A DNA stretch of 64,000 nt, taken from IMG/VR virus record IMGVR_UViG_3300032931_001151, positions 150,201 through 214,200 of that record; one strand, written 5' to 3'. The notes under the pieces were generated by a model, which saw only the letters and a list, made by a program, of their open reading frames with translations, was not told the DNA's origin and made no database searches. A program made the translations under genes and the position numbers. Within the stretch, counting starts at the first letter, position 1; each line of letters starts with the position of its first letter. This document shows positions 1 through 64,000 of the stretch, piece by piece.

Positions 1-396
1 ACCTTTAACCATACTATACATGTCTAAATTCTCGTAAGTAAAAGCATTAGGACTATTATATGCTATATTTCTTTTAACTTTAGACATTTGATTAGTTTGT
101 GGGTCTATTTTTTGGTCCCAATATACCTTTTCAAATCTTCTAAGAAACGATACCCCTATAGATGGTTGTTTATCCATGTAGAACATTCTAAGGTTTGGGC
201 CATATATAAGATTATTAGTAGCATCATATCCAGCAAATACTATTAATGGATTAATAATCTCATCATCTCTATTTGCCCCAGTGTATCCAAAATATAATAT
301 ATCACCCCTCTCCAAGCCTTCAGCCGAGAAGTTCCCAAATGCCATCTTTTTTATATACGGCTGTAATTTAGCATTTTTCGGTCTATCCCCAAACAT
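1..396 (-). CDS. Partial ORF (runs off the window start), possible T4 gp2-like DNA end protector
   Basis: Manual translation MFGDRPKNAKLQPYIKKMAFGNFSAEGLERGDILYFGYTGANRDDEIINPLIVFAGYD...GPNLRMF, open to position 1; GGAGGA SD at 401-406; TATAAATA at 414-421 (-); divergent from gp4. The G-D-x-x-Y-F-x-Y...P-L-I...G-x-N-L pattern resembles gp2. Confidence 0.45.
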   Translation of the reverse strand, partial: MFGDRPKNAKLQPYIKKMAFGNFSAEGLERGDILYFGYTGANRDDEIINPLIVFAGYDATNNLIYGPNLRMFYMDKQPSIGVSFLRRFEKVYWDQKIDPQTNQMSKVKRNIAYNSPNAFTYENLDMYSMVKG

Positions 397-444
397 AGAA
401 TCCTCCAAATATCTATTTATAATAAATAACATTTAGGAGAAATT

Positions 445-933
445 ATGAAAAAACCACACACCCATTTAAATGATAGAAAAGAAGGCTTTAAGCAAGATTA
501 TTTCATTCCAAAAAATAAAGAAAAATACATAGGAACTTGGCCAATTACTTATCTTAGTTCGTGGGAACATAAATTCATGCGCTTTCTAGATATTAATGAA
601 AATATACTTCAATGGGGAAGTGAAAGTATACAAATTAGATATATGTACTTTGACCCTATTAAAAAGACTCAAAGCGAGCACACCTACTTTCCAGACTTTA
701 TTATAAGAATAAAGAAGTCCGAAACCGTCACGAGAACTCAAGTAATAGAAATAAAACCATTTAGAGAGACTAAAGCTCCTAAATTAGCCAAGAATAGAAA
801 TACCAAGACAATGTTATACGAAGTGAAAACATATGCCAAGAATCAAGCAAAATGGGCCGCCGCTAAAGAATATTGTAGAGTTAGGGGTTGGGACTTTGTA
901 GTGATAACGGAAAAGGATTTACCGAATTGTTAG
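445..933 (+). CDS. Head completion nuclease, T4 gp4-like (TnsA-type PD-(D/E)xK)
   Basis: KYIG..PITYLSSWE..FMRFLD.N..ILQWGSE..I.Y; YFPDF; IEIKP..ET; NQAKW.AA..YC...GW.F...TE motifs. Confidence 0.9.
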   Translation: MKKPHTHLNDRKEGFKQDYFIPKNKEKYIGTWPITYLSSWEHKFMRFLDINENILQWGSESIQIRYMYFDPIKKTQSEHTYFPDFIIRIKKSETVTRTQVIEIKPFRETKAPKLAKNRNTKTMLYEVKTYAKNQAKWAAAKEYCRVRGWDFVVITEKDLPNC

Positions 934-1795
934 GATTTAATTTTTTGAGTATCTTTTCAATCTTTCCAATCTTATAAAACATATCTCTCATTTTATGTTT
1001 AACTATATAATCATAAAATCCTTTTGACGAGGCTGGATGAGCGTCATCAACAACTTTTTCTAATATATCAATAAGTTGGGCCGGGGTTTTAGTTAAATCT
1101 ATTAATTTTTTATTTCTATTATAATTTTTAACTAACTCGGTTGGTCCACCTTCTGGAGTTGTTTCTTTTAGTAATTCGTCTAATTTCCCAGACTCTATTA
1201 ATTCGGCGCTTCGTACTTTACCCAAACCTACACGAATCGAAGGTATATTATCCGAATTCTTATCACCCATTACAATCTTTCTCTCAAGATGAAATATAGG
1301 ATTGTCGAACTCAATGTATGTTTTCTTTAATGGGCAATATATTTTTGTATTTGGATATCTCAACAATTGAACGAAATCCGAGTCAGATGAAATAATTAAC
1401 TTTTCATCATTGATATTCTTTCTAACTAAATATGAAATAATATCATCTGCCTCAAGCCAATCTACTTGAAGGACATAAAAAGGAAAACTAGATTTAAATC
1501 CCATTTTAACTTCTTCAACTATTTCTTGGAATTGGTTCCAATCAATATCAGTTTTTTCTTTTGCGGCGGCTCTATGTGCCTTGTAAGGCTCATAGAACTT
1601 CTTACGCCAATTTCTTGGAGCATCACAACAAATAAAAACTTTATTAGGTTCAAATTTTTCAACATTATATAAAACGCTTGTTATAATTGCGTGACGTAAA
1701 ATACCGTAACCATTAGACTTTAGATCCGGTCCTAATTGGTGAACATTTCTATAACAAATATTAGATAAGTCTATATATAGATGTTTTTCTGGCAT
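881..1795 (-). CDS. rnh: T4-like RNase H / 5'-3' exonuclease
   Basis: IDLSN; D...NWRKKFY..YKAHR; EADDII; SSDSDF.QL; GDKNSDNIP motifs. Confidence 0.9.
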   Translation of the reverse strand: MPEKHLYIDLSNICYRNVHQLGPDLKSNGYGILRHAIITSVLYNVEKFEPNKVFICCDAPRNWRKKFYEPYKAHRAAAKEKTDIDWNQFQEIVEEVKMGFKSSFPFYVLQVDWLEADDIISYLVRKNINDEKLIISSDSDFVQLLRYPNTKIYCPLKKTYIEFDNPIFHLERKIVMGDKNSDNIPSIRVGLGKVRSAELIESGKLDELLKETTPEGGPTELVKNYNRNKKLIDLTKTPAQLIDILEKVVDDAHPASSKGFYDYIVKHKMRDMFYKIGKIEKILKKLNPNNSVNPFPLSLQSPNP

Positions 1796-1834
1796 TGGAA
1801 TTCCTTTTCAATAGGATATATCCAAAAACAAAAA

Positions 1835-1865
1835 AATAAAGGGAGCCAATTAGGCTCCCTTTATT
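1835..1865. terminator. Bidirectional intrinsic terminator
   Basis: AATAAAGGGAGCC-aatta-GGCTCCCTTTATT perfect inverted repeat. Confidence 0.85.
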
Positions 1866-1889
1866 TAGAACAACTAACTTATCTTTAGA

Positions 1890-2462
1890 TTACTTACCTT
1901 TATTGAGGCCCTTATTTGGTTCGTTTAGAGGTCCGTTTACTATTTTTTCGTTACCGGCAAGGCCGAGTATATTACGAACTTTGCTACGGAAATCGGCATA
2001 AGGTTCTGCGCCTTCTTTCGTTTCGCCGGTTTCAACTTTGGTTCCTTTTGCTGCTCCACCCTTTGAGGCTTCTTCAGCGCCTTCACCACGTTTAACGCCA
2101 CCATCTTCACCAGCCGCTTTCTTTGAGCCAATATCAGCTTTCTTTGCTTCGGGTTGGGCATCTTTGACGCCTTCGCCACGAGCAACGGGTTTTACTCCGT
2201 CGCCGGTAGCAGACTTGTCGCCATGCTCGGTTTCATTTTTTACTTCTACTTGTTCGCCCGTTTTTGCTTTTGTTCCAGTTGAGCCGGCTACATCAGCGCC
2301 GCCTGCGGCACCAACTTCACGGCTTACTTCGGTTGGCTTTTTATCGCCATATCCTTTTATGGGTTTAATGCCTTGACCGGCGGGGAGAGTATTGTAAGCT
2401 TCACCTTCGGTTAGATTTTTATAGGCTTTTCTGATTTCGCTGAGAGTTACATCTTCTTGCAT
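1890..2462 (-). CDS. Late, low-complexity G/A/K/E-rich protein (putative virion internal protein)
   Basis: ORF with AAGGAG SD; TATAAATA at 2501-2508 (-); LSE/LTE motifs near the N-terminus. Confidence 0.6.
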   Translation of the reverse strand: MQEDVTLSEIRKAYKNLTEGEAYNTLPAGQGIKPIKGYGDKKPTEVSREVGAAGGADVAGSTGTKAKTGEQVEVKNETEHGDKSATGDGVKPVARGEGVKDAQPEAKKADIGSKKAAGEDGGVKRGEGAEEASKGGAAKGTKVETGETKEGAEPYADFRSKVRNILGLAGNEKIVNGPLNEPNKGLNKGK

Positions 2463-2517
2463 TTTATTTCTCCTTAAAGAAGTATTGTTGTTCTAAATAT
2501 TATTTATATGAGATCGG

Positions 2518-3552
2518 TCAAATTTCATTTGACTCTTTTATGGCTCGTAGAAATAATCTTAAATTTGTTTGATAATTTGAATTTTCTTCCATTTTTATAT
2601 ACTCTTTTATTCCAGCCGATTCAACCCCTTGCTCTCTTGGAACTGGATTATCTATGTCCATTTTTGCTTTAGAAGGAGTAAACTCGGATATGTTAGATCC
2701 TTCAACACCTTGCTCTCTTGGAACTGGATTATCCACGTCCATTTTTACTTTAGAAGGGGCGAATTCTTTTATTCCAGACCCTTCAACACCTTGCTCTCTA
2801 GCCACTTCCGTTGGAGCCTTAGAATTTCCATCTTTATACCAAATAAAATCTTTCTTCTCACCTTTTCTATATAAGTTTTTGCCTTCCGGCTTTATTTGTG
2901 CTATTACCGCAACTTCTTCAGCCTTAATAGACGGATTTGTTAAAGGTTGAGTTGACGGTTCATTAGGAGCTGCGCCCAAAGTTTTTCCATCGTTATTAGA
3001 CCCTACACTATGGACAACATCTGGAGATTTTTCTGAAGTACCATTAGTATACGGTTGCTCTGTTTTTTGAGCTTCATCTAAACTATATGTTTTTGATGGT
3101 GTTGGAATTATATTAGAATCTATATGTTTTGTTGAAGTAGATAAAATATCTTTGTTTTCATGCATAAATTTTTGTACCGATTTTATAGTAGATTTTAATA
3201 TACCCTCAGATAATGAATCAACCCAATTTTTTAATTTAGTTTGAATATCTATAAAAATTGCCTCACTTGAGTCTTCCGATTTAAACTCTCTTAGACTTAA
3301 CTCGCTATTTGAATTATCTAACATAGTTGCATTATACACTATTTTATCTTTATTTTGTTCAATTTGCTCTTTAAGCCCATCCACATATGATTTTAAGTCC
3401 TGATCGGAGTCTTTATTTGTCCAAGAATCTAGTCTTTTGTTTATTATTTGTATAGCTTCATCATAAGATTCCACTTCTTTCTCAAATAGAAGACTTTCAT
3501 CTACTTGAGGTGATGTAACTTGACTAAATGATTCCGGATCGGTAAGTGCCAT
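2518..3552 (-). CDS. Late hypothetical protein with 27-aa tandem repeats
   Basis: AGGAG SD; TATAAATA at 3572-3579 (-); REQGVE repeat x3. Confidence 0.65.
   Translation of the reverse strand: MALTDPESFSQVTSPQVDESLLFEKEVESYDEAIQIINKRLDSWTNKDSDQDLKSYVDGLKEQIEQNKDKIVYNATMLDNSNSELSLREFKSEDSSEAIFIDIQTKLKNWVDSLSEGILKSTIKSVQKFMHENKDILSTSTKHIDSNIIPTPSKTYSLDEAQKTEQPYTNGTSEKSPDVVHSVGSNNDGKTLGAAPNEPSTQPLTNPSIKAEEVAVIAQIKPEGKNLYRKGEKKDFIWYKDGNSKAPTEVAREQGVEGSGIKEFAPSKVKMDVDNPVPREQGVEGSNISEFTPSKAKMDIDNPVPREQGVESAGIKEYIKMEENSNYQTNLRLFLRAIKESNEI
2598..2815 (-). repeat. 81-nt (27-aa) coding tandem repeat, about 2.7 copies
   Basis: TCAACxCCTTGCTCTCT at 2621, 2702 and 2783 (period 81). Confidence 0.85.
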
Positions 3553-3560
3553 AAAAACTC

Positions 3561-4052
3561 CTATTTTACATTATTTATAGTAATCGTTCCATAATGACCG
3601 ATACAAATTGAATCGGCTTTTCCGTCGTGTGGAACTTTACATCTTGCCGATTTTAATAAGTTCATAGTCGGGTATGTATCTTTTACGAAATCTATTGCTC
3701 CACTTTTCTCGTCGTGTATGTATTTTTCACCCAATACATTCTTTTTCCATTTTTGTGGAGATATTTCCTTATATTCTATCCCAAGACACTCACATACCCC
3801 CTTAACCACTCCAACTCCTTCTCCGAAATTCCAAATGGACGTTCTTCCCTGGCCGGCAAATGCATGAACATGTTCCAAGTATACTAATTCAACTTTATTG
3901 GTTTTTAGATAATTAGATAGTTCTTTACCGTTTATTTTATTTTTTCCGTTTTCCTTTTCTTCTATTGGCATAATGATACAATCAATAAGATTTGTATCAT
4001 TAAAGATAGAAATTCCACCACTAAAACCAGGATCAATCCCGCATATAATCAT
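3561..4052 (-). CDS. RuvC-like Holliday junction resolvase
   Basis: ICGIDPGFSGGI; YLEHV; FGEGVG; ISPQKWKK; DGKADSICI catalytic motifs. Confidence 0.85.
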   Translation of the reverse strand: MIICGIDPGFSGGISIFNDTNLIDCIIMPIEEKENGKNKINGKELSNYLKTNKVELVYLEHVHAFAGQGRTSIWNFGEGVGVVKGVCECLGIEYKEISPQKWKKNVLGEKYIHDEKSGAIDFVKDTYPTMNLLKSARCKVPHDGKADSICIGHYGTITINNVK

Positions 4053-4067
4053 TTGTTCCCCTAAAAG

Positions 4068-4099
4068 AATAAACCTTCCCGATTAAAGGAAGGTTTATT
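4068..4099. terminator. Intrinsic terminator
   Basis: AATAAACCTTCC-cgattaaa-GGAAGGTTTATT. Confidence 0.8.
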
Positions 4100-4118
4100 G
4101 TAGTACATTATAGTAAAC

Positions 4119-5075
4119 TTATAGTCCTATATTGGTTCCAATATTAGTTAAACCAATTCCACCTTTGCTCCCGCTTCTATCACCCTCTTCTGCACTCTTT
4201 TTTGCAGTTTCTTCTAATTCTTTTTTCATCATTTCTTCATATGCATTGGATAAGTTACCCATTAATTCGCCACTATTCTCATTATACTCACCTTCGCCAA
4301 CATATCCATATGATTCATCAATAGCGGGATTTCCACGACTCGTGCAAGCATCTTCGTAAACTGAATGAATCTCTTCCATTGAATTTCCGCACATTTCGCC
4401 CAATGATTGTAGTGCGGCACCACGATCTCCATTTTCATGTAGACCATTTGATTTTATGTGATTATATAATTCGTTCTTTTCCATTATACGTGATTCTTGT
4501 TTTGGCATCATTTCGGGTTCCAATTCGGCAGGCCCCCCACAACCTTGGGCAGATTCTACTGAATTCATTTCCATAGTCTCATATATTTTTCTCAAGTCGC
4601 TAACACTATCTTCAAATCTTTCACGGTGTATTTCAACTCCCTCGATATGCTCAACAATCATTTCCGTTGGATTTACTATCATTTTTCTTAGACCACAACG
4701 AAGTCCAAATTTAGCAGAATCTTCGTTTAATTTAATTGATTCAATAATCCACTCACGATTCTTTATATTATTAATACAAACCGTATCACCAACTTTAAAT
4801 TCATTATACGATTCTGCTATTGAGTCGCCGTTTCCAGTCATTGAGCCTCCAAATTTTTTCCCGGTAGATCCTTTTACGCTATGTTTTCCTTTTGCTTTCT
4901 CGTCATCTTCGTCGTCTTCGTCATCTTCATTTCGCAAATTATTACCTTTTAATATTTCCGAATCTTTTACCATATCGTCCTTATCACCTTTTAGTAAAGG
5001 ATCTTGAGTAAAAGGGATAGGACCCTTTTTTACTCCGGCTACTAAATATTCACCTTCTTTAAGTTCTGTTTCCAT
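4119..5075 (-). CDS. Acidic hypothetical protein (late operon)
   Basis: Long ORF with SD, directly downstream of 5086..6933. Confidence 0.65.
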   Translation of the reverse strand: METELKEGEYLVAGVKKGPIPFTQDPLLKGDKDDMVKDSEILKGNNLRNEDDEDDEDDEKAKGKHSVKGSTGKKFGGSMTGNGDSIAESYNEFKVGDTVCINNIKNREWIIESIKLNEDSAKFGLRCGLRKMIVNPTEMIVEHIEGVEIHRERFEDSVSDLRKIYETMEMNSVESAQGCGGPAELEPEMMPKQESRIMEKNELYNHIKSNGLHENGDRGAALQSLGEMCGNSMEEIHSVYEDACTSRGNPAIDESYGYVGEGEYNENSGELMGNLSNAYEEMMKKELEETAKKSAEEGDRSGSKGGIGLTNIGTNIGL

Positions 5076-5085
5076 ATATTATCCT

Positions 5086-6933
5086 TTAGGGCTGTACATT
5101 TGAATTGGGTAGGGTGTCTTCTATTGGGGAAATTTCAACATTCGGATTAGGTGCATCTTCGTATGCTATTCCGAATCCCTTTCCGCCGATTCTTTCTTCT
5201 GGGTCAAATGATTTATTTTTTTGTTCGGCGGGAGTTCCGCCTTTTGGCAATTGTATGGCACCGGATTTGTTAAAATTCTTTAAACTACTCGGAGTTCTTT
5301 TTGGGGGAGCAAGAGTTGCTTCCGGATCAAAATTTTCTATACCTTTTTGTTTTGCTTTAAATTTAGTAGGATCAAACATTCTATCTACTTGCAAAAGAGG
5401 AGCAGATTCGCCAATGCTCTTTTCTATCTTTTCCCATTCTTTTCTTAAATTGTCAGTACCACGTTCATAATGGTCTTCCATTTCGTCAAATCCTTGCCTA
5501 TCTGATAATTCTATATTTTCCATATTAGTTTCGGCGGTTTCGCCGTTATCAGACTCAAGCAATACCGTATCGCCTTGTATCTCCATTATAACCCAATGTT
5601 CGTTCTCAAATATTACATCTTGTCCTTGTTTATAATTTCCTAGTGGAATATCTTCAATTTCTCCAGGTTCTTCTTTTTCATCTTCAAATCCTGGATCTCC
5701 GAAATATGCACCTGGGGAATGTTGCGTGAAATTATTATTTGTGTTAAATGCCAACTCAGATTCTTCCGATGGTGGAATTGATGTTTCTGGAGTAAGTAAC
5801 TCGGGATCTATTCTGTCAATATTAGACTCGGTAACGGTTGGATTTTCCATATCTCTAGTGTCTACTTGAGAGTCGCCCATTTCTTTAGTAGACGTGCTTA
5901 TTGATTGATCTTTTTGGACATTTACTTCATCATGGGTAACTAATTCTGCATCTTCTTTCATGTTAATTCCACATTCTTGTAACATATTGCACGCCTCGTC
6001 GCATACGGTTTGCATGTCTTGCTTCATAGAAGTGATATCGCCATGTCCAATATTAGCATTAAGTTGTTCAGAGATAGTATCTACCGCTCTTCTAATATCG
6101 GGAGCACTATAATGTGCATTTACTTCATTTTGTAAATAATCATTAAGATTAGATTGTATATCATTTATAGCAGACTTTAATTTTTCAAGTATTTGAGCCT
6201 CTTGCTCTTCATGATCATGTCCTTCATCGGACCCATATTGTCTTTCTTGTTCTTCCGCATTATTAAGTAGATTTAAGGCATTTTTAAGACCTTCTACGTT
6301 ATTTTTGAGGGTAGCAAGGGCTAAATGCTCTATTTTTTCGGCGGCAGGAGCATTTTGATCAACCATGCCCATTGGATCCATCGCTTGAGAGCCATCTTCG
6401 GCATCAAACGTTTCGCTTGGGGTTTTTATTTCTATATCACTACCGACTCCAATTTCATCCTCATCATCATCATTTCCCACCATCATATTATTTTCTTGCT
6501 CTTCTTCTTCTTCTTCGGGATAATCAAAATCGGCATCATTTGGATTCTGTATATTATGGAATTCTATTAATTTTTCTATGCCTTCCATAATTGCAGAAAA
6601 GTCATACTCTTCTCTTAACCCGGCTTTATAATCCATATATAATTCGGTGGCAATGCTACTTAATCTTTCAATAAAGTCTTTAGTATATTCTGGACCGTCA
6701 TTAATATAGCCCTCTTTTATTTCACCAATAGCCGATGAAATAATAGCATCATTAAGATTTGATCTCATTCTCTTGATTATAGTTTCACAAAATAATCTAT
6801 AGTTTGGGGATGTATATGCTTCGTTGGTTACTTCTGAGAATTCGGAGCCGCAATCGTTACAAACATATTCTTCACTCAACATAGTTGGTGTGAATTCATT
6901 TGTATTTCCGCAGCAAGGACATTTTTTATCCAT
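5086..6933 (-). CDS. Acidic late protein with N-terminal Zn-ribbon (CPCC...CNDC)
   Basis: AGGGGAG SD; TATAAATA at 6975-6982 (-); many L/I/V-x-E sites. Confidence 0.65.
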   Translation of the reverse strand: MDKKCPCCGNTNEFTPTMLSEEYVCNDCGSEFSEVTNEAYTSPNYRLFCETIIKRMRSNLNDAIISSAIGEIKEGYINDGPEYTKDFIERLSSIATELYMDYKAGLREEYDFSAIMEGIEKLIEFHNIQNPNDADFDYPEEEEEEQENNMMVGNDDDEDEIGVGSDIEIKTPSETFDAEDGSQAMDPMGMVDQNAPAAEKIEHLALATLKNNVEGLKNALNLLNNAEEQERQYGSDEGHDHEEQEAQILEKLKSAINDIQSNLNDYLQNEVNAHYSAPDIRRAVDTISEQLNANIGHGDITSMKQDMQTVCDEACNMLQECGINMKEDAELVTHDEVNVQKDQSISTSTKEMGDSQVDTRDMENPTVTESNIDRIDPELLTPETSIPPSEESELAFNTNNNFTQHSPGAYFGDPGFEDEKEEPGEIEDIPLGNYKQGQDVIFENEHWVIMEIQGDTVLLESDNGETAETNMENIELSDRQGFDEMEDHYERGTDNLRKEWEKIEKSIGESAPLLQVDRMFDPTKFKAKQKGIENFDPEATLAPPKRTPSSLKNFNKSGAIQLPKGGTPAEQKNKSFDPEERIGGKGFGIAYEDAPNPNVEISPIEDTLPNSNVQP

Positions 6934-6988
6934 TTTTTAAACTCCCTTTAATGAAGCGTAATAATCTATATTCTTATTTATAATGCTT

Positions 6989-8107
6989 TTAAAATCCTTC
7001 TTCGGTGCCACTAGCCCCTTCGGGTGGAGTTTCGGACGCCGTAGATGATTCGCCACCCGAAGCAGATTCCGCACCACTAGTATCTTCCGGATTGGTTGGT
7101 TCTGCACTAGCACCGGATTCGGCTGACGCACTTCCGCCCGCACCACCACTAGTTGAACTACTAATAACCGGTTTCAATCCTATTTCTTCGCTAACTTCTT
7201 TTTGTGCTTCTTGTTGTCTATCCGAAACCCTATTTTGATATAACTCTCTCAAGTACATCTTTTTTAATAATTCCATAATAAAAATATAGTTTATATCTTT
7301 TTCGTCTTCTTCTTCGTCGCCAAATACCGACAAATCCGGAAATAGTGCTCTAAATGCTAGTAGATATTTCTCTCCCATAACTTTGAAATGTATCGTTCTA
7401 ACTAGATCTAAAATGTTTGCCAATTTATACTTATAACAAAAACTTTTTAATTCGTCCGGGTTTGGTCTTTCAAAATCCATAAGACAAATAGCTTTGATTA
7501 TTTGCCCCGACATTTTAGCATTACCTAAGAACTCAACGGGGGTGGTTTCTTTTGGCCTCCATGTAATAAATCCAATATTTAAATCTTGGTCAGAGAATTT
7601 TTTAGTTATTTCGTCTGTAGCATTATTATTCTCGGGAAAATCGTCAACGCTTAAAACTATTAATATATTTGCTCTTTGAAATGATTTTTTCAAATTATTA
7701 ATAGAATCTTTAAAATTTTCTTCTTTATCCGTATAATTTTGCTTTTCGTCGGTGGCTAATATTAAGTCTTTAAAGTCCAAAGGGAACATTCGTAACCCGA
7801 AAATCTTCGCAGTAATGAATTCTTTTTCGTCGTTAGTTAAATTGTATTTAAACTTATCTAATATAGCAGATTGGGAAGTTTTTTCTTCGTTACATATTAG
7901 ACCAAACTCTACTTTAGGTGAAAACTTATCTTTATGTTGTCCAGTTTGAACTACCTCTTTTATAAATTTCTTAATCTTCTCATGTTCATCCCTTGTAATA
8001 GGATCATATGTTCCACTAAATAATACAACATCCCATTGATCATTAGTTTTGGGTGTGTTGTTATTTATTCCACTCGCATTTCCAAAAAAAGTTTTAAATG
8101 TTGACAT
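6989..8107 (-). CDS. Cytidylyltransferase-fold (HUP) protein with degenerate HIGH motif
   Basis: VVLFSGTYDPITRDEH resembles GTFDPITxGH. Confidence 0.45.
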   Translation of the reverse strand: MSTFKTFFGNASGINNNTPKTNDQWDVVLFSGTYDPITRDEHEKIKKFIKEVVQTGQHKDKFSPKVEFGLICNEEKTSQSAILDKFKYNLTNDEKEFITAKIFGLRMFPLDFKDLILATDEKQNYTDKEENFKDSINNLKKSFQRANILIVLSVDDFPENNNATDEITKKFSDQDLNIGFITWRPKETTPVEFLGNAKMSGQIIKAICLMDFERPNPDELKSFCYKYKLANILDLVRTIHFKVMGEKYLLAFRALFPDLSVFGDEEEDEKDINYIFIMELLKKMYLRELYQNRVSDRQQEAQKEVSEEIGLKPVISSSTSGGAGGSASAESGASAEPTNPEDTSGAESASGGESSTASETPPEGASGTEEGF

Positions 8108-8119
8108 TATTACCCCGTA

Positions 8120-8476
8120 TTATTTTATATTGCTCAACAAAGTATTTATAAGTTCACGGTCTTTTCTTTTTAAAAATGGGGTCTTTACTAGTTCCCCGCC
8201 AACAACTATAAACTTTTGTCTTGTTAGTAATATATCATTATTTTCCCCTAGACCATAGAAATTCAAAAATTTACTAATTAATATAGCATTGTACACGTCA
8301 TCTTTTGAATTCTTTATAGAATAAATTAATATATCTATAAGCGGAGTTAAATCTTTATCAATATTTTTGAATAATTCCAATAACTCGGTTATCTTACTTT
8401 TAGTTAGAGAATACTCCTTTGCTTCTATATCATCTAACTTTAATTTCAGTTTCTCTTTTATTGAAGATTCTTCCAT
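8120..8476 (-). CDS. Hypothetical protein
   Basis: ORF with SD, in series with its neighbours. Confidence 0.6.
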   Translation of the reverse strand: MEESSIKEKLKLKLDDIEAKEYSLTKSKITELLELFKNIDKDLTPLIDILIYSIKNSKDDVYNAILISKFLNFYGLGENNDILLTRQKFIVVGGELVKTPFLKRKDRELINTLLSNIK

Positions 8477-8540
8477 AATATTTCCTCATAATTTGGTATA
8501 ATAGGTAAGTTAATTATACCATATACAAGGAATATATTTT

Positions 8541-9011
8541 ATGGCCGAAAATGATAAGACAAATGAAGAAAAAAAGGCAATATTGGACGAACTTGATAAT
8601 AGATACAATGAAAAATATCAAGAAATAAAAAAAGAAATTGACGAAATGTTTAAAATCAATCAATTTGAATTGGCCGAAGAAAGTGTAAAACATGTATCAA
8701 AAATGCACTTCTATAATAGTAGACTTTCAGAAGAGAAAATGATGTTATTTAAGATTAAAAGAAAGATGGATGAAATTCATGGAGAATTATTTGAGAAATA
8801 TAGATTTAATAATAGTTTTAAAATAACTACTAAGGGTGAAGTAGAGGAATGGATAAATAGAGACATAAAATGGCAGAATATTAATACAAGATATGAAAAT
8901 CAAAAAATAATGGTAGATCATTATCAACGAGTAGTTGAAGCTATTAAGGATAAAGGGTATATGATTAAAAACTTAATTGACTTAAAAAAGATTGAACTAG
9001 GTCTTCGATGA
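8541..9011 (+). CDS. uvsY: UvsY recombination mediator
   Basis: Helical ~150 aa protein; Y....F..........I..D....; AIKDKGYMIKNLIDLKK; directly upstream of uvsW. Confidence 0.75.
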   Translation: MAENDKTNEEKKAILDELDNRYNEKYQEIKKEIDEMFKINQFELAEESVKHVSKMHFYNSRLSEEKMMLFKIKRKMDEIHGELFEKYRFNNSFKITTKGEVEEWINRDIKWQNINTRYENQKIMVDHYQRVVEAIKDKGYMIKNLIDLKKIELGLR

Positions 9012-10528
9012 GTCTAATTAGCAAAGATATATACATCGTAAAACTCAATAACGTTTGGGGTCAAATTTCATGTGAAGACTATGAAGTTATTGAAGGTGCA
9101 TATCAACAATTTGGTTTATTTGCAGATGGATATTTCTTTGATAAAAGATATAAGGCTGGTATATGGGATGGAAAGGTTCGAGGAGTTAGAAGAGATGGAA
9201 CGTTCTATCTTGGATTATATAAAGAAGTTAAAGACTATCTTGAAAAACAATCAGAATATTCATTACAAATAGATCCAAAGTTTATTTCTACCATTGAAGA
9301 TAAAGAAGAGTTAAAAGATGACTTAGTGATAGTTACTAATAAGATGTTAGATTCTGTTAAATGTGATCTCTCTCCTAGATATTATCAATGGCGGGCCGCA
9401 CTTAAGGCATATTATTATAAAAGAATGATAGTAGAGCATTGTACTAGTGCGGGTAAGTCATTAACTATTGCTATTATAATAAATTACATATTACATAAAA
9501 ATCCAAATTTTAAAATATTAATATTAGTCCCAAGGCTTGATCTTGTTGAACAAATGACCGAAGATTATACTAAATATGGAATTGATCCTAGTAAAATGGG
9601 AAAATTTACCGGAGAATTTAAAGATTTTAATGAACAAATAATAGTTAGTACTTGGCAAAGCATGAACTCTCAAAAATTTCTTTTGGGTAAATTTAATGCT
9701 ATTATAGCTGACGAATGTCACTCTTTAAAAGCTTCCGTAGTTAGATCGGTTGCGGAAGATGCTATTAATGCTGAGTATCGGATAGGAATGACTGGTACTA
9801 TGCCTGATCCGCCGGCAGAGCAAATGCTAATTAAAGGAGTTTTAGGTTTCGTCGGTGATATAGTTAAAGTAGCCGAATTGGCCGAACAAAAAATGATTGC
9901 GATACCGAAAATACATATACCTTATTTGAAATACTCTAAAGAAGATGTTAAGTCTATAGTGTCAGCACAAAAGAATCTTGAAGGAAGAGACGCTTATAGG
10001 TTTGAACAAGAGTTTTTATTTAATCACGATAAAAGAAATGAATTAATTTATAAAATAACTAAAAAGTTCATTCAACGAAAGCAAAATATTCTTATATTAG
10101 TTTCTAAACATGACCATTGTGAAAAAATTAAAGAAAAGTTAATGAGTAGGGGTATTATACCACTAGTAGTCACGGGCGAATTAAAAGATATGGGTGAAAG
10201 AAATAGAATTAGAAAATCATTAGAAGATGAAGGCGGGCAAGTCATATTAGCAACGGTTGGCGTTTATTCAACCGGTATTTCAATTAAGAGACTACATGCT
10301 ATAATATTTGCGGCGGCAGGTAAAAGTAAAATCCAAACATTACAATCTGTTGGTAGAGGTCTTAGACTAGATAAGAGGAATGACAAAACTCAATTATACC
10401 TTTACGACTTTGCCGATGATTTGAAATATTCTAATGACGGGTTAACAACCCGAATGGAATATTATGCTAGAAATGAGTTTAATGTTAAAATTAAGGAAAT
10501 AGATCTTTATGCCGAAATTCCAGAATAA
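9008..10528 (+). CDS. uvsW: UvsW SF2 helicase
   Basis: TSAGKS Walker A; DECH; GMTGT; STGISIKRLH; QSVGRGLR. Confidence 0.93.
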   Translation: MSLISKDIYIVKLNNVWGQISCEDYEVIEGAYQQFGLFADGYFFDKRYKAGIWDGKVRGVRRDGTFYLGLYKEVKDYLEKQSEYSLQIDPKFISTIEDKEELKDDLVIVTNKMLDSVKCDLSPRYYQWRAALKAYYYKRMIVEHCTSAGKSLTIAIIINYILHKNPNFKILILVPRLDLVEQMTEDYTKYGIDPSKMGKFTGEFKDFNEQIIVSTWQSMNSQKFLLGKFNAIIADECHSLKASVVRSVAEDAINAEYRIGMTGTMPDPPAEQMLIKGVLGFVGDIVKVAELAEQKMIAIPKIHIPYLKYSKEDVKSIVSAQKNLEGRDAYRFEQEFLFNHDKRNELIYKITKKFIQRKQNILILVSKHDHCEKIKEKLMSRGIIPLVVTGELKDMGERNRIRKSLEDEGGQVILATVGVYSTGISIKRLHAIIFAAAGKSKIQTLQSVGRGLRLDKRNDKTQLYLYDFADDLKYSNDGLTTRMEYYARNEFNVKIKEIDLYAEIPE

Positions 10529-12353
10529 TAGTAAAAAAAGGATAGATATTATATATCAAGGAAGAAAGATAGTAATTCCAATTGGCGGATTTATTGAAGG
10601 ACCGCCACATTTAAAATTATATAAGGGACTTGAATTATGTATAGATGCTACTAATAAGGTAGCACTCAACTCCTCCAAAAAAATAGAGTCAACTTTAGAT
10701 ATAAACCAAGAGAATATAAACAACATAAATAAAACAATTCAATATATTAGCGATTATACGACTCTACCATCTATATCTATTTGTATATTAACAAAGAATA
10801 AATTACATTTTATCTCCGATTGCATAAATTCTATTCTTGATAAAGTTAAATATCCTAATACAAAAATATTGTTATTTGATACTGGAACAACCGAGCAAGA
10901 AGTTTTAAATTATTATAAAACACTTTCTAATACAAGAATACCTATTATTATTCATAATATAGGAAAATATCATTTTTCAACAAATTACAACGATGGAATA
11001 TTTAAATGCGTTGATACTGATTATTGTCTAATTCAAAATAATGATACTATTGCGTTGAATGATTACGTTAGTAAATTAATGAAAATTTCTATTATTGAAA
11101 AAGTGGGTGCTTGTGGACCTAGAATGTTATATAAAAATGGCACTATACAACACGACGGTCAATATATGTTTAACCATCAAGTAGGATCCGGATTTGTTAA
11201 TCCAGGCCATTTAGGAATGGGAAAATTACCATCTGAAGTTGGAGGAGGTAGACATCTAGTTGATGGCATAACTGCGGCAGGTCAACTTGTTAGAACTAAA
11301 TTATTTAAGAAATTAGGAGGATTTAATACTAATTTTAAAGACATCTATCAAGATGTCCATTTTAATATGACATTAAGAGGGAATGGATATATTTCTATTT
11401 GTGATAGAGATGCGGTAATTAATCACTATGACAATTCTTCTCGTAAAGATTCGTTTCATATACAGGAAGAAGTTGCAAAGATGTGGAAAGATAGTAACTA
11501 TCTATTCCATGAATTAATCCCTCGTGATGGCACATTACGGAATTTTAAAAGAAAAACGCCAATATTTAGCATTATTACATTAGTAAACGATAAAAAACAA
11601 TATATTGATTTTCTAGAAGATCTAAAAAATCAAAAATTTAATGGAATATTTGAAGTAATAGCCTTGCCAAATTTTAATGACGAATATAAAAGTGCAGCGG
11701 AAGCACTTAATGTTGGTAAAGATATAGCAGAAGGTGACTATGTAATGTATTGTCATCAAGATTTAAAAGTTCCATGTGATTGGCTTCTAAAAATATCAAA
11801 TAATATAAACTCATTAAATATGAAATCTATTGGGTTTCTTGGAATGGCTGGAGTTCTTTACAAAGAAGAAAATAATAAAAAGCAAGATGCTGCCATATTT
11901 CTTTCTAATTTAAATAGCAATAAACAAAAATTGTCGGATTACTATATGAAATTAGTGGGAGACAAACTTGAAGTTCAATGTTTAGACGAATTATGTATTA
12001 TAGGGTCTAGATCTGACCGCTATAGATTTGATGAGATTAATTTTGATCACTATCATTGGTATGGAGCCGACATATGCTTACAAGCATTGGTAGATAGTAG
12101 AAAGAATTATGCCATTAATGCCGAATGCTATCATTTATCCAATGGAGTATCCAATTTCAATAGAAGTGGGCATAGTGAAAAATATATAGAAGGTTCAAAA
12201 AAACTATATATTAAGTGGACACCTAAAATAAGTGAATTTAGAACAACTACCGCAACGTTCATTAAATCTACGAAAACTATTAAATTTTTAGTATATAAAG
12301 TATTACCAAATGAATTAAAAAAGAATTTTATTGAAACAATCTTAATGACTTGA
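10509..12353 (+). CDS. Two-domain GT-A/GT2 glycosyltransferase
   Basis: SICILTKN; NND; QDVHFN; second domain SAAEALNVG...CHQD...CLDELC..YGADICLQ. Confidence 0.85.
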   Translation: MPKFQNNSKKRIDIIYQGRKIVIPIGGFIEGPPHLKLYKGLELCIDATNKVALNSSKKIESTLDINQENINNINKTIQYISDYTTLPSISICILTKNKLHFISDCINSILDKVKYPNTKILLFDTGTTEQEVLNYYKTLSNTRIPIIIHNIGKYHFSTNYNDGIFKCVDTDYCLIQNNDTIALNDYVSKLMKISIIEKVGACGPRMLYKNGTIQHDGQYMFNHQVGSGFVNPGHLGMGKLPSEVGGGRHLVDGITAAGQLVRTKLFKKLGGFNTNFKDIYQDVHFNMTLRGNGYISICDRDAVINHYDNSSRKDSFHIQEEVAKMWKDSNYLFHELIPRDGTLRNFKRKTPIFSIITLVNDKKQYIDFLEDLKNQKFNGIFEVIALPNFNDEYKSAAEALNVGKDIAEGDYVMYCHQDLKVPCDWLLKISNNINSLNMKSIGFLGMAGVLYKEENNKKQDAAIFLSNLNSNKQKLSDYYMKLVGDKLEVQCLDELCIIGSRSDRYRFDEINFDHYHWYGADICLQALVDSRKNYAINAECYHLSNGVSNFNRSGHSEKYIEGSKKLYIKWTPKISEFRTTTATFIKSTKTIKFLVYKVLPNELKKNFIETILMT

Positions 12354-12363
12354 AAGAATTATG

Positions 12364-12392
12364 TTGAAGAATATGTTTTTGGATTGTATAAT
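12364..12392 (+). promoter_or_regulatory. Sigma70-type promoter facing an ORF-free region
   Basis: TTGAAG(12364)-17 nt-TATAAT(12387). Confidence 0.55.
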
Positions 12393-12881
12393 GAATAGGT
12401 CGCTCTTTAAAACTATCTTATCTAATGGAGATATAAAAGTACATTAGAGATTTTTAGACATCATTTTTATTAAAATGATTCCACGATGCTACATATAAGG
12501 TTATTATTATCCTTATATTCTGGAGAGAAGGGTTGGAGATCCTGTAGTATGGTACGCTAGTGATAGTCTACCCAACAAATTGCTTTGACGGTAATCATAT
12601 AGTTTAATTGATTACTAACACGCAAAAAAAATAAATTATACATAAAACTAATCAAAGTATAACTCCGCAACTTAGGAGTTTATTACCTCTACTTAAGCTA
12701 AAATCTTCTTTAGTGGCTACTAATTAACCAAAGTGGTGGAAGTAACTAAAAAGAAATAAAAGTTCGTGTAACTTGAAATAACTAGTAAAAAGCCTTCTTA
12801 AAAGAAAATGTAAATAAAATAACACGGAAGGATTTTAAGGAAGAATTGTTTTTAATTTTGTTTTATATAATAGATAATAAA

Positions 12882-12908
12882 AAACCACCATATTGTGTAT
12901 GGTGGTTT
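12882..12908. terminator. Intrinsic terminator (A-tract on the left; likely ends the gp47-gp46 transcript)
   Basis: AAACCACCATA-ttgtg-TATGGTGGTTT. Confidence 0.8.
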
Positions 12909-12931
12909 AATTTAATAAATATGTTAATGTA

Positions 12932-14752
12932 TTATATAATTTTATCTATTGAAGTAAATTCATTCTTTTTAATTAAATGTATAATACTATCAAATATTTC
13001 TTCACCCAGTTCTTTTTTATGTGAAATAATGTAAATACATTTATCAGGACAATTAGTTTTAAATCCATTCTTTAAATGCTCTAAAAATGATTCGGCTCCT
13101 ACGGTATCCAATGATGTATCAAGTACTTCATCAAGTACTAATATATTTGTATCAATTGAATTTCTCTCTTTTGATACATCCATTAAAGCAAGAAGTAATG
13201 CTAAATCTATTCTTTTCTTTTCTCCACCAGAAAACGACTCGTATGATCTTATATCTTTATTTCTTGCTATTAATTTTTCTTTTAGTTCACTATCAAACGT
13301 AATAGTATAATCGGAACCTAACATTGATAAGTAAAAATTAACTTTTTTGTTCAAAATAGGTAATACTTTCATCGTTACATATTTTCTTACACCATCTTCT
13401 CCAAGTAAACCTCTAATAAATTTATTGTACTTAAAGTCTTTTTGGGCAATATTAAATTTTTCTTCGGCTAATTTAACTAAATTTTCTAATTTATTATATT
13501 CTTGTTGGGATATAATCTCTTTTATTTCAAGTTTTCTTTTAATTTCTCTTTCTAAGTTATCATTAGAATTTTTAATTGACATTTCTAATTCACGAATTTT
13601 ATTTTTAGCCATTCGTAATTTATCAACATTATCTTCAAGTTTTGAAATTTTTTCTGTTATTAATTTTGAATTTGTATAACATTCGTTAATAAATGTAGTA
13701 TATTCATTAATTTTTTTATTTAAGTCGTTAACTTTAAGTTTTAAATTATTAACATATTCGGTAATTAATGGATTATTGGTTGAAGTTTGGCATAGCGGAC
13801 AATGTTCCGTATGTTCAAGTTTAGCCAATACACTATTATTCATTTTTATTTCTGTTTCTAATTTTGATTTATCATTAATATAACCATTTCGTTTAATTGT
13901 AATATCATTAAGTTCTTTCTTCAATGTATGAAGTAAATCATCAAAATTGACATCTTTAATTTTTTCTTCTATCTTATTTTTATTAATTTCAAATGATTGT
14001 ATTTCATCTTTTAAATCTTGAATTCTTTTTTGTTTATCCGTTTCAAACTTCAAAGTTTCAATAAGCAATGACTCTCTTCTATCTTTAGTTAAAGAAAGAG
14101 TATTAACCGCATTCTTTAGATCATTTTCAAGTACTGTTATATCACTTTTGGCATTTAGATGTTTAGTTTTAGCCTTATCACTCATTCTTCCATAGATTGA
14201 AAGAGATAGAATGTCTTCTAACACCGATCTTTTAGATGCAGGATCCATACTTAAAAATGGTACAGAGTGGTTTACATTTAAAATAATCATATTAGTGAAG
14301 CAAGTAAAACTAATTTTTATTTTTTCTTCAAGTAACGATTGGGTGTGTTTAATACTGTCCAATTGAATTTCATTGTCATCTTCCCAAACATCTGGGTTAA
14401 TTTCCCAATCCTTTATATCCTTTTCCCAAATTTTCAATAAATTCGGTTTAATTCCTCTTTCGATTTTATAAGCTTTATCTCCAATTTTGAAAGTTCCACT
14501 TAATAAACATCCATCACCATTTGTAGTATTAATAATTTCATCTTTATTAATATTTCTTAATGTTTTACCATAAAGTAAGTATGTTAACGATTCGGCTAAT
14601 AAAGTAGTTTTACCAATACCATTTCTTATAGTAGTATTTGGGACTAAATTGCCGGTTACAGCATGTATTCCCGGAGTATATTTGAAGGTTGTTGGAATAT
14701 TTCCAAAAGATAGAAAGTTTTGGATAGTTATATCAATGAACTCTAATTTCAT
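12932..14752 (-). CDS. gp46 Rad50/SbcC-like ATPase
   Basis: NFLSFGN; NGIGKTT; coiled coil with CPLC hook; FSGGEKKRIDLA; LDEVLD. Confidence 0.95.
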   Translation of the reverse strand: MKLEFIDITIQNFLSFGNIPTTFKYTPGIHAVTGNLVPNTTIRNGIGKTTLLAESLTYLLYGKTLRNINKDEIINTTNGDGCLLSGTFKIGDKAYKIERGIKPNLLKIWEKDIKDWEINPDVWEDDNEIQLDSIKHTQSLLEEKIKISFTCFTNMIILNVNHSVPFLSMDPASKRSVLEDILSLSIYGRMSDKAKTKHLNAKSDITVLENDLKNAVNTLSLTKDRRESLLIETLKFETDKQKRIQDLKDEIQSFEINKNKIEEKIKDVNFDDLLHTLKKELNDITIKRNGYINDKSKLETEIKMNNSVLAKLEHTEHCPLCQTSTNNPLITEYVNNLKLKVNDLNKKINEYTTFINECYTNSKLITEKISKLEDNVDKLRMAKNKIRELEMSIKNSNDNLEREIKRKLEIKEIISQQEYNKLENLVKLAEEKFNIAQKDFKYNKFIRGLLGEDGVRKYVTMKVLPILNKKVNFYLSMLGSDYTITFDSELKEKLIARNKDIRSYESFSGGEKKRIDLALLLALMDVSKERNSIDTNILVLDEVLDTSLDTVGAESFLEHLKNGFKTNCPDKCIYIISHKKELGEEIFDSIIHLIKKNEFTSIDKII

Positions 14753-14753
14753 A

Positions 14754-15833
14754 TTAGTCCCCCTCTTTCAATGATTCGCTATAAATCTCCATAAGATAAC
14801 TCTTTAACTCCGTTTTATCTATTCCATCTTCGTCTATATCAAGATTTTCTACACATTCCATTAGTAAACTAAATGGATCGCTAATTTTAGTAATATCTAT
14901 ATCGGAATCCTCTACTATTGAATCAATAATAGTGTTTTCTACTTCAAAAGTTAAAGATTCCATGCTTTCTAGTTTTGCTCTTGCTTTTATAAGCCACGAC
15001 TCATCAACTTTTTTATCAATCATAAATTTAATATGATTTCCCTTAATCTTCTTTAAAATAGTCATATTTTTAGTTTCAACATCATTAATGAATACCTTAA
15101 CAAATTCTGGGCTTTTGTCATTTTTTATAAAAGTGTGTTTTTCTTCATCTATATCCCAAATATTAATACCTTTGTCGTCACCATAGTCGCCCCAATTTTG
15201 TTGAAATGGGCATCCTAAATAGGTAACATTATCAATAGTATTCCTTATATGGTAATGTCCAGTAAATACTTTTTTAAAGTTCTTAAATGCTGATATTGGT
15301 AAATTTTCAGTGTCATAAGTACCTCTACTTATTTCAAACCCTCTTACTTCAAAGTGACCTAAACAAAGATCATAGAATACATCATTCGATGAAGTTGATA
15401 GAAAATGAGTATGTTCATTGCCACCCGGAACCAACCAAGGATATGTAATTATTTTTTTGCCGTTTATAGTTTCCGTGGTTACTTTATCAATAATTTCAAT
15501 ATTACCTATATGCCTTAAACAATCAATTGAATTAACATCAATTCTATTTTTATAGTAAATATCGTGATTTCCTAATAATATTTTGAATTTTACGTTAGGT
15601 CTATTGGTTTTATACCATCTAAAGGCATCCATAGCCACTGAAAGGGTTCTTACATTAATATTATTGCGACAATCAAATAAATCACCCAATATTCTTACGT
15701 CGGTTATTTTTTGATTATCTAACACATCAAGAAAAGTCTCGGTTAATAACTTTTTAATTATTTCTAGATATGTTTCACTATTATTACGGCACCCGAAGTG
15801 AATGTCGCTTATTAATGCTATTTTATATCCCAT
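14754..15833 (-). CDS. gp47 Mre11/SbcD-like nuclease
   Basis: ISDIHFG; LGDLFD; GNHD; GHFE; GHYH metallophosphoesterase motifs. Confidence 0.95.
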   Translation of the reverse strand: MGYKIALISDIHFGCRNNSETYLEIIKKLLTETFLDVLDNQKITDVRILGDLFDCRNNINVRTLSVAMDAFRWYKTNRPNVKFKILLGNHDIYYKNRIDVNSIDCLRHIGNIEIIDKVTTETINGKKIITYPWLVPGGNEHTHFLSTSSNDVFYDLCLGHFEVRGFEISRGTYDTENLPISAFKNFKKVFTGHYHIRNTIDNVTYLGCPFQQNWGDYGDDKGINIWDIDEEKHTFIKNDKSPEFVKVFINDVETKNMTILKKIKGNHIKFMIDKKVDESWLIKARAKLESMESLTFEVENTIIDSIVEDSDIDITKISDPFSLLMECVENLDIDEDGIDKTELKSYLMEIYSESLKEGD

Positions 15834-15902
15834 ATCCTATCCCCTTATCTATAGTTCCATTTGTTAATTATAGGTCCAAGAAACGGGGATAAAAATGAAA
15901 TA

Positions 15903-16358
15903 TTAAAGGTCTTCGGCAATAGAAAATGATAATTTTTGAAGAGATACTTTATCTTGATTTTTAATTAAGGCGTCTTTAACCTTACTTTGATGTTTCTCTT
16001 TGTACATAACTTGAATAAATGCTCTTACTATTATAGTAGTACAGTAGCTAAAAGCATCGGTTGGTTTTCCCTCTCTCGTTTTTCTAGTTGGATCGTAATT
16101 ATGACTATATTTTAGAAGATGTAATAGAGCCGTCCCTTCCATATCAGATTTATACGTATAGTCTTTAAAATTATGGGCACTTGATACTCTAGATACATGT
16201 AACATGAATAATTCACCAAGTCTATCGGTGGCTTTACCAGTTTTAGTATATTTTATCAATTCATTAGAATATTCGTCTTTATCAATATAATACCGTGATT
16301 CGTCAGAGAACGTTCTTCTTTTTCTTAGAATAATTCTCTTCTTTTCTTTTTTGGACAT
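15903..16358 (-). CDS. gp55 late-transcription sigma factor
   Basis: YYIDKDEY; NF..YTYK.DM; NYDP; AFSYCTTI..RAF....KEK; consistent with TATAAATA promoters in the window. Confidence 0.85.
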   Translation of the reverse strand: MSKKEKKRIILRKRRTFSDESRYYIDKDEYSNELIKYTKTGKATDRLGELFMLHVSRVSSAHNFKDYTYKSDMEGTALLHLLKYSHNYDPTRKTREGKPTDAFSYCTTIIVRAFIQVMYKEKHQSKVKDALIKNQDKVSLQKLSFSIAEDL

Positions 16359-16482
16359 ATAATATCTCCTTATAGATTTAACTATATTATAACATTAAGA
16401 TACAATATATTGTAAATTATTTAGTTATAAAATTTACGAACTATGTGTTATAATATTTTTATTAATACCTTGAAAGGAATTT

Positions 16483-17526
16483 ATGACTACTCAAAATCAA
16501 CCTGATAAAAATATTGTTAACTTTCCATCAGACAAGAATGGGTGTGGATATTATAGAACATTTATACCCTATGGCTATTTAGCTTGTAAATATAATTATA
16601 ATGTTACGAACCTAATGGAATTCGTATTTGATTTAAATTTTATAGCAAGATCGCAATCTATAAGATTTCAACGTCAAGTAACAGAAGCACAAAAGAAAGT
16701 AGTTTTTGAGTATAAAAAAGTAATTCAACGAGTTGGCGCAAAAACTAAGTTAATTTACGAGATTGACGATAATGTACATGAAATTATGCCGTCCAATATA
16801 GTAGCATATCAATTCTACACCGAGACGAAAAAGAATAATATGCTTCAGATTATGAGGAATGTTGATAAAGTAACCTTTAGTACACAATTCCTTAAAGATT
16901 ATTACAAAGAGAGATTTGGCATTGAAAATTCTATAGTTGTTCCAAATTATCTACCAAAATTCCTTTGGGGTGGAGCCGGTAAGAGAGATAAGTACAAAAA
17001 AGGATCAAAGCCAAGAATTTTATGGGCAGGTTCCGCCTCGCACGTAGGAAAAGGGGGAGATTTAGAATTCTTATTACCTTTAATTAAGAAGACGAAGGAT
17101 GAGTTTGAATGGGTATTCTTTGGTGTAATTCCCCCAGAATTAACTGGTCAATTTGAATTCCACAATTGGTCGGATTTTTATTCTTATCCCGCCGCACTAG
17201 ACGCTATTAATGCGGATATAGCTTTAGCTCCAATTTGTGATAATGCTTTCAATTATGGAAAATCCGATTTGAAATTGCTTGAATATGCGGCATTAGGTCT
17301 TCCCGGAGTATACTCATCAATAGGTGATGGTCTAGGCCCATACGATCTAGTTGAAGGTATTCCATGTGTTAAAAATAATATGGATGAGTGGTATCAAGCT
17401 ATTAAAGGGCTAACTAGCGATCAAGCAAAATGGGATGCGGCACTTCAAGCATCACAAAGAGAATTATCAAAGCGTTGGTTAGAGGATGAGAGTAATATAA
17501 AAGTTTACCACGATGTACATTCTTGA
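16483..17526 (+). CDS. GT-B glycosyltransferase
   Basis: GCGYYR; YEIDD; ILWAGSASH; DIALAP..DN.FN..KSDLKLLEYAALG.P...S. Confidence 0.85.
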   Translation: MTTQNQPDKNIVNFPSDKNGCGYYRTFIPYGYLACKYNYNVTNLMEFVFDLNFIARSQSIRFQRQVTEAQKKVVFEYKKVIQRVGAKTKLIYEIDDNVHEIMPSNIVAYQFYTETKKNNMLQIMRNVDKVTFSTQFLKDYYKERFGIENSIVVPNYLPKFLWGGAGKRDKYKKGSKPRILWAGSASHVGKGGDLEFLLPLIKKTKDEFEWVFFGVIPPELTGQFEFHNWSDFYSYPAALDAINADIALAPICDNAFNYGKSDLKLLEYAALGLPGVYSSIGDGLGPYDLVEGIPCVKNNMDEWYQAIKGLTSDQAKWDAALQASQRELSKRWLEDESNIKVYHDVHS

Positions 17527-17541
17527 TAAAAGGAATATAAA

Positions 17542-17943
17542 ATGGATGACCCAACGAATGTATTAGTTGACCAAGAAGTATCCGATGCCATATCAAAAAG
17601 ATGTGCTGAAGAAAAAAGAAAAGAAGAAATTCGTCAAGAAATGAAGATGGCAGACGCAAGAGCGAAAATGAAAAATAAAAATGTTGTAAATGATGCAAAA
17701 GTAATAGCTCAACCATCGGAAATTGTCCAACCAACAAAAAAAGAAGAAATTTCCGAGCCGATTAAGGTAGAAAACGGAGAAGAGTTGGTAACTAAACAAA
17801 AATTAGTGGAAGTTGTTGGCGGAATAAACAAAAGTTTTGCATGGTTAGAGAAGTTTATACAAGCACAAAATACGCAAAATGCAAAAGTTAATAAATTTAT
17901 TTCAGATATTTCAAAGGCAATTGAAGAATATAATAAAAAGTAA
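17542..17943 (+). CDS. Hypothetical protein
   Basis: ORF with AAGGA SD. Confidence 0.6.
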   Translation: MDDPTNVLVDQEVSDAISKRCAEEKRKEEIRQEMKMADARAKMKNKNVVNDAKVIAQPSEIVQPTKKEEISEPIKVENGEELVTKQKLVEVVGGINKSFAWLEKFIQAQNTQNAKVNKFISDISKAIEEYNKK

Positions 17944-18003
17944 TTTCTATTTTTGATTTTGGATTTATATTATGGTCATCACCTAATGAAAAGGAGTATA
18001 TGT

Positions 18004-18393
18004 ATGGGTAAAAAACCTAACGACGTTGAAGAAGATAAGAAACCACCAAAACCAAAGAAAATTTTTATGTTAACATATGAATTTTGGGACGATGGCGAAG
18101 TGACTTGTTCTAGAATAGAAAAGGTCCCTCAAGAAAGAGGTGCTCCAAAAAATCTTCCTTATTTTGAAGAGAATAAATTAGATTTTGTTACTTCTCTTAA
18201 GTCAAGGTTGGCCAAGGATAAATATGAAATTTTCCAAGAGGTTATAAAAGCAATTTCAATAACGGAAGATGAAATTAAGCATTTTTATGCTCCAACTACA
18301 AAAAAAGTAATGACCAAAGAGGACGCTGATATAGTTAGCGAAGTTAACAAAAAAGATTCTAAAGTAGATGGGTTTGATTTTGAAGAAAAATGA
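18004..18393 (+). CDS. Hypothetical protein
   Basis: ATG 18004 after AAGGAG SD. Confidence 0.6.
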   Translation: MGKKPNDVEEDKKPPKPKKIFMLTYEFWDDGEVTCSRIEKVPQERGAPKNLPYFEENKLDFVTSLKSRLAKDKYEIFQEVIKAISITEDEIKHFYAPTTKKVMTKEDADIVSEVNKKDSKVDGFDFEEK

Positions 18394-18400
18394 AATAATT

Positions 18401-18470
18401 TAAAATTATTTAAAATTATTTAAAATTATTTAAAATTATTTAAAATTATTTAAAATTATTTAAAATTATT
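18401..18470. repeat. Perfect tandem repeat (TAAAATTATT)x7
   Basis: Read directly; 100% AT; preceded by the variant TGAAATAATT. Confidence 0.95.
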
Positions 18471-18472
18471 TA

Positions 18473-18503
18473 AATAAAGGGGAAGTAAATCTTCCCCTTT
18501 ATT
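18473..18503. terminator. Intrinsic terminator
   Basis: AATAAAGGGGAAG-taaat-CTTCCCCTTTATT followed by a T-tract. Confidence 0.85.
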
Positions 18504-18573
18504 TTTTTGTTCTTGGATGTTAAATAGGTAATACATCAAGACGAAACCCCGTCTTACTCAATAGGATATAAAA

Positions 18574-21450
18574 ATGTATTCATCTATCTACTTTAATAGG
18601 TCTAAATCTATAATCCATCTATGGGAATATATTGATGGAGTAAAAACCCATAATACATTTGAGGCTCCACTCTATTTTTACAAACAAGATAAAGATGGTC
18701 CTTTTACTTCAATATATGGCGAAAAACTAAAAAAAGTTGAATGTAAAACATATAACGAATATCAAGAGAAGATTGAAAATCTCAAAAAGATGGGTAAAAA
18801 GTTATATGAATCCGACGTTTCAATAGATTCTAAATTTATTATTGATCATTACATAGGACAAGATTTACAACCACCAAAATTCAATATACACTTTATTGAT
18901 ATTGAGGTTCATTCTGAGGATGGATTTCCTTCACCCGACGAAGCAAAACATCCTATTACGGTTATAACCGTGTGGTCAACAAAGCACGAAAAATTTTTCA
19001 TTTTTGCTGAAAAAGATTTTGAAGTTAATTTTCTTCGTGAAGGTGAGAGTTGTCAAAAAATAATTTGCTCCGATGAGGCTGGCAGATTAAGGGAATTCGT
19101 TAATTTTATCAATGAAGAGCATCCGGATGTGATTTCCGGGTGGAACTCGGATGGATTTGATATACCATATATTATTCGTAGAACAGAACAATTATGTGGA
19201 GAACGATGGGTAAAAAAGTTAAGTCCTATTGGGGTAGTTAGAGAAGTGGAAATGACCGTAGGAAAAGGTGCAAACAAAAAGAAAGAAAAAAGATTCATAA
19301 TTGGGGGAATTAATTGTCTTGATCTATTATGGGTTTATAGAAATTATACTTTCTCGGATAGAGAAAACTATAGATTGGGATATATAGCCGAACTTGAGAT
19401 AGGGGAAACGAAGCTTGAGTATGACGGATCTTTGTCGGATCTATATAAAGACTGGCAAAAGTATATGGAATATAACGTTCAAGATACTCGTCTTTTAAAA
19501 TTAATTGAACAAAAACTTGGATATCTTGGTTTATTATTTACCTTTTGTTATGGATGCCGTGTTCCATTTGATCAATATAGTAAAACTACAAGAGTCCTTG
19601 ATGGGGCTTTTATCTCGGAACTATCAAGAGAAGGCATAATTCTCCCCGATGTAAATAGAGACATCACGGACGTTCAATATCCTGGTGGGTTCGTGAAGGA
19701 TCCGGATAGAGGTGTTCACGATTGGATTATGTCGTTTGACGCAACCTCGCTTTATCCATCAATTATGATGAATTGGAATATAAGCCCCGAAACTAAATAT
19801 GCCGTATTAAATAAGAAATTTATTGATGCTACCGTTGAAGCATATCGTGGGGTTTCGCTTAACGATGATTTAAAATTTAATCTTCCGGGAAAAGCACAAA
19901 ATAAAACAATTTATGAAATAGTATCATATGTAAGACAAAAAGGATTGAAAGAGGTAAACAAAGAAGACGGTGGAATACATGGTTTATTTAATGACGAACC
20001 TATAAAGCACATAACAAATGCTTTAGCTAATCTTCCATATGAAAACATTGAGGTATATTTTAATAATGAATTAACTAACATAGTTAATGTCGTAAAGATT
20101 ATAAAAGATAAGAACTTATGTCTATCTGGAAATGGGATTTTATATACTCAAGATAAGATCGGGGTTATTCCAAGATTCGTTAAAATATGGTTTGATAAGA
20201 GAAAAGAATATAAAAAGAAAATGCTTGAAGCCGAAACTCTAGGTGATAAAGATAAGAAGAAATACTACGATTTACTCCAATTAAATTTTAAGATTCTAAT
20301 TAATAGCGTATATGGTTATTTAGGTACTTGCCATTCAAGGTTCTACGATTTTGATAATGCTGTGGCGGTTACGATAAATGGTCAAAATATTATTAAAGAT
20401 GCATCATATTCTATTGAAAACTTCTTTCTTAATAAATGGTCAACCCATTTCATGGGAGAAAAGTTAAAAGCAAGTAACTTTGAAGGTGTTATTACATATA
20501 ACGATACGGATAGCGTATATGTAAATGGTGGAAGAATTATTAATAGTATTAAAGCAATAGACATGAACTCTTATGACATGAATAAAATAAAGAACTTTAT
20601 AATATTTGGAAAGCCATATTCCAATGAAGATTTGTACGATATCCACGAAGAAAAAGGTAAGAAGAATCTAAAAATAAAAGAACAATTTAAAAAATTAGAA
20701 GATAACGCTAAAAGTATTCAAAATATTATTCAAAAACTTATAACGGACTCCATGATACATTTAACGACTATAAAATTTAATTGTAAAGAAAATAAAATCT
20801 TCTTCAAGAGAGAGGCGGTTGCAAGGCGAGCTGGGTTCTTACAACGAAAGAGATATGTTGCATGGGTTCTTAATAATGAAGGAGTTGAATGTGATAAGAT
20901 GAAATGTGTTGGGGTTGAAATGGTTAGATCTTCAACCCCATTATTCATTCAAGATGTTCTTGAAGATGTTGTTTTTGATATGTTGAAGTATAAATCTCTT
21001 GAAAAAAGCGATGAAAAGGTAAAAGATATTAGAGATAAATTTCTTAAGGCTCCTATAGAACAAATCTCATTTCCAAGAGGTATTCATGGGATGGACAAAT
21101 ATGAAGAAGGCGGTGAAAGTGAAAATAAATCCCAACCCATTCATGTTAGAGCGTCTATGTTATATAATGATATGATAAGTTCAAATCCTATACTTAAAAA
21201 TAAATATAATTTAATTAAGAATGATTCAAAGTTAAAATTCATATATATGAAACCATCGGCTATCTTTAGATCAAATGTTATTGCTTTCGTCGATAAATGG
21301 CCTAAAGAGTTTAATCTTGAAGCCAATATTGATAAAGATTTACAATTTGAAAAGACTTTTATTATGCCTATGACACAGTTTTATGAGTTGTTTGGCTGGA
21401 CTATGCCAAATTTAAAAAATGTAGATGTTTCTGATCTATTCGTTTTTTAA
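18574..21450 (+). CDS. Family B DNA polymerase (gp43)
   Basis: Exo DIE, GWNSDGFD, YNVQD; polymerase SFDATSLYPS, KILINSVYG, YNDTDS. Confidence 0.97.
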   Translation: MYSSIYFNRSKSIIHLWEYIDGVKTHNTFEAPLYFYKQDKDGPFTSIYGEKLKKVECKTYNEYQEKIENLKKMGKKLYESDVSIDSKFIIDHYIGQDLQPPKFNIHFIDIEVHSEDGFPSPDEAKHPITVITVWSTKHEKFFIFAEKDFEVNFLREGESCQKIICSDEAGRLREFVNFINEEHPDVISGWNSDGFDIPYIIRRTEQLCGERWVKKLSPIGVVREVEMTVGKGANKKKEKRFIIGGINCLDLLWVYRNYTFSDRENYRLGYIAELEIGETKLEYDGSLSDLYKDWQKYMEYNVQDTRLLKLIEQKLGYLGLLFTFCYGCRVPFDQYSKTTRVLDGAFISELSREGIILPDVNRDITDVQYPGGFVKDPDRGVHDWIMSFDATSLYPSIMMNWNISPETKYAVLNKKFIDATVEAYRGVSLNDDLKFNLPGKAQNKTIYEIVSYVRQKGLKEVNKEDGGIHGLFNDEPIKHITNALANLPYENIEVYFNNELTNIVNVVKIIKDKNLCLSGNGILYTQDKIGVIPRFVKIWFDKRKEYKKKMLEAETLGDKDKKKYYDLLQLNFKILINSVYGYLGTCHSRFYDFDNAVAVTINGQNIIKDASYSIENFFLNKWSTHFMGEKLKASNFEGVITYNDTDSVYVNGGRIINSIKAIDMNSYDMNKIKNFIIFGKPYSNEDLYDIHEEKGKKNLKIKEQFKKLEDNAKSIQNIIQKLITDSMIHLTTIKFNCKENKIFFKREAVARRAGFLQRKRYVAWVLNNEGVECDKMKCVGVEMVRSSTPLFIQDVLEDVVFDMLKYKSLEKSDEKVKDIRDKFLKAPIEQISFPRGIHGMDKYEEGGESENKSQPIHVRASMLYNDMISSNPILKNKYNLIKNDSKLKFIYMKPSAIFRSNVIAFVDKWPKEFNLEANIDKDLQFEKTFIMPMTQFYELFGWTMPNLKNVDVSDLFVF

Positions 21451-21451
21451 A

Positions 21452-22894
21452 TTATTTTATATCCGGGGTGGATCCTCCCATTTTACTCCAAGTATCACCC
21501 GCTTGTTGGAGATAATCATTTAATCCCCCTAATATATTCTTAACAAATCTACCAGATAAAATGCCATCGACTACTTTAAATGAAGCTCCGACAGCTTTAA
21601 GCCAAGCAAACCCTTTAGCATAGTTTACTTTAGATACAAGTTTAGATTCAACGTCTTTAAATTTATTTTGTGGCTTTCCTTTACTAATAACAAATGCTTT
21701 AGTTAAAGGTTTGTTATTAATAGAGTTATCAATAATTTTTGCTTTTGTATTTCCATCAAAATTAACCAATTGAATATGCATCATCTTCGTTCCCGAAGAT
21801 TTAGCTTCTTTAGTATCTTCAATTTGCGCTTTAATATCAACTATTTCTTTAATTGCTTCTTCAAATTGCGGACTACTAGCTTTTTCTTCCAAAGCTTTTC
21901 TTAAAGCGGTATTTCCCATAACTTTTGTATACATAACATCGGTTTTTTCTTTTTGTATAGCATCCGCATTAACTTTAGTATTTAAAGGCGATCCACTTTT
22001 TAGATTAGAACATATTTGTGCTATTTTATTCTCATATATAGTTGTAGCCTTTTCAACATTTCTATCTGCTTGATAATATCCGAATTGAATACATTCCGTA
22101 ATAGTCGCCCTATCTAATATTAAATCAACTAATTTTACTACCACTTCTTTTCCCTTTTCTGGTCCGTCAGTATATACTACTTTAGCCGTTCCATTTTTTT
22201 CGTCAATATATTTAGGTGGAAGTTTATTATCTTTAGTATCAATTGGGGGTTTCGGGTCTTCAATTTGTTTGGGGTCTTCCGAGGTGGAATCAGGAGTAGA
22301 GGTCGGAGCATTGAGATCTTCCGCCGCTTCGTAAAACAAAGACGATATATGTTCTTTTAACTCTTTGATATTATTATCTTTAGGCGCATTCATATCAACG
22401 AACTTCACATGATACTTATCAATTTTAATCTTTCCTTCTAATTGTTCTGGTTTTTTGAGTTTATTTAATAGCGTTTCGGTGTCAACGTACCATACCATAT
22501 CTCCGGGAGTAGCATCTTTTGATGTTGACATAGTTTCAGAATCTTCCGCTTCTTTCATATAAAAAGATTCGCTCACTACTTTTTTAATTTTACTTTTTAT
22601 TTTTTTCTTTTTTGTTTTCTTATCAACCATAGATTTAGGTCCAATTACTTTTGTAATCTCGTCATGAGTCGGAGACTGGCTAATGGGTGTATCATCTATT
22701 TTTCCGCCAACTTGAGTTACTTTTTTATCCATACTAATTTTGTTCAATGCGTCTCCTACTACTAAAGAGGGATTATCAAATCCAGATTTTATATCACTTA
22801 CGGCACCTTTAAATTTACTCCAAATTCCTTCCTTTTTATTAGAATCCGCCTCATTTTTTTGTTCTTCTAATAATGTCTTGAAAAAGTCTTCCAT
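21452..22894 (-). CDS. Late hypothetical protein (putative virion internal protein)
   Basis: TATAAATA at 22968-22975 (-); starts MEDFFKTLLEE. Confidence 0.6.
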   Translation of the reverse strand: MEDFFKTLLEEQKNEADSNKKEGIWSKFKGAVSDIKSGFDNPSLVVGDALNKISMDKKVTQVGGKIDDTPISQSPTHDEITKVIGPKSMVDKKTKKKKIKSKIKKVVSESFYMKEAEDSETMSTSKDATPGDMVWYVDTETLLNKLKKPEQLEGKIKIDKYHVKFVDMNAPKDNNIKELKEHISSLFYEAAEDLNAPTSTPDSTSEDPKQIEDPKPPIDTKDNKLPPKYIDEKNGTAKVVYTDGPEKGKEVVVKLVDLILDRATITECIQFGYYQADRNVEKATTIYENKIAQICSNLKSGSPLNTKVNADAIQKEKTDVMYTKVMGNTALRKALEEKASSPQFEEAIKEIVDIKAQIEDTKEAKSSGTKMMHIQLVNFDGNTKAKIIDNSINNKPLTKAFVISKGKPQNKFKDVESKLVSKVNYAKGFAWLKAVGASFKVVDGILSGRFVKNILGGLNDYLQQAGDTWSKMGGSTPDIK

Positions 22895-22992
22895 TTTATC
22901 CTCATTTTAGTGATACCAAGTTTGTATTGGTTTTTGGATTTATGTGCGATATAATAACTACAATTCATATTTATACAAAAGGAGAAATTGAT

Positions 22993-24150
22993 ATGGCTAG
23001 AAAATCATCCACCCCAGAAGATGGCGAAGCAAAACAAAGTAAGTCTTTAATTGCAGATTTCTTAAAGAAATCACAAATAAAAGGACTTGAAATGGCGAGT
23101 GTGTTAAGCACTAGTCTTCTTTCAAACGTGTCGGAATGGGTTAGTACCGGTAGTCTATCTCTTAATAAGATAATATCTGGTGATATCTATAAAGGTTTAC
23201 CAAGAGGTAGAATTATGGCCTTTGCTGGACCTTCTGGTGTCGGTAAAACCTATTTACTTATGTCTTCAGCAAGAGAAGCTCAAAAACAAGGATATACTAT
23301 ATTAGTATTAGATTCGGAAAACGCTTTTGACGCTGACTCTTTTCGAAGACTCGGCGGAAATCCTGACGAGGTTCTGCATTTCCCGGTTATAACTGTTACG
23401 GAGTGCCGTAATAAATGTGTTCAAATAATGGACGAATGGATGAAACTTCATCCCGAGTCAAAGTTGTTTATTATAGTGGACTCATTAGGTGGACTAACTA
23501 CGGAAAAGGTATTTGAAGATATAGAAAAGGATGAAGGTAAGGCCGACATGGGTAATAGAGCCAAACAACTTCGTGAGATGGCTAAAGTATTCACTAATTA
23601 TATTGCCAAGCATCAAGCTATCATGATCGTTTCCAATCACACGTATGAGCAACCACCCCCAAATCCAAAAATGCCACCCGTTGTTAAATTTGGTGGCGGT
23701 GAGGGATTTGTATATGCTACTTCTGGCATAGTATTCTTAAAAAAGAGTCAAATCCGTGAAGAAGAAGTTGACGCTCAAGGCAATTCCGTTAAGGTTAAAA
23801 AGGGAAATATTCTCAAAGCAACCGCTGAAAAAAATAGATTCGTCCCAGAAGGCATGGTTGGGGAGATTTATCTTTCGTTTGAAACCGGACTTAATAAGTG
23901 GTATGGATTACTTAATGATGCGCTTGAAGCACAATTAATAACTGAGCCGTCTCAAGGTTGGTATCACTTTGCACACCAAGAAGGCAATGTTAGAAAGAAA
24001 GAATTATATAAAACGGCAAATTGGGTTGGATTAATTGATAAGTTGGCTGAACATATTAGAAATAAATACAAATATACCAAATTTACTACCGATGAAGAGA
24101 TTGAGGCTACCTTGGGGTCAGTAGAAAAAGAAGAAGATAAAGGCGATTGA
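22993..24150 (+). CDS. uvsX: UvsX RecA-like recombinase
   Basis: STGSLSLN; AGPSGVGKT; DSENA; IVDSLG; KADMG.RAK; NHTY. Confidence 0.93.
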   Translation: MARKSSTPEDGEAKQSKSLIADFLKKSQIKGLEMASVLSTSLLSNVSEWVSTGSLSLNKIISGDIYKGLPRGRIMAFAGPSGVGKTYLLMSSAREAQKQGYTILVLDSENAFDADSFRRLGGNPDEVLHFPVITVTECRNKCVQIMDEWMKLHPESKLFIIVDSLGGLTTEKVFEDIEKDEGKADMGNRAKQLREMAKVFTNYIAKHQAIMIVSNHTYEQPPPNPKMPPVVKFGGGEGFVYATSGIVFLKKSQIREEEVDAQGNSVKVKKGNILKATAEKNRFVPEGMVGEIYLSFETGLNKWYGLLNDALEAQLITEPSQGWYHFAHQEGNVRKKELYKTANWVGLIDKLAEHIRNKYKYTKFTTDEEIEATLGSVEKEEDKGD

Positions 24151-24205
24151 CATATAGTTATTTTGGAACTATAGTTAGAATTATCAACCAAGGAGGTAGC
24201 GGCGA

Positions 24206-25633
24206 GTGTCGGACAACAATATTCAATATTATATTTTAAACGGGCTTCTATCAATAGAAGATTATGCGTCTAAATATATTGATAAAATAGATGCCTCGCA
24301 TTTTGCAATAGAAATGCGACCAATTATAAAGGGGATTCAGAAGTTCCATTTAAAGAACTTGAAAATCCCCTCAATTGGCATCCTTATTGATAGAGTTATT
24401 CCAGTAATTACGAAAAATGATCCAGAGCAACAACAAAAATGTGAAGATATAATTCAATCCGCAATGGCTATTGAGTTTAAGAAAAATGACTTTTATGATT
24501 GGTTAAAAACGGAAACTAATGAGTTTATCAAGAAACAACGAGTTATTGATGCTTTGATGAAAGCCGTAGATATTGTAAATAACGGTGACGTGGACGAAGC
24601 CAAAAAACTAATGGATGAGGCTTATCAAATTACATTTGATGATAATCTCGGATTAGATTATTTTGGAAATTTAGAAGATAGAATGAAAAGACTTAAAACT
24701 GGAGCAAACATAATTAATACTGGATTAGAAATACTTAATAATATGATTGGTGGTGGTTGGAGAAATAAGTCATTAATAGTGTTTGGTGCTGGAACTAACG
24801 TAGGTAAAACTCTAATTTTAAGTGATATATCATTTAAGTTAATAAAGCAAGGTCTTAACGGATTATATGTAACTCTTGAAATTTATGAAGATAGTTTGGC
24901 GAATAGAATAGATGCTAATTTATCTAATATTGAATTAAGTGAGTTACCTTCAAATGTTGATTATTTAATGCAAAAAATATTAGAAGAAAAGAAAAACGCC
25001 GAAGCTTCGGGTAATCCGTTTGGAAGATTTATTATCAAAGAATTCCCACCTGGCATTAATTGTAATACTATTCTTTCTACCATTAGAGAATTAAATCTTA
25101 AACAAGGATTTAAACCGGATTTCCTTGTGATAGATTATATTGGATTATTGGCTCCAAATGGAAAAACTGCCGATAATTCTTTTACGGATTTAAAGAAAGT
25201 ATCGGAACAAGTTAGAACTCTATCGTCAATGTTGAATATTCCCGTATTTACCGCCCAACAAACAAATCGTGATAGTTACGGGTTGAGTGAAATCGGACTT
25301 GAATCCACCTCGGAATCAATGGGTATACCTTTTACCGCCGATATTATGATTATGTGTTCACGGACGAAAGATATGGAAGAAGAAAATCAAATGTATTGGT
25401 ATATAGCCAAGAGTAGATTTAGTAAAAATAACGTTGGATTCTTTGTAAATGTTGAATATCCATATATGAGAATATCTGAAACTAACGTATCTATCCAAAA
25501 TATATCCCAAAATGTATCTACAAAACCCAAGGCTGAAAAAAGAAAAGTTGAAGTAAACTTTTCTTCTCATTCCCCAAATATTAGCGGAGGCATAGATGAA
25601 ACCGAAGAATGGACAAAGACAATTAACTTATGA
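24206..25633 (+). CDS. gp41 DnaB-like replicative helicase
   Basis: AGTNVGKT; YVTLE; VIDYIG; TAQQTNR; TSESMG. Confidence 0.95.
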   Translation: MSDNNIQYYILNGLLSIEDYASKYIDKIDASHFAIEMRPIIKGIQKFHLKNLKIPSIGILIDRVIPVITKNDPEQQQKCEDIIQSAMAIEFKKNDFYDWLKTETNEFIKKQRVIDALMKAVDIVNNGDVDEAKKLMDEAYQITFDDNLGLDYFGNLEDRMKRLKTGANIINTGLEILNNMIGGGWRNKSLIVFGAGTNVGKTLILSDISFKLIKQGLNGLYVTLEIYEDSLANRIDANLSNIELSELPSNVDYLMQKILEEKKNAEASGNPFGRFIIKEFPPGINCNTILSTIRELNLKQGFKPDFLVIDYIGLLAPNGKTADNSFTDLKKVSEQVRTLSSMLNIPVFTAQQTNRDSYGLSEIGLESTSESMGIPFTADIMIMCSRTKDMEEENQMYWYIAKSRFSKNNVGFFVNVEYPYMRISETNVSIQNISQNVSTKPKAEKRKVEVNFSSHSPNISGGIDETEEWTKTINL

Positions 25634-25886
25634 CGAAATAGCTCGTAAGTACGATATGACCCCCGCCAAAGCACATTCGGTGGTCAAACAAGCATACAAT
25701 AAAATGGTCAAAGCATTGATAGAAAGAGAAAAAATAAATATTTTTGATGCAATTTTAGCACTTCGAGAATATTTTAATATGTCAGAGCAAGAAGCATATG
25801 ATAAACTAACCGACGAACATAAAGAATTATTAAAAGAATATGCTATAAAAGAGTTTGATATAAGATCAAAGAAAGGCAAGGCGTAA
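25596..25886 (+). CDS. Small protein with sigma70 region-4-like HTH
   Basis: LTYDEIARKYDMTPAKAHSVVKQAYNKM. Confidence 0.55.
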   Translation: MKPKNGQRQLTYDEIARKYDMTPAKAHSVVKQAYNKMVKALIEREKINIFDAILALREYFNMSEQEAYDKLTDEHKELLKEYAIKEFDIRSKKGKA

Positions 25887-25887
25887 A

Positions 25888-26478
25888 GTGATTCCGCACG
25901 ATCTATTTAAATTATGCATGGGGTGTTTACATAGATCGTGTGGCACTACTATACAAGATTTTAACGAGTCTAAACATTATAATTTTTTTAATATGCTACT
26001 TAAATATTTTAAAAATGAATTGAAGTTTAATAGTATACAAATAAGACAATATGTAACGGTATTAGCCAAAATACATGAAAATAGTTTTGACCCTTGGAAG
26101 TTAGATTCTCAAGAATACTTTAATGATTTTAAGGCTTGGTATAAAGTCAACTCCTCTAAAGATGCTTACTTAAATAATGTTAAAGAAAGCGTTAAGACCA
26201 TAATAAAATTTTGTAAAACGAAAAAAATAAAAAAGTTAGAAGACTATGTAAAGAATTGGGGTGTAACACATTATATCTCCGGAGTGCTTAACGAAAACGT
26301 CGCATATGCAATAGGTTTACATGAACTTACTCTATCTAAACCTGAAAAATTTATGGTAAAAAGATTTTTGAAGAATGTTCCAATGATAAAAGAGAGACTT
26401 GAGAGAGAAGGTCGCTTAAAAGTATTATTAGAAGATGAAATAAAACAAGCCAAAGAAATGTTGATTTGGATTTCTTGA
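25888..26478 (+). CDS. Probable gp59-like helicase loader
   Basis: Size and position (immediately before gp32, as in T4); sequence similarity weak by eye. Confidence 0.5.
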   Translation: MIPHDLFKLCMGCLHRSCGTTIQDFNESKHYNFFNMLLKYFKNELKFNSIQIRQYVTVLAKIHENSFDPWKLDSQEYFNDFKAWYKVNSSKDAYLNNVKESVKTIIKFCKTKKIKKLEDYVKNWGVTHYISGVLNENVAYAIGLHELTLSKPEKFMVKRFLKNVPMIKERLEREGRLKVLLEDEIKQAKEMLIWIS

Positions 26479-26578
26479 CTTGCTATAATAAATAAAGAAT
26501 GAGTTGGGAATGTTTCCCGATTTCTATATCTAGTTAGAAGTATCTAACGTATCCAATATATCCCAAAAGGAAATATCC

Positions 26579-27556
26579 ATGTCAAAATTCGACACATTAT
26601 CCCAAAACACTAAATTTGAAGAACTTCGCCAGAAACTTCAAAAGCAACGCACCGATGCTGAAAATAAAAAGAACGGTGGGACTACCCGAGATGATACTTG
26701 GAAGTTTCTTCCCGAGCTTCCAGCCGATAAGCCAAGTGCAAAATACACACTAAGAATTCTACCAAATCGCCACGATATGGAATCGTCATATCCTTGGATT
26801 GATGGTTATTTCCATATGTTCCGTAGAAGCGATGGTAAGTTCATCTATACTATGTGTCCTACTACGGTGGACGAAAAAGCCCCATGTCCAATTTGTGAAA
26901 AAGCTAAAAAACTATTCGCAACTAAAGATAAAGCAGACGAGGATGCCGCTTTTAAACTCTATAGAAAACAACGCTTCTTCGTTAACGTTTACGTAAAAGC
27001 GGATCCGAGAGTTGGCGAAACCAATCAAGCAGGTAAAGTCGTTGTATACGAATTTGGTAAGAAATTATTTGATAAGTTCTCGGATGCTATTCTTGAGCAA
27101 CAACTTGAAATTGTTAATACTTTAAACGGACACGATTTCATGCTTGTACTTAAGAAACAAGGCGAATATACAAACTATGATAGTTCGCTATTCGTTGCTA
27201 AAGAAAGTGTAGTCCATGAAGAGGAAGAAGAGTTGAATAAGATTTATGATTCGATAATTAATCTTAAAGAGAAAGTTATAGGTCGTGGACCGCAAACTTA
27301 CGAGAAACTTCAAGAGATGCTTACTGGTCAACCCGCTAATGGGGCTTCAGTATCAAATGCTCCTAAAGTTTCAATTACGAGTGATTCGGCTAAAGGTGGA
27401 GCAAAGGTAATTGAAAAGCCATCAGAAGGGGTAGTTCCCGACGAAGCCGCATTCAATGAAGGTCTTGGTGCTAAACCAAAGGTAGAAACGAAAGTAAAAG
27501 CCGATGTCGCTAAAAAGAGCGACGATGACTTTGACTTTGATTTTGATGAAAAGTGA
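26579..27556 (+). CDS. gp32 ssDNA-binding protein
   Basis: RILP; H.F......IY..CP.T.....CPIC; R...NV.V..DP; YEFGKKLFD; G.DF.L; NYD.S.F; acidic C-terminal tail. Confidence 0.92.
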   Translation: MSKFDTLSQNTKFEELRQKLQKQRTDAENKKNGGTTRDDTWKFLPELPADKPSAKYTLRILPNRHDMESSYPWIDGYFHMFRRSDGKFIYTMCPTTVDEKAPCPICEKAKKLFATKDKADEDAAFKLYRKQRFFVNVYVKADPRVGETNQAGKVVVYEFGKKLFDKFSDAILEQQLEIVNTLNGHDFMLVLKKQGEYTNYDSSLFVAKESVVHEEEEELNKIYDSIINLKEKVIGRGPQTYEKLQEMLTGQPANGASVSNAPKVSITSDSAKGGAKVIEKPSEGVVPDEAAFNEGLGAKPKVETKVKADVAKKSDDDFDFDFDEK

Positions 27557-27577
27557 TAATCTTATAAAATAGGATAT

Positions 27578-27611
27578 AATAAAGGGGTGCTCAATTGAGT
27601 GCCCCTTTATT
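27578..27611 (+). terminator. Intrinsic terminator after gp32
   Basis: AATAAAGGGGTGCTC-aatt-GAGTGCCCCTTTATT. Confidence 0.8.
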
Positions 27612-27626
27612 TTTGAAAGGAACTAA

Positions 27627-28652
27627 ATGGATAAAGTTTTAATATTGACTGGAATGGCCGGATTTATAGGAATGAATGTATTAAAAGAAATGGCAAAAGA
27701 TGAAAATTTTATAAAATCATATAAAGATGTAATTTCTATAGATAAAATGGGATATGCTACCAAATATAACGATGCCGAATATAAAAAAATATGCGATTTG
27801 CATTGTATTAATATAATTAACATAAATATTAACGATTTACCTAAATCTAAATATAAATTAGAATATAAAGACGTTAAATATGATATTTTAGATATGGCTT
27901 CAGAATCGCATGTTGACAATAGCATACTAGATCCCTTTTCAATATATAATCAAAATACATCAATACCAGCAAAGTTACTTGAGTGGATTGGAAAAGAAAA
28001 TTGGAAAAATATTGGAACATATTACCATATTAGCACTGACGAAATATACTCAGAAATACCTTTAAATAAAGTAAATGATGATAAAAATTGGTTTAAAATC
28101 GATGACTCATTTAAGCCGAACAACCCATATTCAGCGTCAAAGGCGGCACAAGATTGTTTCTTAATAGCAATGAGACATACCTTTGGGTTAAATGTCAAAT
28201 TTATTAGGATGGCGAATCAAGTTGGCACATTCCAACATATAGAAAAAATGGTTCCCGCAAGCACATTAAGAATTTTAAAAGGCGAGGCTATAAAGATTTA
28301 TGGAGAGGGATTAAATGTCCGTCAATGGACCCCTGTTAATGTGACGGCTAAAATAATAGTTGATATATTAAGAGAAAAAGTTATCTTTAATGATATATTA
28401 CACATTGCTTATAGATACGGGATATATAACAATAATGAAATTTCAAATTTGATATCGGAATGCATGTTAGACTTTGGGTATAATGCTAAAATAGAATATA
28501 TTGAAGATAGATTGGGGCATGATTCCGCATACGCATTGGATACAACTCCAATAGTTGATGAATATTTTGAAGAAATAATAAACTTCAAAGACTACTTAAA
28601 ATCAACTATTGAGTTCTATGTTAAAAATAAAGAATTATATTTAGGAAAATAA
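27627..28652 (+). CDS. rmlB: dTDP-glucose 4,6-dehydratase
   Basis: TGMAGFIG; ASESHVD.SI; HISTDE; NPYSASKA; DRLGHD..YALD. Confidence 0.88.
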   Translation: MDKVLILTGMAGFIGMNVLKEMAKDENFIKSYKDVISIDKMGYATKYNDAEYKKICDLHCINIINININDLPKSKYKLEYKDVKYDILDMASESHVDNSILDPFSIYNQNTSIPAKLLEWIGKENWKNIGTYYHISTDEIYSEIPLNKVNDDKNWFKIDDSFKPNNPYSASKAAQDCFLIAMRHTFGLNVKFIRMANQVGTFQHIEKMVPASTLRILKGEAIKIYGEGLNVRQWTPVNVTAKIIVDILREKVIFNDILHIAYRYGIYNNNEISNLISECMLDFGYNAKIEYIEDRLGHDSAYALDTTPIVDEYFEEIINFKDYLKSTIEFYVKNKELYLGK

Positions 28653-28653
28653 A

Positions 28654-29952
28654 ATGAAAACCGTAGCACATAAAAATATACATAATTGGTGGGATGGAAA
28701 AGTTATTATTGATGAAGTTAGGGAATATATAGACGATCGAGGATCGTTGACGGAATTGTGGAGAACTGATGACGAGGTAATGTGCGAAGACCCATATTGC
28801 CCGCAAATGTCATATTGGTCAATAACAAAGCCATATGTAATGCGTGGAATGCATCAGCATTCAATGGCTCAATGTGACTGGTTCTATACTTTCAAAAGTA
28901 AAATGGTGTATCAATTATATAACGAAGAAACTAAAGAGATGCGATGCTATTTCACCAATCCTAATGCTATAACAAGAGTTAAAGTGTCGCCCCCTATAAT
29001 TCACGGATATAGATCCCTAGAAAATAGAGATATAGTTACCGCAAATTTCCCATCTTCGCTATTCATGGGGGAGAATAAAAAAGAACCGATTGATGAAATT
29101 AGATGGGAAGATAAATTTAAGGATGTACCCGTAGTCTTCATTTTTGGCGCTAATGGTAGATTGGGTAAAGCTTTAACAAAATCTTTTTTTGATAATATGG
29201 GGTTTTGTACTTATGAGGTAGTTCCATGCTATGAGAAACTTAATAGTGTTGAAGAAGTTTCAAAATTGTTTAAGACACTTGAGGCATTGTTTAAAGGTAG
29301 AAAACTATATTTCTTTAATTGTGCTGCGCTAACAAATGTTCAAGATAAAAATACACTTTTTGATATTTGGGAATGGGCTAATGCTAAAATGCCATCATAT
29401 ATGGCAAACTATTGCGTTGCCAATGATTGGAAATTTATAGGGTTTAGCACGGATTATATATATCAAAATAGCGAAGAAACTAAAAATAATTATACGTTAT
29501 CAAAGAAGTTATTTGAGAAATTAATTGAGACTAATTCAAGAAATGATGGGATATCTATATTAAGAGTAGCAAATCTCTATTCAAAAGACCCTAATGATGT
29601 TCATAATGCCATTATTAAGTTTTGTAATGTTATAAAATCGTGTAAAGAAGCAACTATAGACCCAAAATTAAGTATATTCCCAACAAACGTAGAAATATTA
29701 TCTTTTAAAATTGTTGGATTATTTAAAAATTCATCATTTGATCATATGGATTGCAAGTATTTCAATATAATACCGAAAAAATATAAACTTGATAATTTTA
29801 TATCCACGTTCTTTCCTAACACTCCGATTAAAACTATTGACTCTAAATTAACTCCGTGGGATATAAAATTTGAAACCGATAAAGAGCCAATTAAATTAAA
29901 TATAGGTCAATCGGAAAATGCCATCCAAAATATAATTTCATTAAATAGTTAG
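28654..29952 (+). CDS. Fused dTDP-sugar 3,5-epimerase (RmlC cupin) and dTDP-4-dehydrorhamnose reductase (RmlD)
   Basis: DDRGSLTE; RGMH; IHGY; then GANGRLG, NCAALTNV, STDY, YTLSK. Confidence 0.8.
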   Translation: MKTVAHKNIHNWWDGKVIIDEVREYIDDRGSLTELWRTDDEVMCEDPYCPQMSYWSITKPYVMRGMHQHSMAQCDWFYTFKSKMVYQLYNEETKEMRCYFTNPNAITRVKVSPPIIHGYRSLENRDIVTANFPSSLFMGENKKEPIDEIRWEDKFKDVPVVFIFGANGRLGKALTKSFFDNMGFCTYEVVPCYEKLNSVEEVSKLFKTLEALFKGRKLYFFNCAALTNVQDKNTLFDIWEWANAKMPSYMANYCVANDWKFIGFSTDYIYQNSEETKNNYTLSKKLFEKLIETNSRNDGISILRVANLYSKDPNDVHNAIIKFCNVIKSCKEATIDPKLSIFPTNVEILSFKIVGLFKNSSFDHMDCKYFNIIPKKYKLDNFISTFFPNTPIKTIDSKLTPWDIKFETDKEPIKLNIGQSENAIQNIISLNS

Positions 29953-29994
29953 AATGTCATATTAGTATAAATACTAGTAAAAGGAATTACTATT

Positions 29995-30837
29995 ATGAAA
30001 AATATTAAATATATAGCAATGGGATATTTATTAGCAACAATAACCTTTGTTTTACTTAGTTGTGCTGATAATAGACCCATACAACAACCAGAAACTAAAC
30101 CGGAACAACAAATAGCGACCAATGTTCCGCAAGCACCAAAGGAAACTAAAACTCCATTGGAGCAGAAAATAGATGCTTTACAAAAGCAACTTGATGTATT
30201 AAATACAAAAGCGGATACGGCAGCGTCATCCGGAAATAAAGTAGATCAATTAACTGCCGAAAAAGATGCATTGTTAATAAAAACTCAATTAGCAGAAGCA
30301 TATGCCACGGAATGGAAGAATAACGCTGCCGCCTATAGTAGTCAAGGAAAAGAAAAAGAAAAAGAGTTAGCACAAGCAAAACTTGATGCTTGGAAGGTAA
30401 AACTTTGGTGGATGGCTGGGATTTGTGGGTTTTTAGCTATAGTTAGTGCGGGATTGGCTTGGGGAATGCCATTACTTAGACCTATAGCAAAAAAGGCAGC
30501 AATTATATTTGCGGCTATAGCTGGATTGATGTTATTTGTAGCGGAAAGTATATCAACAATTGCTTGGCTATTAGGATTAGTTCCATATATTATAGGTATT
30601 GCGGTTGTGATAGCAATGATATACATAGTAGTTGGCCTCTATCATTGGTGGTTAGATCACCATAGTTTATCTCAAGTCATACAAGCAATTGATCCTATTA
30701 AAACTCAAGTTTCCAACTTTGGAGAACATATGGAAAAGAATCTTGATTCGTCTTTAATAAAAAATATAGATAAGTATAGAGTTGGATTGGGAATAAAAAA
30801 AGTAAAATCTAAAATTCTAGATATACCGCAAAAGTGA
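29995..30837 (+). CDS. Late lipoprotein with coiled coil and three C-terminal TM segments (unimolecular-spanin-like architecture)
   Basis: Signal peptide with LLSC lipobox; TATAAATA at 29966-29973. Confidence 0.55.
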   Translation: MKNIKYIAMGYLLATITFVLLSCADNRPIQQPETKPEQQIATNVPQAPKETKTPLEQKIDALQKQLDVLNTKADTAASSGNKVDQLTAEKDALLIKTQLAEAYATEWKNNAAAYSSQGKEKEKELAQAKLDAWKVKLWWMAGICGFLAIVSAGLAWGMPLLRPIAKKAAIIFAAIAGLMLFVAESISTIAWLLGLVPYIIGIAVVIAMIYIVVGLYHWWLDHHSLSQVIQAIDPIKTQVSNFGEHMEKNLDSSLIKNIDKYRVGLGIKKVKSKILDIPQK

Positions 30838-30859
30838 AAAATAAATAATTTTATTTATT

Positions 30860-30889
30860 AAAACTCTAGTTAGAAATAACTAGAGTTTT
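30860..30889 (+). terminator. Intrinsic terminator
   Basis: AAAACTCTAGTTA-gaaa-TAACTAGAGTTTT. Confidence 0.8.
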
Positions 30890-30928
30890 TCTTTTTTGGA
30901 TATAGTATAGAGGTATATAGGAGATATT

Positions 30929-32809
30929 ATGACTAATGTGAATGATGTAAAGATACTCACCGATAATGACCATGTGTTATTACGAAGTGAAATGTACATT
31001 GGAACTGTTAGTTTAGAAAAACAACCTTTTTTCGTTCCAATAAATGATAAATTTAAAATTAAAGAAATTAATAATATTCCCGGACTATATAAAATAGTAA
31101 ATGAGATAATTGATAATGCTATCGATGAACATCAGAGAGGATTTTGTAGTGAGATTTGGATTTCGGCTGATACCGAAGAAGGAATTTATTCAGTAAAAGA
31201 CAACGGAAGAGGAATAAGCCCGGATAAACATGAGTGTGGCAAACATGTGCCCGAAGTTCTATTCACAATGTTAAGATCTGGTACTAATTTTGATGATAGT
31301 AAAAGAAATACACTGGGAATGAATGGAGTTGGAGCGGCACTAACTAATATATTTTCCACTAAATTTACGGTTGAAATACACCGTGATAACAAAATTTATA
31401 TTCAAACATATTCAAATAATAATAAAGATATCTCGTCGCCCCAAATATTAAAAGAAAAAACGAAACAAACTGGAACAAAAGTAACATTTATCCCCGATCA
31501 AAACATATTCAAAACCACTCTTAACCCGTTATTATTAAAAAAGAGATGTTTAGAGTTGGCCTACATGTTCCCCGAATTAACTATTAATCTTAGAGTTAAT
31601 GGGGAGACGGAAACATATAAAGGAAAAGACTTTGAAGAATTAGTAAAAATGTTTGGTGAAGAATACTATATATTAGATGAAAAGAAACTTGGGGTTAGAT
31701 TAGCCATAGTAAAAGGTGATGGTGAATCGTTCTCACACTTTTCAATAGTAAATGGAGCAGATACTATTAGAGGCGGAACCCACGTTGATTACATAAAAGA
31801 TTGCATAATTGATAAATTAAAAGAAGTCATAAAAAAAGAATATAAATTAGAAGCCACTTCAATTGACCTAGCTAAACATTTACATATTGTTAATTTTCTA
31901 AAAATGAATGCCCCTAGATTTGATAGTCAAACAAAAGAAAAATTGTCATCTTCTAAGGAGGATATTGCTAAGATATACGATCCTTTATTTACGACACGTA
32001 GAATTAATATGATACTTGATTCTATGAAGGGTTTAATAAATCAAATACACGAATCATTAATGTCAAAAAATGAAGCAAGGGAATTAGCGGATCTTAAAAA
32101 AGCACAAAAAGATATAAAATCAAAAAAAGTCGCAAAATTAATTGATTGTTCATCAAAAGATAGAAAAAATTGCACAATATTTCTAACTGAAGGAGATTCG
32201 GCTGTTGCAGGGTTATCGGCTATTAGAGACACTAAACATCATGCGGGTCTACCCTTGAGAGGTAAAGTGCTAAATGTGTCTGGAATGACACCTAAAGATA
32301 TTATAGAAAATAAAGAAATACAAACCCTTATGGGGGTTATTGGATTGGAATTTGGAAAATCTCCTATAACAATATCAAGAGGCAAACCAGATTTGAATGG
32401 TCTGAGATATGGTAATATTTCCATATTGACCGACGCTGACCATGATGGTAGTGCCATTAGGTGTTTATTGATTAATTTTTTCTTTAGATTTTGGCCAGAA
32501 TTATTTGAACATGGGTTTATAACCATTTCAGAGGCTCCGCTATATGAGGTCATAGAAAAGAAATCTGGAAAACAAGAATTTTTTTATGATAAGATAGAAT
32601 TTACTAGTTTCTTAAAAGGAAAGAATTCTTTAGATTATGAAATAAGTTATTTTAAAGGTCTTGGTTCATGTGATAAGAACGGATGGGATTTTTTCATAAA
32701 CAAAAAACCTAAAATGTATAAGGTTGATAAAGACGAGCAATCAAAATCAAAATTATTAATGGCATTTGGAGATGATGCGGATTTAAGAAAGCAATGGCTC
32801 CGTAAATAA
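30929..32809 (+). CDS. Type IIA topoisomerase ATPase/TOPRIM subunit (gp39+gp60 equivalent)
   Basis: EIIDNAIDE; DNGRGI; GMNGVGA; TEGDSA; PLRGK; TDADHDG; YFKGLG. Confidence 0.95.
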   Translation: MTNVNDVKILTDNDHVLLRSEMYIGTVSLEKQPFFVPINDKFKIKEINNIPGLYKIVNEIIDNAIDEHQRGFCSEIWISADTEEGIYSVKDNGRGISPDKHECGKHVPEVLFTMLRSGTNFDDSKRNTLGMNGVGAALTNIFSTKFTVEIHRDNKIYIQTYSNNNKDISSPQILKEKTKQTGTKVTFIPDQNIFKTTLNPLLLKKRCLELAYMFPELTINLRVNGETETYKGKDFEELVKMFGEEYYILDEKKLGVRLAIVKGDGESFSHFSIVNGADTIRGGTHVDYIKDCIIDKLKEVIKKEYKLEATSIDLAKHLHIVNFLKMNAPRFDSQTKEKLSSSKEDIAKIYDPLFTTRRINMILDSMKGLINQIHESLMSKNEARELADLKKAQKDIKSKKVAKLIDCSSKDRKNCTIFLTEGDSAVAGLSAIRDTKHHAGLPLRGKVLNVSGMTPKDIIENKEIQTLMGVIGLEFGKSPITISRGKPDLNGLRYGNISILTDADHDGSAIRCLLINFFFRFWPELFEHGFITISEAPLYEVIEKKSGKQEFFYDKIEFTSFLKGKNSLDYEISYFKGLGSCDKNGWDFFINKKPKMYKVDKDEQSKSKLLMAFGDDADLRKQWLRK

Positions 32810-32864
32810 ACTACTTTTATTCTATGATTTTGGACTTACGATGTGGGTATAAGGAGTTTATAAA

Positions 32865-33638
32865 ATGAGTGAATTTAATATACAAGCGACTCTTACGGAT
32901 AAACAAGCAAAGGACTTTTTTACTCCATTAAACGATATTTTGAGAAATTGTGGCCAAAAAGTTGTAATTAGATTTTTCAAAGAGAAGAAAATAATTATTA
33001 AGACTATTACTGAGCAACGAGATTTAATTCAATTTGTTAACTATAATGATAGTATTTCTTCTCTTTTCAATATAGAGAATGATTATAGAACTGGAATTTA
33101 TGACTTAAGTGAATTTGTTAATCTTTTCAAGATATTTGACACGGGATTAGATTTTAAGTATCACGCAAATGAGAAAAAAATAGAGTTAAGCAATAATGTT
33201 AACGGTGAGGATCAATCCCTTCAATACTATATTTGCGACGAAACTGTAGTCCCAAAGCCACCCGAAGGCATTGATTTTTCGAAGATTACATGGTCCACTT
33301 CATTTGTTTGGAATATCTCTAAATACGATACTCTTTTTAATGCAATGAAGAGTCTTAAATATCCCAATATAATTATAGTAGGAAAGAAGGACGAAAAGCA
33401 TCTAACGGTTTCAATTACCGAAAGTGATATCAAAACTACTACTTTTAAATCAAAGATAAATCTTGATGCTCCTATAGTATCAAGCTTCAATATAATTGTT
33501 GATAAGGCTAAATTCATCAACATAGTATCAAGTAGTATAAAAGAGTTTAATATTAATATATGTGAAAGATTGCTACATTTCAAGGGGAAGTCTGACATTT
33601 GTGATGTAGAATATATGCTTTCACCTTTGAAGAAATGA
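32865..33638 (+). CDS. gp45 sliding clamp
   Basis: GIYDLSEFVNL; position before clamp loader. Confidence 0.75.
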   Translation: MSEFNIQATLTDKQAKDFFTPLNDILRNCGQKVVIRFFKEKKIIIKTITEQRDLIQFVNYNDSISSLFNIENDYRTGIYDLSEFVNLFKIFDTGLDFKYHANEKKIELSNNVNGEDQSLQYYICDETVVPKPPEGIDFSKITWSTSFVWNISKYDTLFNAMKSLKYPNIIIVGKKDEKHLTVSITESDIKTTTFKSKINLDAPIVSSFNIIVDKAKFINIVSSSIKEFNINICERLLHFKGKSDICDVEYMLSPLKK

Positions 33639-33648
33639 GAAATATAAT

Positions 33649-34548
33649 ATGTCCGATTTACTTGTAGAAAAATATAGACCTACTACTTTATCCGATATTA
33701 TTCTATCGGAACAACTTAAAGAGAAGTTTAAAGAATATATTGACCAAAAGTATATTCCTCACATACTTTTAAATGGGCCACCGGGAATAGGGAAAACTAC
33801 GATAGCTAAAATACTAGCTAAAAGTATAACCGAAGATTATTTATTTGTATGTGCGAGCGATCACAATTCGGTTGAGGATATTCGTGGTAAAGTAAAAGGG
33901 TTTTGTATTACGATGGGATTCTCAAAATTTAAAATAGTTATTCTAGATGAATGTGATGCCATATCATTAAATGGCCAAATGATGTTGAGAAATCTAATGG
34001 AAGAGTTTCATGAAACTTGTAGGTTTATATTGACTTGTAATCTTGGAGAGAAAGTTTTAGATGCCGTGAAATCTAGATGTCAATCTTTTGATTTAGTTGC
34101 CCCGGATATGAAAAGTGTTGCTATGAGATGCATGGAGATATTAAAGAGTGAAAATATAAAATGTGATAATAAAGAAGATATTAAATCATTAGTAAAGAGA
34201 TTTTACCCAGATATTAGAAGAGTAATTAATAACTTACAAAAGATGACTACTAACGGGGAGTTTAAATATACAGAATCAAAATCGTTGGAAGACCAAGATA
34301 TACTAATAGAATCTTTAAAAAATGGAGATTTAAAAAAGATATACAAAGAAATTCTCGGCCCTGGTTGCGATTATATATCATTATATAGAATTCTTTTTGA
34401 TAGATGCGACGAGATATCGGAGAGCCAAAAGATAGAAATTATGTTAATTGTTGGCGATTTTCATAAATATCACGGATTGGTAATTGATCCACAGATACAT
34501 TTTAAGACTTGTTTACTAACTATCGCTAAATTAATATTCAAAAAGTAA
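33649..34548 (+). CDS. gp44 clamp loader AAA+ subunit
   Basis: EKYRP; GPPGIGKTT; ILDECD; FILTCN; SRC. Confidence 0.95.
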   Translation: MSDLLVEKYRPTTLSDIILSEQLKEKFKEYIDQKYIPHILLNGPPGIGKTTIAKILAKSITEDYLFVCASDHNSVEDIRGKVKGFCITMGFSKFKIVILDECDAISLNGQMMLRNLMEEFHETCRFILTCNLGEKVLDAVKSRCQSFDLVAPDMKSVAMRCMEILKSENIKCDNKEDIKSLVKRFYPDIRRVINNLQKMTTNGEFKYTESKSLEDQDILIESLKNGDLKKIYKEILGPGCDYISLYRILFDRCDEISESQKIEIMLIVGDFHKYHGLVIDPQIHFKTCLLTIAKLIFKK

Positions 34549-34555
34549 TAGTTTT

Positions 34556-35320
34556 GTGGTAGAATATACAATGGAATTTCTAAAAACTATAAAAAACTTC
34601 TTTAAAAGGACTTTAAACATGGAATTATATCTTGTTACTATTGATACAACTTTCTCTCAAAAATTAGGGAAGTCTTTGCAAAATTACGGCATTTGCTTGG
34701 CTAGTGATCCCAACAATGCACGAGAAAGATTTATACAACCTCTTCGTACAAGAGTTCCACCCAACGTTCTTGCAGATATATATCCATATGTATATGCCTA
34801 TAAATTGAGTGACATAACAGAAACAATTAATGACCAACATCCTATGTGGGCATATGTTTCTAATTCTCAAAATAGAAGCGTTGGACAACAAACAAAATAT
34901 CCATTTTTTGTACCAGTTCCTAATACAATAGAATCCCCGCCTCCAATTCAAGAAGTCCAACCTACCGCACCCCCAATTCCTATCGTTGAAGAGTTTAAAG
35001 CCCCCGATGGAGTAACGGATCCGGTCCAATTAGCTATGTTGAAGACTATGTATGATATGGCCAAAGAAATAAAGAGCTTAAAATCCGCTCCTTCCAACCC
35101 TCAAACAGGCTCAAAAGTATCAATACTTGATTTGGAGTCCCAATTTCGTGCACCACCTCCAGCATCTATTATGCCGGGGTCTTCACCTCTTAATGTTAAT
35201 TCTATACCCGTTCCACAAGTTCCACATGTTACTTCATTTCCTAAAGGAAAAATTGACCGTGAAACGAAAGCAAGGTTAGAACAAAATATGCGACCAAGTA
35301 ACTTTGAAGTTATAGATTGA
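34556..35320 (+). CDS. Proline-rich hypothetical protein between gp44 and gp62
   Basis: ORF in operon; exact start uncertain. Confidence 0.6.
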   Translation: MVEYTMEFLKTIKNFFKRTLNMELYLVTIDTTFSQKLGKSLQNYGICLASDPNNARERFIQPLRTRVPPNVLADIYPYVYAYKLSDITETINDQHPMWAYVSNSQNRSVGQQTKYPFFVPVPNTIESPPPIQEVQPTAPPIPIVEEFKAPDGVTDPVQLAMLKTMYDMAKEIKSLKSAPSNPQTGSKVSILDLESQFRAPPPASIMPGSSPLNVNSIPVPQVPHVTSFPKGKIDRETKARLEQNMRPSNFEVID

Positions 35321-35331
35321 TATAATAAATT

Positions 35332-35766
35332 ATGGCAAAGCGTGAAGGACTATCAAAGCAAATAAAAGAGAAGCCAACAAATTATCTTTTTGAAATTTTA
35401 AATGATATTAAAGTTTATAAAAAAGGTAATTTGTTGGATATTTCGGAGTATGAAAGAGCATTTGATAAGTTTATAATTATGAAGTTTCTTTCTATGAATG
35501 ACGAAATTTGTGAAATAATTAATTATGTTAATGATTTTCATGATATTTTATCTAAAAAACAACTTTATAAATTACTAATTGAAATAGTTCCTATCACAAA
35601 ATCATATGACCCGTATATAAAGTCGGATGTTGAGGTTATTGAAGATGGGGCAAAGAAAGTTGCGGAATATTACGAATGTTCTCTTAAAGATGCTAATGAA
35701 TATATAAAAATTATGGGGTCAGATTGGTTAGTGCTTTTAAATGGAAAATTTGGACGTACAATATAA
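35332..35766 (+). CDS. gp62 clamp loader small subunit
   Basis: FDKFII.KFLSM; YECS...A.EY; position. Confidence 0.7.
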   Translation: MAKREGLSKQIKEKPTNYLFEILNDIKVYKKGNLLDISEYERAFDKFIIMKFLSMNDEICEIINYVNDFHDILSKKQLYKLLIEIVPITKSYDPYIKSDVEVIEDGAKKVAEYYECSLKDANEYIKIMGSDWLVLLNGKFGRTI

Positions 35767-35805
35767 ATAATGATTGATATAAAACCTTATAAGGATTGAA
35801 ATTAT

Positions 35806-36210
35806 ATGAATGATTTAGATATTATTAATAAGATTGGAATAAAAGTTCTTTTAAAGGCCGACTATCCGATAGTGTGTGAAACTCTTGAAAGAATTGGCAT
35901 AGTTAATAAAATCGAAAAAAAGATATTCCCAAGTTGCTATTGTATAAAATATCAAGACCAAGAAGGTAGTGAATGTTATAGAATATGCCACTTCAAGGAG
36001 ATGTTTTTGCTCCAAAATAAAGAATCAACTTTCAATGATCTTGACAAGGTTCGTAGAAATACAATTGGATATTTGCTTCAATCATGGAATCTAATTGAAG
36101 CACTTAATCCGGATGATATTGCAGATATTCTAAATAGAAAAATACCAGTTGTTCCTTACAAAGAAAAGAAAGACTATAGAATAATACATAAATTTAGAAA
36201 TATTCATTAA
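35806..36210 (+). CDS. regA: RegA translational repressor
   Basis: VCETLERIGI; SC; Y.I.HFKEMF; D..RRNTI..LL..WNLI; K..Y....K. Confidence 0.88.
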   Translation: MNDLDIINKIGIKVLLKADYPIVCETLERIGIVNKIEKKIFPSCYCIKYQDQEGSECYRICHFKEMFLLQNKESTFNDLDKVRRNTIGYLLQSWNLIEALNPDDIADILNRKIPVVPYKEKKDYRIIHKFRNIH

Positions 36211-36249
36211 TTCCGTTTTTCCAACAATTTAGTTGGATGTGAAAATATT

Positions 36250-37377
36250 ATGTCATATGTGAAATTACCAAGTTATGCTATTAAAACTTCATTTTTTAGG
36301 GTGATGCATACGCAATCGCCGGTAGAATCCCGTCACTCTTTCTTATTATTAAGTTGTAAATGTCCTCTATGTGGGGACTATAAGAGAAGAATGTACCTAA
36401 GAGAATATCCGGGCGATTATCTTCTATTTTGCCATAATTGTGGATACTCAAGGCCATATGGTCTATATTTAAAAGACGAGAAACCCGATGAAATAGAGAA
36501 TTTAAAAGAATATTTTCTTAAGTCTATTAGCGACGGTTCGGCATTTAAACCTAAATCAAATATAATTGAAAAAGAACCTAAAAGTAAATTTGATGAAGTA
36601 AATTATAAATTAAGAAAGTATTTATCTTTTAGATCATTCCCTATATTTGATGAACAACCTAATGAGAAAAAAGAGAAATTTAGGCAACTATGTCTAAATG
36701 AGATGAAAAGACGAAAAATATCCGAAGAAATCTATTCCGATTTTTATTGCATTACTAAAGGTCCATTAAAGGGATATCTAGGCATTCCATTTTTTGATAG
36801 AGAACAAAAGAATCTTATTCATATTCAAGGTAGAAGAATGTTTAAGCCTAAAGATGAGTATGAGGAAAGTTGTTGTCCAAAGTACCTATTCTTAAAAGAT
36901 TCCGAAGAAGACATTATGCTTGATAAAAAATATATATGGGGACAATGGAACGTTGATAGAAGTAAAGAGGTAATCGTAAATGAGGGAACTCTAAATGCTG
37001 GATTTTACGATAATGGTATAGCAACGTGTGGCGCAAGAGTATCTTCTTCTTTTATATCAAAGTTAAAAACTGAATATCCTAAAAGAATTTGGGCATTTGA
37101 TAATATATGGAACGACGAAACAGGTAGAGAATTAACCATATCATTATTACATTCCGATGAAACGTGTTTTATTATACCAAAGGAATTTAAGGCTAAAGAT
37201 GGAAATGACTTGGCTTTGGAAATGAATGTTGATAAAATTCCTATGGACTTCGTTATGAAGAATACCTATAAAGGAAAGTCGGGACTTATAAAATTGAGCC
37301 TAATGGATGAAAGAATATCTCAAATAATTAAATATCAAATTAAAAATATTGAAAGAAAGAGTAATTATGCAAATTAG
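36250..37377 (+). CDS. gp61 DNA primase
   Basis: CPLCGD...CHNCG Zn finger; IPFFD; QGR; EG; FDN..D; KDGND. Confidence 0.88.
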   Translation: MSYVKLPSYAIKTSFFRVMHTQSPVESRHSFLLLSCKCPLCGDYKRRMYLREYPGDYLLFCHNCGYSRPYGLYLKDEKPDEIENLKEYFLKSISDGSAFKPKSNIIEKEPKSKFDEVNYKLRKYLSFRSFPIFDEQPNEKKEKFRQLCLNEMKRRKISEEIYSDFYCITKGPLKGYLGIPFFDREQKNLIHIQGRRMFKPKDEYEESCCPKYLFLKDSEEDIMLDKKYIWGQWNVDRSKEVIVNEGTLNAGFYDNGIATCGARVSSSFISKLKTEYPKRIWAFDNIWNDETGRELTISLLHSDETCFIIPKEFKAKDGNDLALEMNVDKIPMDFVMKNTYKGKSGLIKLSLMDERISQIIKYQIKNIERKSNYAN

Positions 37378-38668
37378 TGATATCATAGAAGGCCAATATA
37401 AGCCATTTAGTCATTATGTGATTGAATCTCGTGCCATTCCAAAAATAGCGGATGGCCTAAAGCCAGTAGAAAGAAGATCACTTTGGGCAGCTAAAAAAGT
37501 AGCGGCGAAAGAGTGGTGCAAAGTTAGTAAGTTGGCAGGCGCAACTATGAGCAATCACCCCCACGGAAATATGTCAATTGAAGCCACTATATCTTCTATG
37601 GCTCAAGACTTTGCCGGAGCCAACAACGTCCCGTTCTTTGACGGAAAAGGAACCTTTGGGTCGAGATTAACCGGATCGGGAGATGGATATGCATCGGCAC
37701 GTTATGTTGCCGTCAAACTATCCGACAACTTTTATAAGTACTTTGATGTTGATTCGGATTTGGTTCCATTTGTGCCTAATTATGACGAGACGGATAAAGA
37801 ACCTAATTACTTTTTACCTATAGTTCCCGCCGTTCTTTTGAATCCGACAACCGGTATAGCAGTAGGATTCGCTTGCGAGATACTCCCTAGAAACATTGAC
37901 GAGGTTAAAAAAGCACAAATAGCATATTTACAAGGTAAGAAATTGCATAACCTAACCCCATACTATAAAGGATTTAAAGGTCAAATTTATAAGAATGCTG
38001 AAGGAGGTTGGGCAAGCCGGGGTGTGTGGAAAATGGAAGGGAATAAAATACATATAAGTGAATTGCCTGCGGGTTACAATAGAGAACATTTTGTAAATAT
38101 TTTAGATAAATTGGATGAAAAGGGGATTATTAAAAATTTCGTAGACAATTGTAAAGAAGATTTTGATTTTGACATAGTATTGACTCAACCAATTACCGAA
38201 GAAGAGTTTATATTAAAATTCAAAATGACCAATAATCTTAATGAGAATATTACCCTTATTGGTTTTAATAATGAGGTTTTAGAGAAAATTAGTGATATTG
38301 ATGTTATAGAGAAATTCACTAAATGGAGATTTTCATTCTACTTGGACAGATATAAGAGAAAATTAGAAGATACTATAGTAGATCTAGAATTGAAAATATC
38401 TATACTATTGGTCATTGAAAAAGGAATATTTAAGAAATTTCCAAATCAATCAAAAAAAGAAATTATCAAGATATTACAAGATGAAAATATTAAAAAAGAT
38501 AATATTATAAAGATAATGCAACTCCCAATCTATAAATTTGGTAAAGATGAAGTAGATAAGTTAAAAACCCAAATAGATGAGTTAGAAAAGAATCAAAAAG
38601 AATATACGGATTTGGTCAACAATGAAGATAAAAGAAAAGAAATGTATATAAAAGAATTAAAAATATGA
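37367..38668 (+). CDS. Type IIA topoisomerase breakage-reunion subunit (gp52)
   Basis: RAIP...DGLKPV.RR; HPHG; G.FG; ASARY; GIAVGFA. Confidence 0.95.
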   Translation: MQISDIIEGQYKPFSHYVIESRAIPKIADGLKPVERRSLWAAKKVAAKEWCKVSKLAGATMSNHPHGNMSIEATISSMAQDFAGANNVPFFDGKGTFGSRLTGSGDGYASARYVAVKLSDNFYKYFDVDSDLVPFVPNYDETDKEPNYFLPIVPAVLLNPTTGIAVGFACEILPRNIDEVKKAQIAYLQGKKLHNLTPYYKGFKGQIYKNAEGGWASRGVWKMEGNKIHISELPAGYNREHFVNILDKLDEKGIIKNFVDNCKEDFDFDIVLTQPITEEEFILKFKMTNNLNENITLIGFNNEVLEKISDIDVIEKFTKWRFSFYLDRYKRKLEDTIVDLELKISILLVIEKGIFKKFPNQSKKEIIKILQDENIKKDNIIKIMQLPIYKFGKDEVDKLKTQIDELEKNQKEYTDLVNNEDKRKEMYIKELKI

Positions 38669-38694
38669 TATAATATCCTTAATGGGAGGATATT

Positions 38695-39723
38695 ATGATT
38701 AAAAAAGCTTTTATAACCGGTACGACAGGGCAAGATGGTAGTTATCTAATAGAATTTTTGCTTAATAAAGGTTACGAGGTTCACGGAATAGTTAGAAGAG
38801 CCTCAACTTTTAATACATCAAGGATTGATCATTTAATAAACGATTCAAATATTTTTGGAAAAACGTTTTTTACACATTATAGTGATATAACCGATCCTCA
38901 GAGTATAAATGAACTAATTAGTAAGATACAACCCGATGAGGTATATAATCTTGCTGCGCAAAGTCACGTTAAAGTTAGTTTTGAAATTCCGTATTATACG
39001 GCCCAAGTTGATGCATTGGGAACTTTAAATATTCTTGAAGCTATTAGAAATCATTGCCCGAAATCAAAAGTATACCAAGCATCAACCTCTGAAATGTTCG
39101 GTGGACAAGTAGATGAGATGCCTATAGGTGGATTTGTGGAAACTACTCCATTCCATCCTCGTAGTCCATATGGATGTGCTAAAATTTATGCATATTGGAT
39201 AACTAAAAATTATAGGGAAGCATATAATATCTTTGCGTGTAATGGACTTCTATTTAATCACGAATCTCCTAGGCGTGGTGATACATTTGTTACAAAAAAA
39301 ATAACCAATTGGGTTAAAAATTGGAACAACGATAATAAAACCCCAACATTAAAATTGGGTAATCTTGAAGCTTCTCGTGATTGGGGGCATGCTCGTGACT
39401 ATATAGAGGCTCAATGGTTAATATTGCAACAAAATATACCGCAAGATTATGTTATTGCAACCGGCACCACCTATACCGTCAAGCAATTTATAGAGGAATG
39501 TTTTAAATATATAGGAAAGAAAATAGATTGGGTTGGCATTGGCATTGATGAAAAAGGATATTGTGATGGTAAAATAGTAATAGAAGTAGATGCGAAATAT
39601 TTTAGACCATCCGAAGTTGACTATTTGTTGGGAAATCCATCTAAAGCATTTAAAGAGCTTAAATGGACACCGAAATTCACATTTGAAACTCTTGTACAGG
39701 ATATGATGAAAAATGAAAAATGA
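38695..39723 (+). CDS. gmd: GDP-mannose 4,6-dehydratase
   Basis: ITGTTGQDGSYL; YNLAAQSHV; QASTSE; PRSPYG.AK; FNHESPRRG; RDWGHA. Confidence 0.96.
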   Translation: MIKKAFITGTTGQDGSYLIEFLLNKGYEVHGIVRRASTFNTSRIDHLINDSNIFGKTFFTHYSDITDPQSINELISKIQPDEVYNLAAQSHVKVSFEIPYYTAQVDALGTLNILEAIRNHCPKSKVYQASTSEMFGGQVDEMPIGGFVETTPFHPRSPYGCAKIYAYWITKNYREAYNIFACNGLLFNHESPRRGDTFVTKKITNWVKNWNNDNKTPTLKLGNLEASRDWGHARDYIEAQWLILQQNIPQDYVIATGTTYTVKQFIEECFKYIGKKIDWVGIGIDEKGYCDGKIVIEVDAKYFRPSEVDYLLGNPSKAFKELKWTPKFTFETLVQDMMKNEK

Positions 39724-40642
39724 CAATATTTTAGTATTAGGTGGATCGGGATTAGTTGGAAGTTCAATAATTAGAAATCTTAAAGCTAAAGGATATTCTA
39801 ATATACACTCACCTAGGAGTTCTACTCTCAATTTATTAGATAAGACCGATGTATGTGCGTATATGTCGGAAATACAACCGGAGGTTGTAGTTATGTGTGC
39901 GGCAAAAGTTGGCGGCATTTCTGCAAATATCAAATATCCAGCCGAATTTGGGTATATAAATGGAATGATGAGTTTAAATGTAATTGATTGTTCTTATAAG
40001 AATAGAGTTAATAAATTACTTTACTTGGGTAGTAGTTGTATATATCCAAGAAATTGTCCGCAGCCTATGACAGAGGATAGTTTATTACAGGGACAATTTG
40101 AGCCAACAAATGAAATGTATGCTCTTTCAAAGGTGTTTGGATTAAAACTTTGTGAGGCATATAATAAGCAATACGGAACTAACTTCATAACTGTTCAACC
40201 ATGTAACATATATGGGGTTGGTGATAATTTTAATCCGGAGAATAGTCACGTTGTTGCTGGATTAATAGGAAAATTTCATAAAGCAAAAATTAATAATACC
40301 CCTTCAATAAGTATGTGGGGCACCGGAAATGCAAAACGAGAACTTATGTACGTAGATGATTGTGCCGAGGCTTGTACCTTTCTTCTTGAAAATTATAACG
40401 ATTCACAATTTATTAATGTTGGCACCGGAGTAGATATTACTATTAAAGAATTGTCCGAATTAGTTAAAGAAATAGTTGGATATAACGGGGAACTTACTTG
40501 GGATATCTCTAAACCAGACGGCATGCCTAGAAGAGTTCTTAATGTATCTAAAATAAATGCACTTGGATGGAAGCACACAATAAATATAAAGGAAGGTCTT
40601 CAAAAGACTTACGAGTGGTACTTAAAGAATGTGGGGAATTAA
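39713..40642 (+). CDS. fcl: GDP-L-fucose synthase / GDP-colitose synthase (Fcl/ColC family)
   Basis: GGSGLVG; AAKVGGI; LGSSCIYP; YALSK; SHV...LI; KPDGMPRR. Confidence 0.92.
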   Translation: MKNDNILVLGGSGLVGSSIIRNLKAKGYSNIHSPRSSTLNLLDKTDVCAYMSEIQPEVVVMCAAKVGGISANIKYPAEFGYINGMMSLNVIDCSYKNRVNKLLYLGSSCIYPRNCPQPMTEDSLLQGQFEPTNEMYALSKVFGLKLCEAYNKQYGTNFITVQPCNIYGVGDNFNPENSHVVAGLIGKFHKAKINNTPSISMWGTGNAKRELMYVDDCAEACTFLLENYNDSQFINVGTGVDITIKELSELVKEIVGYNGELTWDISKPDGMPRRVLNVSKINALGWKHTINIKEGLQKTYEWYLKNVGN

Positions 40643-41469
40643 TGATTAATACTATTATTTGGAGCAAAGATAGAGCTTGTCAATTAGATTTAACCCTTAA
40701 TACATATAAAAAATATTTTACCGAGTGGAAAGAACAACAAGTAAATATAATATATACTTATTCTAATCAGTTATATCATCAGGGATATGAAATAGTAAAG
40801 GCGAAACATCCGGAATTTAATTGGATAAAAGAGACTAACTTTAGACAAGACACTATAAATTGTTTTAATAAGTATAGAAGAACATATACATCTTTCGTCG
40901 TTGACGATGATGTGTTTATTGATTATTTTTCATTGAAGAGTGACGAATTTAGAATTTTTCAAAATGAGCCTAGCATAATATGTGTTAGTCCTAGAATGGC
41001 ACCATATGTTAATTATTGTTATCCTGCCAATTTAGATAGTCCACCCCCCCAGTTCCTATCTCAATACGATAAAAGGGTCTGGAATTGGAAATTGGGACAC
41101 CTCCGAGGGGATTGGGCATATGCCGCAAGTGTTGCTTGCCATCACATTTTTAGATCCGAAGACTTAGAGTATCCAATCAATAATATCCCATTTAAATTTG
41201 CTAATTCGTTTGAAGGTAATTGTTTACTTGGACATATTGATAATATAATTGGCCCTAAAAGACCCTATATGGTGTGCTTTGAAACATCTAAATGTATATG
41301 TTCGGAGAATAATAAGGTTCAAAACGAAAATCAAAATAGAAACGAGAATAGTCATCCCTTAGAATATATGAATGATATGTTGCTACAAGGAAAGAGATTA
41401 TGCCCTAATATAAACCATCAAGCAAGAATTAATGCTTGTCATGGCCCAGTACAAATCAAATGGATTTAA
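40642..41469 (+). CDS. Putative GT-A glycosyltransferase
   Basis: IIWSKDRACQL; VDDD. Confidence 0.55.
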   Translation: MINTIIWSKDRACQLDLTLNTYKKYFTEWKEQQVNIIYTYSNQLYHQGYEIVKAKHPEFNWIKETNFRQDTINCFNKYRRTYTSFVVDDDVFIDYFSLKSDEFRIFQNEPSIICVSPRMAPYVNYCYPANLDSPPPQFLSQYDKRVWNWKLGHLRGDWAYAASVACHHIFRSEDLEYPINNIPFKFANSFEGNCLLGHIDNIIGPKRPYMVCFETSKCICSENNKVQNENQNRNENSHPLEYMNDMLLQGKRLCPNINHQARINACHGPVQIKWI

Positions 41470-41479
41470 AGGAAAACAA

Positions 41480-42688
41480 ATGAAGTATCCTCTTGCTACC
41501 GAGTCTTGGGACGAAAAAGAAATCAATGCCGCATGCGAAGTTATAAAGTCCATGAAGTGTACTATGGGTGATAGATGCAAACAATTTGAGCAAGAGTTTG
41601 CTAAAATGTTCGGGAGTAAATATGCTATTTTTAGCAATTCGGGATCTTCCGCTAATTTATTAATGCTATCCGCATTAATGTATAGAAAAAATGGTCTAAA
41701 ATTAGAAATTGGAGATGAAGTAATAGTTCCTACAGTTTCTTGGAGTACTACTTATTACCCTATACATCAAAATGGATTAGCGTGTTGTTTTGTTGATATT
41801 GACAAAGACACGTTAAACATAGATTGTAATAAGATAGAAGCCGCTATTACTCCTAAAACAAAAGCTATATTAGCTGTAAATCTTTTAGGAAATCCTAACG
41901 ATTTTGATAGACTTAATGAAATATGTGTAAAGCACAATTTAATTTTACTTGAAGATAATTGTGAGTCTATGGGTGCTTTATACAAAGGAAAATATTGCGG
42001 ATCTATAGGACTAATGGGTTCTTTTAGTACGTTTTTTAGCCACCATATTAACTCAATTGAGGGCGGAATAACATTAACTAACGACGAAGAATTATATCAA
42101 ATAATGATCTCATTAAGAGCGCACGGATGGACACGAGGGTTGCCCAATAAGAATTTTGTTCATGATAAAGATGGTGTTGCTTTTAACGATTTATTTAGAT
42201 TCGTTTTACCGGGATATAATCTAAGACCAAATGAGGTATTTGCCGCTCTAGGTCTAGAACAACTAAAGAAGTTGCCCAAATTCATTGAAGATAGAATAAA
42301 AAATGCGGAATACTTTAATACAAGAATGGGTTATATTAAAAATAAATATCCAAACATGTTCACTACTCAATCCATTACTTTAAACTCAACCTCTTCTTGG
42401 TTTGGATTTGCTTTCGTTTTAGATTCGGAATTGAAAGGAAAGCGACTTGAAGTGGTTGAAGGGCTTACAATAGCTAATATTGATTGTAGACCAATCGTAG
42501 CAGGCAATTTCTGTAAGAACCCGGTCATTCAGCACATGAAAACGAGAATTAGTGGAAATACTAACTACGCAAATCATATAGATGAAAATGGGTTATTTAT
42601 TGGAAACAATCAAGGTAATATTAAAGATCAAATAGACCACTTTGCTAATACTTTTGATGCAATTATAGCAAGTATTCTTTCTAAATAG
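41480..42688 (+). CDS. colD: GDP-4-keto-6-deoxy-D-mannose 3-dehydratase (ColD, PLP-dependent)
   Basis: YPLA..SW; SGSSANLLM; VSWSTTYYP; VNLLGNP; LEDNCESMGA; FFSHH (His in place of the Schiff-base Lys); RAHGWTR; PGYN.RP. Confidence 0.88.
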   Translation: MKYPLATESWDEKEINAACEVIKSMKCTMGDRCKQFEQEFAKMFGSKYAIFSNSGSSANLLMLSALMYRKNGLKLEIGDEVIVPTVSWSTTYYPIHQNGLACCFVDIDKDTLNIDCNKIEAAITPKTKAILAVNLLGNPNDFDRLNEICVKHNLILLEDNCESMGALYKGKYCGSIGLMGSFSTFFSHHINSIEGGITLTNDEELYQIMISLRAHGWTRGLPNKNFVHDKDGVAFNDLFRFVLPGYNLRPNEVFAALGLEQLKKLPKFIEDRIKNAEYFNTRMGYIKNKYPNMFTTQSITLNSTSSWFGFAFVLDSELKGKRLEVVEGLTIANIDCRPIVAGNFCKNPVIQHMKTRISGNTNYANHIDENGLFIGNNQGNIKDQIDHFANTFDAIIASILSK

Positions 42689-42711
42689 TGAAACTATAGC
42701 AAGAATACTTG

Positions 42712-43551
42712 CTATTTAATTTTTTTGTATATTTTAACTAAATGAGCGAACGAGCTATTAGGATGATATATTCTAAAGTTAGTTCTTGCCAATAGTAGTA
42801 AATCAACAAAAGCATCTTCTACCGAATCGGTCGGTGTGTATACATTATTTGACCAACCGCCGTTTTGTTGTTTGGACACATATTTTTTATCAGATCTAAT
42901 AACAATATTTCTTTTATCTTTTTCTTTTATATATCGTTCATATTGAGGTGAATCCGAGCATACAAAGAAACTCCAGTTTGACATTACACTCATGCTATCC
43001 AAATAGTAATCGGCGTTTATTCCAGAATCTTCAAAGTCTGTACCTCTTGCATGAACGCCGATATAATCTTTATGTAAGTTAGCATTTTTCCAAAATTCAT
43101 CCACTTTATCAATAATATTTTTATTTATAGTAAGATAATATTGAAATATAGCCGTATGAGAGTCTATGCTTATATCGGGTAAGAATGTATTAGAGAATAC
43201 GACTAAATTTTCCGTTTTATCTTCGATTATTTTTTTGGTGTCAATTAAAGTACTACCATATTTTTTTATTAAGTCTCTCATCCCGGAAAGTTTGTTTAGA
43301 TTGTATTCATAATCACCCGCATCACTTGGACACCATACTTTAACATTAGATAGTAGTGATAGCTCCGATTCCTTTATGAATTTTATGTTTTTATTTGAAA
43401 ATAGGGATTCAAATGGTGCGAGACACCTTAAAGTTGGTTCCCATACTACTACAAGTTCTCTCCCGGTAAGATTAGCAATAACCCAACATGAAGCAATTGG
43501 CTTTAATCTATTCCCAATTCCCCCAGAACAATAACAAATTATACGACTCAT
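42712..43551 (-). CDS. Fucosyltransferase-like GT (GT11/GT23/NodZ-like)
   Basis: GGIGNRL; IGVHARGTD; FVCSDS; DLLLLA...SSF. Confidence 0.75.
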   Translation of the reverse strand: MSRIICYCSGGIGNRLKPIASCWVIANLTGRELVVVWEPTLRCLAPFESLFSNKNIKFIKESELSLLSNVKVWCPSDAGDYEYNLNKLSGMRDLIKKYGSTLIDTKKIIEDKTENLVVFSNTFLPDISIDSHTAIFQYYLTINKNIIDKVDEFWKNANLHKDYIGVHARGTDFEDSGINADYYLDSMSVMSNWSFFVCSDSPQYERYIKEKDKRNIVIRSDKKYVSKQQNGGWSNNVYTPTDSVEDAFVDLLLLARTNFRIYHPNSSFAHLVKIYKKIK

Positions 43552-44231
43552 ACATCTACCCAAGGCTTAGGTTGTCTAGGATCATGTCCCCATTTACTCA
43601 CAAATAACTCGGTGTTGTGTCCTATAATATTCCACGATCTATCATTATCCGCATAGTTTTTTCCTAAATGATATGTTAAAGTTCCTAGTTGTTGTGGTGC
43701 GGACTTTGTATATCCAAATTGTCTTAATGTTAATCCTATATCTTGATCTTCATGGCCATAGTGTCCGTTGTATCTTTCGTCATAATAACCAATTTCTTTT
43801 AACACATCATTTTTGAACCCTATATTAGCACACGAGAACCAAGCATTAGCATTAGCGAAATTATCAGAAGGAAATTGTATTATTCCTCTTGATATAGGAA
43901 AATTCTCTAATGAATGTAAGTGATTTTCAATAAATGTTTGAGATTGTGGAACACAATCGTCATCAAGAATTATGATATCCGGCGAATTACACATTTTCAT
44001 TGCTTCGTTTAGTCTTGCAACTTTAGTGTATCCCTCATCCTTAGCCCATAAATATCTTGAAACTATTCCGAATTTATTCGGATCAATCATATGGTGTGAT
44101 TTACTACCATCATCGGTAACTATTAAATTAAAATTGGTTATAGTTTGATACATCAATTTTTGCAAAGTTTGTTGTAAAAACTCGCTTCTATTATATGTAA
44201 CTATAATAATATCAACATCTTTAATTTTCAT
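43548..44231 (-). CDS. GT2 glycosyltransferase
   Basis: IIVTYNR; VTDDGS; LDDDC; YGHEDQD. Confidence 0.85.
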   Translation of the reverse strand: MKIKDVDIIIVTYNRSEFLQQTLQKLMYQTITNFNLIVTDDGSKSHHMIDPNKFGIVSRYLWAKDEGYTKVARLNEAMKMCNSPDIIILDDDCVPQSQTFIENHLHSLENFPISRGIIQFPSDNFANANAWFSCANIGFKNDVLKEIGYYDERYNGHYGHEDQDIGLTLRQFGYTKSAPQQLGTLTYHLGKNYADNDRSWNIIGHNTELFVSKWGHDPRQPKPWVDV

Positions 44232-44234
44232 ATT

Positions 44235-44936
44235 TCATTCCCAAAATACTTGGTTTTCTCTTTTTTTACCATAAGCGTCTACTATTAACGGAAAGCACAC
44301 TTCAAAAAAGTATCTATCTTTAAGATTCGTAGTGAAGAATTCTTCGGTGCTATTGTCTAAAAACCACTTTACTATTTTACCTTTTATAGCATAATGCGTT
44401 AATAACCACATAGTATTTGTTGGAATAGTTTCCGAATTTATGGGAATTTTCATATAAGAAGATATTACTTCTAAATTTTTACTAATTTTCATATCAAAAT
44501 TTCTTGCTATATGTGCCCAGCCACCAATTTCATCATTTTCAAGAATCTCATCATATTCTTTTCTCTTTTCAGCAAATTGCATAAAATAATCTCGGCATGA
44601 GATATACCATACACTATCTAGCGGATAGCTAATTCCTTTAGAATGCATAAAATATACATTTTCATAATCTTCTCTATTATCCTTCATCAATTTTAATGCC
44701 GATTGGAATCCGGATACATCGGAATTTACAGCTAAGTCGGGATCAACTAATGCGATATGAGCCTCTGGTAGTGTTGATTCAATTAAATCAATCCATGCTA
44801 AATCTGATTCGGCATTCACTCCAATATATACATCACAATCTCCAAAGTAATCTCTAATGTAACTTAAATATATTCCCGATCGATGTATAGTTGAATTTGG
44901 AATCCACGAAGAGAATACTACCGCATTTTTTTTCAT
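44235..44936 (-). CDS. Hypothetical, possibly GT-like
   Basis: YFMHSKG motif; embedded in the GT operon. Confidence 0.45.
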   Translation of the reverse strand: MKKNAVVFSSWIPNSTIHRSGIYLSYIRDYFGDCDVYIGVNAESDLAWIDLIESTLPEAHIALVDPDLAVNSDVSGFQSALKLMKDNREDYENVYFMHSKGISYPLDSVWYISCRDYFMQFAEKRKEYDEILENDEIGGWAHIARNFDMKISKNLEVISSYMKIPINSETIPTNTMWLLTHYAIKGKIVKWFLDNSTEEFFTTNLKDRYFFEVCFPLIVDAYGKKRENQVFWE

Positions 44937-44964
44937 TTTTTTAATCCTTTAATAATATTATACA

Positions 44965-46320
44965 CTAAAATCCTATTTTTTCATTAGGAGAAAATGGAAA
45001 ATTATTTATATTTAAATAGTTACCTATTACCGATTTGTATTGACTATTCTTAAGTGTATGTGTTATATTTAAGAATTCTTGAACAACTTCAGTATCAAGA
45101 AAAGGATATCTTCCTTCTTGTGAATAACTTCCCGTAACAAATTCGTCTTTTTTAAGATATGAGCACATACTACTACTATAAAACGACGCCCAAATAGGTT
45201 TATTATTTAGTTTCGTTGGAAATATAGTTTCTAAATTCTCGGGAAATACTCCTAGGAAATTTGAATGTTGGTATTTTGATGAGCCGTTCCAAGCATAATC
45301 TGAAAATAATTCATCCGCTCCCGCTCCGCTCATAAAGACTTTTCTATCATCTAATTTTGCTTTTGAACATACATAAGAAAGGCCATTAGACCCATTATCA
45401 TCCCATAAAGATAGATATGATTCCGAATAATTAGATCTCGCTGAATAAATTGTGTATTTAAACTCTTCGGTGTTGTCTAATAGATATTGGTGTGCCATAT
45501 TTCGCATACTAGGGGTTATAGTTAAAACTTCTAATTCGCAATTTGGATAGGACGTTAATATATTATATCTTTTATCTAATATCTCTTTATTTTCCGACCC
45601 TATTACACTAAATGCTTTAAATTTCGCCCCTTGCTTAATCATCTCACATATTAATGCTCCGCTATCATATCCACTTGACATTCCGATAAATAATTTTTGC
45701 GACATGTTTTGACAAGAACGTTTTTTTATACTATTTGAGAATGCTTTATTCCAATCATCAAAGTTTGTTTTATATTGATCTAAATTGAAGTCATAAATAG
45801 TTTTGGTTTCATAAATCCCGGTTAACATATCAAAAATAAGTGTAGTATTAGCATCAAACATCTTTATATTGCTATAAGTTTCTTCAAGCCCACTTTTATA
45901 TGACGCCACTCCTATATCTTTACCTTCTATGGCATACCATAACGGCTTCGTGCAAAAAACATCCCCCGTTACTATTAATATATTATTTTTAAAATCGGCC
46001 AATACTATTGCGAATTCTCCATCAAGCTTTTTTACAAAATCATTTCCATATTTTTTATAAAGCGGAATAATACATTTAGTATCATTATCATAGTCCCCAA
46101 ATTCTTTAAAGTTATATATCTCTCCATTAAAGATAATTACTATATCATCATCAACTAATGGTTGTGGAGTAAAAGTTCCGGTAATGCTTAGTAAATTATG
46201 AAGAAAAGTACATCCTTTATAATCTATAATATTAGTGGAATCCGGTCCACGCAATTTCATAAATCTATTTCTATGATCTATATTATCAATATTTTTTGTT
46301 GAAAATAGGATACTACACAT
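44965..46320 (-). CDS. AsnB-type glutamine amidotransferase
   Basis: N-terminal MC; RGPD; FNGEIYN; SSGYDS; SGAGADELF; RYPFLD. Confidence 0.88.
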   Translation of the reverse strand: MCSILFSTKNIDNIDHRNRFMKLRGPDSTNIIDYKGCTFLHNLLSITGTFTPQPLVDDDIVIIFNGEIYNFKEFGDYDNDTKCIIPLYKKYGNDFVKKLDGEFAIVLADFKNNILIVTGDVFCTKPLWYAIEGKDIGVASYKSGLEETYSNIKMFDANTTLIFDMLTGIYETKTIYDFNLDQYKTNFDDWNKAFSNSIKKRSCQNMSQKLFIGMSSGYDSGALICEMIKQGAKFKAFSVIGSENKEILDKRYNILTSYPNCELEVLTITPSMRNMAHQYLLDNTEEFKYTIYSARSNYSESYLSLWDDNGSNGLSYVCSKAKLDDRKVFMSGAGADELFSDYAWNGSSKYQHSNFLGVFPENLETIFPTKLNNKPIWASFYSSSMCSYLKKDEFVTGSYSQEGRYPFLDTEVVQEFLNITHTLKNSQYKSVIGNYLNINNFPFSPNEKIGF

Positions 46321-46328
46321 AATTTTCC

Positions 46329-47033
46329 TTATTTTGGGCCGCTACTAATATGACCACGAACTTGAGGCATTAGTCTATTACATCCTAAAGAGCCATCAGA
46401 ATTAAACCCGTTAGCATATCCTGGTAATATTTTTAATTCAATTCCAGTTTTCCAAACACATCTTGGAAAACTTAATTGATCTCTTGAACTAAATTTTTCA
46501 ATTTCATTCCACCACATCTCATTAAATTCTATCACATTACGGGTATTTTTTCTAATTGAGACTGGCAATTCAAATAATCCAAAGTTTTTTGGAAATCCTT
46601 CCTTTTCATATGATTGTATTTGGCTATCTATTAAATTGATATGATCATAATTTAATTCTTTTAATATCTTTGACTCTTCATAAGCACAATTTCGTTGATT
46701 GTGCTTAAATACCCCAATTTCAAGTTCTTTCAAATAATCTCTAATTATTATTCTAGGATCCTCAACTACGGCATGAGATACGTCGGCCCATAACCAATAA
46801 TCGTACATTGGTAAAATTCTATGTGGTAAAATTTTGTAGTATTTAGCATTTCTTCTATTAGAGTACATGTCCCCAATATGTCTTTTTTCTAAAGGAATTT
46901 GTCTCCATATAGTAGAATTAGGCCAAGGTCTATCAACGAAGGCATAGTAATCAACATTAGAATGGATTATAGTCGGATTGACTAGACTTTCTCTATCGCC
47001 ACATAATGAAGTTATTATTGCAATTTTATTCAT
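46329..47033 (-). CDS. DUF616-type glycosyltransferase
   Basis: R.AKYYKILPH; W.D; H..RNC.YEE; WW.EI....RDQLSF. Confidence 0.75.
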   Translation of the reverse strand: MNKIAIITSLCGDRESLVNPTIIHSNVDYYAFVDRPWPNSTIWRQIPLEKRHIGDMYSNRRNAKYYKILPHRILPMYDYWLWADVSHAVVEDPRIIIRDYLKELEIGVFKHNQRNCAYEESKILKELNYDHINLIDSQIQSYEKEGFPKNFGLFELPVSIRKNTRNVIEFNEMWWNEIEKFSSRDQLSFPRCVWKTGIELKILPGYANGFNSDGSLGCNRLMPQVRGHISSGPK

Positions 47034-47797
47034 TCTAATCTTTCCGGTTTTAAGATATAGTCGGAATGCTTTTCTAATACATACTTTTGTTCTTTTTGAG
47101 TTATCTCTATATTATCCCTTACTTGAGACGATATAGACTTTTCCCATATTCTAATACTAACTAAAAATTCATTAATAAGCTTTGGGGGTCCGTATTTTTT
47201 ATGTAATCTATAAAATAATTCACAATCCATTAGCCATATAAGTTCTTCATCAAAAAAATTATCATTATTTTTAAAATATATAGCACTAGGACATCCTAAC
47301 TCATTATATCCTTGTAATATATCATCGGTATATTTTGGGAATTGCGGTTTATGTTTTATTCCATTATATATTTGATTTGCATTAGAAATGTGATTAAATC
47401 CTATAGCGCCCCAATTATTGCCATTTTTATATTCTCTTATTATTTTATCAAGACAATCTATATCATAAAACATATCATCTTGGAACATGGGCTTTATAAT
47501 TTCTCCTTTAGAGTTCTTTATCCCCATATTTACGTTTGCCGATGAATTTCCTCTTTTATAATTATGCCTCATATAATTTATGAGGATATTTGATCCCATA
47601 AACTTAGATTTCAAATACATTTCAATTTCATTATTTTCCGAATGGTCTGTGATATTAATTTCATAATTTTTATACGTTTGACATATTATAGATTTCATTA
47701 GCTCATTAAGATATTTTATTCCGTTACCACTCATTTCATAACATGGAATACAAATAGAGATTTTACACATTGAATTTTTCCCATAGATAATGTGCAA
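47030..47797 (-). CDS. GT2 glycosyltransferase
   Basis: SICIP.YE; ITDHS; N..IKNSKGEII..MFQDD; LMDCE. Confidence 0.8.
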   Translation of the reverse strand: MHIIYGKNSMCKISICIPCYEMSGNGIKYLNELMKSIICQTYKNYEINITDHSENNEIEMYLKSKFMGSNILINYMRHNYKRGNSSANVNMGIKNSKGEIIKPMFQDDMFYDIDCLDKIIREYKNGNNWGAIGFNHISNANQIYNGIKHKPQFPKYTDDILQGYNELGCPSAIYFKNNDNFFDEELIWLMDCELFYRLHKKYGPPKLINEFLVSIRIWEKSISSQVRDNIEITQKEQKYVLEKHSDYILKPERLE

Positions 47798-48638
47798 AAT
47801 TCTTTTCTCCTCTTAATAAGTTTTTAGCAATTTTATAGTTCTTAGTACTTCCGTTTCTATAAGTATTAATTATGATATCCATCATATCGTTAATATTCTT
47901 ATTAGTTATATCAATATGAGATTCGTTAGTGAATATTTTAGATACTTCCGATGCTCCCCAATAAATCGGAATACTATTACACAAGATAGGATCATAGAAT
48001 TTTTCAGTTACCCAATATCTATAAGAGGCATTTTCAATTGCTATAGAATATTCATATGGTGAGAAAGCATCCGGCTTATGTTCTACTATTCCCTTAACTC
48101 TTGAATCTCCTTGATAGTAACGACATCCTCTTCCGTATATATGAATATCTAAATTAGTTTTTAATATTCTTTTTATTAGTTCATGTCTTAATGCATGTCC
48201 GCTAAAGTATGTTTTATCCGATGCTATTATAGACATTCTATATGGTTTACTGACATTTTCAAATTCGTCTTTTTCTCCGTAAATTGGGACTTGCGGAGCT
48301 AAATAGCAAATACCTTCTTGAAAACATGGCCAATTCGGAAATCTTTTCTTATCGTGGCATATATACGTTCCAATATTTTCTTTAATATATGGCAAATAAC
48401 TAGACGAATCTAATATCTCAAAAGGCTCATGCATTAACCCTAATACTCTTTCTTTTGGTACTTTTAATTGCGGAGTTCCATGATTTATAATAACCGCATG
48501 AGTATAGTTATCATCGTCAACAATTTTCATATTTTTATATTCTGCTTTTCCATATCCCCAAGATTTAAAAGCATTTCTTAATCCATATGATGGTGCAAAG
48601 TCGGAAAATATTTGTACTCTTATTTCGTCCATGGCCAA
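47763..48638 (-). CDS. GT10 (alpha-1,3/4-fucosyltransferase-like)
   Basis: YEYSIAIEN...YWVTEKFYD..L...IPIYWG. Confidence 0.8.
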   Translation of the reverse strand: MAMDEIRVQIFSDFAPSYGLRNAFKSWGYGKAEYKNMKIVDDDNYTHAVIINHGTPQLKVPKERVLGLMHEPFEILDSSSYLPYIKENIGTYICHDKKRFPNWPCFQEGICYLAPQVPIYGEKDEFENVSKPYRMSIIASDKTYFSGHALRHELIKRILKTNLDIHIYGRGCRYYQGDSRVKGIVEHKPDAFSPYEYSIAIENASYRYWVTEKFYDPILCNSIPIYWGASEVSKIFTNESHIDITNKNINDMMDIIINTYRNGSTKNYKIAKNLLRGEKNFAHYLWEKFNV

Positions 48639-49411
48639 CTCCTTACATAAGCTTTTAAATCTTCTTTTGACATTCCAATGATTTTTTTATATTCTTCTTC
48701 GTTTTGTTTAAATCTTGGATTGGTTGTATCGCTATTAAATGTTCTAGAATGGTCTAAATGGAATAATTTACCATCAATCGATCCTATTTTATATCCCAAT
48801 TTTCCAAATCTATCTCTTCTCTCAACATCTTCAGGTCCCCAAGACATAAAGTTTTCATTTTCCATACCTCCTTCTACGTATTTTGATTTATTCATAAATA
48901 AACATCCGCCGGGCGGTGGTGACGGATGTTCAAATGATACTAATGGATCAATTCCTGCTAAATTGAGAGTTAATCCAAATGAATTATGGTATTTACTTGG
49001 AATATTATGATTCGGCTTATTAAAAGGATAGCAAAAATCTAATATATTACCTCTAACAACTTGTGCGGCATTAAGATATTGATGTGGATAAAAAACTACA
49101 TCCGAGTCTTGGCTAACTATTATTGGGGTTTTAGCCCTCTTCGCCATAATATTTAGGTTTTTTGTTTTATGGAATAAGTCGGAGTCGTTTTGTCTATATA
49201 TGTATGTTAATTTTTTATTCCATTCTGCTCTCATTAATTGTGGAAATAGTGCTTGTTTCCCTTCTTCACATATGATGACAGAAGTATCAAAGTGCTTAAA
49301 AAGATACGAGAGAAGTAAATCTATTATTTTCTTTCTATCTTCTGATTCTATTTTAAGAGGTATTAAAAACGTTACGTCACGCAAATTAGACATTATTTTA
49401 TCCATCCCCAA
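48620..49411 (-). CDS. GT2/GT7-C-like glycosyltransferase
   Basis: QDSDV; GGCLF; NENF.SWGPED. Confidence 0.8.
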   Translation of the reverse strand: MGMDKIMSNLRDVTFLIPLKIESEDRKKIIDLLLSYLFKHFDTSVIICEEGKQALFPQLMRAEWNKKLTYIYRQNDSDLFHKTKNLNIMAKRAKTPIIVSQDSDVVFYPHQYLNAAQVVRGNILDFCYPFNKPNHNIPSKYHNSFGLTLNLAGIDPLVSFEHPSPPPGGCLFMNKSKYVEGGMENENFMSWGPEDVERRDRFGKLGYKIGSIDGKLFHLDHSRTFNSDTTNPRFKQNEEEYKKIIGMSKEDLKAYVRSWPWTK

Positions 49412-50151
49412 GTTGCCACTTGTGTTTTCAATGCTTCTCTTGAAAGAGATGATATTCTATGAAATTCCATCTCGTTATCTCTATATGCTTTATGTTCGGT
49501 GTTTGCGCTATTAGGACTTCTCGGATGCGATAGATGATAAAGAGCGCCCTCTATTCTTGAAATTCTATATCCTAATGTTCCAAAACGTTTTAACCTTTCA
49601 TCATCTTCCCAACCCCATGACACAAATCGTTCATTTTCCATTCCACCTTCAATGAACTTTTGCTTATTCCAGAATATAGCACCACCAACGGATTTAGGAT
49701 GAATTAAGTTGCCATTTGATGGTGTTATATTCTCAATCGTTAGATTATTTTGAACATTTGATATGTGTGGTTCAATTAAATCTATAAATCGTCCATCATA
49801 TGGGTAAACCATATCATATTTATTCTCTCTAATAACTCTTACGGCTTGGACATATTGTGCAATTGGGAATAAAACGTCGGTGTCATAGTTAACTATAATT
49901 GGCGTAGTTGATTGTTTGGCTAGAACATTAAGACAATACGTTCTATGCATAAGATAATCACCACGAGGAATGAAAATATGCTTGAATTTTCCAACATCTT
50001 TAAATTTTGATTCCGTGTCATTTTCGCAAATTAATATATTTGTATCAAAATGTTTATTGAGATAATTTATAATAATTCTAATATTTCGTAATCTTTCGGG
50101 GGTGTCTAATTTGAAGGGGATATTAAATGTCACGTCGGTTAAATTTATCAT
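49393..50151 (-). CDS. GT2/GT7-C-like glycosyltransferase, paralog of the adjacent gene
   Basis: YDTDV; GGAIF; NERFVSWGWED. Confidence 0.8.
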   Translation of the reverse strand: MINLTDVTFNIPFKLDTPERLRNIRIIINYLNKHFDTNILICENDTESKFKDVGKFKHIFIPRGDYLMHRTYCLNVLAKQSTTPIIVNYDTDVLFPIAQYVQAVRVIRENKYDMVYPYDGRFIDLIEPHISNVQNNLTIENITPSNGNLIHPKSVGGAIFWNKQKFIEGGMENERFVSWGWEDDERLKRFGTLGYRISRIEGALYHLSHPRSPNSANTEHKAYRDNEMEFHRISSLSREALKTQVATWGWIK

Positions 50152-50774
50152 ATTTCTTTTATTAAACCTTTATCTAAATAGTGGTTATATAATACCGTTT
50201 CTGCTTGTTGTGGATGATAATTAAAACAATCGCTTTTATCTAAATATTTTTCCCAATAATACTTGTATGGGTATTTTCTAGCCGGATCAAATCCTGTCAC
50301 GAATATTTCAGCATCTTTGAATCTATATAAACATGATTCTATAGTAGTCATTCCTGAGTCTGGGTAATACCATTCCATGTTATTTTTTAAATTCTCGCTT
50401 ATTGTCTTCATTTTATTGTATAAATTGTCGTAAATGTAAGGATCTACAAATATAAATTCTAATGGTTTAAATCTACCAAAATGTTCTCTAGCCCTAACTC
50501 TATTATTATGATGTCCTTTTGCAAATTTGTCTGGTATCCAAACTTCATTGCATAGTTTGAAATTTTCTATTAATCTATGACTCCCTAATAATCCCGCCGT
50601 AGCCCCTTCTCCCGTTATCATCATAGAAATAATATCTACTTTTTTACCAACATAACTTTCCCACCCTTCAATGAGAAAATTATTCATCCTAATAACCCTA
50701 TCACAAGAATCAATGAAATCTCCATTTTTAACCATGGAAGCCTTATATCCATTTGCAACAATCGCTATTCTCAT
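50148..50774 (-). CDS. GT29 (sialyltransferase-like) protein
   Basis: IAIVANG...NGDFIDSCDRVIRMN (sialylmotif L-like); PDSG...I...L......VTGFD (motif S-like). Confidence 0.65.
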   Translation of the reverse strand: MRIAIVANGYKASMVKNGDFIDSCDRVIRMNNFLIEGWESYVGKKVDIISMMITGEGATAGLLGSHRLIENFKLCNEVWIPDKFAKGHHNNRVRAREHFGRFKPLEFIFVDPYIYDNLYNKMKTISENLKNNMEWYYPDSGMTTIESCLYRFKDAEIFVTGFDPARKYPYKYYWEKYLDKSDCFNYHPQQAETVLYNHYLDKGLIKEI

Positions 50775-51589
50775 TTATGATTTCTCCAAAATTCAGAAGC
50801 CTCTTGGATTTGTTGATTAATATTTTGTTTAACTACTCCGCTATCTCTTTGGCATACTTTTACTTTCCATTTAGCATATTCTTCGTCATTTTCCGGTGGG
50901 TGGATGATGGGTATAGAATCTGACATTTGCCAAGTAAATCCTTTCTGTCCCAAATCCATAAGGAAATAAGCATCATCACCGGCGTATACGCCCATAACCC
51001 TATATCCGCCAATCGTTTCCCATGCCCTTCTTGACATAAATAGGCATCCGCCCGCAATTCCACTCGGTTGATTAGGCCATACAACTTTTTCGTTGAATGT
51101 TTTGCCATTAAATGTTATAGAATAATCATTTACATTTTCATAACAAGTTTTATAATGACATCCGTGTCCGTTTTGTTGTAATCCTATTAACCCAAATGGT
51201 TTGCCTTTTATAGTCTCTGTCTTATTAGCCATAGCAATAAGACGATTGAAGAATTCTTCATTATCTTGGGGGAATAGTATATCCGAATCGGCTGACATAA
51301 TATACTTGTGGTGAGACTTTAAGAACTTTTTCGTTAAAGTGTTTACTACTACGGCTTTACCTACATTATCATTAAATGATAATATGTCTTTTTTTCCAAA
51401 TTGGTCTTTAATGGTTGATAAAATTGGTGCCCACTGTTGTTTATCTTTGCACCATCCGCCGAAGCAAACGTCAACATTCTCTACTTTGTGTTCTTTTAAG
51501 TATTTGCCCAAAGATATTAGAGAATTTATGTTTCTTTCTGTAACTCTAGTTATTGGTCCAAATATTGGCTGACAAAGTAAAATTGACAT
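50771..51589 (-). CDS. GT2-like glycosyltransferase
   Basis: NVGKA; ADSDI; AGGCLF; YAGDDA. Confidence 0.7.
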   Translation of the reverse strand: MSILLCQPIFGPITRVTERNINSLISLGKYLKEHKVENVDVCFGGWCKDKQQWAPILSTIKDQFGKKDILSFNDNVGKAVVVNTLTKKFLKSHHKYIMSADSDILFPQDNEEFFNRLIAMANKTETIKGKPFGLIGLQQNGHGCHYKTCYENVNDYSITFNGKTFNEKVVWPNQPSGIAGGCLFMSRRAWETIGGYRVMGVYAGDDAYFLMDLGQKGFTWQMSDSIPIIHPPENDEEYAKWKVKVCQRDSGVVKQNINQQIQEASEFWRNHK

Positions 51590-51673
51590 AAATATTCCTT
51601 ATATTGTATAATGTAATTATACCATAGAAGATATTTATTTTCCCTTCTAAATATATGTAATAGGAGATAATTT

Positions 51674-51844
51674 ATGATTATTCGTAGATATATTAATGGA
51701 AAGAAAGTTGACATAGAGGTTAATACGACACCTCCATCGCCAATTCCTCCACCAAATCCTAATCAACCTACACCAACTCAAACTAATCCTCAAGCACCAC
51801 CAGTTCCTCCACCGAGAAAAGGTTGTGGGTGTAAACGAAAATGA
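51674..51844 (+). CDS. 56-aa Pro-rich micro-protein ending RKGCGCKRK (not in ORF track)
   Basis: AGGAG SD; TGA overlaps the ATG of the next gene (ATGA). Confidence 0.7.
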   Translation: MIIRRYINGKKVDIEVNTTPPSPIPPPNPNQPTPTQTNPQAPPVPPPRKGCGCKRK

Positions 51845-53004
51845 TATTTAAGACATTTTTTGAAGATTATGAGAATATAATAAAAGAGTCAACTATTAAT
51901 ATGGGAGACTTTACGGAAGTATTATTTGCTATCGGGTTACTTCATTACACTCTAAAAAAGCAAATAACTCCCAAAGACATATTAGATACCCTTGATAATA
52001 TTCCATCTTTACCTTTTGAAAATACTTATAATCATGATAACTACGACGTTGCTTTACACTTAGAGGGCAAGTCGGGAATATCCAATTTAATTGGCGGTAA
52101 TTTTAAAAATTTGGAAGAAGAATATAAAAAACAAGTTATGGACATAATTCAAAAAATAACTAATAATATACCAAAATTAAAAACTATACATAAAGTTGAT
52201 AATTTTATAAAAGCATCAAAAGAAATATTAGAAAATAATAAATTTATCGTAGTTATTAAATCCACTGGATCAAAAACTACTCAAGGTGATGAAGTTAAAG
52301 CGGATGTAACTATGGATTTAATACCAAAAGAGAACATTAAAGTTCCCCAAGATATAAAGAAAATAGTATATTCTATTAAATATAGTAATAAAAAATTAGA
52401 AAGTAAAGTTTCCGAAATTAGTATATTTACTTTAATATTAAGATTAGGTATCGCTTTTAGATTGCCTATGGTAAGCGGACTTGACAATATGAGGGAATTA
52501 CCATATAAAGTAAATGCTCAAAGTGGATCAAAATGGCTTCACGAACTATTCTATGATAATGCACAATATAAGCAATTAAGTTTACAAGAAAATCATTTAT
52601 TTAATTTTATAAGAAAATTTTATACTACTAATGTGGGCGATAGAGAATCTATATTAAAACAATTTTTATTAGAATTCAATAATGAAATGTTAATTAAAGA
52701 AAAGAAACAACCCGAATTCTCCAATATATTATATAATTTTCTTGAAAAAGAATTATTTGGTAAGGACTTAGCAGACATAGTTAAAATAGATATTAATGGC
52801 ATAAGTGATATTGACGTAGAGGCTTATAATAAAATTAGAAATAACTATTTAGTTGATTTTAGTACAAGGCCATCAAAATCAAAAAATCTATTATTTAAAT
52901 TTGAAGCGGTTGGTAAAGATGATAGTAGATTTGTTCTATTTTGGATAGATAATCATAGGGATGGAACGGTTCAAATATATATAGGTGATGACCTACTTAA
53001 ATAA
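51841..53004 (+). CDS. Hypothetical protein
   Basis: 387-aa ORF starting MIFKTFFEDY..IIKE. Confidence 0.6.
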   Translation: MIFKTFFEDYENIIKESTINMGDFTEVLFAIGLLHYTLKKQITPKDILDTLDNIPSLPFENTYNHDNYDVALHLEGKSGISNLIGGNFKNLEEEYKKQVMDIIQKITNNIPKLKTIHKVDNFIKASKEILENNKFIVVIKSTGSKTTQGDEVKADVTMDLIPKENIKVPQDIKKIVYSIKYSNKKLESKVSEISIFTLILRLGIAFRLPMVSGLDNMRELPYKVNAQSGSKWLHELFYDNAQYKQLSLQENHLFNFIRKFYTTNVGDRESILKQFLLEFNNEMLIKEKKQPEFSNILYNFLEKELFGKDLADIVKIDINGISDIDVEAYNKIRNNYLVDFSTRPSKSKNLLFKFEAVGKDDSRFVLFWIDNHRDGTVQIYIGDDLLK

Positions 53005-53014
53005 GGAAATGAAA

Positions 53015-53239
53015 ATGAGTGAATACTTTTTACAACGCTTTAAAGTCAAAAAAGTTATTTTTGTTAATAACGAAAGATTTAGATATATTTCTAAAGATGA
53101 GATGGCAGAAGTCCGTCCAACTCATATTAGAATGTTAGAACAAATGGGTGACTTATCGGAAAAAAATCTTTATTTTATGCCGAATAATCCCGTTGATTTG
53201 CAAACGCAAATATTTAGAATTCATCTAAGCGATAAGTGA
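53015..53239 (+). CDS. Hypothetical protein
   Basis: AAGGA SD; start chosen among several nearby ATGs. Confidence 0.5.
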   Translation: MSEYFLQRFKVKKVIFVNNERFRYISKDEMAEVRPTHIRMLEQMGDLSEKNLYFMPNNPVDLQTQIFRIHLSDK

Positions 53240-53345
53240 TCTTATCCAAATAACACTAGAAACAACCAAATAAAATTTGAGTTGATGTTGGACTATTTTA
53301 GAAGATAAATAGTCCTTACCCAGATAATTAATAGGAGAGAAAGTT

Positions 53346-55598
53346 ATGTCAGTTAAAATGCTTCAAGAATATACTAGATATTCAAAATACTCAAAATACT
53401 TGCCAAATGAGAAAAGAAGAGAGACTTGGGAAGAACAAGTAAATAGAGTATTTAGTATGCACGAAGCAAATTTTGGAGATAAATTAAAAGATATTAAAGA
53501 AGATTTTGATTTTGCTAAATCAATGGTAATGAAAAAAAGAGTGTTAGGTTCTCAACGAGCATTACAATTTGGTGGAAAACCAATACTTGATAAGAATGCT
53601 AAAATGTACAACTGTACCGTTAGTTATGTAGATAGACCTAGATTTTTCCAAGAATGCATGTATTTATTATTGTGCGGATGTGGTACGGGATTCTCGGTAC
53701 AAACCCATCACATACAAAAACTTCCTGGAATTATGGCAAGAACTAATGGTGAAAAAACTTATGAAATTCCCGATAGCATTGAAGGTTGGGCGGATGCGGT
53801 TGGAATTTTAGTATCTTCATATTTTACGAATGATCAACCATTTAAAGACTATATTGGATATAAAGTAAATTTTGATTATAGTAAGATTAGGCCAGCCGGA
53901 GCTTCTCTCTCTTGGGGTGGGAAGGCTCCAGGACCTAAAGGATTACAAGCCTCTTTGAATAAAATAGAAGAAATTTTTGAAAATGTTTTAAAGTCTTCAG
54001 AAAAAGTAAGTTCCAAGTTAAGACCAATTGACGCATATGATATGATAATGCACTTATCCGATGCCGTAATTAGTGGAGGTGTGCGTCGAAGTGCGTGTAT
54101 TTCAATATTTTCCGCCGATGATATGGAAATGGCAAATGCTAAAACCGGAGATTGGTTTATAAAGAATCCGCAAAGAGGTCGATCAAATAATTCAGCTTTA
54201 CTAATTCGTAAGGAAACCACTAAAGAAGACTTTACAAAGTTAATGAAATCGGTTAAAGAATTTGGAGAGCCTGGATTTATTTGGAGCGATAATAAAGAAT
54301 CATTATATAATCCATGTGTTGAAATTAATATGTATGCTTATAATGACGAAGGAAAGTCTGGTTGGCAATTTTGCAACCTTTGTGAAATCAATATGAAAAA
54401 ATGCAAGACAAGAGAAGAGTTTTTAGAGTCATGTCGAGCCGCAGCAATTTTAGGAACATTGCAAGCCTCATATCATAAATTTGATTATTTGGGGGAGATA
54501 TCGGAGCAAATTGTTAAAAAAGAGGCATTATTAGGATGCTCAATGACTGGAATGATGGATAGTCCCGATATAGCATTTAATCCCGAAATACAAAAAGAGG
54601 GTGCTCAATTAATTCTTGATGTAAATGAAAAAATAGCTAAAATACTCGGAGTTAATAAATGTGCAAGAGCCACATGTGTTAAACCTGCTGGTAGTACAAG
54701 TTGTCTTCTTGGTTCGGCTAGTGGAATTCATCCACATCATGCTCGTAGATATTTCCGTAGAGTTCAAGCAAATGTAAATGAGGCACCTCTTAAGTATTTC
54801 CAGGCCCATAATCCAAGAGCCGTAGAAACTTCGGTTTGGAGTAATACCAAAACCGATATGGTAATTTCGTTCCTTTGTGAAGTTCCAGATGGTGCTAAGA
54901 TAAAAAATCAAGTAAATGCTATTCAACTATTAGATCATGTAAAATTGACCCAACAAAATTGGGTTGAATTTGGTACAAGAAAAGATGCACCCGTTGCATC
55001 TTGGCTAAGACATAACGTATCAAATACTATAACGGTAAAGGACGATGAGTGGGATGGAGTAACCGATTATATTTACGAAAATAGAAAATGGTTCGCCGGA
55101 ATATCACTATTGCCAATGTCGGGAGATCTTGATTATCCACAAGCGCCATTTACCACCGTACTTGAACCTAAAGAAATAATGGCTCAATATGGAGAAGGAT
55201 CGCTATTTGCTTCTGGTTTAATCGTTGATGGATTAAAAGCATTTAATGACAATCTTTGGGCAGCTTGCGATTGCGCTTTAGGAATAGGAGAAAAACTTTC
55301 ACTAACTCCCGAACAAGCAAAATTGACCAATGGGAAACTTAAAGCATTAGTTGATAAGTTATCGGAGAAAGAAGATTGGATTCGTAGATTTAAGCAATTT
55401 GCTGAAAGATATTGTAATGGCGATTTAAGAAGATGCTCACATCTTTTGAAGCACGTTACTAATTATAAACTTTGGGTGGATTTGAAGAGAGAATACCAAC
55501 CAGTTGATTGGTCATTATGCTATGAAGAAGACTTTAAAATAGATGTTACTACTTTGGCGGGCCAAGCATGTAGCGGCGGTCAATGTGAAATGAAGTAA
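53346..55598 (+). CDS. nrdJ: Class II (B12-dependent) ribonucleotide reductase
   Basis: YSKY....KRRETWEE; YNC; GGVRRSA; NPC.EI; CNLCE; TCVKPAGS; C-terminal CSGGQC. Confidence 0.9.
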   Translation: MSVKMLQEYTRYSKYSKYLPNEKRRETWEEQVNRVFSMHEANFGDKLKDIKEDFDFAKSMVMKKRVLGSQRALQFGGKPILDKNAKMYNCTVSYVDRPRFFQECMYLLLCGCGTGFSVQTHHIQKLPGIMARTNGEKTYEIPDSIEGWADAVGILVSSYFTNDQPFKDYIGYKVNFDYSKIRPAGASLSWGGKAPGPKGLQASLNKIEEIFENVLKSSEKVSSKLRPIDAYDMIMHLSDAVISGGVRRSACISIFSADDMEMANAKTGDWFIKNPQRGRSNNSALLIRKETTKEDFTKLMKSVKEFGEPGFIWSDNKESLYNPCVEINMYAYNDEGKSGWQFCNLCEINMKKCKTREEFLESCRAAAILGTLQASYHKFDYLGEISEQIVKKEALLGCSMTGMMDSPDIAFNPEIQKEGAQLILDVNEKIAKILGVNKCARATCVKPAGSTSCLLGSASGIHPHHARRYFRRVQANVNEAPLKYFQAHNPRAVETSVWSNTKTDMVISFLCEVPDGAKIKNQVNAIQLLDHVKLTQQNWVEFGTRKDAPVASWLRHNVSNTITVKDDEWDGVTDYIYENRKWFAGISLLPMSGDLDYPQAPFTTVLEPKEIMAQYGEGSLFASGLIVDGLKAFNDNLWAACDCALGIGEKLSLTPEQAKLTNGKLKALVDKLSEKEDWIRRFKQFAERYCNGDLRRCSHLLKHVTNYKLWVDLKREYQPVDWSLCYEEDFKIDVTTLAGQACSGGQCEMK

Positions 55599-55622
55599 AT
55601 TATATAATTAATTTATGATATA

Positions 55623-55650
55623 ATTACCTCCGTGGAAATACGGAGGTAAT
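55623..55650 (+). terminator. Intrinsic terminator after RNR
   Basis: ATTACCTCCGT-ggaaat-ACGGAGGTAAT plus T-tract. Confidence 0.85.
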
Positions 55651-55654
55651 TTTT

Positions 55655-55963
55655 TTGAAAACACTCACTGATCAATATAAATGTTACTTTTGTGAATTAC
55701 AAGAACCTATTAATGTATCTAAAACTAATAATTTTAGAAGGCTCATAGAAAAGCACCATATTATAGAAAAAAACCAAAATGGAAATAATGATGCTAATAA
55801 TTTAGTTCCAGTATGCTCTAATTGTCACTCAAAGATACATCTAGGACTTATTAATCCAAAAATGTGGCTATTTACTACTAGCGGTTGGAAATTGCTTTGG
55901 AAAGATTCTAAGAATATAGAGTATCTCGGAAGAGATAAAATTTCTATAAATAGTCATATATAG
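55655..55963 (+). CDS. HNH endonuclease
   Basis: CYFC; EKHHI; N.ANNL..VCSNCHSKIH; TTG start and no clear SD. Confidence 0.7.
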   Translation: MKTLTDQYKCYFCELQEPINVSKTNNFRRLIEKHHIIEKNQNGNNDANNLVPVCSNCHSKIHLGLINPKMWLFTTSGWKLLWKDSKNIEYLGRDKISINSHI

Positions 55964-55986
55964 AAACTATTATTAGGAGTCTCATT

Positions 55987-57273
55987 ATGGATGCTATATT
56001 CAATGAAGAAGTTAAAAATATATTTACAACTACTTATAATACAACATTTAACGAAAATGTTAAAATTAGAAATTATTTGACGGAATCAAAAAAGAGATTT
56101 CCACATCTTAATGAGAGTTTTCTTATTGAAAATAAAGATTTGATGGAAAACATTAAGAAATTTGACGTATCTGATAGAGATATTATGGATGCTTTTCATG
56201 TTGACTTAGTACAAGCTAAAAATATTCATACATCATTTAGATCATTCGCAATAGCAGAACATTATGCAAAGATCGAACAAGACGTAGAATTATTCAATGA
56301 AAAAGTAAATGCCTCTTGTTTATCGGTTTTATTAGTTGAAGCACCTAAATTTGACCCAGAAGCAACTTTAGATCCGGCTTTTATGTCTCAACAAAAGTTG
56401 GCGGCAGTTAAAAAGGCTTCCCAAAAAGCACAACAATCTACTCCAAAAGCACTAGAAGTAGCACCTGAAGCCCCAAAGGCAGCCGAAACTACCCCCGAAC
56501 CGGCTAAAGCTGAAGAAAAAAAAGGATTCTTGGCAAAAGTTAAAGACTTCCTTGTAAAAGCTGGAAAAATAGTCGTGGCGGTTGGCCAATCTAAAGCTTT
56601 CTATAAAGCCCTTGCTATGGGTGCTATTATGGTTATTCTCGGAGTAATAGCCGGAGCATTAGGCGGTTGGTTCGCAATAGGATTTGCAGGGATAAAAGGT
56701 CTTTTAGGATTATTCTCAATATATAAGGGTTCAAAAGAACTTATTAAAACTGCCGATTTTGCACAAGGTAAAAAGGGAATAGAAGGTGTCAAAGAGTGGA
56801 TTAAGAGTTCTAAAGATCCAAAAAATGCAACCAAAATAATCGTTGCTATCGCTAAGATAGCTCTAGGTACTTGGGGTGCGTCATCTGCAATAGGTAAGAT
56901 AATGACTGAAATTACTATTATGGGTGGATCTCATGTTGGGGCTACTCCTGATGTAAGTAAAGCGGCACCAACTACTAGTCCAACTTCGGATATAGCGAAA
57001 GTGTCTGGCGCTGAAGCCGTTCCTACGGTTGATCACGCTAAAGATCAATTAGAAAAAATATCTAAAATATTTGCTACCAATCCAACTCAAGGAAAAGTTT
57101 TATTTTCAAAGTGGGGAGAAGCATTAGCATCGGCAGAATCTGAAGGAAAAATAACGGATGGTCAAGTGTTGGAAATGCTTAAAGGCAAAATGTCTCCAGA
57201 AAAAGCAGATACTTGGTGGGAAATGGCAAAACAAAGTTTTGACTCGGCCCAAAAAGCAACGGCGATTAGATAA
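55987..57273 (+). CDS. Late protein with central Gly/Ala-rich hydrophobic hairpin
   Basis: TATAAATA 55945-55952; AGGAG SD. Confidence 0.6.
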   Translation: MDAIFNEEVKNIFTTTYNTTFNENVKIRNYLTESKKRFPHLNESFLIENKDLMENIKKFDVSDRDIMDAFHVDLVQAKNIHTSFRSFAIAEHYAKIEQDVELFNEKVNASCLSVLLVEAPKFDPEATLDPAFMSQQKLAAVKKASQKAQQSTPKALEVAPEAPKAAETTPEPAKAEEKKGFLAKVKDFLVKAGKIVVAVGQSKAFYKALAMGAIMVILGVIAGALGGWFAIGFAGIKGLLGLFSIYKGSKELIKTADFAQGKKGIEGVKEWIKSSKDPKNATKIIVAIAKIALGTWGASSAIGKIMTEITIMGGSHVGATPDVSKAAPTTSPTSDIAKVSGAEAVPTVDHAKDQLEKISKIFATNPTQGKVLFSKWGEALASAESEGKITDGQVLEMLKGKMSPEKADTWWEMAKQSFDSAQKATAIR

Positions 57274-57274
57274 A

Positions 57275-57601
57275 TCATTTTAAATTTTGTGCGGCCTTGA
57301 TGTCTTTATCAAGGTCGCTAAATTTCTTCTCCGTGCTATCATTATTTTTCCGACCTAGAACTTTGTGATTTTTCATATCATCAATAGACTCCGATACCAT
57401 CTTATCAATGGTCAAATCTAAAGAAATGTACGGACTCATTTCGTTGATTTTTTCTTTGAGTTTCTTATTCTCGGTTTGATACGTGATTAGAGTCACTTCA
57501 AGTTGCTTAACTTTATTACGACTTTGAAGTCCATCCATAATAGATGAAGCTACTAATATAACTCCCGAAAGAATAAGACCGATTGCTAGTGATTTTGACA
57601 T
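57275..57601 (-). CDS. Small N-anchored coiled-coil membrane protein
   Basis: LAIGLILSGVILVA TM followed by coiled coil; AAGGAG SD. Confidence 0.6.
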   Translation of the reverse strand: MSKSLAIGLILSGVILVASSIMDGLQSRNKVKQLEVTLITYQTENKKLKEKINEMSPYISLDLTIDKMVSESIDDMKNHKVLGRKNNDSTEKKFSDLDKDIKAAQNLK

Positions 57602-57672
57602 TTTGTATCTCCTTGGCCTTATTATAGAGATAGATTTGGATATGTCAAGAAGGTAATTCTAAAAGAAAGTTG

Positions 57673-57700
57673 TTGACAAACTTAAAAGGTATGCTAGAAT
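57673..57700 (+). promoter_or_regulatory. Sigma70 promoter with extended -10 for the tRNA array
   Basis: TTGACA-16 nt-TAGAAT with TG extension; a late TATAAATA follows at 57725-57732. Confidence 0.75.
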
Positions 57701-57751
57701 GAAAGAGAAGAAAAAAGAAATCAATATAAATAACACTAAAGGATATAAATC

Positions 57752-57868
57752 ATGACCACTCAAACTAACATTAAGCTTCGCTCGGATAGCAAGCCCTTAT
57801 CATGGGATTCCCATAGTATGTTAGTGTCCCTCTTTAGCATTATGCCAAGCAAGGGACTCCTAGGTTAA
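57752..57868 (+). CDS. 38-aa attenuator leader peptide (8 Ser)
   Basis: AAAGGA SD; MTTQTNIKLRSDSKPLSWDSHSMLVSLFSIMPSKGLLG; stop lies in the 5' arm of the antiterminator. Confidence 0.75.
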   Translation: MTTQTNIKLRSDSKPLSWDSHSMLVSLFSIMPSKGLLG

Positions 57869-57922
57869 GATTCGGACACATCCGATAACTCTTAAACCTA
57901 GGGCCAAAACCCTAGGTTTTTT
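57859..57922 (+). promoter_or_regulatory. Mutually exclusive antiterminator/terminator
   Basis: CCTAGGTTAAGA(57859-70) pairs with TCTTAAACCTAGG(57890-902); AAACCTAGGG(57894-903)-ccaaaa-CCCTAGGTTT plus U-tract. Confidence 0.8.
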
Positions 57923-57979
57923 CGTATTTGACAACTATATAATTGTAGAATAGAAGACATACTCTTTGAGTGTGTCTAT

Positions 57980-58070
57980 GGAGTAGACAATAGGAAAAGT
58001 TCCTAGAGAGTTTGCTAAACTCATCGTGCCTTTTATTAGGCATTCAGTGCGAATCTGAGCTACTCCACCA
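57980..58070 (+). tRNA. tRNA-Ser(GCT), atypical D-arm
   Basis: GGAGTAG/CTACTCC acceptor; loop TT-GCT-AA; long variable arm; CCA. Confidence 0.8.
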
Positions 58071-58072
58071 AT

Positions 58073-58150
58073 GGGCAAAAGTCTAGCTGGTATGCTAGTA
58101 AACGTCTGATAAGCGTTTTTAGGTGAGTTCGATTCTCACTTTGCCCACCA
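58073..58150 (+). tRNA. tRNA-Ile(GAT)
   Basis: GGGCAAA/TTTGCCC; CT-GAT-AA; TTCGATT; CCA. Confidence 0.85.
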
Positions 58151-58218
58151 TTCCCTTTAATAGAGTTGGAGTTGAAACTATTTTAGCTGAGGTTAAGCTA
58201 ATTAAAACCTCAAGTCAT

Positions 58219-58294
58219 CAGGCCGTAGTGTTTAACAGTAGCATGGCTCGTTTGGGGCGAGGTGGAGGGAGTGCAAATCTCCCCGGCTTGACCA
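58219..58294 (+). tRNA. tRNA-Pro(TGG)
   Basis: CAGGCCG/CGGCTTG; TT-TGG-GG; CCA. Confidence 0.85.
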
Positions 58295-58309
58295 TTTTTA
58301 GTAATTCAT

Positions 58310-58383
58310 ACCGATGTAGCATAAGTAGCAAATGCGAAAGATTGTCGATCTTTAGATAGTGGGTGCAAGTCCCATCATCGGTG
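58310..58383 (+). tRNA. tRNA-Asp(GTC), CCA not encoded
   Basis: ACCGATG/CATCGGT; AAAGA-TTGTCGA-TCTTT. Confidence 0.85.
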
Positions 58384-58444
58384 CTTTTATTAACAATAGA
58401 ATTAATATATGATATAATGTACTTTCACTATTAGAAAGGATTAT

Positions 58445-58714
58445 ATGAAAGATTCAAAATATGGCATATTTCAAGAATATATAAGATGCTATAGAGATAT
58501 ACTCATTTATATAAAAAAGTATGAACATGATAGCGATGAAATCACTAAGGATAGATTTGAAAGTAAAAGGTTAAAATTAATAGATATGGAAGAAAACGAA
58601 TCGTTTATTGTTAATATTCTATCTATATTAGAAATGCCTAGCACACAAGATATTTGTATTACGAGTAGTTTCCCAAGTAATATTTTGAAATGCACTACAT
58701 ATAATAAAAATTAA
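58445..58714 (+). CDS. Hypothetical protein in the tRNA array
   Basis: AAAGGA SD. Confidence 0.55.
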   Translation: MKDSKYGIFQEYIRCYRDILIYIKKYEHDSDEITKDRFESKRLKLIDMEENESFIVNILSILEMPSTQDICITSSFPSNILKCTTYNKN

Positions 58715-58730
58715 TTTATATAGAATTTAT

Positions 58731-58805
58731 GCCGGGGTCGTATATGAGGTAATACGCAAGTCTGAAGAACTTGATCAACGGATTCGAGCGCCGTCCCCGG
58801 CACCA
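58731..58805 (+). tRNA. tRNA-Phe(GAA)
   Basis: GCCGGGG/CCCCGGC; CT-GAA-GA; CCA. Confidence 0.85.
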
Positions 58806-58850
58806 TTTACATAGGGTTACAACTCCCATAGTTAAAAGTTGAAACTTTGT

Positions 58851-58927
58851 GGGTTGCAAGCATAAATGGAAGGATGCCATCGATTCTTAATCGATAGAGT
58901 AGGGTTCGAATCCCTAGCGACCCACCA
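58851..58927 (+). tRNA. tRNA-Lys(CTT)
   Basis: GGGTTGC/GCGACCC; TT-CTT-AA; TTCGAAT; CCA. Confidence 0.9.
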
Positions 58928-58930
58928 CAT

Positions 58931-59019
58931 GGATTAGGCAATTGCAGGAGATGCAACATTGTTTGGAAAACAATTGGGGCCTTTACGGGCCTTTGGAGCG
59001 TAACCAAGCTAATCCGCCA
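58931..59019 (+). tRNA. tRNA-Ser(GGA), atypical D- and T-arms
   Basis: GGATTAG/CTAATCC; ATTGT-TTGGAAA-ACAAT; long variable arm; G73; CCA. Confidence 0.75.
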
Positions 59020-59024
59020 TTTTT

Positions 59025-59114
59025 GGAAATACGGGAACATAGTTGTTCAAATAGTTTCGAAAACTATCCTTGGTCTTAATTGGCCTAACCGTGCGATTCG
59101 GTGTATTTCCTCCA
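59025..59114 (+). tRNA. tRNA-Ser(CGA), 8/4 acceptor/T-stem fold
   Basis: GGAAATAC/GTATTTCC 8 bp; ACCG/CGGT T-stem; TT-CGA-AA; CCA. Confidence 0.75.
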
Positions 59115-59148
59115 ACTTCGTGATATAATAAATAGTACGAGAGGCAAT

Positions 59149-59937
59149 ATGAATATAACAATTGATCACGATAACGATGGTTTTGGCGCACAAATGATGG
59201 GTATTATATCTGCTATAGCATATGCAAAATTTCATGAACATACTTATTATCACACACCAAGAAAAAATATAAAATTGGTTGGGATAGAAGAACCTCAGAA
59301 TGCGGAGATTGATAAAATTAATGAGTTTTTAAACACATTTATGAAAAATTTGGGAATAAATTTAATGCCATCTGAAATTTTACTTGACGGAGAGGGTAAA
59401 CCAAAATTTACATGTGAAGTTAGGCCACATTTTCATGACGAAATATATTACAACGGATCAAACTATTATACGAAAGAATTTAATACATATCTAAGACAAA
59501 ATTATCCACTTACTAAACCTAACTATTATGAAAATATGCATAATATAGCAATTCACATTAGAAGGGGATCTGATATAGATTCACCATCGCAACGGCATAA
59601 TAGATGGATTGATTCAAACGTTTATAATTGTCTTATAGACTTAATACACGTAAAATATCCAAATAGTATTATACATGTATTTTCTTGGGGTGATCCAGAA
59701 ATAGAGATAAAACCGTTCATAGTATTTCATTCATCAAATAGTGGTTCAACATTTTTAGATGACTATAATGCATTAGTTTGGGCCGACATATTGGTAGTGG
59801 GGTCAAGTACTTTTAGTCTTTCTGCCGCTCTTATAAACAATAATAAAATAATAATTGATGGGGCATTTTATAAATTAAATGGTATGTACATACCAAATGA
59901 ATGGATGCAAAATTTTAAAGAATTTTATGTAATGTGA
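59149..59937 (+). CDS. GT11-like (alpha-1,2-fucosyl/colitosyl-transferase-like) glycosyltransferase
   Basis: DGFGAQ; IAIHIRRGSD; ADIL..G.STFS; true start after the tRNA-Ser(CGA). Confidence 0.75.
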   Translation: MNITIDHDNDGFGAQMMGIISAIAYAKFHEHTYYHTPRKNIKLVGIEEPQNAEIDKINEFLNTFMKNLGINLMPSEILLDGEGKPKFTCEVRPHFHDEIYYNGSNYYTKEFNTYLRQNYPLTKPNYYENMHNIAIHIRRGSDIDSPSQRHNRWIDSNVYNCLIDLIHVKYPNSIIHVFSWGDPEIEIKPFIVFHSSNSGSTFLDDYNALVWADILVVGSSTFSLSAALINNNKIIIDGAFYKLNGMYIPNEWMQNFKEFYVM

Positions 59938-59986
59938 AATATTATAGAATAAAGAATTATTCTAAAGATTATGAAAAAATTAAAAT

Positions 59987-60078
59987 GGATCGGTGAGTGA
60001 GCGGTCAAAACTAGAAATTTACTAAATTTCCGATCCCAGAAATGGGGTCCGTAGGTTCGAATCCTACCCGATCCGCCA
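59987..60078 (+). tRNA. tRNA-Ser(ACT)
   Basis: GGATCGG/CCGATCC; GAAAT-TTACTAA-ATTTC; long variable arm; G73; CCA. Confidence 0.85.
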
Positions 60079-60081
60079 TAT

Positions 60082-60174
60082 GGAGAGAACAACCGAGAAT
60101 AGTTTTCGGCACTGATTTGAAATCAGAGGGTTCCGTGCAAACGGGATAAGGTGCGATACCTTGGCTCTCCACCA
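60082..60174 (+). tRNA. tRNA-Ser(TGA), extended D-stem
   Basis: GGAGAG/CTCTCC; CTGA-TTTGAAA-TCAG; long variable arm; CCA. Confidence 0.75.
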
Positions 60175-60176
60175 TC

Positions 60177-60204
60177 TTGACAATATATTAAAATATGCTA
60201 TAAT
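60177..60204 (+). promoter_or_regulatory. Sigma70 promoter with extended -10 directly upstream of the suppressor tRNA
   Basis: TTGACA-16 nt-TATAAT with TG extension. Confidence 0.75.
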
Positions 60205-60214
60205 GAACTCACAT

Positions 60215-60286
60215 GGGTCATTGACCGAGTGGCACAGGTGATGGGTTCTAAACCCATTTAGAAGTGTTCAAATCACTTATGACTCA
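60215..60286 (+). tRNA. Amber suppressor tRNA (anticodon CTA)
   Basis: GGGTCAT/ATGACTC; ATGGG-TT-CTA-AA-CCCAT; AAGTG-TTCAAAT-CACTT; A73; followed by CAA, not CCA. Confidence 0.8.
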
Positions 60287-60319
60287 CAATTATAAATAAA
60301 CACTAGCAAAGGAGCTAAT

Positions 60320-60430
60320 ATGATTGCTTAGAAGAAATTAGAATATGGGTAGGTAGGTTGTCGTGGACCTCCTATTTGTTATTGGTTGAATAATCTCAAA
60401 TTAACACCAATAACAAGGAATATAATATGA
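60320..60430 (+). promoter_or_regulatory. Leader ORF with two in-frame UAG codons, coupled to the downstream gene
   Basis: AAAGGAG SD; MIA*KKLEYG*VGCRGPPICYWLNNLKLTPITRNII-TGA; TGA overlaps ATG 60427; hairpin 60376-60416 abuts and covers the downstream SD. Confidence 0.7.
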
Positions 60431-60855
60431 ATAAAAAAGAATTGATTGCTAAGATTAAAGAAGAAATTAAAGTCACTTCCGAGATCCTTAGAATAAATAA
60501 AAAGACTCACAAACAAAACCAAAGAATGTATTCACAAGGCACAAGACCTTTTGAGTTAATTCAACTTTATCCGTTTGATGTGGAAAAGGTAACACCTTTT
60601 AATCATAATTATGTAAAAGTAATTGATGGAAAACATTATTGGAACTATAGTTACAACGAAACTCCATGCAATGCGGGCATTGAGTCGGCAAAGTGCCACT
60701 TGACTTGTCTACATATTGTGTATAATATGCTTCGTACAAAAAAGACGCATTGCCACAACATTGAAAGGAATGATTATTATGTTAAATATTTTGATAAGCT
60801 CATACAAGGATATCTTAGCCAAGTGGAAGAGGAACAAAATGTTGTCGTATCCTGA
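60427..60855 (+). CDS. Hypothetical protein preceding the PTH2-like gene
   Basis: AAGGA SD; LHIVYNMLR motif. Confidence 0.65.
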   Translation: MNKKELIAKIKEEIKVTSEILRINKKTHKQNQRMYSQGTRPFELIQLYPFDVEKVTPFNHNYVKVIDGKHYWNYSYNETPCNAGIESAKCHLTCLHIVYNMLRTKKTHCHNIERNDYYVKYFDKLIQGYLSQVEEEQNVVVS

Positions 60856-61210
60856 ACCACCATCTTTAGAAGAAGCACTAAAACAAGTTAGAATGTATGT
60901 TTTAGTAAGAAGGGAAATTTTACCTTTAGTCCATTGTGTTTGTCAATGTACACATGCGGTAGCCGAATTTATTCATTATCATCAAAATGATAATACTAAA
61001 TTATGGGTTACATGTGAAAAAACTTTAATTGTTTTAGAAGCGACGGAAGACCAAATAAAAGAAAAAATGATTTGGTTTGCTGACCGTCATATGAATTATC
61101 AACCTTTTTGTGAACCGGATATGAATAATGTTCTAACGGCGGTTGCGTTTCAACCAATTACAAAACAAATTGGTAATGAAGTTTTTGGTAACTTAAAGCT
61201 TCTAAAATAA
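60839..61210 (+). CDS. Peptidyl-tRNA hydrolase, PTH2-like phage family
   Basis: YVLVRR; Q..HAVAEF; W.....LIVL; F.EPDM...LTAVA. Confidence 0.7.
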   Translation: MLSYPEPPSLEEALKQVRMYVLVRREILPLVHCVCQCTHAVAEFIHYHQNDNTKLWVTCEKTLIVLEATEDQIKEKMIWFADRHMNYQPFCEPDMNNVLTAVAFQPITKQIGNEVFGNLKLLK

Positions 61211-61223
61211 TATTTAAAAATGA

Positions 61224-61262
61224 CCCGTCCAAGTATAAATAAGTTTATAACACTTGGACGGG
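61224..61262 (+). promoter_or_regulatory. 11-bp hairpin enclosing a late promoter and sequestering the SD of the endonuclease gene
   Basis: CCCGTCCAAGT...ACTTGGACGGG; TATAAATA 61234-61241; ATG 61271. Confidence 0.8.
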
Positions 61263-61270
61263 ACACTATT

Positions 61271-61897
61271 ATGAATGAAAATGTACTTAGAAAAGATAAA
61301 CAAAAATTACATCTTATTAAAAAATTAAGATGTATTATGGATCATGGCGGAAAATGTAAACATTGTGGAAAGGATTTAATAATAAACCACTACGATGCAG
61401 ATTTTCATCATATAGACCCTTCGATTAAAGAAGTTGTGGGGCATTCTTTAATGAATGGGCATTATTACAAAATAAAAAAAGAAGTTGATAAGTGTATTTT
61501 ATTATGTGGATCGTGTCATAGGTATGAACATTGTAAATGGAAAGATTGGATTAATCACAAAGAAGAATTACTTTCTTTAGCAAAAAATATTCATAATAGG
61601 AGAACCATAGAAGATACACAACAACGTATTAAAAAAATTAAAGAATTATATTTAAGCGGTAATGGTATAAGACAAATAGCAAAAATATTAGGAATACCTG
61701 TATCCTCTGTTGGATATACAATTAAGAAATTGGGTATAGGTAGACCATTTATTACTAAAGTGTCTAATGAAGAATTGATAGAATGTTTTAAGCAAGGAAT
61801 GACAGCAAGTGAGGTTTCAAAAAAATATAATTGTTGTTATGCAAACTGTTGTAGAAAACATAAAAAATGGAGAAATAAAAAAAGTAAGCTGCTATAG
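61271..61897 (+). CDS. HNH-type homing endonuclease with C-terminal HTH domains
   Basis: CKHCG; DFHHID; CILLCGSCHRYEH; GIRQIAKILG. Confidence 0.8.
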   Translation: MNENVLRKDKQKLHLIKKLRCIMDHGGKCKHCGKDLIINHYDADFHHIDPSIKEVVGHSLMNGHYYKIKKEVDKCILLCGSCHRYEHCKWKDWINHKEELLSLAKNIHNRRTIEDTQQRIKKIKELYLSGNGIRQIAKILGIPVSSVGYTIKKLGIGRPFITKVSNEELIECFKQGMTASEVSKKYNCCYANCCRKHKKWRNKKSKLL

Positions 61898-61961
61898 TAT
61901 AATGGTATTATGCGATCTTGGTATGATTGAGACGGAAGTTCGATTCTTCCTGGCAGCACCA
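61888..61961 (+). tRNA. tRNA-Thr(GGT)
   Basis: GCTGCTA/TGGCAGC; TT-GGT-AT; CCA; overlaps the endonuclease stop. Confidence 0.85.
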
Positions 61962-62027
61962 TTCAAGTTACACTTTTTTCTAAGAGTTTTGTGTTTCCAA
62001 GCAAGCAAACGAAAAAACTTAGTGCAT

Positions 62028-62101
62028 ACAGTAATAGTATAACGGAATTATTTTCCACTCCAAACGGAAAGATCGTGGTCCGACTCCACGTTACTGTGCC
62101 A
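62028..62101 (+). tRNA. tRNA-Trp(CCA)
   Basis: ACAGTAA/TTACTGT; CT-CCA-AA; CCA end. Confidence 0.75.
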
Positions 62102-62106
62102 ATCAT

Positions 62107-62182
62107 ATCCGTTTAGCTCATTAGGAAGAGTTTCTTGGTCCTAACAAGAAGGTAGTAGGTTCGAATCCTACAACGGATGCCA
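62107..62182 (+). tRNA. tRNA-Arg(CCT)
   Basis: ATCCGTT/AACGGAT; GT-CCT-AA; CCA. Confidence 0.85.
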
Positions 62183-62193
62183 AAATTTAGTAT

Positions 62194-62267
62194 ACCCGGT
62201 TCATCTAATGGAAGGATATAAAACTACGAATTTTATCATTTAGGTTCGAATCCTAAGCCGGGTGCCA
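62194..62267 (+). tRNA. tRNA-Arg(ACG)
   Basis: ACCCGGT/GCCGGGT; CT-ACG-AA; CCA. Confidence 0.9.
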
Positions 62268-62270
62268 TTT

Positions 62271-62393
62271 CTCTAGATGCATTAAAGGATTACACCAAAC
62301 AGTGGATTGTAGGTTCAACTCCTACCAAGTGAAAGCTTGTAGCTTAATTGGCAAAGCAACCGTCAAAAACATCTTTTAAACTTTTTGCTAGAG
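62271..62393 (+). ncRNA. Circularly permuted tRNA-like RNA (T-arm, loop-closed acceptor stem, D-arm); Y-RNA/YrlA-like architecture
   Basis: GTAGG-TTCAACT-CCTAC; CAAGT-GAAA-GCTTG; TA-GCTT-AATTGGCA-AAGC. Confidence 0.65.
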
Positions 62394-62405
62394 AATCTTT
62401 TTCAT

Positions 62406-62495
62406 GCGGATGTGTTGGAATTGGCAGACATCATAGTTTTAGACACTATGGCGAAATTAAGTAGCGTGCAGGTTCAACTCCTGTCGTCCGCACCA
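62406..62495 (+). tRNA. tRNA-Leu(TAG)
   Basis: GCGGATG/CGTCCGC; TT-TAG-AC; long variable arm; CCA. Confidence 0.9.
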
Positions 62496-62499
62496 AATT

Positions 62500-62636
62500 G
62501 TTGTCGTGTAGCTCAGTGGTTAGAGCGAATTTTTGAGGAAACGAGAAATTGTTTCTAGGTCGCAAATAGTGACCGTTCAAAATTGTGCGGGTAAAAATGT
62601 CTTTAGTGACATGGTTCGATTCCCCCTACGACAACA
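62500..62636 (+). ncRNA. tRNA-like RNA with a branched insert replacing the anticodon loop
   Basis: GTTGTCGT/ACGACAAC; canonical D-arm GCTCAGTGGTTAGAGC; TTCGATT T-loop; no 7-nt anticodon loop. Confidence 0.6.
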
Positions 62637-62646
62637 TCTTTTTCAA

Positions 62647-62732
62647 GCGTCTATGGAGAAATAGAAGACTCGTGAGACTAAGAATCTCATTCCGTAAATG
62701 GAGTACAAGTGCAAGTCTTGTTAGGCGCACCA
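62647..62732 (+). tRNA. tRNA-Leu(AAG)
   Basis: GCGTCTA/TAGGCGC; TGAGA-CTAAGAA-TCTCA; CCA. Confidence 0.85.
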
Positions 62733-62747
62733 TTTTGTAAAATCCAC

Positions 62748-62835
62748 GGGGGCGTGGTGAAATAGAAAACACACAACGCTTAAAACGTTGCGGATAGAAA
62801 TATCCTTGCAGGTGCAAGTCCTGTCGCCCCTACCA
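62748..62835 (+). tRNA. tRNA-Leu(TAA)
   Basis: GGGGGCG/CGCCCCT; CT-TAA-AA; CCA. Confidence 0.9.
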
Positions 62836-62840
62836 ATTAC

Positions 62841-62914
62841 GCCGATTTAGTATAGTGACATTACAATTGATTCGTATCCAATAAACGATGGTTTAATTCC
62901 ATCAATCGGCACCA
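62841..62914 (+). tRNA. tRNA-Thr(CGT)
   Basis: GCCGATT/AATCGGC; TT-CGT-AT; T-loop TTTAATT; CCA. Confidence 0.75.
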
Positions 62915-62915
62915 G

Positions 62916-63344
62916 TTATTCGTGAAATAGTTTCTTTACTTTATTCGTAAGTTCAACATTTTCTACTAATTTAGGAATGACCATTCCAAATTCTCTACCT
63001 TTAGTTTTAATATAAGGAAATGCAATCATAAGAATATCGAGTAACTCTCTATATTTTCTAAAGTTTTCTATAAATTGTTTTTTATCTTTTATCTCTTTTA
63101 TGTTGTTTAAATTGGACAATAAAGAAATAAAACAAACTAAATCATCGTTATTCTTAAAGTGATCTAATGATATATTGGTAGAGTTGGTTAAATCGTCGTC
63201 AATTTGTGATTTTGAGGGTACTAATGGTTCTATTTTTTTAGGAGTTGGTCTTGACTTCCATTTATCAAAAAAACCTTCAATTAATTGTAAATCTTCTGTT
63301 AAACTTGATAAATCTTCATTTAATTCTTGTTGTTCTAATGGCAT
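62916..63344 (-). CDS. Late hypothetical protein (MPLEQQELNE...)
   Basis: AGGGGAG SD; TATAAATA 63364-63371 (-). Confidence 0.65.
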   Translation of the reverse strand: MPLEQQELNEDLSSLTEDLQLIEGFFDKWKSRPTPKKIEPLVPSKSQIDDDLTNSTNISLDHFKNNDDLVCFISLLSNLNNIKEIKDKKQFIENFRKYRELLDILMIAFPYIKTKGREFGMVIPKLVENVELTNKVKKLFHE

Positions 63345-63408
63345 AATGACTCCCCTATTGACATATTTATAATGAGGACTATAATAAATATAAGAAAAGG
63401 GGTATAAA

Positions 63409-63639
63409 ATGAGTACTCTAGAACTCTTAAATAATGAAGACCTAGATTGCCTAGATGGTATGCTCATCTTTGGCATGAATGGGGATATTAATCGGTATAA
63501 CGTGTGTAAACTTAAGGTTGATGAATATTTAGTGGAAGAAGCCATTAAGGAATATGGATTAAAAGATGCTTTAAAAGAAAAAGTAATTACCCAAAAAGAG
63601 GCTAACGAGTATCTTGAAAAGCATAAGTTTGTTGCATAA
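63409..63639 (+). CDS. Hypothetical protein
   Basis: AAGGGG SD. Confidence 0.55.
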   Translation: MSTLELLNNEDLDCLDGMLIFGMNGDINRYNVCKLKVDEYLVEEAIKEYGLKDALKEKVITQKEANEYLEKHKFVA

Positions 63640-63640
63640 T

Positions 63641-63714
63641 GGGCGTTTAGTTTAATGGAAAAACATCTCTTTTACACGGAGAATTCGGGGGTTCGATTCC
63701 CTCAATGCCTACCA
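63641..63714 (+). tRNA. tRNA-Val(TAC)
   Basis: GGGCGTT/AATGCCT; TT-TAC-AC; CCA. Confidence 0.9.
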
Positions 63715-63718
63715 ATAT

Positions 63719-63804
63719 GCGGAGTGAAGTCCAATGGCCGGACATCAGATTGTGGCTCTGAGTGCGAAAGCACATTGCGGGTTCGAATCCCGTCACTTCG
63801 CCCA
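63719..63804 (+). tRNA. tRNA-His(GTG) with long variable arm
   Basis: G-1:C73; TCAGA-TTGTGGC-TCTGA; GTGC-GAAA-GCAC extra arm; CCA. Confidence 0.85.
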
Positions 63805-63809
63805 TTTAC

Positions 63810-63885
63810 GGTGGATTAGTTATTCGGCAATAACAGTAGTATCATAAACTACACAAAAAGGGTTCGACTCCCTTATCCACTACCA
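63810..63885 (+). tRNA. tRNA-Met or Ile2 (CAT)
   Basis: GGTGGAT/ATCCACT; AT-CAT-AA; CCA. Confidence 0.8.
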
Positions 63886-63937
63886 ATTTTCTATTCTACA
63901 ATTCCCCTATTATAAATAAGTTAATAAGGGGCTTTCA

Positions 63938-64000
63938 ATGAACTTTAAGCAATTTTATAAAGAAGGTTTAGTCCGTACTCCTACGGACGATATTCGTAAA
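63938..64000 (+). CDS. Partial late ORF (MNFKQFYKEG...)
   Basis: TATAAATA 63911-63918; AAGGGG SD. Confidence 0.55.
   Translation, partial: MNFKQFYKEGLVRTPTDDIRK

What the first reader, a model, noticed from the sequence alone, without database searches (positions are those of the whole stretch)
62271..62393. Circularly permuted tRNA mimic with a GNRA-capped acceptor stem
Seen: a T-arm (62309-25) comes first, then an acceptor-like stem closed by a GAAA tetraloop (62326-39), then U8-A9 and a canonical D-arm with GG (62340-57). The flanks can pair (CTCTAG/CTAGAG, or AGATG/CATCT). It cannot be aminoacylated. Established: bacterial and phage YrlA Y RNAs have a tRNA-like domain with a loop-closed acceptor stem and bind Ro60/Rsr. 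Inference: a Y-like RNA or a tRNA-elbow decoy for nucleases or sensors.
Basis: partly seen in the sequence, partly recalled or inferred. Interest (0 to 1): 0.7.

Follow-up and report, generated by a model that had tools for sequence, protein, structure and literature searches.

The report
Phage Y-RNA-like tRNA mimic, no Ro60
Between two tRNA genes of a large freshwater phage lies a small RNA gene that folds like a tRNA with its amino-acid-accepting end sealed by a hairpin, built like the bacterial YrlA "Y RNAs"; relatives keep the fold through matching changes, but no gene for the usual Ro60 partner protein was found in the phage record.

Summary
Window 62268-62397 (+) holds a T arm, a 5-bp stem closed by GAAA, U8-A9 and a canonical D arm. 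Two helices that pair the flanks enclose them.

Rfam's YrlA model matches end to end (35.4 bits, below the cut-off of 69). Phage copies next to Ro60 (TROVE) genes also stay below it (43-56 bits). Tandem tRNAs reach 26 bits, so the score alone proves little.

The stronger evidence is a natural variant (L067; also in metagenome runs X1 and X11). It sits in a near-identical tRNA array, yet its core is rebuilt:
- Compensatory changes occur in the T stem, the D stem, the hairpin's closing pair and the tertiary 15-48 pair.
- The hairpin is 10 bp with a GCAA loop instead of 5 bp with GAAA.

I read the element as a functional YrlA-type tRNA mimic released by processing of the tRNA array. It departs from YrlA in three ways:
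- No TROVE or RtcB gene is in the 214-kb record, although the array abuts the record end.
- The GNCGAA motif is absent; the stem instead resembles Y RNAs beside a Ro60 gene in one other phage (L062).
- The tRNA-like head is a hypervariable island.

Ro60 binding and any decoy role are untested. Verdict: new variant of a known kind.

The parts
62194..62267 (+). Upstream tRNA-Arg(ACG) with encoded CCA. The element starts 1-2 nt after it.
   Evidence: ARAGORN, Rfam tRNA 47.6 bits. In runs X4 and X5 a different tRNA precedes the element, with the junction at 62264-62265.
62268..62405 (+). Inter-tRNA segment. This is the RNA that would be released when the flanking tRNAs are matured (inferred).
   Evidence: Sequence. 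No strong + strand promoter or terminator lies inside the sub-array 61888-62914. No transcript data are available.
62269..62276 (+). Helix 1, 5' strand (UUCUCUAG). It pairs with 62388-62395.
   Evidence: MFE, RNAalifold, YrlA model alignment. 62392 A>G in X2, X3 and X4 turns the U-A pair into U-G.
62277..62281 (+). 5' side of the internal loop (AUGCA). AUGC matches the YrlA consensus.
   Evidence: alignment.
62282..62290 (+). Helix 2, 5' strand (UUAAAGGAU). It pairs with 62371-62379.
   Evidence: This block is 15/19 identical to the Y-RNA units beside a TROVE gene in L062.
62290..62293 (+). UUAC, the YUAY motif of YrlA RNAs.
   Evidence: Sequence. Motif as defined in PMC4201824.
62294..62308 (+). 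Variable-region-like linker. It contains positions 46 (62306) and 48 (62308).
   Evidence: 62295 is polymorphic: C>T, or a 2-nt deletion. Positions 46 and 48 co-vary with 13-22 and 15.
62309..62325 (+). T arm: 5-bp stem and loop UUCAACU.
   Evidence: Pair 62311-62323 is A-U in the window and G-C in L067.
62326..62339 (+). Acceptor-like hairpin: 5 bp closed by GAAA (62331-62334).
   Evidence: L067, X1 and X11 have 10 bp plus GCAA, and the closing pair changes from C-G to U-A. X12 has a different stem, again with GAAA.
62340..62341 (+). U8-A9 equivalent.
   Evidence: Invariant in L067.
62342..62357 (+). D arm: 4-bp stem and loop AAUUGGCA, with A14, A15, G18, G19 and A21.
   Evidence: Pair 62345-62354 changes from U-A to C-G. 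Position 15 (62347) changes A>G together with position 48 (62308) U>C.
62358..62370 (+). 3' linker between the D arm and helix 2.
   Evidence: Invariant in L067.
62371..62379 (+). Helix 2, 3' strand.
62380..62387 (+). 3' side of the internal loop (ACUUUUUG). The terminal UUG matches the YrlA consensus.
62388..62395 (+). Helix 1, 3' strand (CUAGAGAA).
   Evidence: An X3 contig that lacks the element joins another tRNA directly to 62394.
62406..62495 (+). Downstream tRNA-Leu(UAG). RNase P cleavage at its 5' end would set the element's 3' boundary (inferred).
   Evidence: ARAGORN, Rfam tRNA 41.1 bits.

Best explanation
The element is a functional, phage-encoded small RNA of the YrlA (bacterial Y RNA) type.

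Anatomy (shown):
- A long stem formed by its two ends: helix 1, a 5 x 8 nt internal loop, helix 2, then UUAC.
- On that stem sits an L-shaped tRNA-like head: T arm, D arm, U8-A14, G18/G19 with the T loop, and the 15-48 pair.
- The acceptor end of the head is sealed by a GNRA-capped hairpin. The RNA has no free acceptor end and no anticodon loop, so it cannot be aminoacylated as transcribed or decode.

Biogenesis (inferred):
- It is transcribed with the tRNA sub-array 61888-62914.
- It is freed when the 3' end of tRNA-Arg(ACG) and the 5' end of tRNA-Leu(UAG) are matured.

Action (inferred):
- The conserved stem is the docking module for a Ro60/Rsr-type protein supplied in trans, either by the host or by an unassembled part of the phage.
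- The tRNA-like head is the effector end. It engages tRNA-recognising factors. It is exchanged as a hypervariable cassette among otherwise near-identical phage genomes.
For: 1. Family match.
- The Rfam YrlA model matches over positions 1-114 with the same geometry: a 6-bp helix, a 5 x 8 internal loop and a 7-bp helix. AUGC, UUG and YUAY are conserved.
- The score is 35.4 bits for the window copy and 41.3 bits for the L067 copy.
- Phage copies that sit 0.2-1 kb upstream of TROVE genes score only 43.5-56.1 bits.

2. Conservation of the fold.
- Window and L067 keep all 40 pairs.
- Both sides change at T-stem pair 51-63, D-stem pair 13-22, the hairpin's closing pair and the Levitt pair 15-48. Slid controls show no such change.
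- A46>G46 accompanies the 13-22 change.
- The hairpin length differs (5 vs 10 bp) but both loops are GNRA.
- X11 adds a U-A to U-G change in the T stem. X12 shows a third hairpin allele with GAAA.
- RNAalifold and MFE folding recover the same architecture. The L067 copy gives z -3.45.

3. The element behaves as a discrete module.
- Contigs that carry a different upstream tRNA, or that lack the element, break at 62264-62265 and 62394, which are the ends of helix 1.

4. The stem resembles Ro60-linked Y RNAs.
- AGAUGC-AUUAAAGGA-UUAC is 15/19 identical to the block that opens two YrlB-like units beside a TROVE gene in phage contig L062, and a related form opens its two YrlA-like units.

5. Selection on the head.
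- Over 1.77 kb the two genomes differ by 0-1.5 per 100 nt, and by 1 difference in the 678-nt HNH ORF.
- In the element core they differ by 44 per 100 nt, yet the structure is kept.

6. Context.
- The phage also carries an Rnl1-type RNA ligase, a CCA-adding-family enzyme and PTH2.
Against: - No TROVE/Ro60 or RtcB gene is found in the 214-kb record. In TROVE-positive phages the gene lies within about 1 kb downstream. Here the next 1.6 kb holds only tRNAs and one unrelated minus-strand ORF.
- The strict GNCGAAN0-1G motif proposed for Rsr recognition (PMC4201824) is absent. The aligned residues are UCUAGAUG, and only the loop half (A-U-G) matches.
- The score is below Rfam's gathering cut-off. The model also gives up to 25.8 bits on tandem tRNAs.
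- Covariation rests on few independent alleles. The core differences were probably introduced by recombination rather than stepwise mutation.
- There is no transcript evidence, and the host is unknown.
- Searches for the stem motif in viral and bacterial collections found only chance hits.
Confidence: 0.55

Rival explanations
1. Ro60-independent tRNA-elbow mimic. The RNA acts on its own as a decoy or sponge for factors that recognise the tRNA body, such as host anticodon or other tRNA-targeting defence nucleases, tRNA-sensing regulators or tRNA-modifying enzymes. The long stem serves only to hold and stabilise the head.
For: - No TROVE gene is in the record.
- At least four complete TROVE-less phage genomes also carry capped T-hairpin-D elements: G004/L007, G021/L032, G025/L037 and G033/L052.
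- The GNCGAA motif is absent.
- The head is the hypervariable part and the stem is invariant, a pattern expected at a conflict interface.
- The phage carries an Rnl1-type ligase, as T4 does for repair of nuclease-cut tRNA.
- Hughes et al. proposed that the YrlA tRNA-like domain could competitively inhibit an anticodon nuclease (PMC7790460).
Against: - The stem keeps the YrlA helix and loop geometry and conserved loop letters.
- It closely resembles Y RNAs beside a TROVE gene in L062, including units that have no tRNA-like head. A mere scaffold has no need for that.
- An RNA without an anticodon loop cannot compete at the active site of an anticodon nuclease.
- No target is known.
Confidence: 0.25
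2. Processing or punctuation element. The structured tRNA-like spacer helps RNase P, RNase Z or RNase E cut the polycistronic tRNA precursor. It has no function of its own after release.
For: - It lies inside a tightly packed tRNA array with 2-nt and 11-nt spacers.
Against: - Neighbouring tRNAs in this array are separated by 5-12 nt without any such element.
- Relatives exist in which tRNA-Leu is joined directly to another tRNA without it.
- Punctuation does not require the tertiary 15-48 and 13-22-46 co-variation or the YrlA-type stem.
Confidence: 0.08
3. Non-functional relic. It is the 3' part of one tRNA fused to the 5' part of the next after a deletion or tandem duplication, and the YrlA model picks it up only because that model resembles a tRNA dimer.
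For: Tandem tRNAs give YrlA hits of 16.7 bits in this window and up to 25.8 bits in T4. YrlA RNAs probably arose from tRNAs (PMC4201824).
Against: - Every stem substitution between the alleles is compensated, including a tertiary pair.
- The hairpin is rebuilt at a different length with a GNRA loop each time.
- The flanks form two helices with YrlA geometry.
- The module's boundaries coincide with the helix ends.
Confidence: 0.05
4. Genuine circularly permuted tRNA gene, or permuted two-piece tmRNA gene, matured into an aminoacylatable RNA.
For: The gene order is 3' half then 5' half, as in permuted tRNA genes of Cyanidioschyzon merolae and in two-piece tmRNA genes (my own knowledge).
Against: - There is no anticodon loop or anticodon. 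The 'anticodon side' is an open 17-bp bipartite stem.
- The halves are joined by only 4 nt on a 5-bp stem (10 bp in L067), with no discriminator or CCA.
- There is no tag reading frame, and ARAGORN finds no tmRNA.
- No RtcB gene was found in the record; no BHB-type splicing endonuclease was looked for.
Confidence: 0.01

Closest known systems
YrlA RNAs (Rfam RF02553; Chen et al. 2014, PMC4201824), including the copies encoded next to Ro60 in mycobacteriophages and other phages
   Same: - The order is stem, YUAY, variable region, T arm, loop-closed acceptor-like stem, U8-A9, D arm, stem.
- The tRNA tertiary pairs are present, with A15:U48 / G15:C48 co-variation.
- The internal loop is 5 x 8 nt between a 6-bp and a 7-bp helix.
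- The loop letters AUGC and UUG are conserved.
   Different: - It is not next to a Ro60/TROVE gene, and none is in the record.
- GNCGAAN0-1G is replaced by UCUAGAUG.
- It is embedded in a tRNA array rather than an rsr operon.
- It scores below the Rfam cut-off (35 vs 69 bits).
- The head is hypervariable between near-identical genomes.
Y-RNA cluster upstream of the TROVE gene in IMG/VR contig 3300012344_000011 (L062)
   Same: - They share the 5' block GAUG(G/C)-AU(U/A)AAAGG-UUAC, helix 2 and a U-rich 3' loop.
- Two of its four units also carry a capped T-hairpin-D head.
   Different: - That cluster sits about 100 nt upstream of a TROVE ORF.
- Its heads differ in sequence.
- Two of its units lack a head altogether, which makes them YrlB-like.
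Phage T4 stable RNAs rnaC and rnaD (species 1 and 2) in the T4 tRNA cluster
   Same: - They are small stable RNAs of unknown function encoded inside the tRNA cluster of a T4-type phage, next to a homing endonuclease gene (segB there, an HNH ORF here).
- rnaC has a T-arm-like 3' region.
   Different: - They have no permuted order, no capped acceptor hairpin and no D arm.
- They give no YrlA model hit.
Circularly permuted tRNA genes (Cyanidioschyzon merolae) and permuted two-piece tmRNA genes
   Same: The 3' half (T arm plus 3' acceptor strand) lies upstream of the 5' half (5' acceptor strand plus D arm).
   Different: - Those are processed to RNAs with a free CCA end and, for the tRNAs, an anticodon loop.
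- Here the acceptor end is sealed by a tetraloop and the anticodon side is an open stem.

Membership tests
YrlA / bacterial Y RNA (RF02553) | T stem-loop and D stem-loop with the tRNA-invariant residues | tested here: met
   T loop UUCAACU (UUCGAAU in L067). D loop with A14, G18, G19 and A21. U8-A9 present.
YrlA / bacterial Y RNA (RF02553) | Loop-closed 'acceptor' stem (AS) between the T and D arms | tested here: met
   5 bp plus GAAA at 62326-62339. 10 bp plus GCAA in L067.
YrlA / bacterial Y RNA (RF02553) | tRNA tertiary pairs can form, and the Levitt pair 15-48 co-varies | tested here: met
   A15:U48 in the window, G15:C48 in L067. U8-A14, G18-U55 and G19-C56 are invariant.
YrlA / bacterial Y RNA (RF02553) | 5' and 3' ends pair into a long stem with an internal loop | tested here: met
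   Helix 1 (8 bp), a 5 x 8 loop and helix 2 (9 bp), by MFE, RNAalifold and the covariance model.
YrlA / bacterial Y RNA (RF02553) | Conserved YUAY at the start of the variable region | tested here: met
   UUAC at 62290-62293 (motif).
YrlA / bacterial Y RNA (RF02553) | GNCGAAN0-1G motif near the 5' end (proposed Rsr contact) | tested here: not met
   The aligned residues are UCUAGAUG. Only the loop half (A-U-G) matches. Several TROVE-linked phage copies also deviate, and L062 has GUGAUGG.
YrlA / bacterial Y RNA (RF02553) | Encoded within about 4 kb of a Ro60/TROVE gene on the same strand | tested here: not met
   No TROVE match in the 214-kb record at E<=0.01. Caveat: the array runs to the record end, 1.6 kb downstream, and the record is estimated 90% complete.
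YrlA / bacterial Y RNA (RF02553) | Score at or above Rfam's gathering cut-off (69 bits) | tested here: not met
   35.4 bits for the window, 41.3 for L067. None of 44 phage records reaches 69, and TROVE-linked copies score 43.5-56.1.
YrlA / bacterial Y RNA (RF02553) | Bound by Ro60/Rsr in vivo | not testable with these tools
   Needs immunoprecipitation or a gel-shift assay. The host is unknown.
Canonical tRNA | Cloverleaf with a free acceptor end and an anticodon arm | tested here: not met
   No ARAGORN or Rfam tRNA hit on 62268-62405, even at E<=10.
Circularly permuted tRNA gene | 3' half upstream of 5' half, a complete anticodon arm formed by the termini, and an excisable intervening sequence that leaves a 7-bp acceptor stem | tested here: not met
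   Only the order of the halves fits. There is no anticodon loop, and a 4-nt loop sits on a 5-bp (or 10-bp) stem.
Two-piece (permuted) tmRNA | tRNA-like domain plus a tag reading frame | tested here: not met
   ARAGORN reports no tmRNA. The downstream sequence runs straight into tRNA-Leu.

The most novel reading that the evidence does not exclude
The capped tRNA-like head works without Ro60. It is a hypervariable, recombining cassette with which T4-like phages counter host factors that recognise or cut tRNAs. Together with the neighbouring branched tRNA-like RNA (62500-62640), and with the 'orphan' capped heads in other complete TROVE-less phage genomes, it would define a class of phage tRNA-mimic counter-defence RNAs carried in tRNA arrays.
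Probability: 0.18. Interest if true: 0.85.

Novelty: new variant of a known kind. Interest (0 to 1): 0.55.

Why it matters
- YrlA-type Y RNAs have been catalogued by their position next to Ro60 genes (Chen et al. 2014, PMC4201824). The role of their tRNA-like domain is still open.
- This copy sits in the tRNA array of a T4-like phage, with no Ro60 gene in the record. Its Ro60-type stem is invariant while its tRNA-like head is swapped between otherwise identical genomes.
- That separation of the two modules gives a natural experiment on what the head does.
- It also suggests that annotation limited to tRNA finders and Rfam cut-offs misses functional tRNA mimics in phage tRNA arrays.
- If the head proves to be a decoy, it would add an RNA-based layer to the phage-host conflict over tRNA integrity.

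Tried and rejected
- Close relatives by neighbouring proteins. The PTH2 ORF, the HNH ORF and the DNA polymerase were used against IMG/VR. The result was none, none, and one 15-kb fragment.
- blastn of the array against GenBank phages found only a tRNA-sized match.
- The DNA polymerase is only about 30% identical to cyanophage gp43, so no host could be inferred.
- The exact 5'-flank pattern gave 0 hits in IMG/VR and 1 in JGI metagenomes (L067).
- Stem-motif scans.
  - One pattern was mistyped, with one base too many. It gave 5 coding hits.
  - The corrected pattern gave only L062 plus 13 coding chance hits.
  - The motif plus T loop against 185,579 species genomes gave one ordinary tRNA in a Bacteroidota MAG that lacks TROVE. 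No bacterial Y RNA with this stem, and so no host clue, was found.
- RNA evidence. No RNA run holding the stretch was listed. Both read-laying runs therefore went to DNA contigs. Run X8 laid nothing.
- T4 rnaC and rnaD are not YrlA-like.
- No donor for the L067-type T or D arm exists among this genome's own tRNAs, so ectopic conversion from an in-genome tRNA is unlikely.
- The Annual Review on bacterial Ro60 (PMC10870794) is not held.
- Readings considered and rejected: permuted tRNA, two-piece tmRNA, and an attP or tRNA-fragment relic. See the rival explanations.

Full report
**Setting**

The window is the last 64 kb of a 214.2-kb IMG/VR virus record with 32.8% G+C. Its replication genes mark it as a distant T4-like phage: a family-B DNA polymerase about 30% identical to cyanophage gp43, the topoisomerase II large subunit, a gp46-like SbcC and a DnaB-type helicase. 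DNA runs that hold it come from lake water, freshwater sediment and microbial mats.

All 18 tRNA genes of the record lie on the + strand at window 58073-63885, and the array runs to within 115 nt of the record end. The finding sits in the 138-nt gap between tRNA-Arg(ACG), which ends in an encoded CCA at 62267, and tRNA-Leu(UAG), which starts at 62406.

**Checking the observation**

- T arm at 62309-62325.
- A 5-bp stem closed by GAAA at 62326-62339.
- U8-A9 at 62340-41.
- A D arm at 62342-62357 with A14, G18, G19 and A21.

The flanks pair as two helices, 62269-76 with 62388-95 and 62282-90 with 62371-79. A 5-nt by 8-nt internal loop separates them. ARAGORN and the Rfam tRNA model see no tRNA here, even at E<=10.

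**Family match and its limits**

Rfam's YrlA model (RF02553) aligns over all 114 positions at 62270-62397. The score is 35.4 bits, E 3e-6 in a 406-nt search and 4e-7 for the genome. The alignment reproduces the model's geometry: a 6-bp helix, a 5 x 8 loop and a 7-bp helix. The conserved letters AUGC, UUG and YUAY (here UUAC) are present.

The score is below the cut-off of 69. Two controls put that in context:
- The model gives 'full-length' hits of 25.8 and 19.8 bits on true tandem tRNAs in phage T4, and 16.7 bits on a tRNA junction in this window. The score alone is therefore weak evidence.
- A generic pattern (T loop, 12-16 nt, start of the D arm) retrieved 63 IMG/VR loci, and 44 of the records were searched further. 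None reaches 69 bits.
  - 19 of the 44 encode a TROVE protein, typically 0.2-1 kb downstream on the same strand as the capped element.
  - Those Ro60-linked copies score only 43.5-56.1 bits.

Failing the Rfam cut-off therefore does not separate this element from bona fide phage Y RNAs.

**Structural conservation in relatives**

A JGI metagenome contig (L067, 1774 nt) carries the same array.
- Over 1.77 kb it differs from the window by 0-1.5 positions per 100 nt, and by one difference in the 678-nt HNH ORF.
- There are three exceptions. The core of the element (62306-62357) differs by 44 per 100 nt. The neighbouring odd tRNA-like RNA differs by 28 per 100 nt. The tRNA-Thr(CGT) is a different allele.

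Within the core, every stem substitution is compensated:
- T-stem pair 51-63 changes from A-U to G-C.
- D-stem pair 13-22 changes from U-A to C-G.
- The hairpin's closing pair changes from C-G to U-A.
- The tertiary Levitt pair changes from A15:U48 to G15:C48.

This 15-48 co-variation is the one Chen et al. reported among YrlA RNAs. Position 46 changes from A to G together with pair 13-22. That fits the 13-22-46 base triple known from yeast tRNA-Phe; this last point rests on my own knowledge.

The hairpin grows from 5 bp plus GAAA to 10 bp plus GCAA. All 40 pairs form in both copies. Four pairs change on both sides, against none when partners are slid by 1-3 columns. The L067 copy folds into the same architecture at -42.5 kcal/mol with z -3.45.

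Contigs from public runs add further alleles:
- X1 equals L067.
- X11 is L067-like, with a further U-A to U-G change in the T stem and a 2-nt deletion in the linker.
- X12 shows a third hairpin allele, again capped by GAAA, with a GCUC/GAGC D stem.
- X2, X3 and X4 change helix 1 only from U-A to U-G.

Contigs with a different upstream tRNA, or with no element at all, break at 62264-62265 and at 62394. The unit that comes and goes is exactly the structured RNA.

With so few alleles this is not a formal covariation statistic. A 44% divergent core in a 99.9% identical background must have come from recombination rather than stepwise mutation. Either way, only alleles that keep the L-shaped fold are seen.

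**Ro60 and the stem**

The record has no TROVE and no RtcB match. The 1.6 kb downstream holds only tRNAs and one unrelated minus-strand ORF. The record is estimated 90% complete and ends in the array, so a gene beyond the end cannot be excluded.

The strict GNCGAAN0-1G motif that Chen et al. linked to Rsr recognition is absent. The aligned residues are UCUAGAUG.

One TROVE-linked phage contig (L062) argues that the stem is still a Y-RNA stem.
- It has four Y-RNA units about 100 nt upstream of its TROVE ORF: two with a capped tRNA-like head and two without.
- Three of them open with GUGAUGG followed by a purine-rich helix-2 strand and UUAC; the fourth is a more diverged version that lacks UUAC. 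The headless units read GUGAUGG-AUAAAAGRC-UUAC, which is 15/19 identical to AGAUGC-AUUAAAGGA-UUAC here.
- The shared block is the part common to units with and without heads, which points to the protein-docking module.

Scans for this block elsewhere found only chance hits.

Conversely, at least four complete TROVE-less phage genomes carry capped T-hairpin-D elements: G004/L007, G021/L032, G025/L037 and G033/L052. Three of the four lie in or beside large tRNA arrays; L037 has a single predicted tRNA next to it. L007's element follows a CCA-UU junction just as this one does. 'Orphan' copies are therefore a recurring state and not an assembly accident.

**Most likely mechanism**

Shown: the RNA gene's anatomy, its conservation, its discreteness as a module, and its kinship with YrlA-type RNAs.

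Inferred:
- It is co-transcribed with the tRNA sub-array. No strong promoter or terminator lies inside 61888-62914.
- It is released by the enzymes that mature the flanking tRNAs.
- Its invariant stem docks a Ro60/Rsr-type protein supplied in trans.
- Its variable tRNA-like head engages tRNA-recognising factors.

The phage's Rnl1-type RNA ligase, CCA-adding-family enzyme and PTH2 show investment in tRNA maintenance. Hughes et al. proposed that the YrlA head could competitively inhibit an anticodon nuclease.

The main rival is that the RNA works without Ro60, as an elbow decoy or sponge. I cannot separate the two readings with the tools at hand. Relic, punctuation, permuted-tRNA and tmRNA readings are disfavoured by the anatomy and by the compensated changes.

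**Verdict**

This is a new variant of a known kind: a YrlA-type tRNA mimic that lies in a tRNA array, has no Ro60 gene in cis, lacks the canonical Ro60 motif, and has a hypervariable head. No RNA run holding the stretch was listed, so expression remains unproven.

Noticed in passing
window 62500-62640 (+): A second non-canonical tRNA-like RNA in the array. It has a 9-bp acceptor-type stem with free ends, a canonical D arm, a GGTTCGATTCC T loop on a weak T stem, and an 'anticodon arm' replaced by a long stem carrying two hairpins, followed by a long variable region. The tRNA model gives only 24 bits and ARAGORN is silent. Between the window and L067, 8 of 33 predicted pairs change on both sides, and the region differs by 28 per 100 nt in an otherwise identical background. 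It may be analogous to T4 rnaC/rnaD.
   Followed up: partly
window 61220-61897 (+): A 225-aa ORF with an HNH endonuclease domain plus a C-terminal HTH (phrog_3106 E 1.8e-13; Pfam HTH_28) sits directly upstream of the tRNA sub-array. It looks like a homing endonuclease, as segB does in the T4 tRNA cluster, and could drive the patchy allele exchange seen in the array.
   Followed up: partly
window 60215-60287 (+) and 59987-60078 (+): A tRNA with anticodon CTA (amber-suppressor type, labelled 'Pyl' by ARAGORN) sits right behind a perfect TTGACA-16-TATAAT promoter at 60177-60204. There is also a tRNA-Ser with anticodon ACT. The long ORFs read normally under code 11. The same two unusual tRNAs occur in the array of the complete 166-kb phage G004/L007.
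   Followed up: no
window 60716-61210 (+); G000:C1:60192-60824 (+); G000:C1:24369-24773 (-): A tRNA-maintenance set: a PTH2-type peptidyl-tRNA hydrolase inside the array, a T4 Rnl1-type RNA ligase (51 bits) and a CCA-adding / poly(A) polymerase family enzyme (81 bits) elsewhere in the genome. No Rnl2 and no RtcB.
   Followed up: partly
window 62841-62914 (+) vs L067 7-80 (-): The tRNA-Thr(CGT) that follows tRNA-Leu(TAA) is a very different allele in L067. There it resembles the window's tRNA-Thr(GGT) at 61888-61961. This gives a third divergent island and a 'goes back 945' joint in run X1.
   Followed up: no
L021 (around 3730-3880, +), L032 (minus strand, around 1040-1180) and L008 (around 2580-2720, +): Other phage contigs show chained or 'double-headed' tRNA-like arrangements. 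In L021 an outer acceptor stem ending in CCA and an inner capped head appear to share one long 'anticodon' helix. L032 and L008 show a D arm, a short linker, a T arm and a cap repeated in series. This was read by eye from the output and was not folded.
   Followed up: no
L052 (G033, no TROVE) vs L059 (G039, TROVE): Two complete phage genomes carry clearly similar capped elements in tRNA arrays, one with a TROVE gene and one without. This suggests loss or gain of the phage rsr gene while the RNA is kept.
   Followed up: no

What the first reader, a model, noticed from the sequence alone, without database searches (positions are those of the whole stretch)
62500..62636. Anticodon-less tRNA-like RNA with branched inserts
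Seen: an acceptor stem extendable to 9 bp, a textbook D-arm, and an anticodon stem (AATTTTTGA/TCAAAATT) capped by two hairpins (GAAAC/GTTTC, GGTCGC/GTGACC) instead of a loop. The T-stem (GGG+GG/CCCCC) is interrupted by an ATGTC/GACAT hairpin, and there is no CCA. It is too short for tmRNA or a group I intron. Inference: a stable tRNA-derived ncRNA or decoy.
Basis: partly seen in the sequence, partly recalled or inferred. Interest (0 to 1): 0.6.

Follow-up and report, generated by a model that had tools for sequence, protein, structure and literature searches.

The report
Expanded tRNA-like RNA in phage tRNA array
A 137-base gene inside a jumbo phage's tRNA array keeps the core of a tRNA but has extra hairpins where the anticodon loop should be; compensatory mutations in related phages show it is a selected structured RNA of unknown role, not a decoding tRNA or a dead gene.

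Summary
The terminal stem is 9 bp, extendable to 10. There is a D arm with G18 G19. A long stem replaces the anticodon stem and carries two hairpins. The T stem (GGG+GG/CCCCC) is split by UAAAA plus a 5-bp hairpin. There is no CCA.

It is not chance and not decay. I found four other versions: a close relative (L008, L025, L027), two more distant viral contigs (L028, L029), and a microbial-mat strain (run X1). They keep every helix through compensatory changes: 12 pairs changed on both sides, 97.7% of cells paired, 0 of 500 shuffles as good.

The best-conserved parts are a 6-bp hairpin with loop AAAUA, the string GCGGGUAAAA, and the T loop.

Removing the inserts gives no consistent anticodon loop in any version. 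No BHB motif, ribozyme core, ligase or splicing endonuclease was found. A spliced normal tRNA is therefore unlikely.

It matches no Rfam family and no prokaryotic genome searched.

The best reading is a tRNA-scaffolded non-coding RNA cut out of the array transcript, acting by tRNA mimicry. Expression and partner are untested. The closest analogue is T4 species 1 RNA (rnaC).

The parts
62500..62508 (+). 5' strand of the terminal (acceptor-like) stem. It is 9 bp: the inner 7 match a tRNA acceptor stem, and the outer 2 pair the would-be leader with positions 73-74.
   Evidence: Six of the 9 pairs change on both sides across homologues, including both outer pairs.
62509..62526 (+). U8-A9 equivalents (TA) and the D arm GCTC/AGTGGTTA/GAGC, with G18 G19.
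   Evidence: GUAG..UCAG.GG..AGA.C is invariant in 4 versions. The second D-stem pair is C-G only in the window. It is U.U in L008, X1 and X3, and C.U in L028 and L029.
62528..62536 (+). 5' strand of stem X, the extended stem that takes the place of the anticodon stem.
   Evidence: Compensatory changes: U-A to C-G at two pairs in X1 and one in L008. L008 has tandem G.A where the window has U-A plus a bulged U.
62537..62556 (+). HP1: an 8-bp hairpin capped by a GNRA tetraloop (GAAA, 62545-62548). It is absent in the distant homologues L028 and L029.
   Evidence: One A-U to G-C compensation in L008. The loop is GUAA in runs X1 and X3, so GNRA is kept. It is deleted in L028 and L029.
62558..62574 (+). 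HP2: a 6-bp hairpin with invariant loop AAAUA and closing C-G pair. It can also be read as a 5-bp stem with 7-nt loop CAAAUAG. It is the most conserved element of the family.
   Evidence: The stem changes from GGUCGC/GUGACC to GACUGC/GCGGUC: 2 pairs change on both sides and 2 on one side. The loop is unchanged.
62577..62584 (+). 3' strand of stem X.
62585..62591 (+). Variable-loop equivalent GTGC (its C matches C48 of a G15-C48 Levitt pair) and the first three G of the T stem.
   Evidence: GCGGG is invariant.
62592..62612 (+). Insert in the T stem: the invariant linker UAAAA plus HP3, a hairpin of 5-8 bp.
   Evidence: HP3 has a different sequence but stays a hairpin in every version. Window: AUGUC/GACAU. 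L008: CGGGC/GCUCG. X1: UACAC/GUGUA (joined by me from two contig ends). L029 and L028: 8 bp with loops UUAU and UUCG.
62613..62626 (+). Distal T stem (GG/CC), the canonical T loop TTCGATT, and the 3' strand CCC of the proximal T stem.
   Evidence: GGUUCGA.UCCCCCU is invariant, so this stem has no covariation for or against it. RNAalifold pairs GGG with a different three of the five C.
62627..62636 (+). 3' strand of the terminal stem plus one A. No CCA follows.
62406..62495 (+). Upstream tRNA-Leu(UAG), ending in CCA 4 nt before the element.
   Evidence: No + strand promoter-like or terminator-like site was found in 61800-63000, which fits co-transcription.
62647..62732 (+). Downstream tRNA-Leu(AAG), starting 10 nt after the element.

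Best explanation
It is a phage-specific structured non-coding RNA built on a tRNA scaffold. It keeps the parts of a tRNA that make the L-shaped core and elbow: U8, A14, G15-C48, G18 G19, the T loop UUCGA, and the stacked acceptor and T helices. This is shown by the sequence and its conservation.

Inferred steps. It is transcribed with the tRNA array and cut out by the tRNA-processing machinery. The tRNA-like fold and the fully paired ends would make it stable. It cannot decode. The anticodon loop is replaced by a 4-9 bp helix carrying a conserved hairpin (loop AAAUA) and, in some lineages, a GNRA hairpin. It is probably not charged as made, because the 3' end is paired and no CCA is encoded.

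The conserved HP2 loop and the UAAAA-plus-hairpin insert in the T stem are the likely working surfaces. The most likely mode of action is tRNA mimicry. The RNA would bind a host or phage protein that normally handles tRNA. It would act either as a competitor or decoy, or as an adaptor in the way tRNA-like Y RNAs work. Which protein, and to what end, is not known.
For: Five versions of the RNA keep the same architecture.
- Window.
- L008:10538-10671, identical to the copies in L025 and L027.
- L028:1735-1849.
- L029:258-372.
- Run X1, read from contig differences and loose ends.

On the 4-sequence alignment, 97.7% of cells pair, against 88.2% in shuffles. Twelve pairs change on both sides. None of 500 shuffles reaches this, and slid controls give 0-2 such pairs. 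RNAalifold independently recovers the 9-bp terminal stem and HP2, with 8 covarying pairs.

Between the window and L008, the HP1+HP2 insert is nearly identical while the tRNA body has diverged much more. This is the reverse of what a discarded intron would show.

The core tRNA tertiary positions and the T loop are invariant.

The gene sits in the array 4 nt after one tRNA and 10 nt before the next. No promoter-like or terminator-like site lies between on its strand.

The outer two pairs of the terminal stem both switch compensatorily in L008: G-C and U-A become A-U and C-G. The stem can extend to 10-11 bp in the window, L008 and L029.

Phage tRNA arrays hold other non-tRNA RNAs. There is a YrlA-like RNA 100 nt upstream. 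The relative has an abiF motif and an RNase P RNA. T4 has rnaC and rnaD.
Against: There is no expression data. None of 24 public runs holding the locus is RNA. Excision, stability and the ends of the RNA are therefore all inferred.

Only five versions from one phage clade are known. The covariation is clear but shallow, and the T stem and HP1 are almost invariant.

The X1 version was read by hand from contig differences and loose ends. Three or four of its differences were not listed.

No partner protein was found. Few of the array's ORFs are shared with the related arrays.

The phage encodes a PolyA_pol-family, CCA-adding-like enzyme. CCA could therefore be added after trimming, and a chargeable end cannot be excluded.
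Confidence: 0.55

Rival explanations
1. It is a real tRNA gene with two short introns, one in the anticodon loop and one in the T stem. Both are removed to give a decoding tRNA, for example Leu(GAG) in the window. This would resemble the 'enigmatic introns' reported in Lak megaphage tRNAs.
For: The window and X1 have UUGAGG after the 5-bp stem AAUUU or AAUCC, and an A before its partner strand. This could give the loop UUGAGGA, with anticodon GAG, G37 and discriminator A73. Short non-group-I inserts in phage tRNA anticodon loops do exist: Lak phages (PMC6784885), and L025:10695-10814, which scores 50 bits as tRNA and ends in CCA. The phage has a CCA-adding-like enzyme.
Against: L008 has GA at positions 32-33, so no U33. 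L028 and L029 lack that segment altogether. No removal scheme gives a consistent 7-nt loop across versions (worked out by hand). L027 carries a normal class II tRNA-Leu(GAG) as well. The inserts are more conserved than the exons. I found no BHB geometry by inspection. There is no group I or ribozyme hit at E up to 10. The phage has no RtcB, Rnl-type ligase or splicing endonuclease. The paired leader and trailer covary.
Confidence: 0.1
2. It is a Y-RNA-like adaptor. Together with the YrlA-like RNA 100 nt upstream, it would bind the host Ro60/Rsr ring and redirect an exoribonuclease such as PNPase.
For: A YrlA-like RNA lies at 62270-62397. It matches the full Rfam model at 35.4 bits, E 3.8e-6, and shows compensatory changes in X1. 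Bacteria usually carry two Y RNAs side by side, and a second one can hold a T arm (PMC4201824).
Against: The candidate does not match the YrlA model. Its topology is not permuted. I could not find the GNCGAAN0-1G motif in it or in the upstream RNA. The phage has no TROVE protein. The upstream hit is well below the gathering score of 69. Two adjacent tRNAs can imitate YrlA at about 30 bits. I found no YrlA-like RNA next to the L027 copy.
Confidence: 0.08
3. The conserved insert is a small catalytic or ligand-binding RNA, such as a self-cleaving or self-splicing element or an aptamer, that uses the tRNA body only as a carrier.
For: There is strong sequence conservation of the HP1, junction and HP2 region, and a GNRA tetraloop is kept (GAAA and GUAA). 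The junction begins UUGAGGA, which resembles the hammerhead CUGANGA box.
Against: No Rfam ribozyme or riboswitch family matches at E up to 10. The hammerhead GAA element between helices II and III is replaced by CUA. HP1 and the UUGAGG string are absent from L028 and L029, which keep the rest.
Confidence: 0.07
4. It is a decaying tRNA pseudogene that has picked up junk insertions.
For: It scores below the Rfam tRNA threshold, has no CCA, and is not called by ARAGORN.
Against: Five diverged versions keep all helices by compensatory change and keep the loops unchanged.
Confidence: 0.02

Closest known systems
Phage T4 species 1 RNA (rnaC, 139 nt) and species 2 RNA (rnaD, 119 nt)
   Same: They are annotated as small stable RNAs, sit in the tRNA cluster on the tRNA strand, and abut a tRNA. 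The sizes are similar: 139 and 119 nt against 137, 134 and 115 nt here. rnaC has a canonical T arm (CCGGG/UUCGAAU/CCCGG) with a hairpin directly 5' of it and a long arm in the middle. No CCA is encoded. To my knowledge, no function has been assigned to either T4 RNA.
   Different: It is not homologous by the covariance model (8.7 bits). rnaC shows no clear D arm and no 9-bp terminal stem. The HP2 loop and the GCGGGUAAAA string are absent.
YrlA / bacterial Y RNAs (Rfam RF02553)
   Same: They are non-coding RNAs that mimic tRNA with a D arm, T arm and acceptor-like stem. They are not used in decoding, are handled by tRNA enzymes, and are also found in phages (PMC4201824). A YrlA-like RNA lies next to the candidate.
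   Different: YrlA is circularly permuted, with its ends in the anticodon stem and its acceptor stem closed by a loop. It carries the Rsr-binding GNCGAAN0-1G motif. The candidate has normal tRNA topology, lacks that motif, and there is no Ro60 gene in the phage.
Phage tRNAs with short 'enigmatic' introns (Lak megaphages)
   Same: They are oversized tRNA-like genes in the tRNA sets of large phages, with inserts too short for group I introns and highly conserved insert sequences (PMC6784885). Similar genes occur in L025, L004, L006, L005 and L002.
   Different: Those genes keep a recognisable anticodon and, in the cases I looked at, a normal T stem; L025, L006 and L002 also end in CCA. The candidate has no consistent anticodon, a second insert in the T stem, a 9-11 bp terminal stem and no CCA.
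allo-tRNAs with 8/4 or 9/3 acceptor/T branches (PMC5389517)
   Same: They have a 9-bp acceptor stem and an extra arm, and are suggested in part to be regulatory non-coding RNAs (abstract shown).
   Different: allo-tRNAs keep a 12-bp branch and a normal anticodon arm. Here the branch is 9+5 bp with a hairpin inserted in the T stem, and there is no anticodon loop.

Membership tests
tRNA (Rfam RF00005) | Score at or above the gathering threshold of 29 bits | tested here: not met
   It scores 24.0 bits at 62502-62634 with a 43-nt and a ~27-nt insert. It is not listed at the gathering threshold. ARAGORN does not call it, with or without introns. The L027 copy is not reported at E up to 0.1.
tRNA (Rfam RF00005) | D arm with G18 G19, T arm with UUCRA loop, U8, and acceptor and T helices | tested here: met
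   These positions are invariant in all versions.
tRNA (Rfam RF00005) | 5-bp anticodon stem closed by a 7-nt loop with U33 and a purine at 37, at the standard distance from the elbow | tested here: not met
   The stem continues into a branched or extended helix. Removing the hairpins gives no consistent loop across versions (by hand).
tRNA (Rfam RF00005) | Single-stranded NCCA 3' end, encoded or added | tested here: inconclusive
   CCA is not encoded in any version, and the two bases after the 7-bp stem are paired. The phage has a CCA-adding-like enzyme, so addition after trimming cannot be excluded.
Intron-containing tRNA (archaeal/eukaryal BHB type) | Bulge-helix-bulge motif at the exon-intron borders, and a splicing endonuclease | tested here: not met
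   No arrangement of 3-nt bulge, 4 bp, 3-nt bulge can be drawn at either insert (by hand). There is no tRNA_int_endo in the phage. The relative's RNase P RNA is bacterial type A, so the host is taken to be bacterial.
Group I intron in a tRNA | Intron of about 200 nt or more with the P1-P9 core | tested here: not met
   The inserts are about 40 nt and 21 nt. No Rfam intron hit at E up to 10.
tmRNA | tRNA-like domain with CCA, plus a tag reading frame and pseudoknots, about 260 nt or more | tested here: not met
   ARAGORN tmRNA search is negative. There is no Rfam hit. The RNA is 137 nt, has no CCA, and has a D stem.
YrlA / Y RNA (RF02553) | Permuted tRNA-like module, a terminal stem with GNCGAAN0-1G, and an adjacent Ro60/Rsr gene | tested here: not met
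   There is no YrlA hit on 62500-62636. The 16.7-bit hit at 62467-62526 only clips the D arm. The topology is not permuted. I did not find the motif. There is no TROVE domain in the genome.
T4 rnaC family | Sequence and structure homology to T4 species 1 RNA | tested here: not met
   Model R1 scores rnaC at 8.7 bits, E 0.41, below ordinary T4 tRNAs. The resemblance is of kind and context only.
Small self-cleaving ribozymes (hammerhead, twister, pistol, hatchet and others) | Match to the Rfam models and the conserved catalytic core | tested here: not met
   There is no hit at E up to 10 with permissive filters. The hammerhead G12 A13 A14 element is missing (by hand).
allo-tRNA (9/3 or 8/4) | 12-bp acceptor plus T branch made of a longer acceptor stem and a shorter T stem, with a normal anticodon arm | tested here: not met
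   The acceptor is 9 bp, but the T stem is 3+2 bp around an insert, giving a 14-bp branch. There is no anticodon loop.

The most novel reading that the evidence does not exclude
This is the founding member of an undescribed class of phage effector RNAs. A tRNA body is used as a processing and stabilising scaffold, the natural counterpart of the laboratory 'tRNA scaffold'. It displays a conserved hairpin that neutralises or hijacks a host tRNA-directed factor. That factor could be a tRNA-cleaving defence nuclease, a tRNA-sensing abortive-infection system or a tRNA-modifying enzyme. Phage tRNA arrays would then be general 'RNA islands' that also deliver anti-defence RNAs. The abiF motif and RNase P RNA in the relative's array, and the YrlA-like RNA here, fit that idea.
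Probability: 0.2. Interest if true: 0.8.

Novelty: new variant of a known kind. Interest (0 to 1): 0.55.

Why it matters
Large phages carry many tRNA genes, and annotation pipelines skip whatever in those arrays fails a tRNA model. This case shows that at least one such skipped gene is under clear structural selection. It keeps exactly the tRNA features that proteins and RNase P read, and it has lost the features needed for decoding.

It adds a tractable, sequence-defined relative to an old puzzle, the stable RNAs of the T4 tRNA cluster, for which I know of no assigned function. It also links that puzzle to tRNA-mimicking Y RNAs.

If the RNA turns out to bind a host tRNA-directed defence or processing factor, it would be a new kind of RNA-based takeover or counter-defence. 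The 9-bp stem, HP2 loop and T-stem insert would then be ready-made handles for pull-downs and structure work.

Tried and rejected
**Homologue searches that found nothing new**
- An exact 25-mer of the acceptor plus D arm in viral contigs gave nothing.
- The neighbouring 209-aa ORF has no relatives in viral contigs.
- blastn of the region against GenBank phages gave one weak tRNA-Leu hit only.
- The metagenome pattern scan found only the L008-type copy again.
- Two patterns against 185,579 prokaryotic genomes gave zero matches.
- Model R1 on five complete or partial related phage records gave nothing.
- The relaxed pattern GGGTAAAA...GGTTCRANTCCCC gave 18 new loci. None scored like the family with model R1, and those I inspected are ordinary tRNAs with that string in the D loop or variable arm.

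**Readings rejected**
- Spliced tRNA-Leu(GAG).
- BHB intron.
- Hammerhead: UUGAGGA resembles CUGANGA, but the GAA element is absent and the segment is missing in L028 and L029.
- 11-nt GNRA receptor at the T-stem junction: not conserved.
- HP2 as a working anticodon arm: A at position 33, and too far from the elbow.
- Rsr binding: no motif and no TROVE domain.

**Other checks that led nowhere**
- No specific tRNA ancestor could be named.
- Few of the array ORFs are shared with the related arrays (only two weak partial matches), so there is no candidate partner by co-occurrence.
- RNA evidence: no RNA run holds the locus, so expression could not be tested.
- TAG recoding: open frames already cover 92% of the genome under code 11, so I see no sign of recoding and used no other code.

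Full report
**Where it lies.** The window is the last 64 kb of a 214,200-bp IMG/VR virus record. The record has 32.8% G+C. Open frames already cover 92% of it under code 11, so I see no sign of stop-codon recoding. Its class II ribonucleotide reductase is under 50% identical to that of any isolated phage. Public runs holding parts of the region are lake, freshwater, pond, sediment and microbial-mat metagenomes. I take it to be an uncultivated freshwater jumbo phage.

All 18 tRNAs that ARAGORN finds in the record lie on the + strand at 58073-63885 of the window. The record ends inside this array. The finding sits between tRNA-Leu(UAG) (62406-62495) and tRNA-Leu(AAG) (62647-62732). It starts 4 nt after the first and ends 10 nt before the second. 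No promoter-like or terminator-like site lies on its strand in 61800-63000.

**The observation.**
- A 9-bp terminal stem, GUUGUCGUG/UACGACAAC. Its inner 7 bp, followed by UA, are in register with a tRNA acceptor stem and U8-A9.
- A D arm, GCUC/AGUGGUUA/GAGC.
- 'Stem X', where the anticodon stem would be: AAUUUUUGA/UCAAAAUU with one bulged U. It ends in two hairpins instead of a loop.
- HP1: 8 bp with loop GAAA.
- HP2: GGUCGC/AAAUA/GUGACC.
- A 4-nt variable stretch, GUGC.
- A T stem GGG+GG/CCCCC with T loop UUCGAUU. It is split after its third pair by UAAAA and the hairpin AUGUC/UUUAGU/GACAU (HP3).
- ACAUC after the stem, not CCA. The four neighbouring tRNAs visible all end in CCA.

The minimum-energy fold reproduces the terminal stem, D arm, HP1, HP2 and HP3. 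Its energy is -43.2 kcal/mol with z = -4.0. The Rfam tRNA model aligns end to end at 24 bits, under its threshold of 29. ARAGORN does not call the gene, even with introns allowed. No other Rfam family matches at E up to 10.

**Homologues.** A relative whose reductase is 79% identical (L008) has the same gene at 10538-10671, 78% identical. Two further contigs carry identical copies: L025 from a second sample and L027 from a 127-kb metagenome contig.

Pattern scans using the conserved T-arm region found two more distant members, L029:258-372 and L028:1735-1849. Each is 115 nt, with model R1 scores of 54 and 53 bits.

Contigs of a microbial-mat run (X1) laid on the window give a fifth version, and run X3 gives part of another. 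I read these by hand from listed differences and loose ends. Three or four X1 differences were not listed, and I joined the HP3 of X1 from two contig ends.

There is one copy in the window's own genome. Two patterns found none in 185,579 prokaryotic genomes. There is no match in five other related phage records.

**Structure is under selection.** Changes seen across the versions:
- Window against L008: terminal-stem pairs 1, 2, 6 and 8 change on both sides. This includes both 'extra' outer pairs, where G-C and U-A become A-U and C-G. One stem X pair and one HP1 pair also change on both sides. HP3 is wholly different in sequence but is again a 5-bp hairpin.
- X1: stem X becomes a perfect 9-bp helix through two U-A to C-G switches. 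HP3 is UACAC/CUAAA/GUGUA. The HP1 loop is GUAA, as in X3, so it is still GNRA.
- L028 and L029: the HP2 stem becomes GACUGC/GCGGUC around the unchanged loop AAAUA. HP3 is 8 bp with loop UUAU or UUCG. These two differ from each other by a C-G to U-A switch in the terminal stem.

On the four-sequence model alignment, 97.7% of cells pair, against 88.2% in shuffles. Twelve pairs change on both sides. None of 500 shuffles reaches this, and slid controls give 0-2 such pairs. That alignment was fitted to the model. However, RNAalifold on its own recovers the 9-bp stem and HP2, with 8 covarying pairs.

The T stem never varies, so it is neither supported nor contradicted. RNAalifold pairs GGG with a different three of the five C.

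Invariant strings are GUAG.UCAG.GG..AGA.C, GCAAAUAG, GCGGGUAAAA and GGUUCGA.UCCCCCU. These include the tRNA tertiary positions U8, A14, G15-C48, G18 G19 and the T loop.

One oddity: the second D-stem pair is C-G only in the window. It is U.U or C.U elsewhere.

The terminal stem can be extended to 10 bp (window) or 11 bp (L008, L029).

**Why it is not a tRNA awaiting splicing.**
- In the window and X1, removing everything between G37 and A38 equivalents would leave the loop UUGAGGA, with anticodon GAG.
- L008 has GA at positions 32-33, forming tandem G.A pairs that continue the helix.
- L028 and L029 lack that whole segment together with HP1.
- Removing HP2 there leaves ACUAAAA on a 4-bp stem. 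The same operation in the window leaves UGAGUUC.
- No scheme gives the same or a canonical loop in all versions.
- The L027 phage also has a normal class II tRNA-Leu(GAG).
- The HP1+HP2 insert is nearly identical between the window and L008 while the tRNA body has diverged much more.
- I could draw no bulge-helix-bulge motif at either insert.
- The inserts, about 40 and 21 nt, are far too short for group I introns.
- The junction string UUGAGGA resembles the hammerhead CUGANGA box, but the GAA element is replaced by CUA.
- The genome has no RtcB, no Rnl-type RNA ligase and no splicing endonuclease.
- HP2 read as 5 bp plus CAAAUAG has the size of an anticodon arm. It has A at position 33 and sits beyond an extra 4-9 bp helix, so it would be out of reach for decoding.

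**Most likely working.**
- Shown: a conserved L-shaped tRNA core with three expansions. These are a longer, fully paired terminal stem, a long and sometimes branched arm ending in the invariant AAAUA loop, and a hairpin on a UAAAA linker in the T stem.
- Inferred: it is made as part of the array transcript and released by the enzymes that release the flanking tRNAs. It is stable because it folds like a tRNA and has paired ends. It acts by being taken for a tRNA by some protein, either as a competitor or as an adaptor.

RNase P might cut at the 7-bp position. YrlA of M. smegmatis is cut by RNase P when its stem is 7 bp (PMC4201824). Against this, the covarying outer pairs argue that the longer helix matters. 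The phage's own PolyA_pol-family enzyme leaves open that CCA is added.

I put 0.55 on this overall reading. The specific decoy or anti-defence version gets about 0.2. The rivals and their weights are listed separately.

**Comparison with known systems.** The nearest known things are analogues, not relatives.
- T4 rnaC and rnaD are annotated small stable RNAs of 139 and 119 nt at the end of the T4 tRNA cluster. rnaC has a canonical T arm with a hairpin just 5' of it and a long central arm. It scores only 8.7 bits with my model.
- YrlA-type Y RNAs mimic tRNA but are permuted, and they carry an Rsr-binding motif that is absent here.
- Lak megaphage tRNAs have conserved short introns of unknown mechanism (PMC6784885). 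Oversized tRNA-like genes occur in other viral contigs too: L025:10695-10814, L004:8421-8521, L006:348-477, L005:6341-6486 and 6717-6843, and L002:2564-2701. Where I looked, those keep an anticodon and a normal T stem, and L025, L006 and L002 also end in CCA.

I therefore rate the finding as a new variant of a known kind: non-decoding tRNA-like RNAs carried in phage tRNA arrays. It is not in Rfam, and I found no description of it in the literature I could search.

**Limits.** There is no expression evidence. There are only five versions, all from one clade. One version was read by hand. No partner is known. All mechanistic steps beyond the fold are inference.

Noticed in passing
window 62270-62397 (+): A YrlA-like (Y RNA-like) permuted tRNA-like RNA fills the gap between tRNA-Arg(ACG) and tRNA-Leu(UAG). 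Its order is an 8-bp closing stem, a T arm, an acceptor-like hairpin capped by GAAA, then a D arm. It matches the full Rfam RF02553 model at 35.4 bits, E 3.8e-6, below the gathering score of 69. Run X1 shows compensatory changes in its T and D stems and a longer acceptor-like hairpin. [quoted passage not shown]
   Followed up: partly
window 63720-63804; L008:3522-3612, 3650-3740, 4990-5078: tRNAs of classes that normally have a short variable loop (His here; Lys twice and Asn in the relative) carry a long variable arm and are 85-91 nt long. An extra arm next to the T stem seems to be a habit of this phage lineage.
   Followed up: partly
L027:11767-12091 (+): The related phage's tRNA array contains a bacterial type A RNase P RNA, scoring 187 bits against a gathering score of 100. 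It starts 3 nt after tRNA-Leu(GAG). None was found in the window's own record, which ends inside the array. My searches found no paper on phage-encoded RNase P RNA.
   Followed up: partly
L027:6164-6200 (+): An abiF RNA motif (RF03085, 38.7 bits, gathering score 37) lies between tRNA-Pro and tRNA-Asp in the related phage's array. It may be a mimic of a host abortive-infection RNA.
   Followed up: no
L025:10695-10814 = L027:6869-6984 (+): A tRNA (50 bits, ending in CCA, loop starting CUUUG) has an insert of about 45 nt in the anticodon loop. The insert holds a T-arm-like hairpin, AUAUGG/UUCAACU/CCAUAG. It looks like the Lak-phage type of 'enigmatic intron'. L028:298-418 is a similar case.
   Followed up: partly
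window 60215-60287 (+): A tRNA with anticodon CUA, an amber suppressor, which ARAGORN labels Pyl. Open frames already cover 92% of the genome under code 11, so there is no sign of TAG recoding.
   Followed up: partly
window 60716-61210 (+): An ORF inside the tRNA array matches peptidyl-tRNA hydrolase PTH2 (PF01981, E 4.3e-7).
   Followed up: no
G000:C1:24369-24773 (-), outside the window: The phage encodes a PolyA_pol-family nucleotidyltransferase, CCA-adding-enzyme-like (81 bits, 399-aa open frame).
   Followed up: no
L027:1134-1343 (+): A 210-nt gap between tRNA-Arg(CCU) and tRNA-Met lies at the position syntenic to the window's YrlA-like RNA. It folds strongly (-58.5 kcal/mol) but matches no Rfam family.
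   Followed up: no
window 59987-60078 (+): A 92-nt tRNA-Ser with the unusual anticodon ACU. A tRNA-Ser(ACU) also occurs in L027:10573-10662.
   Followed up: no
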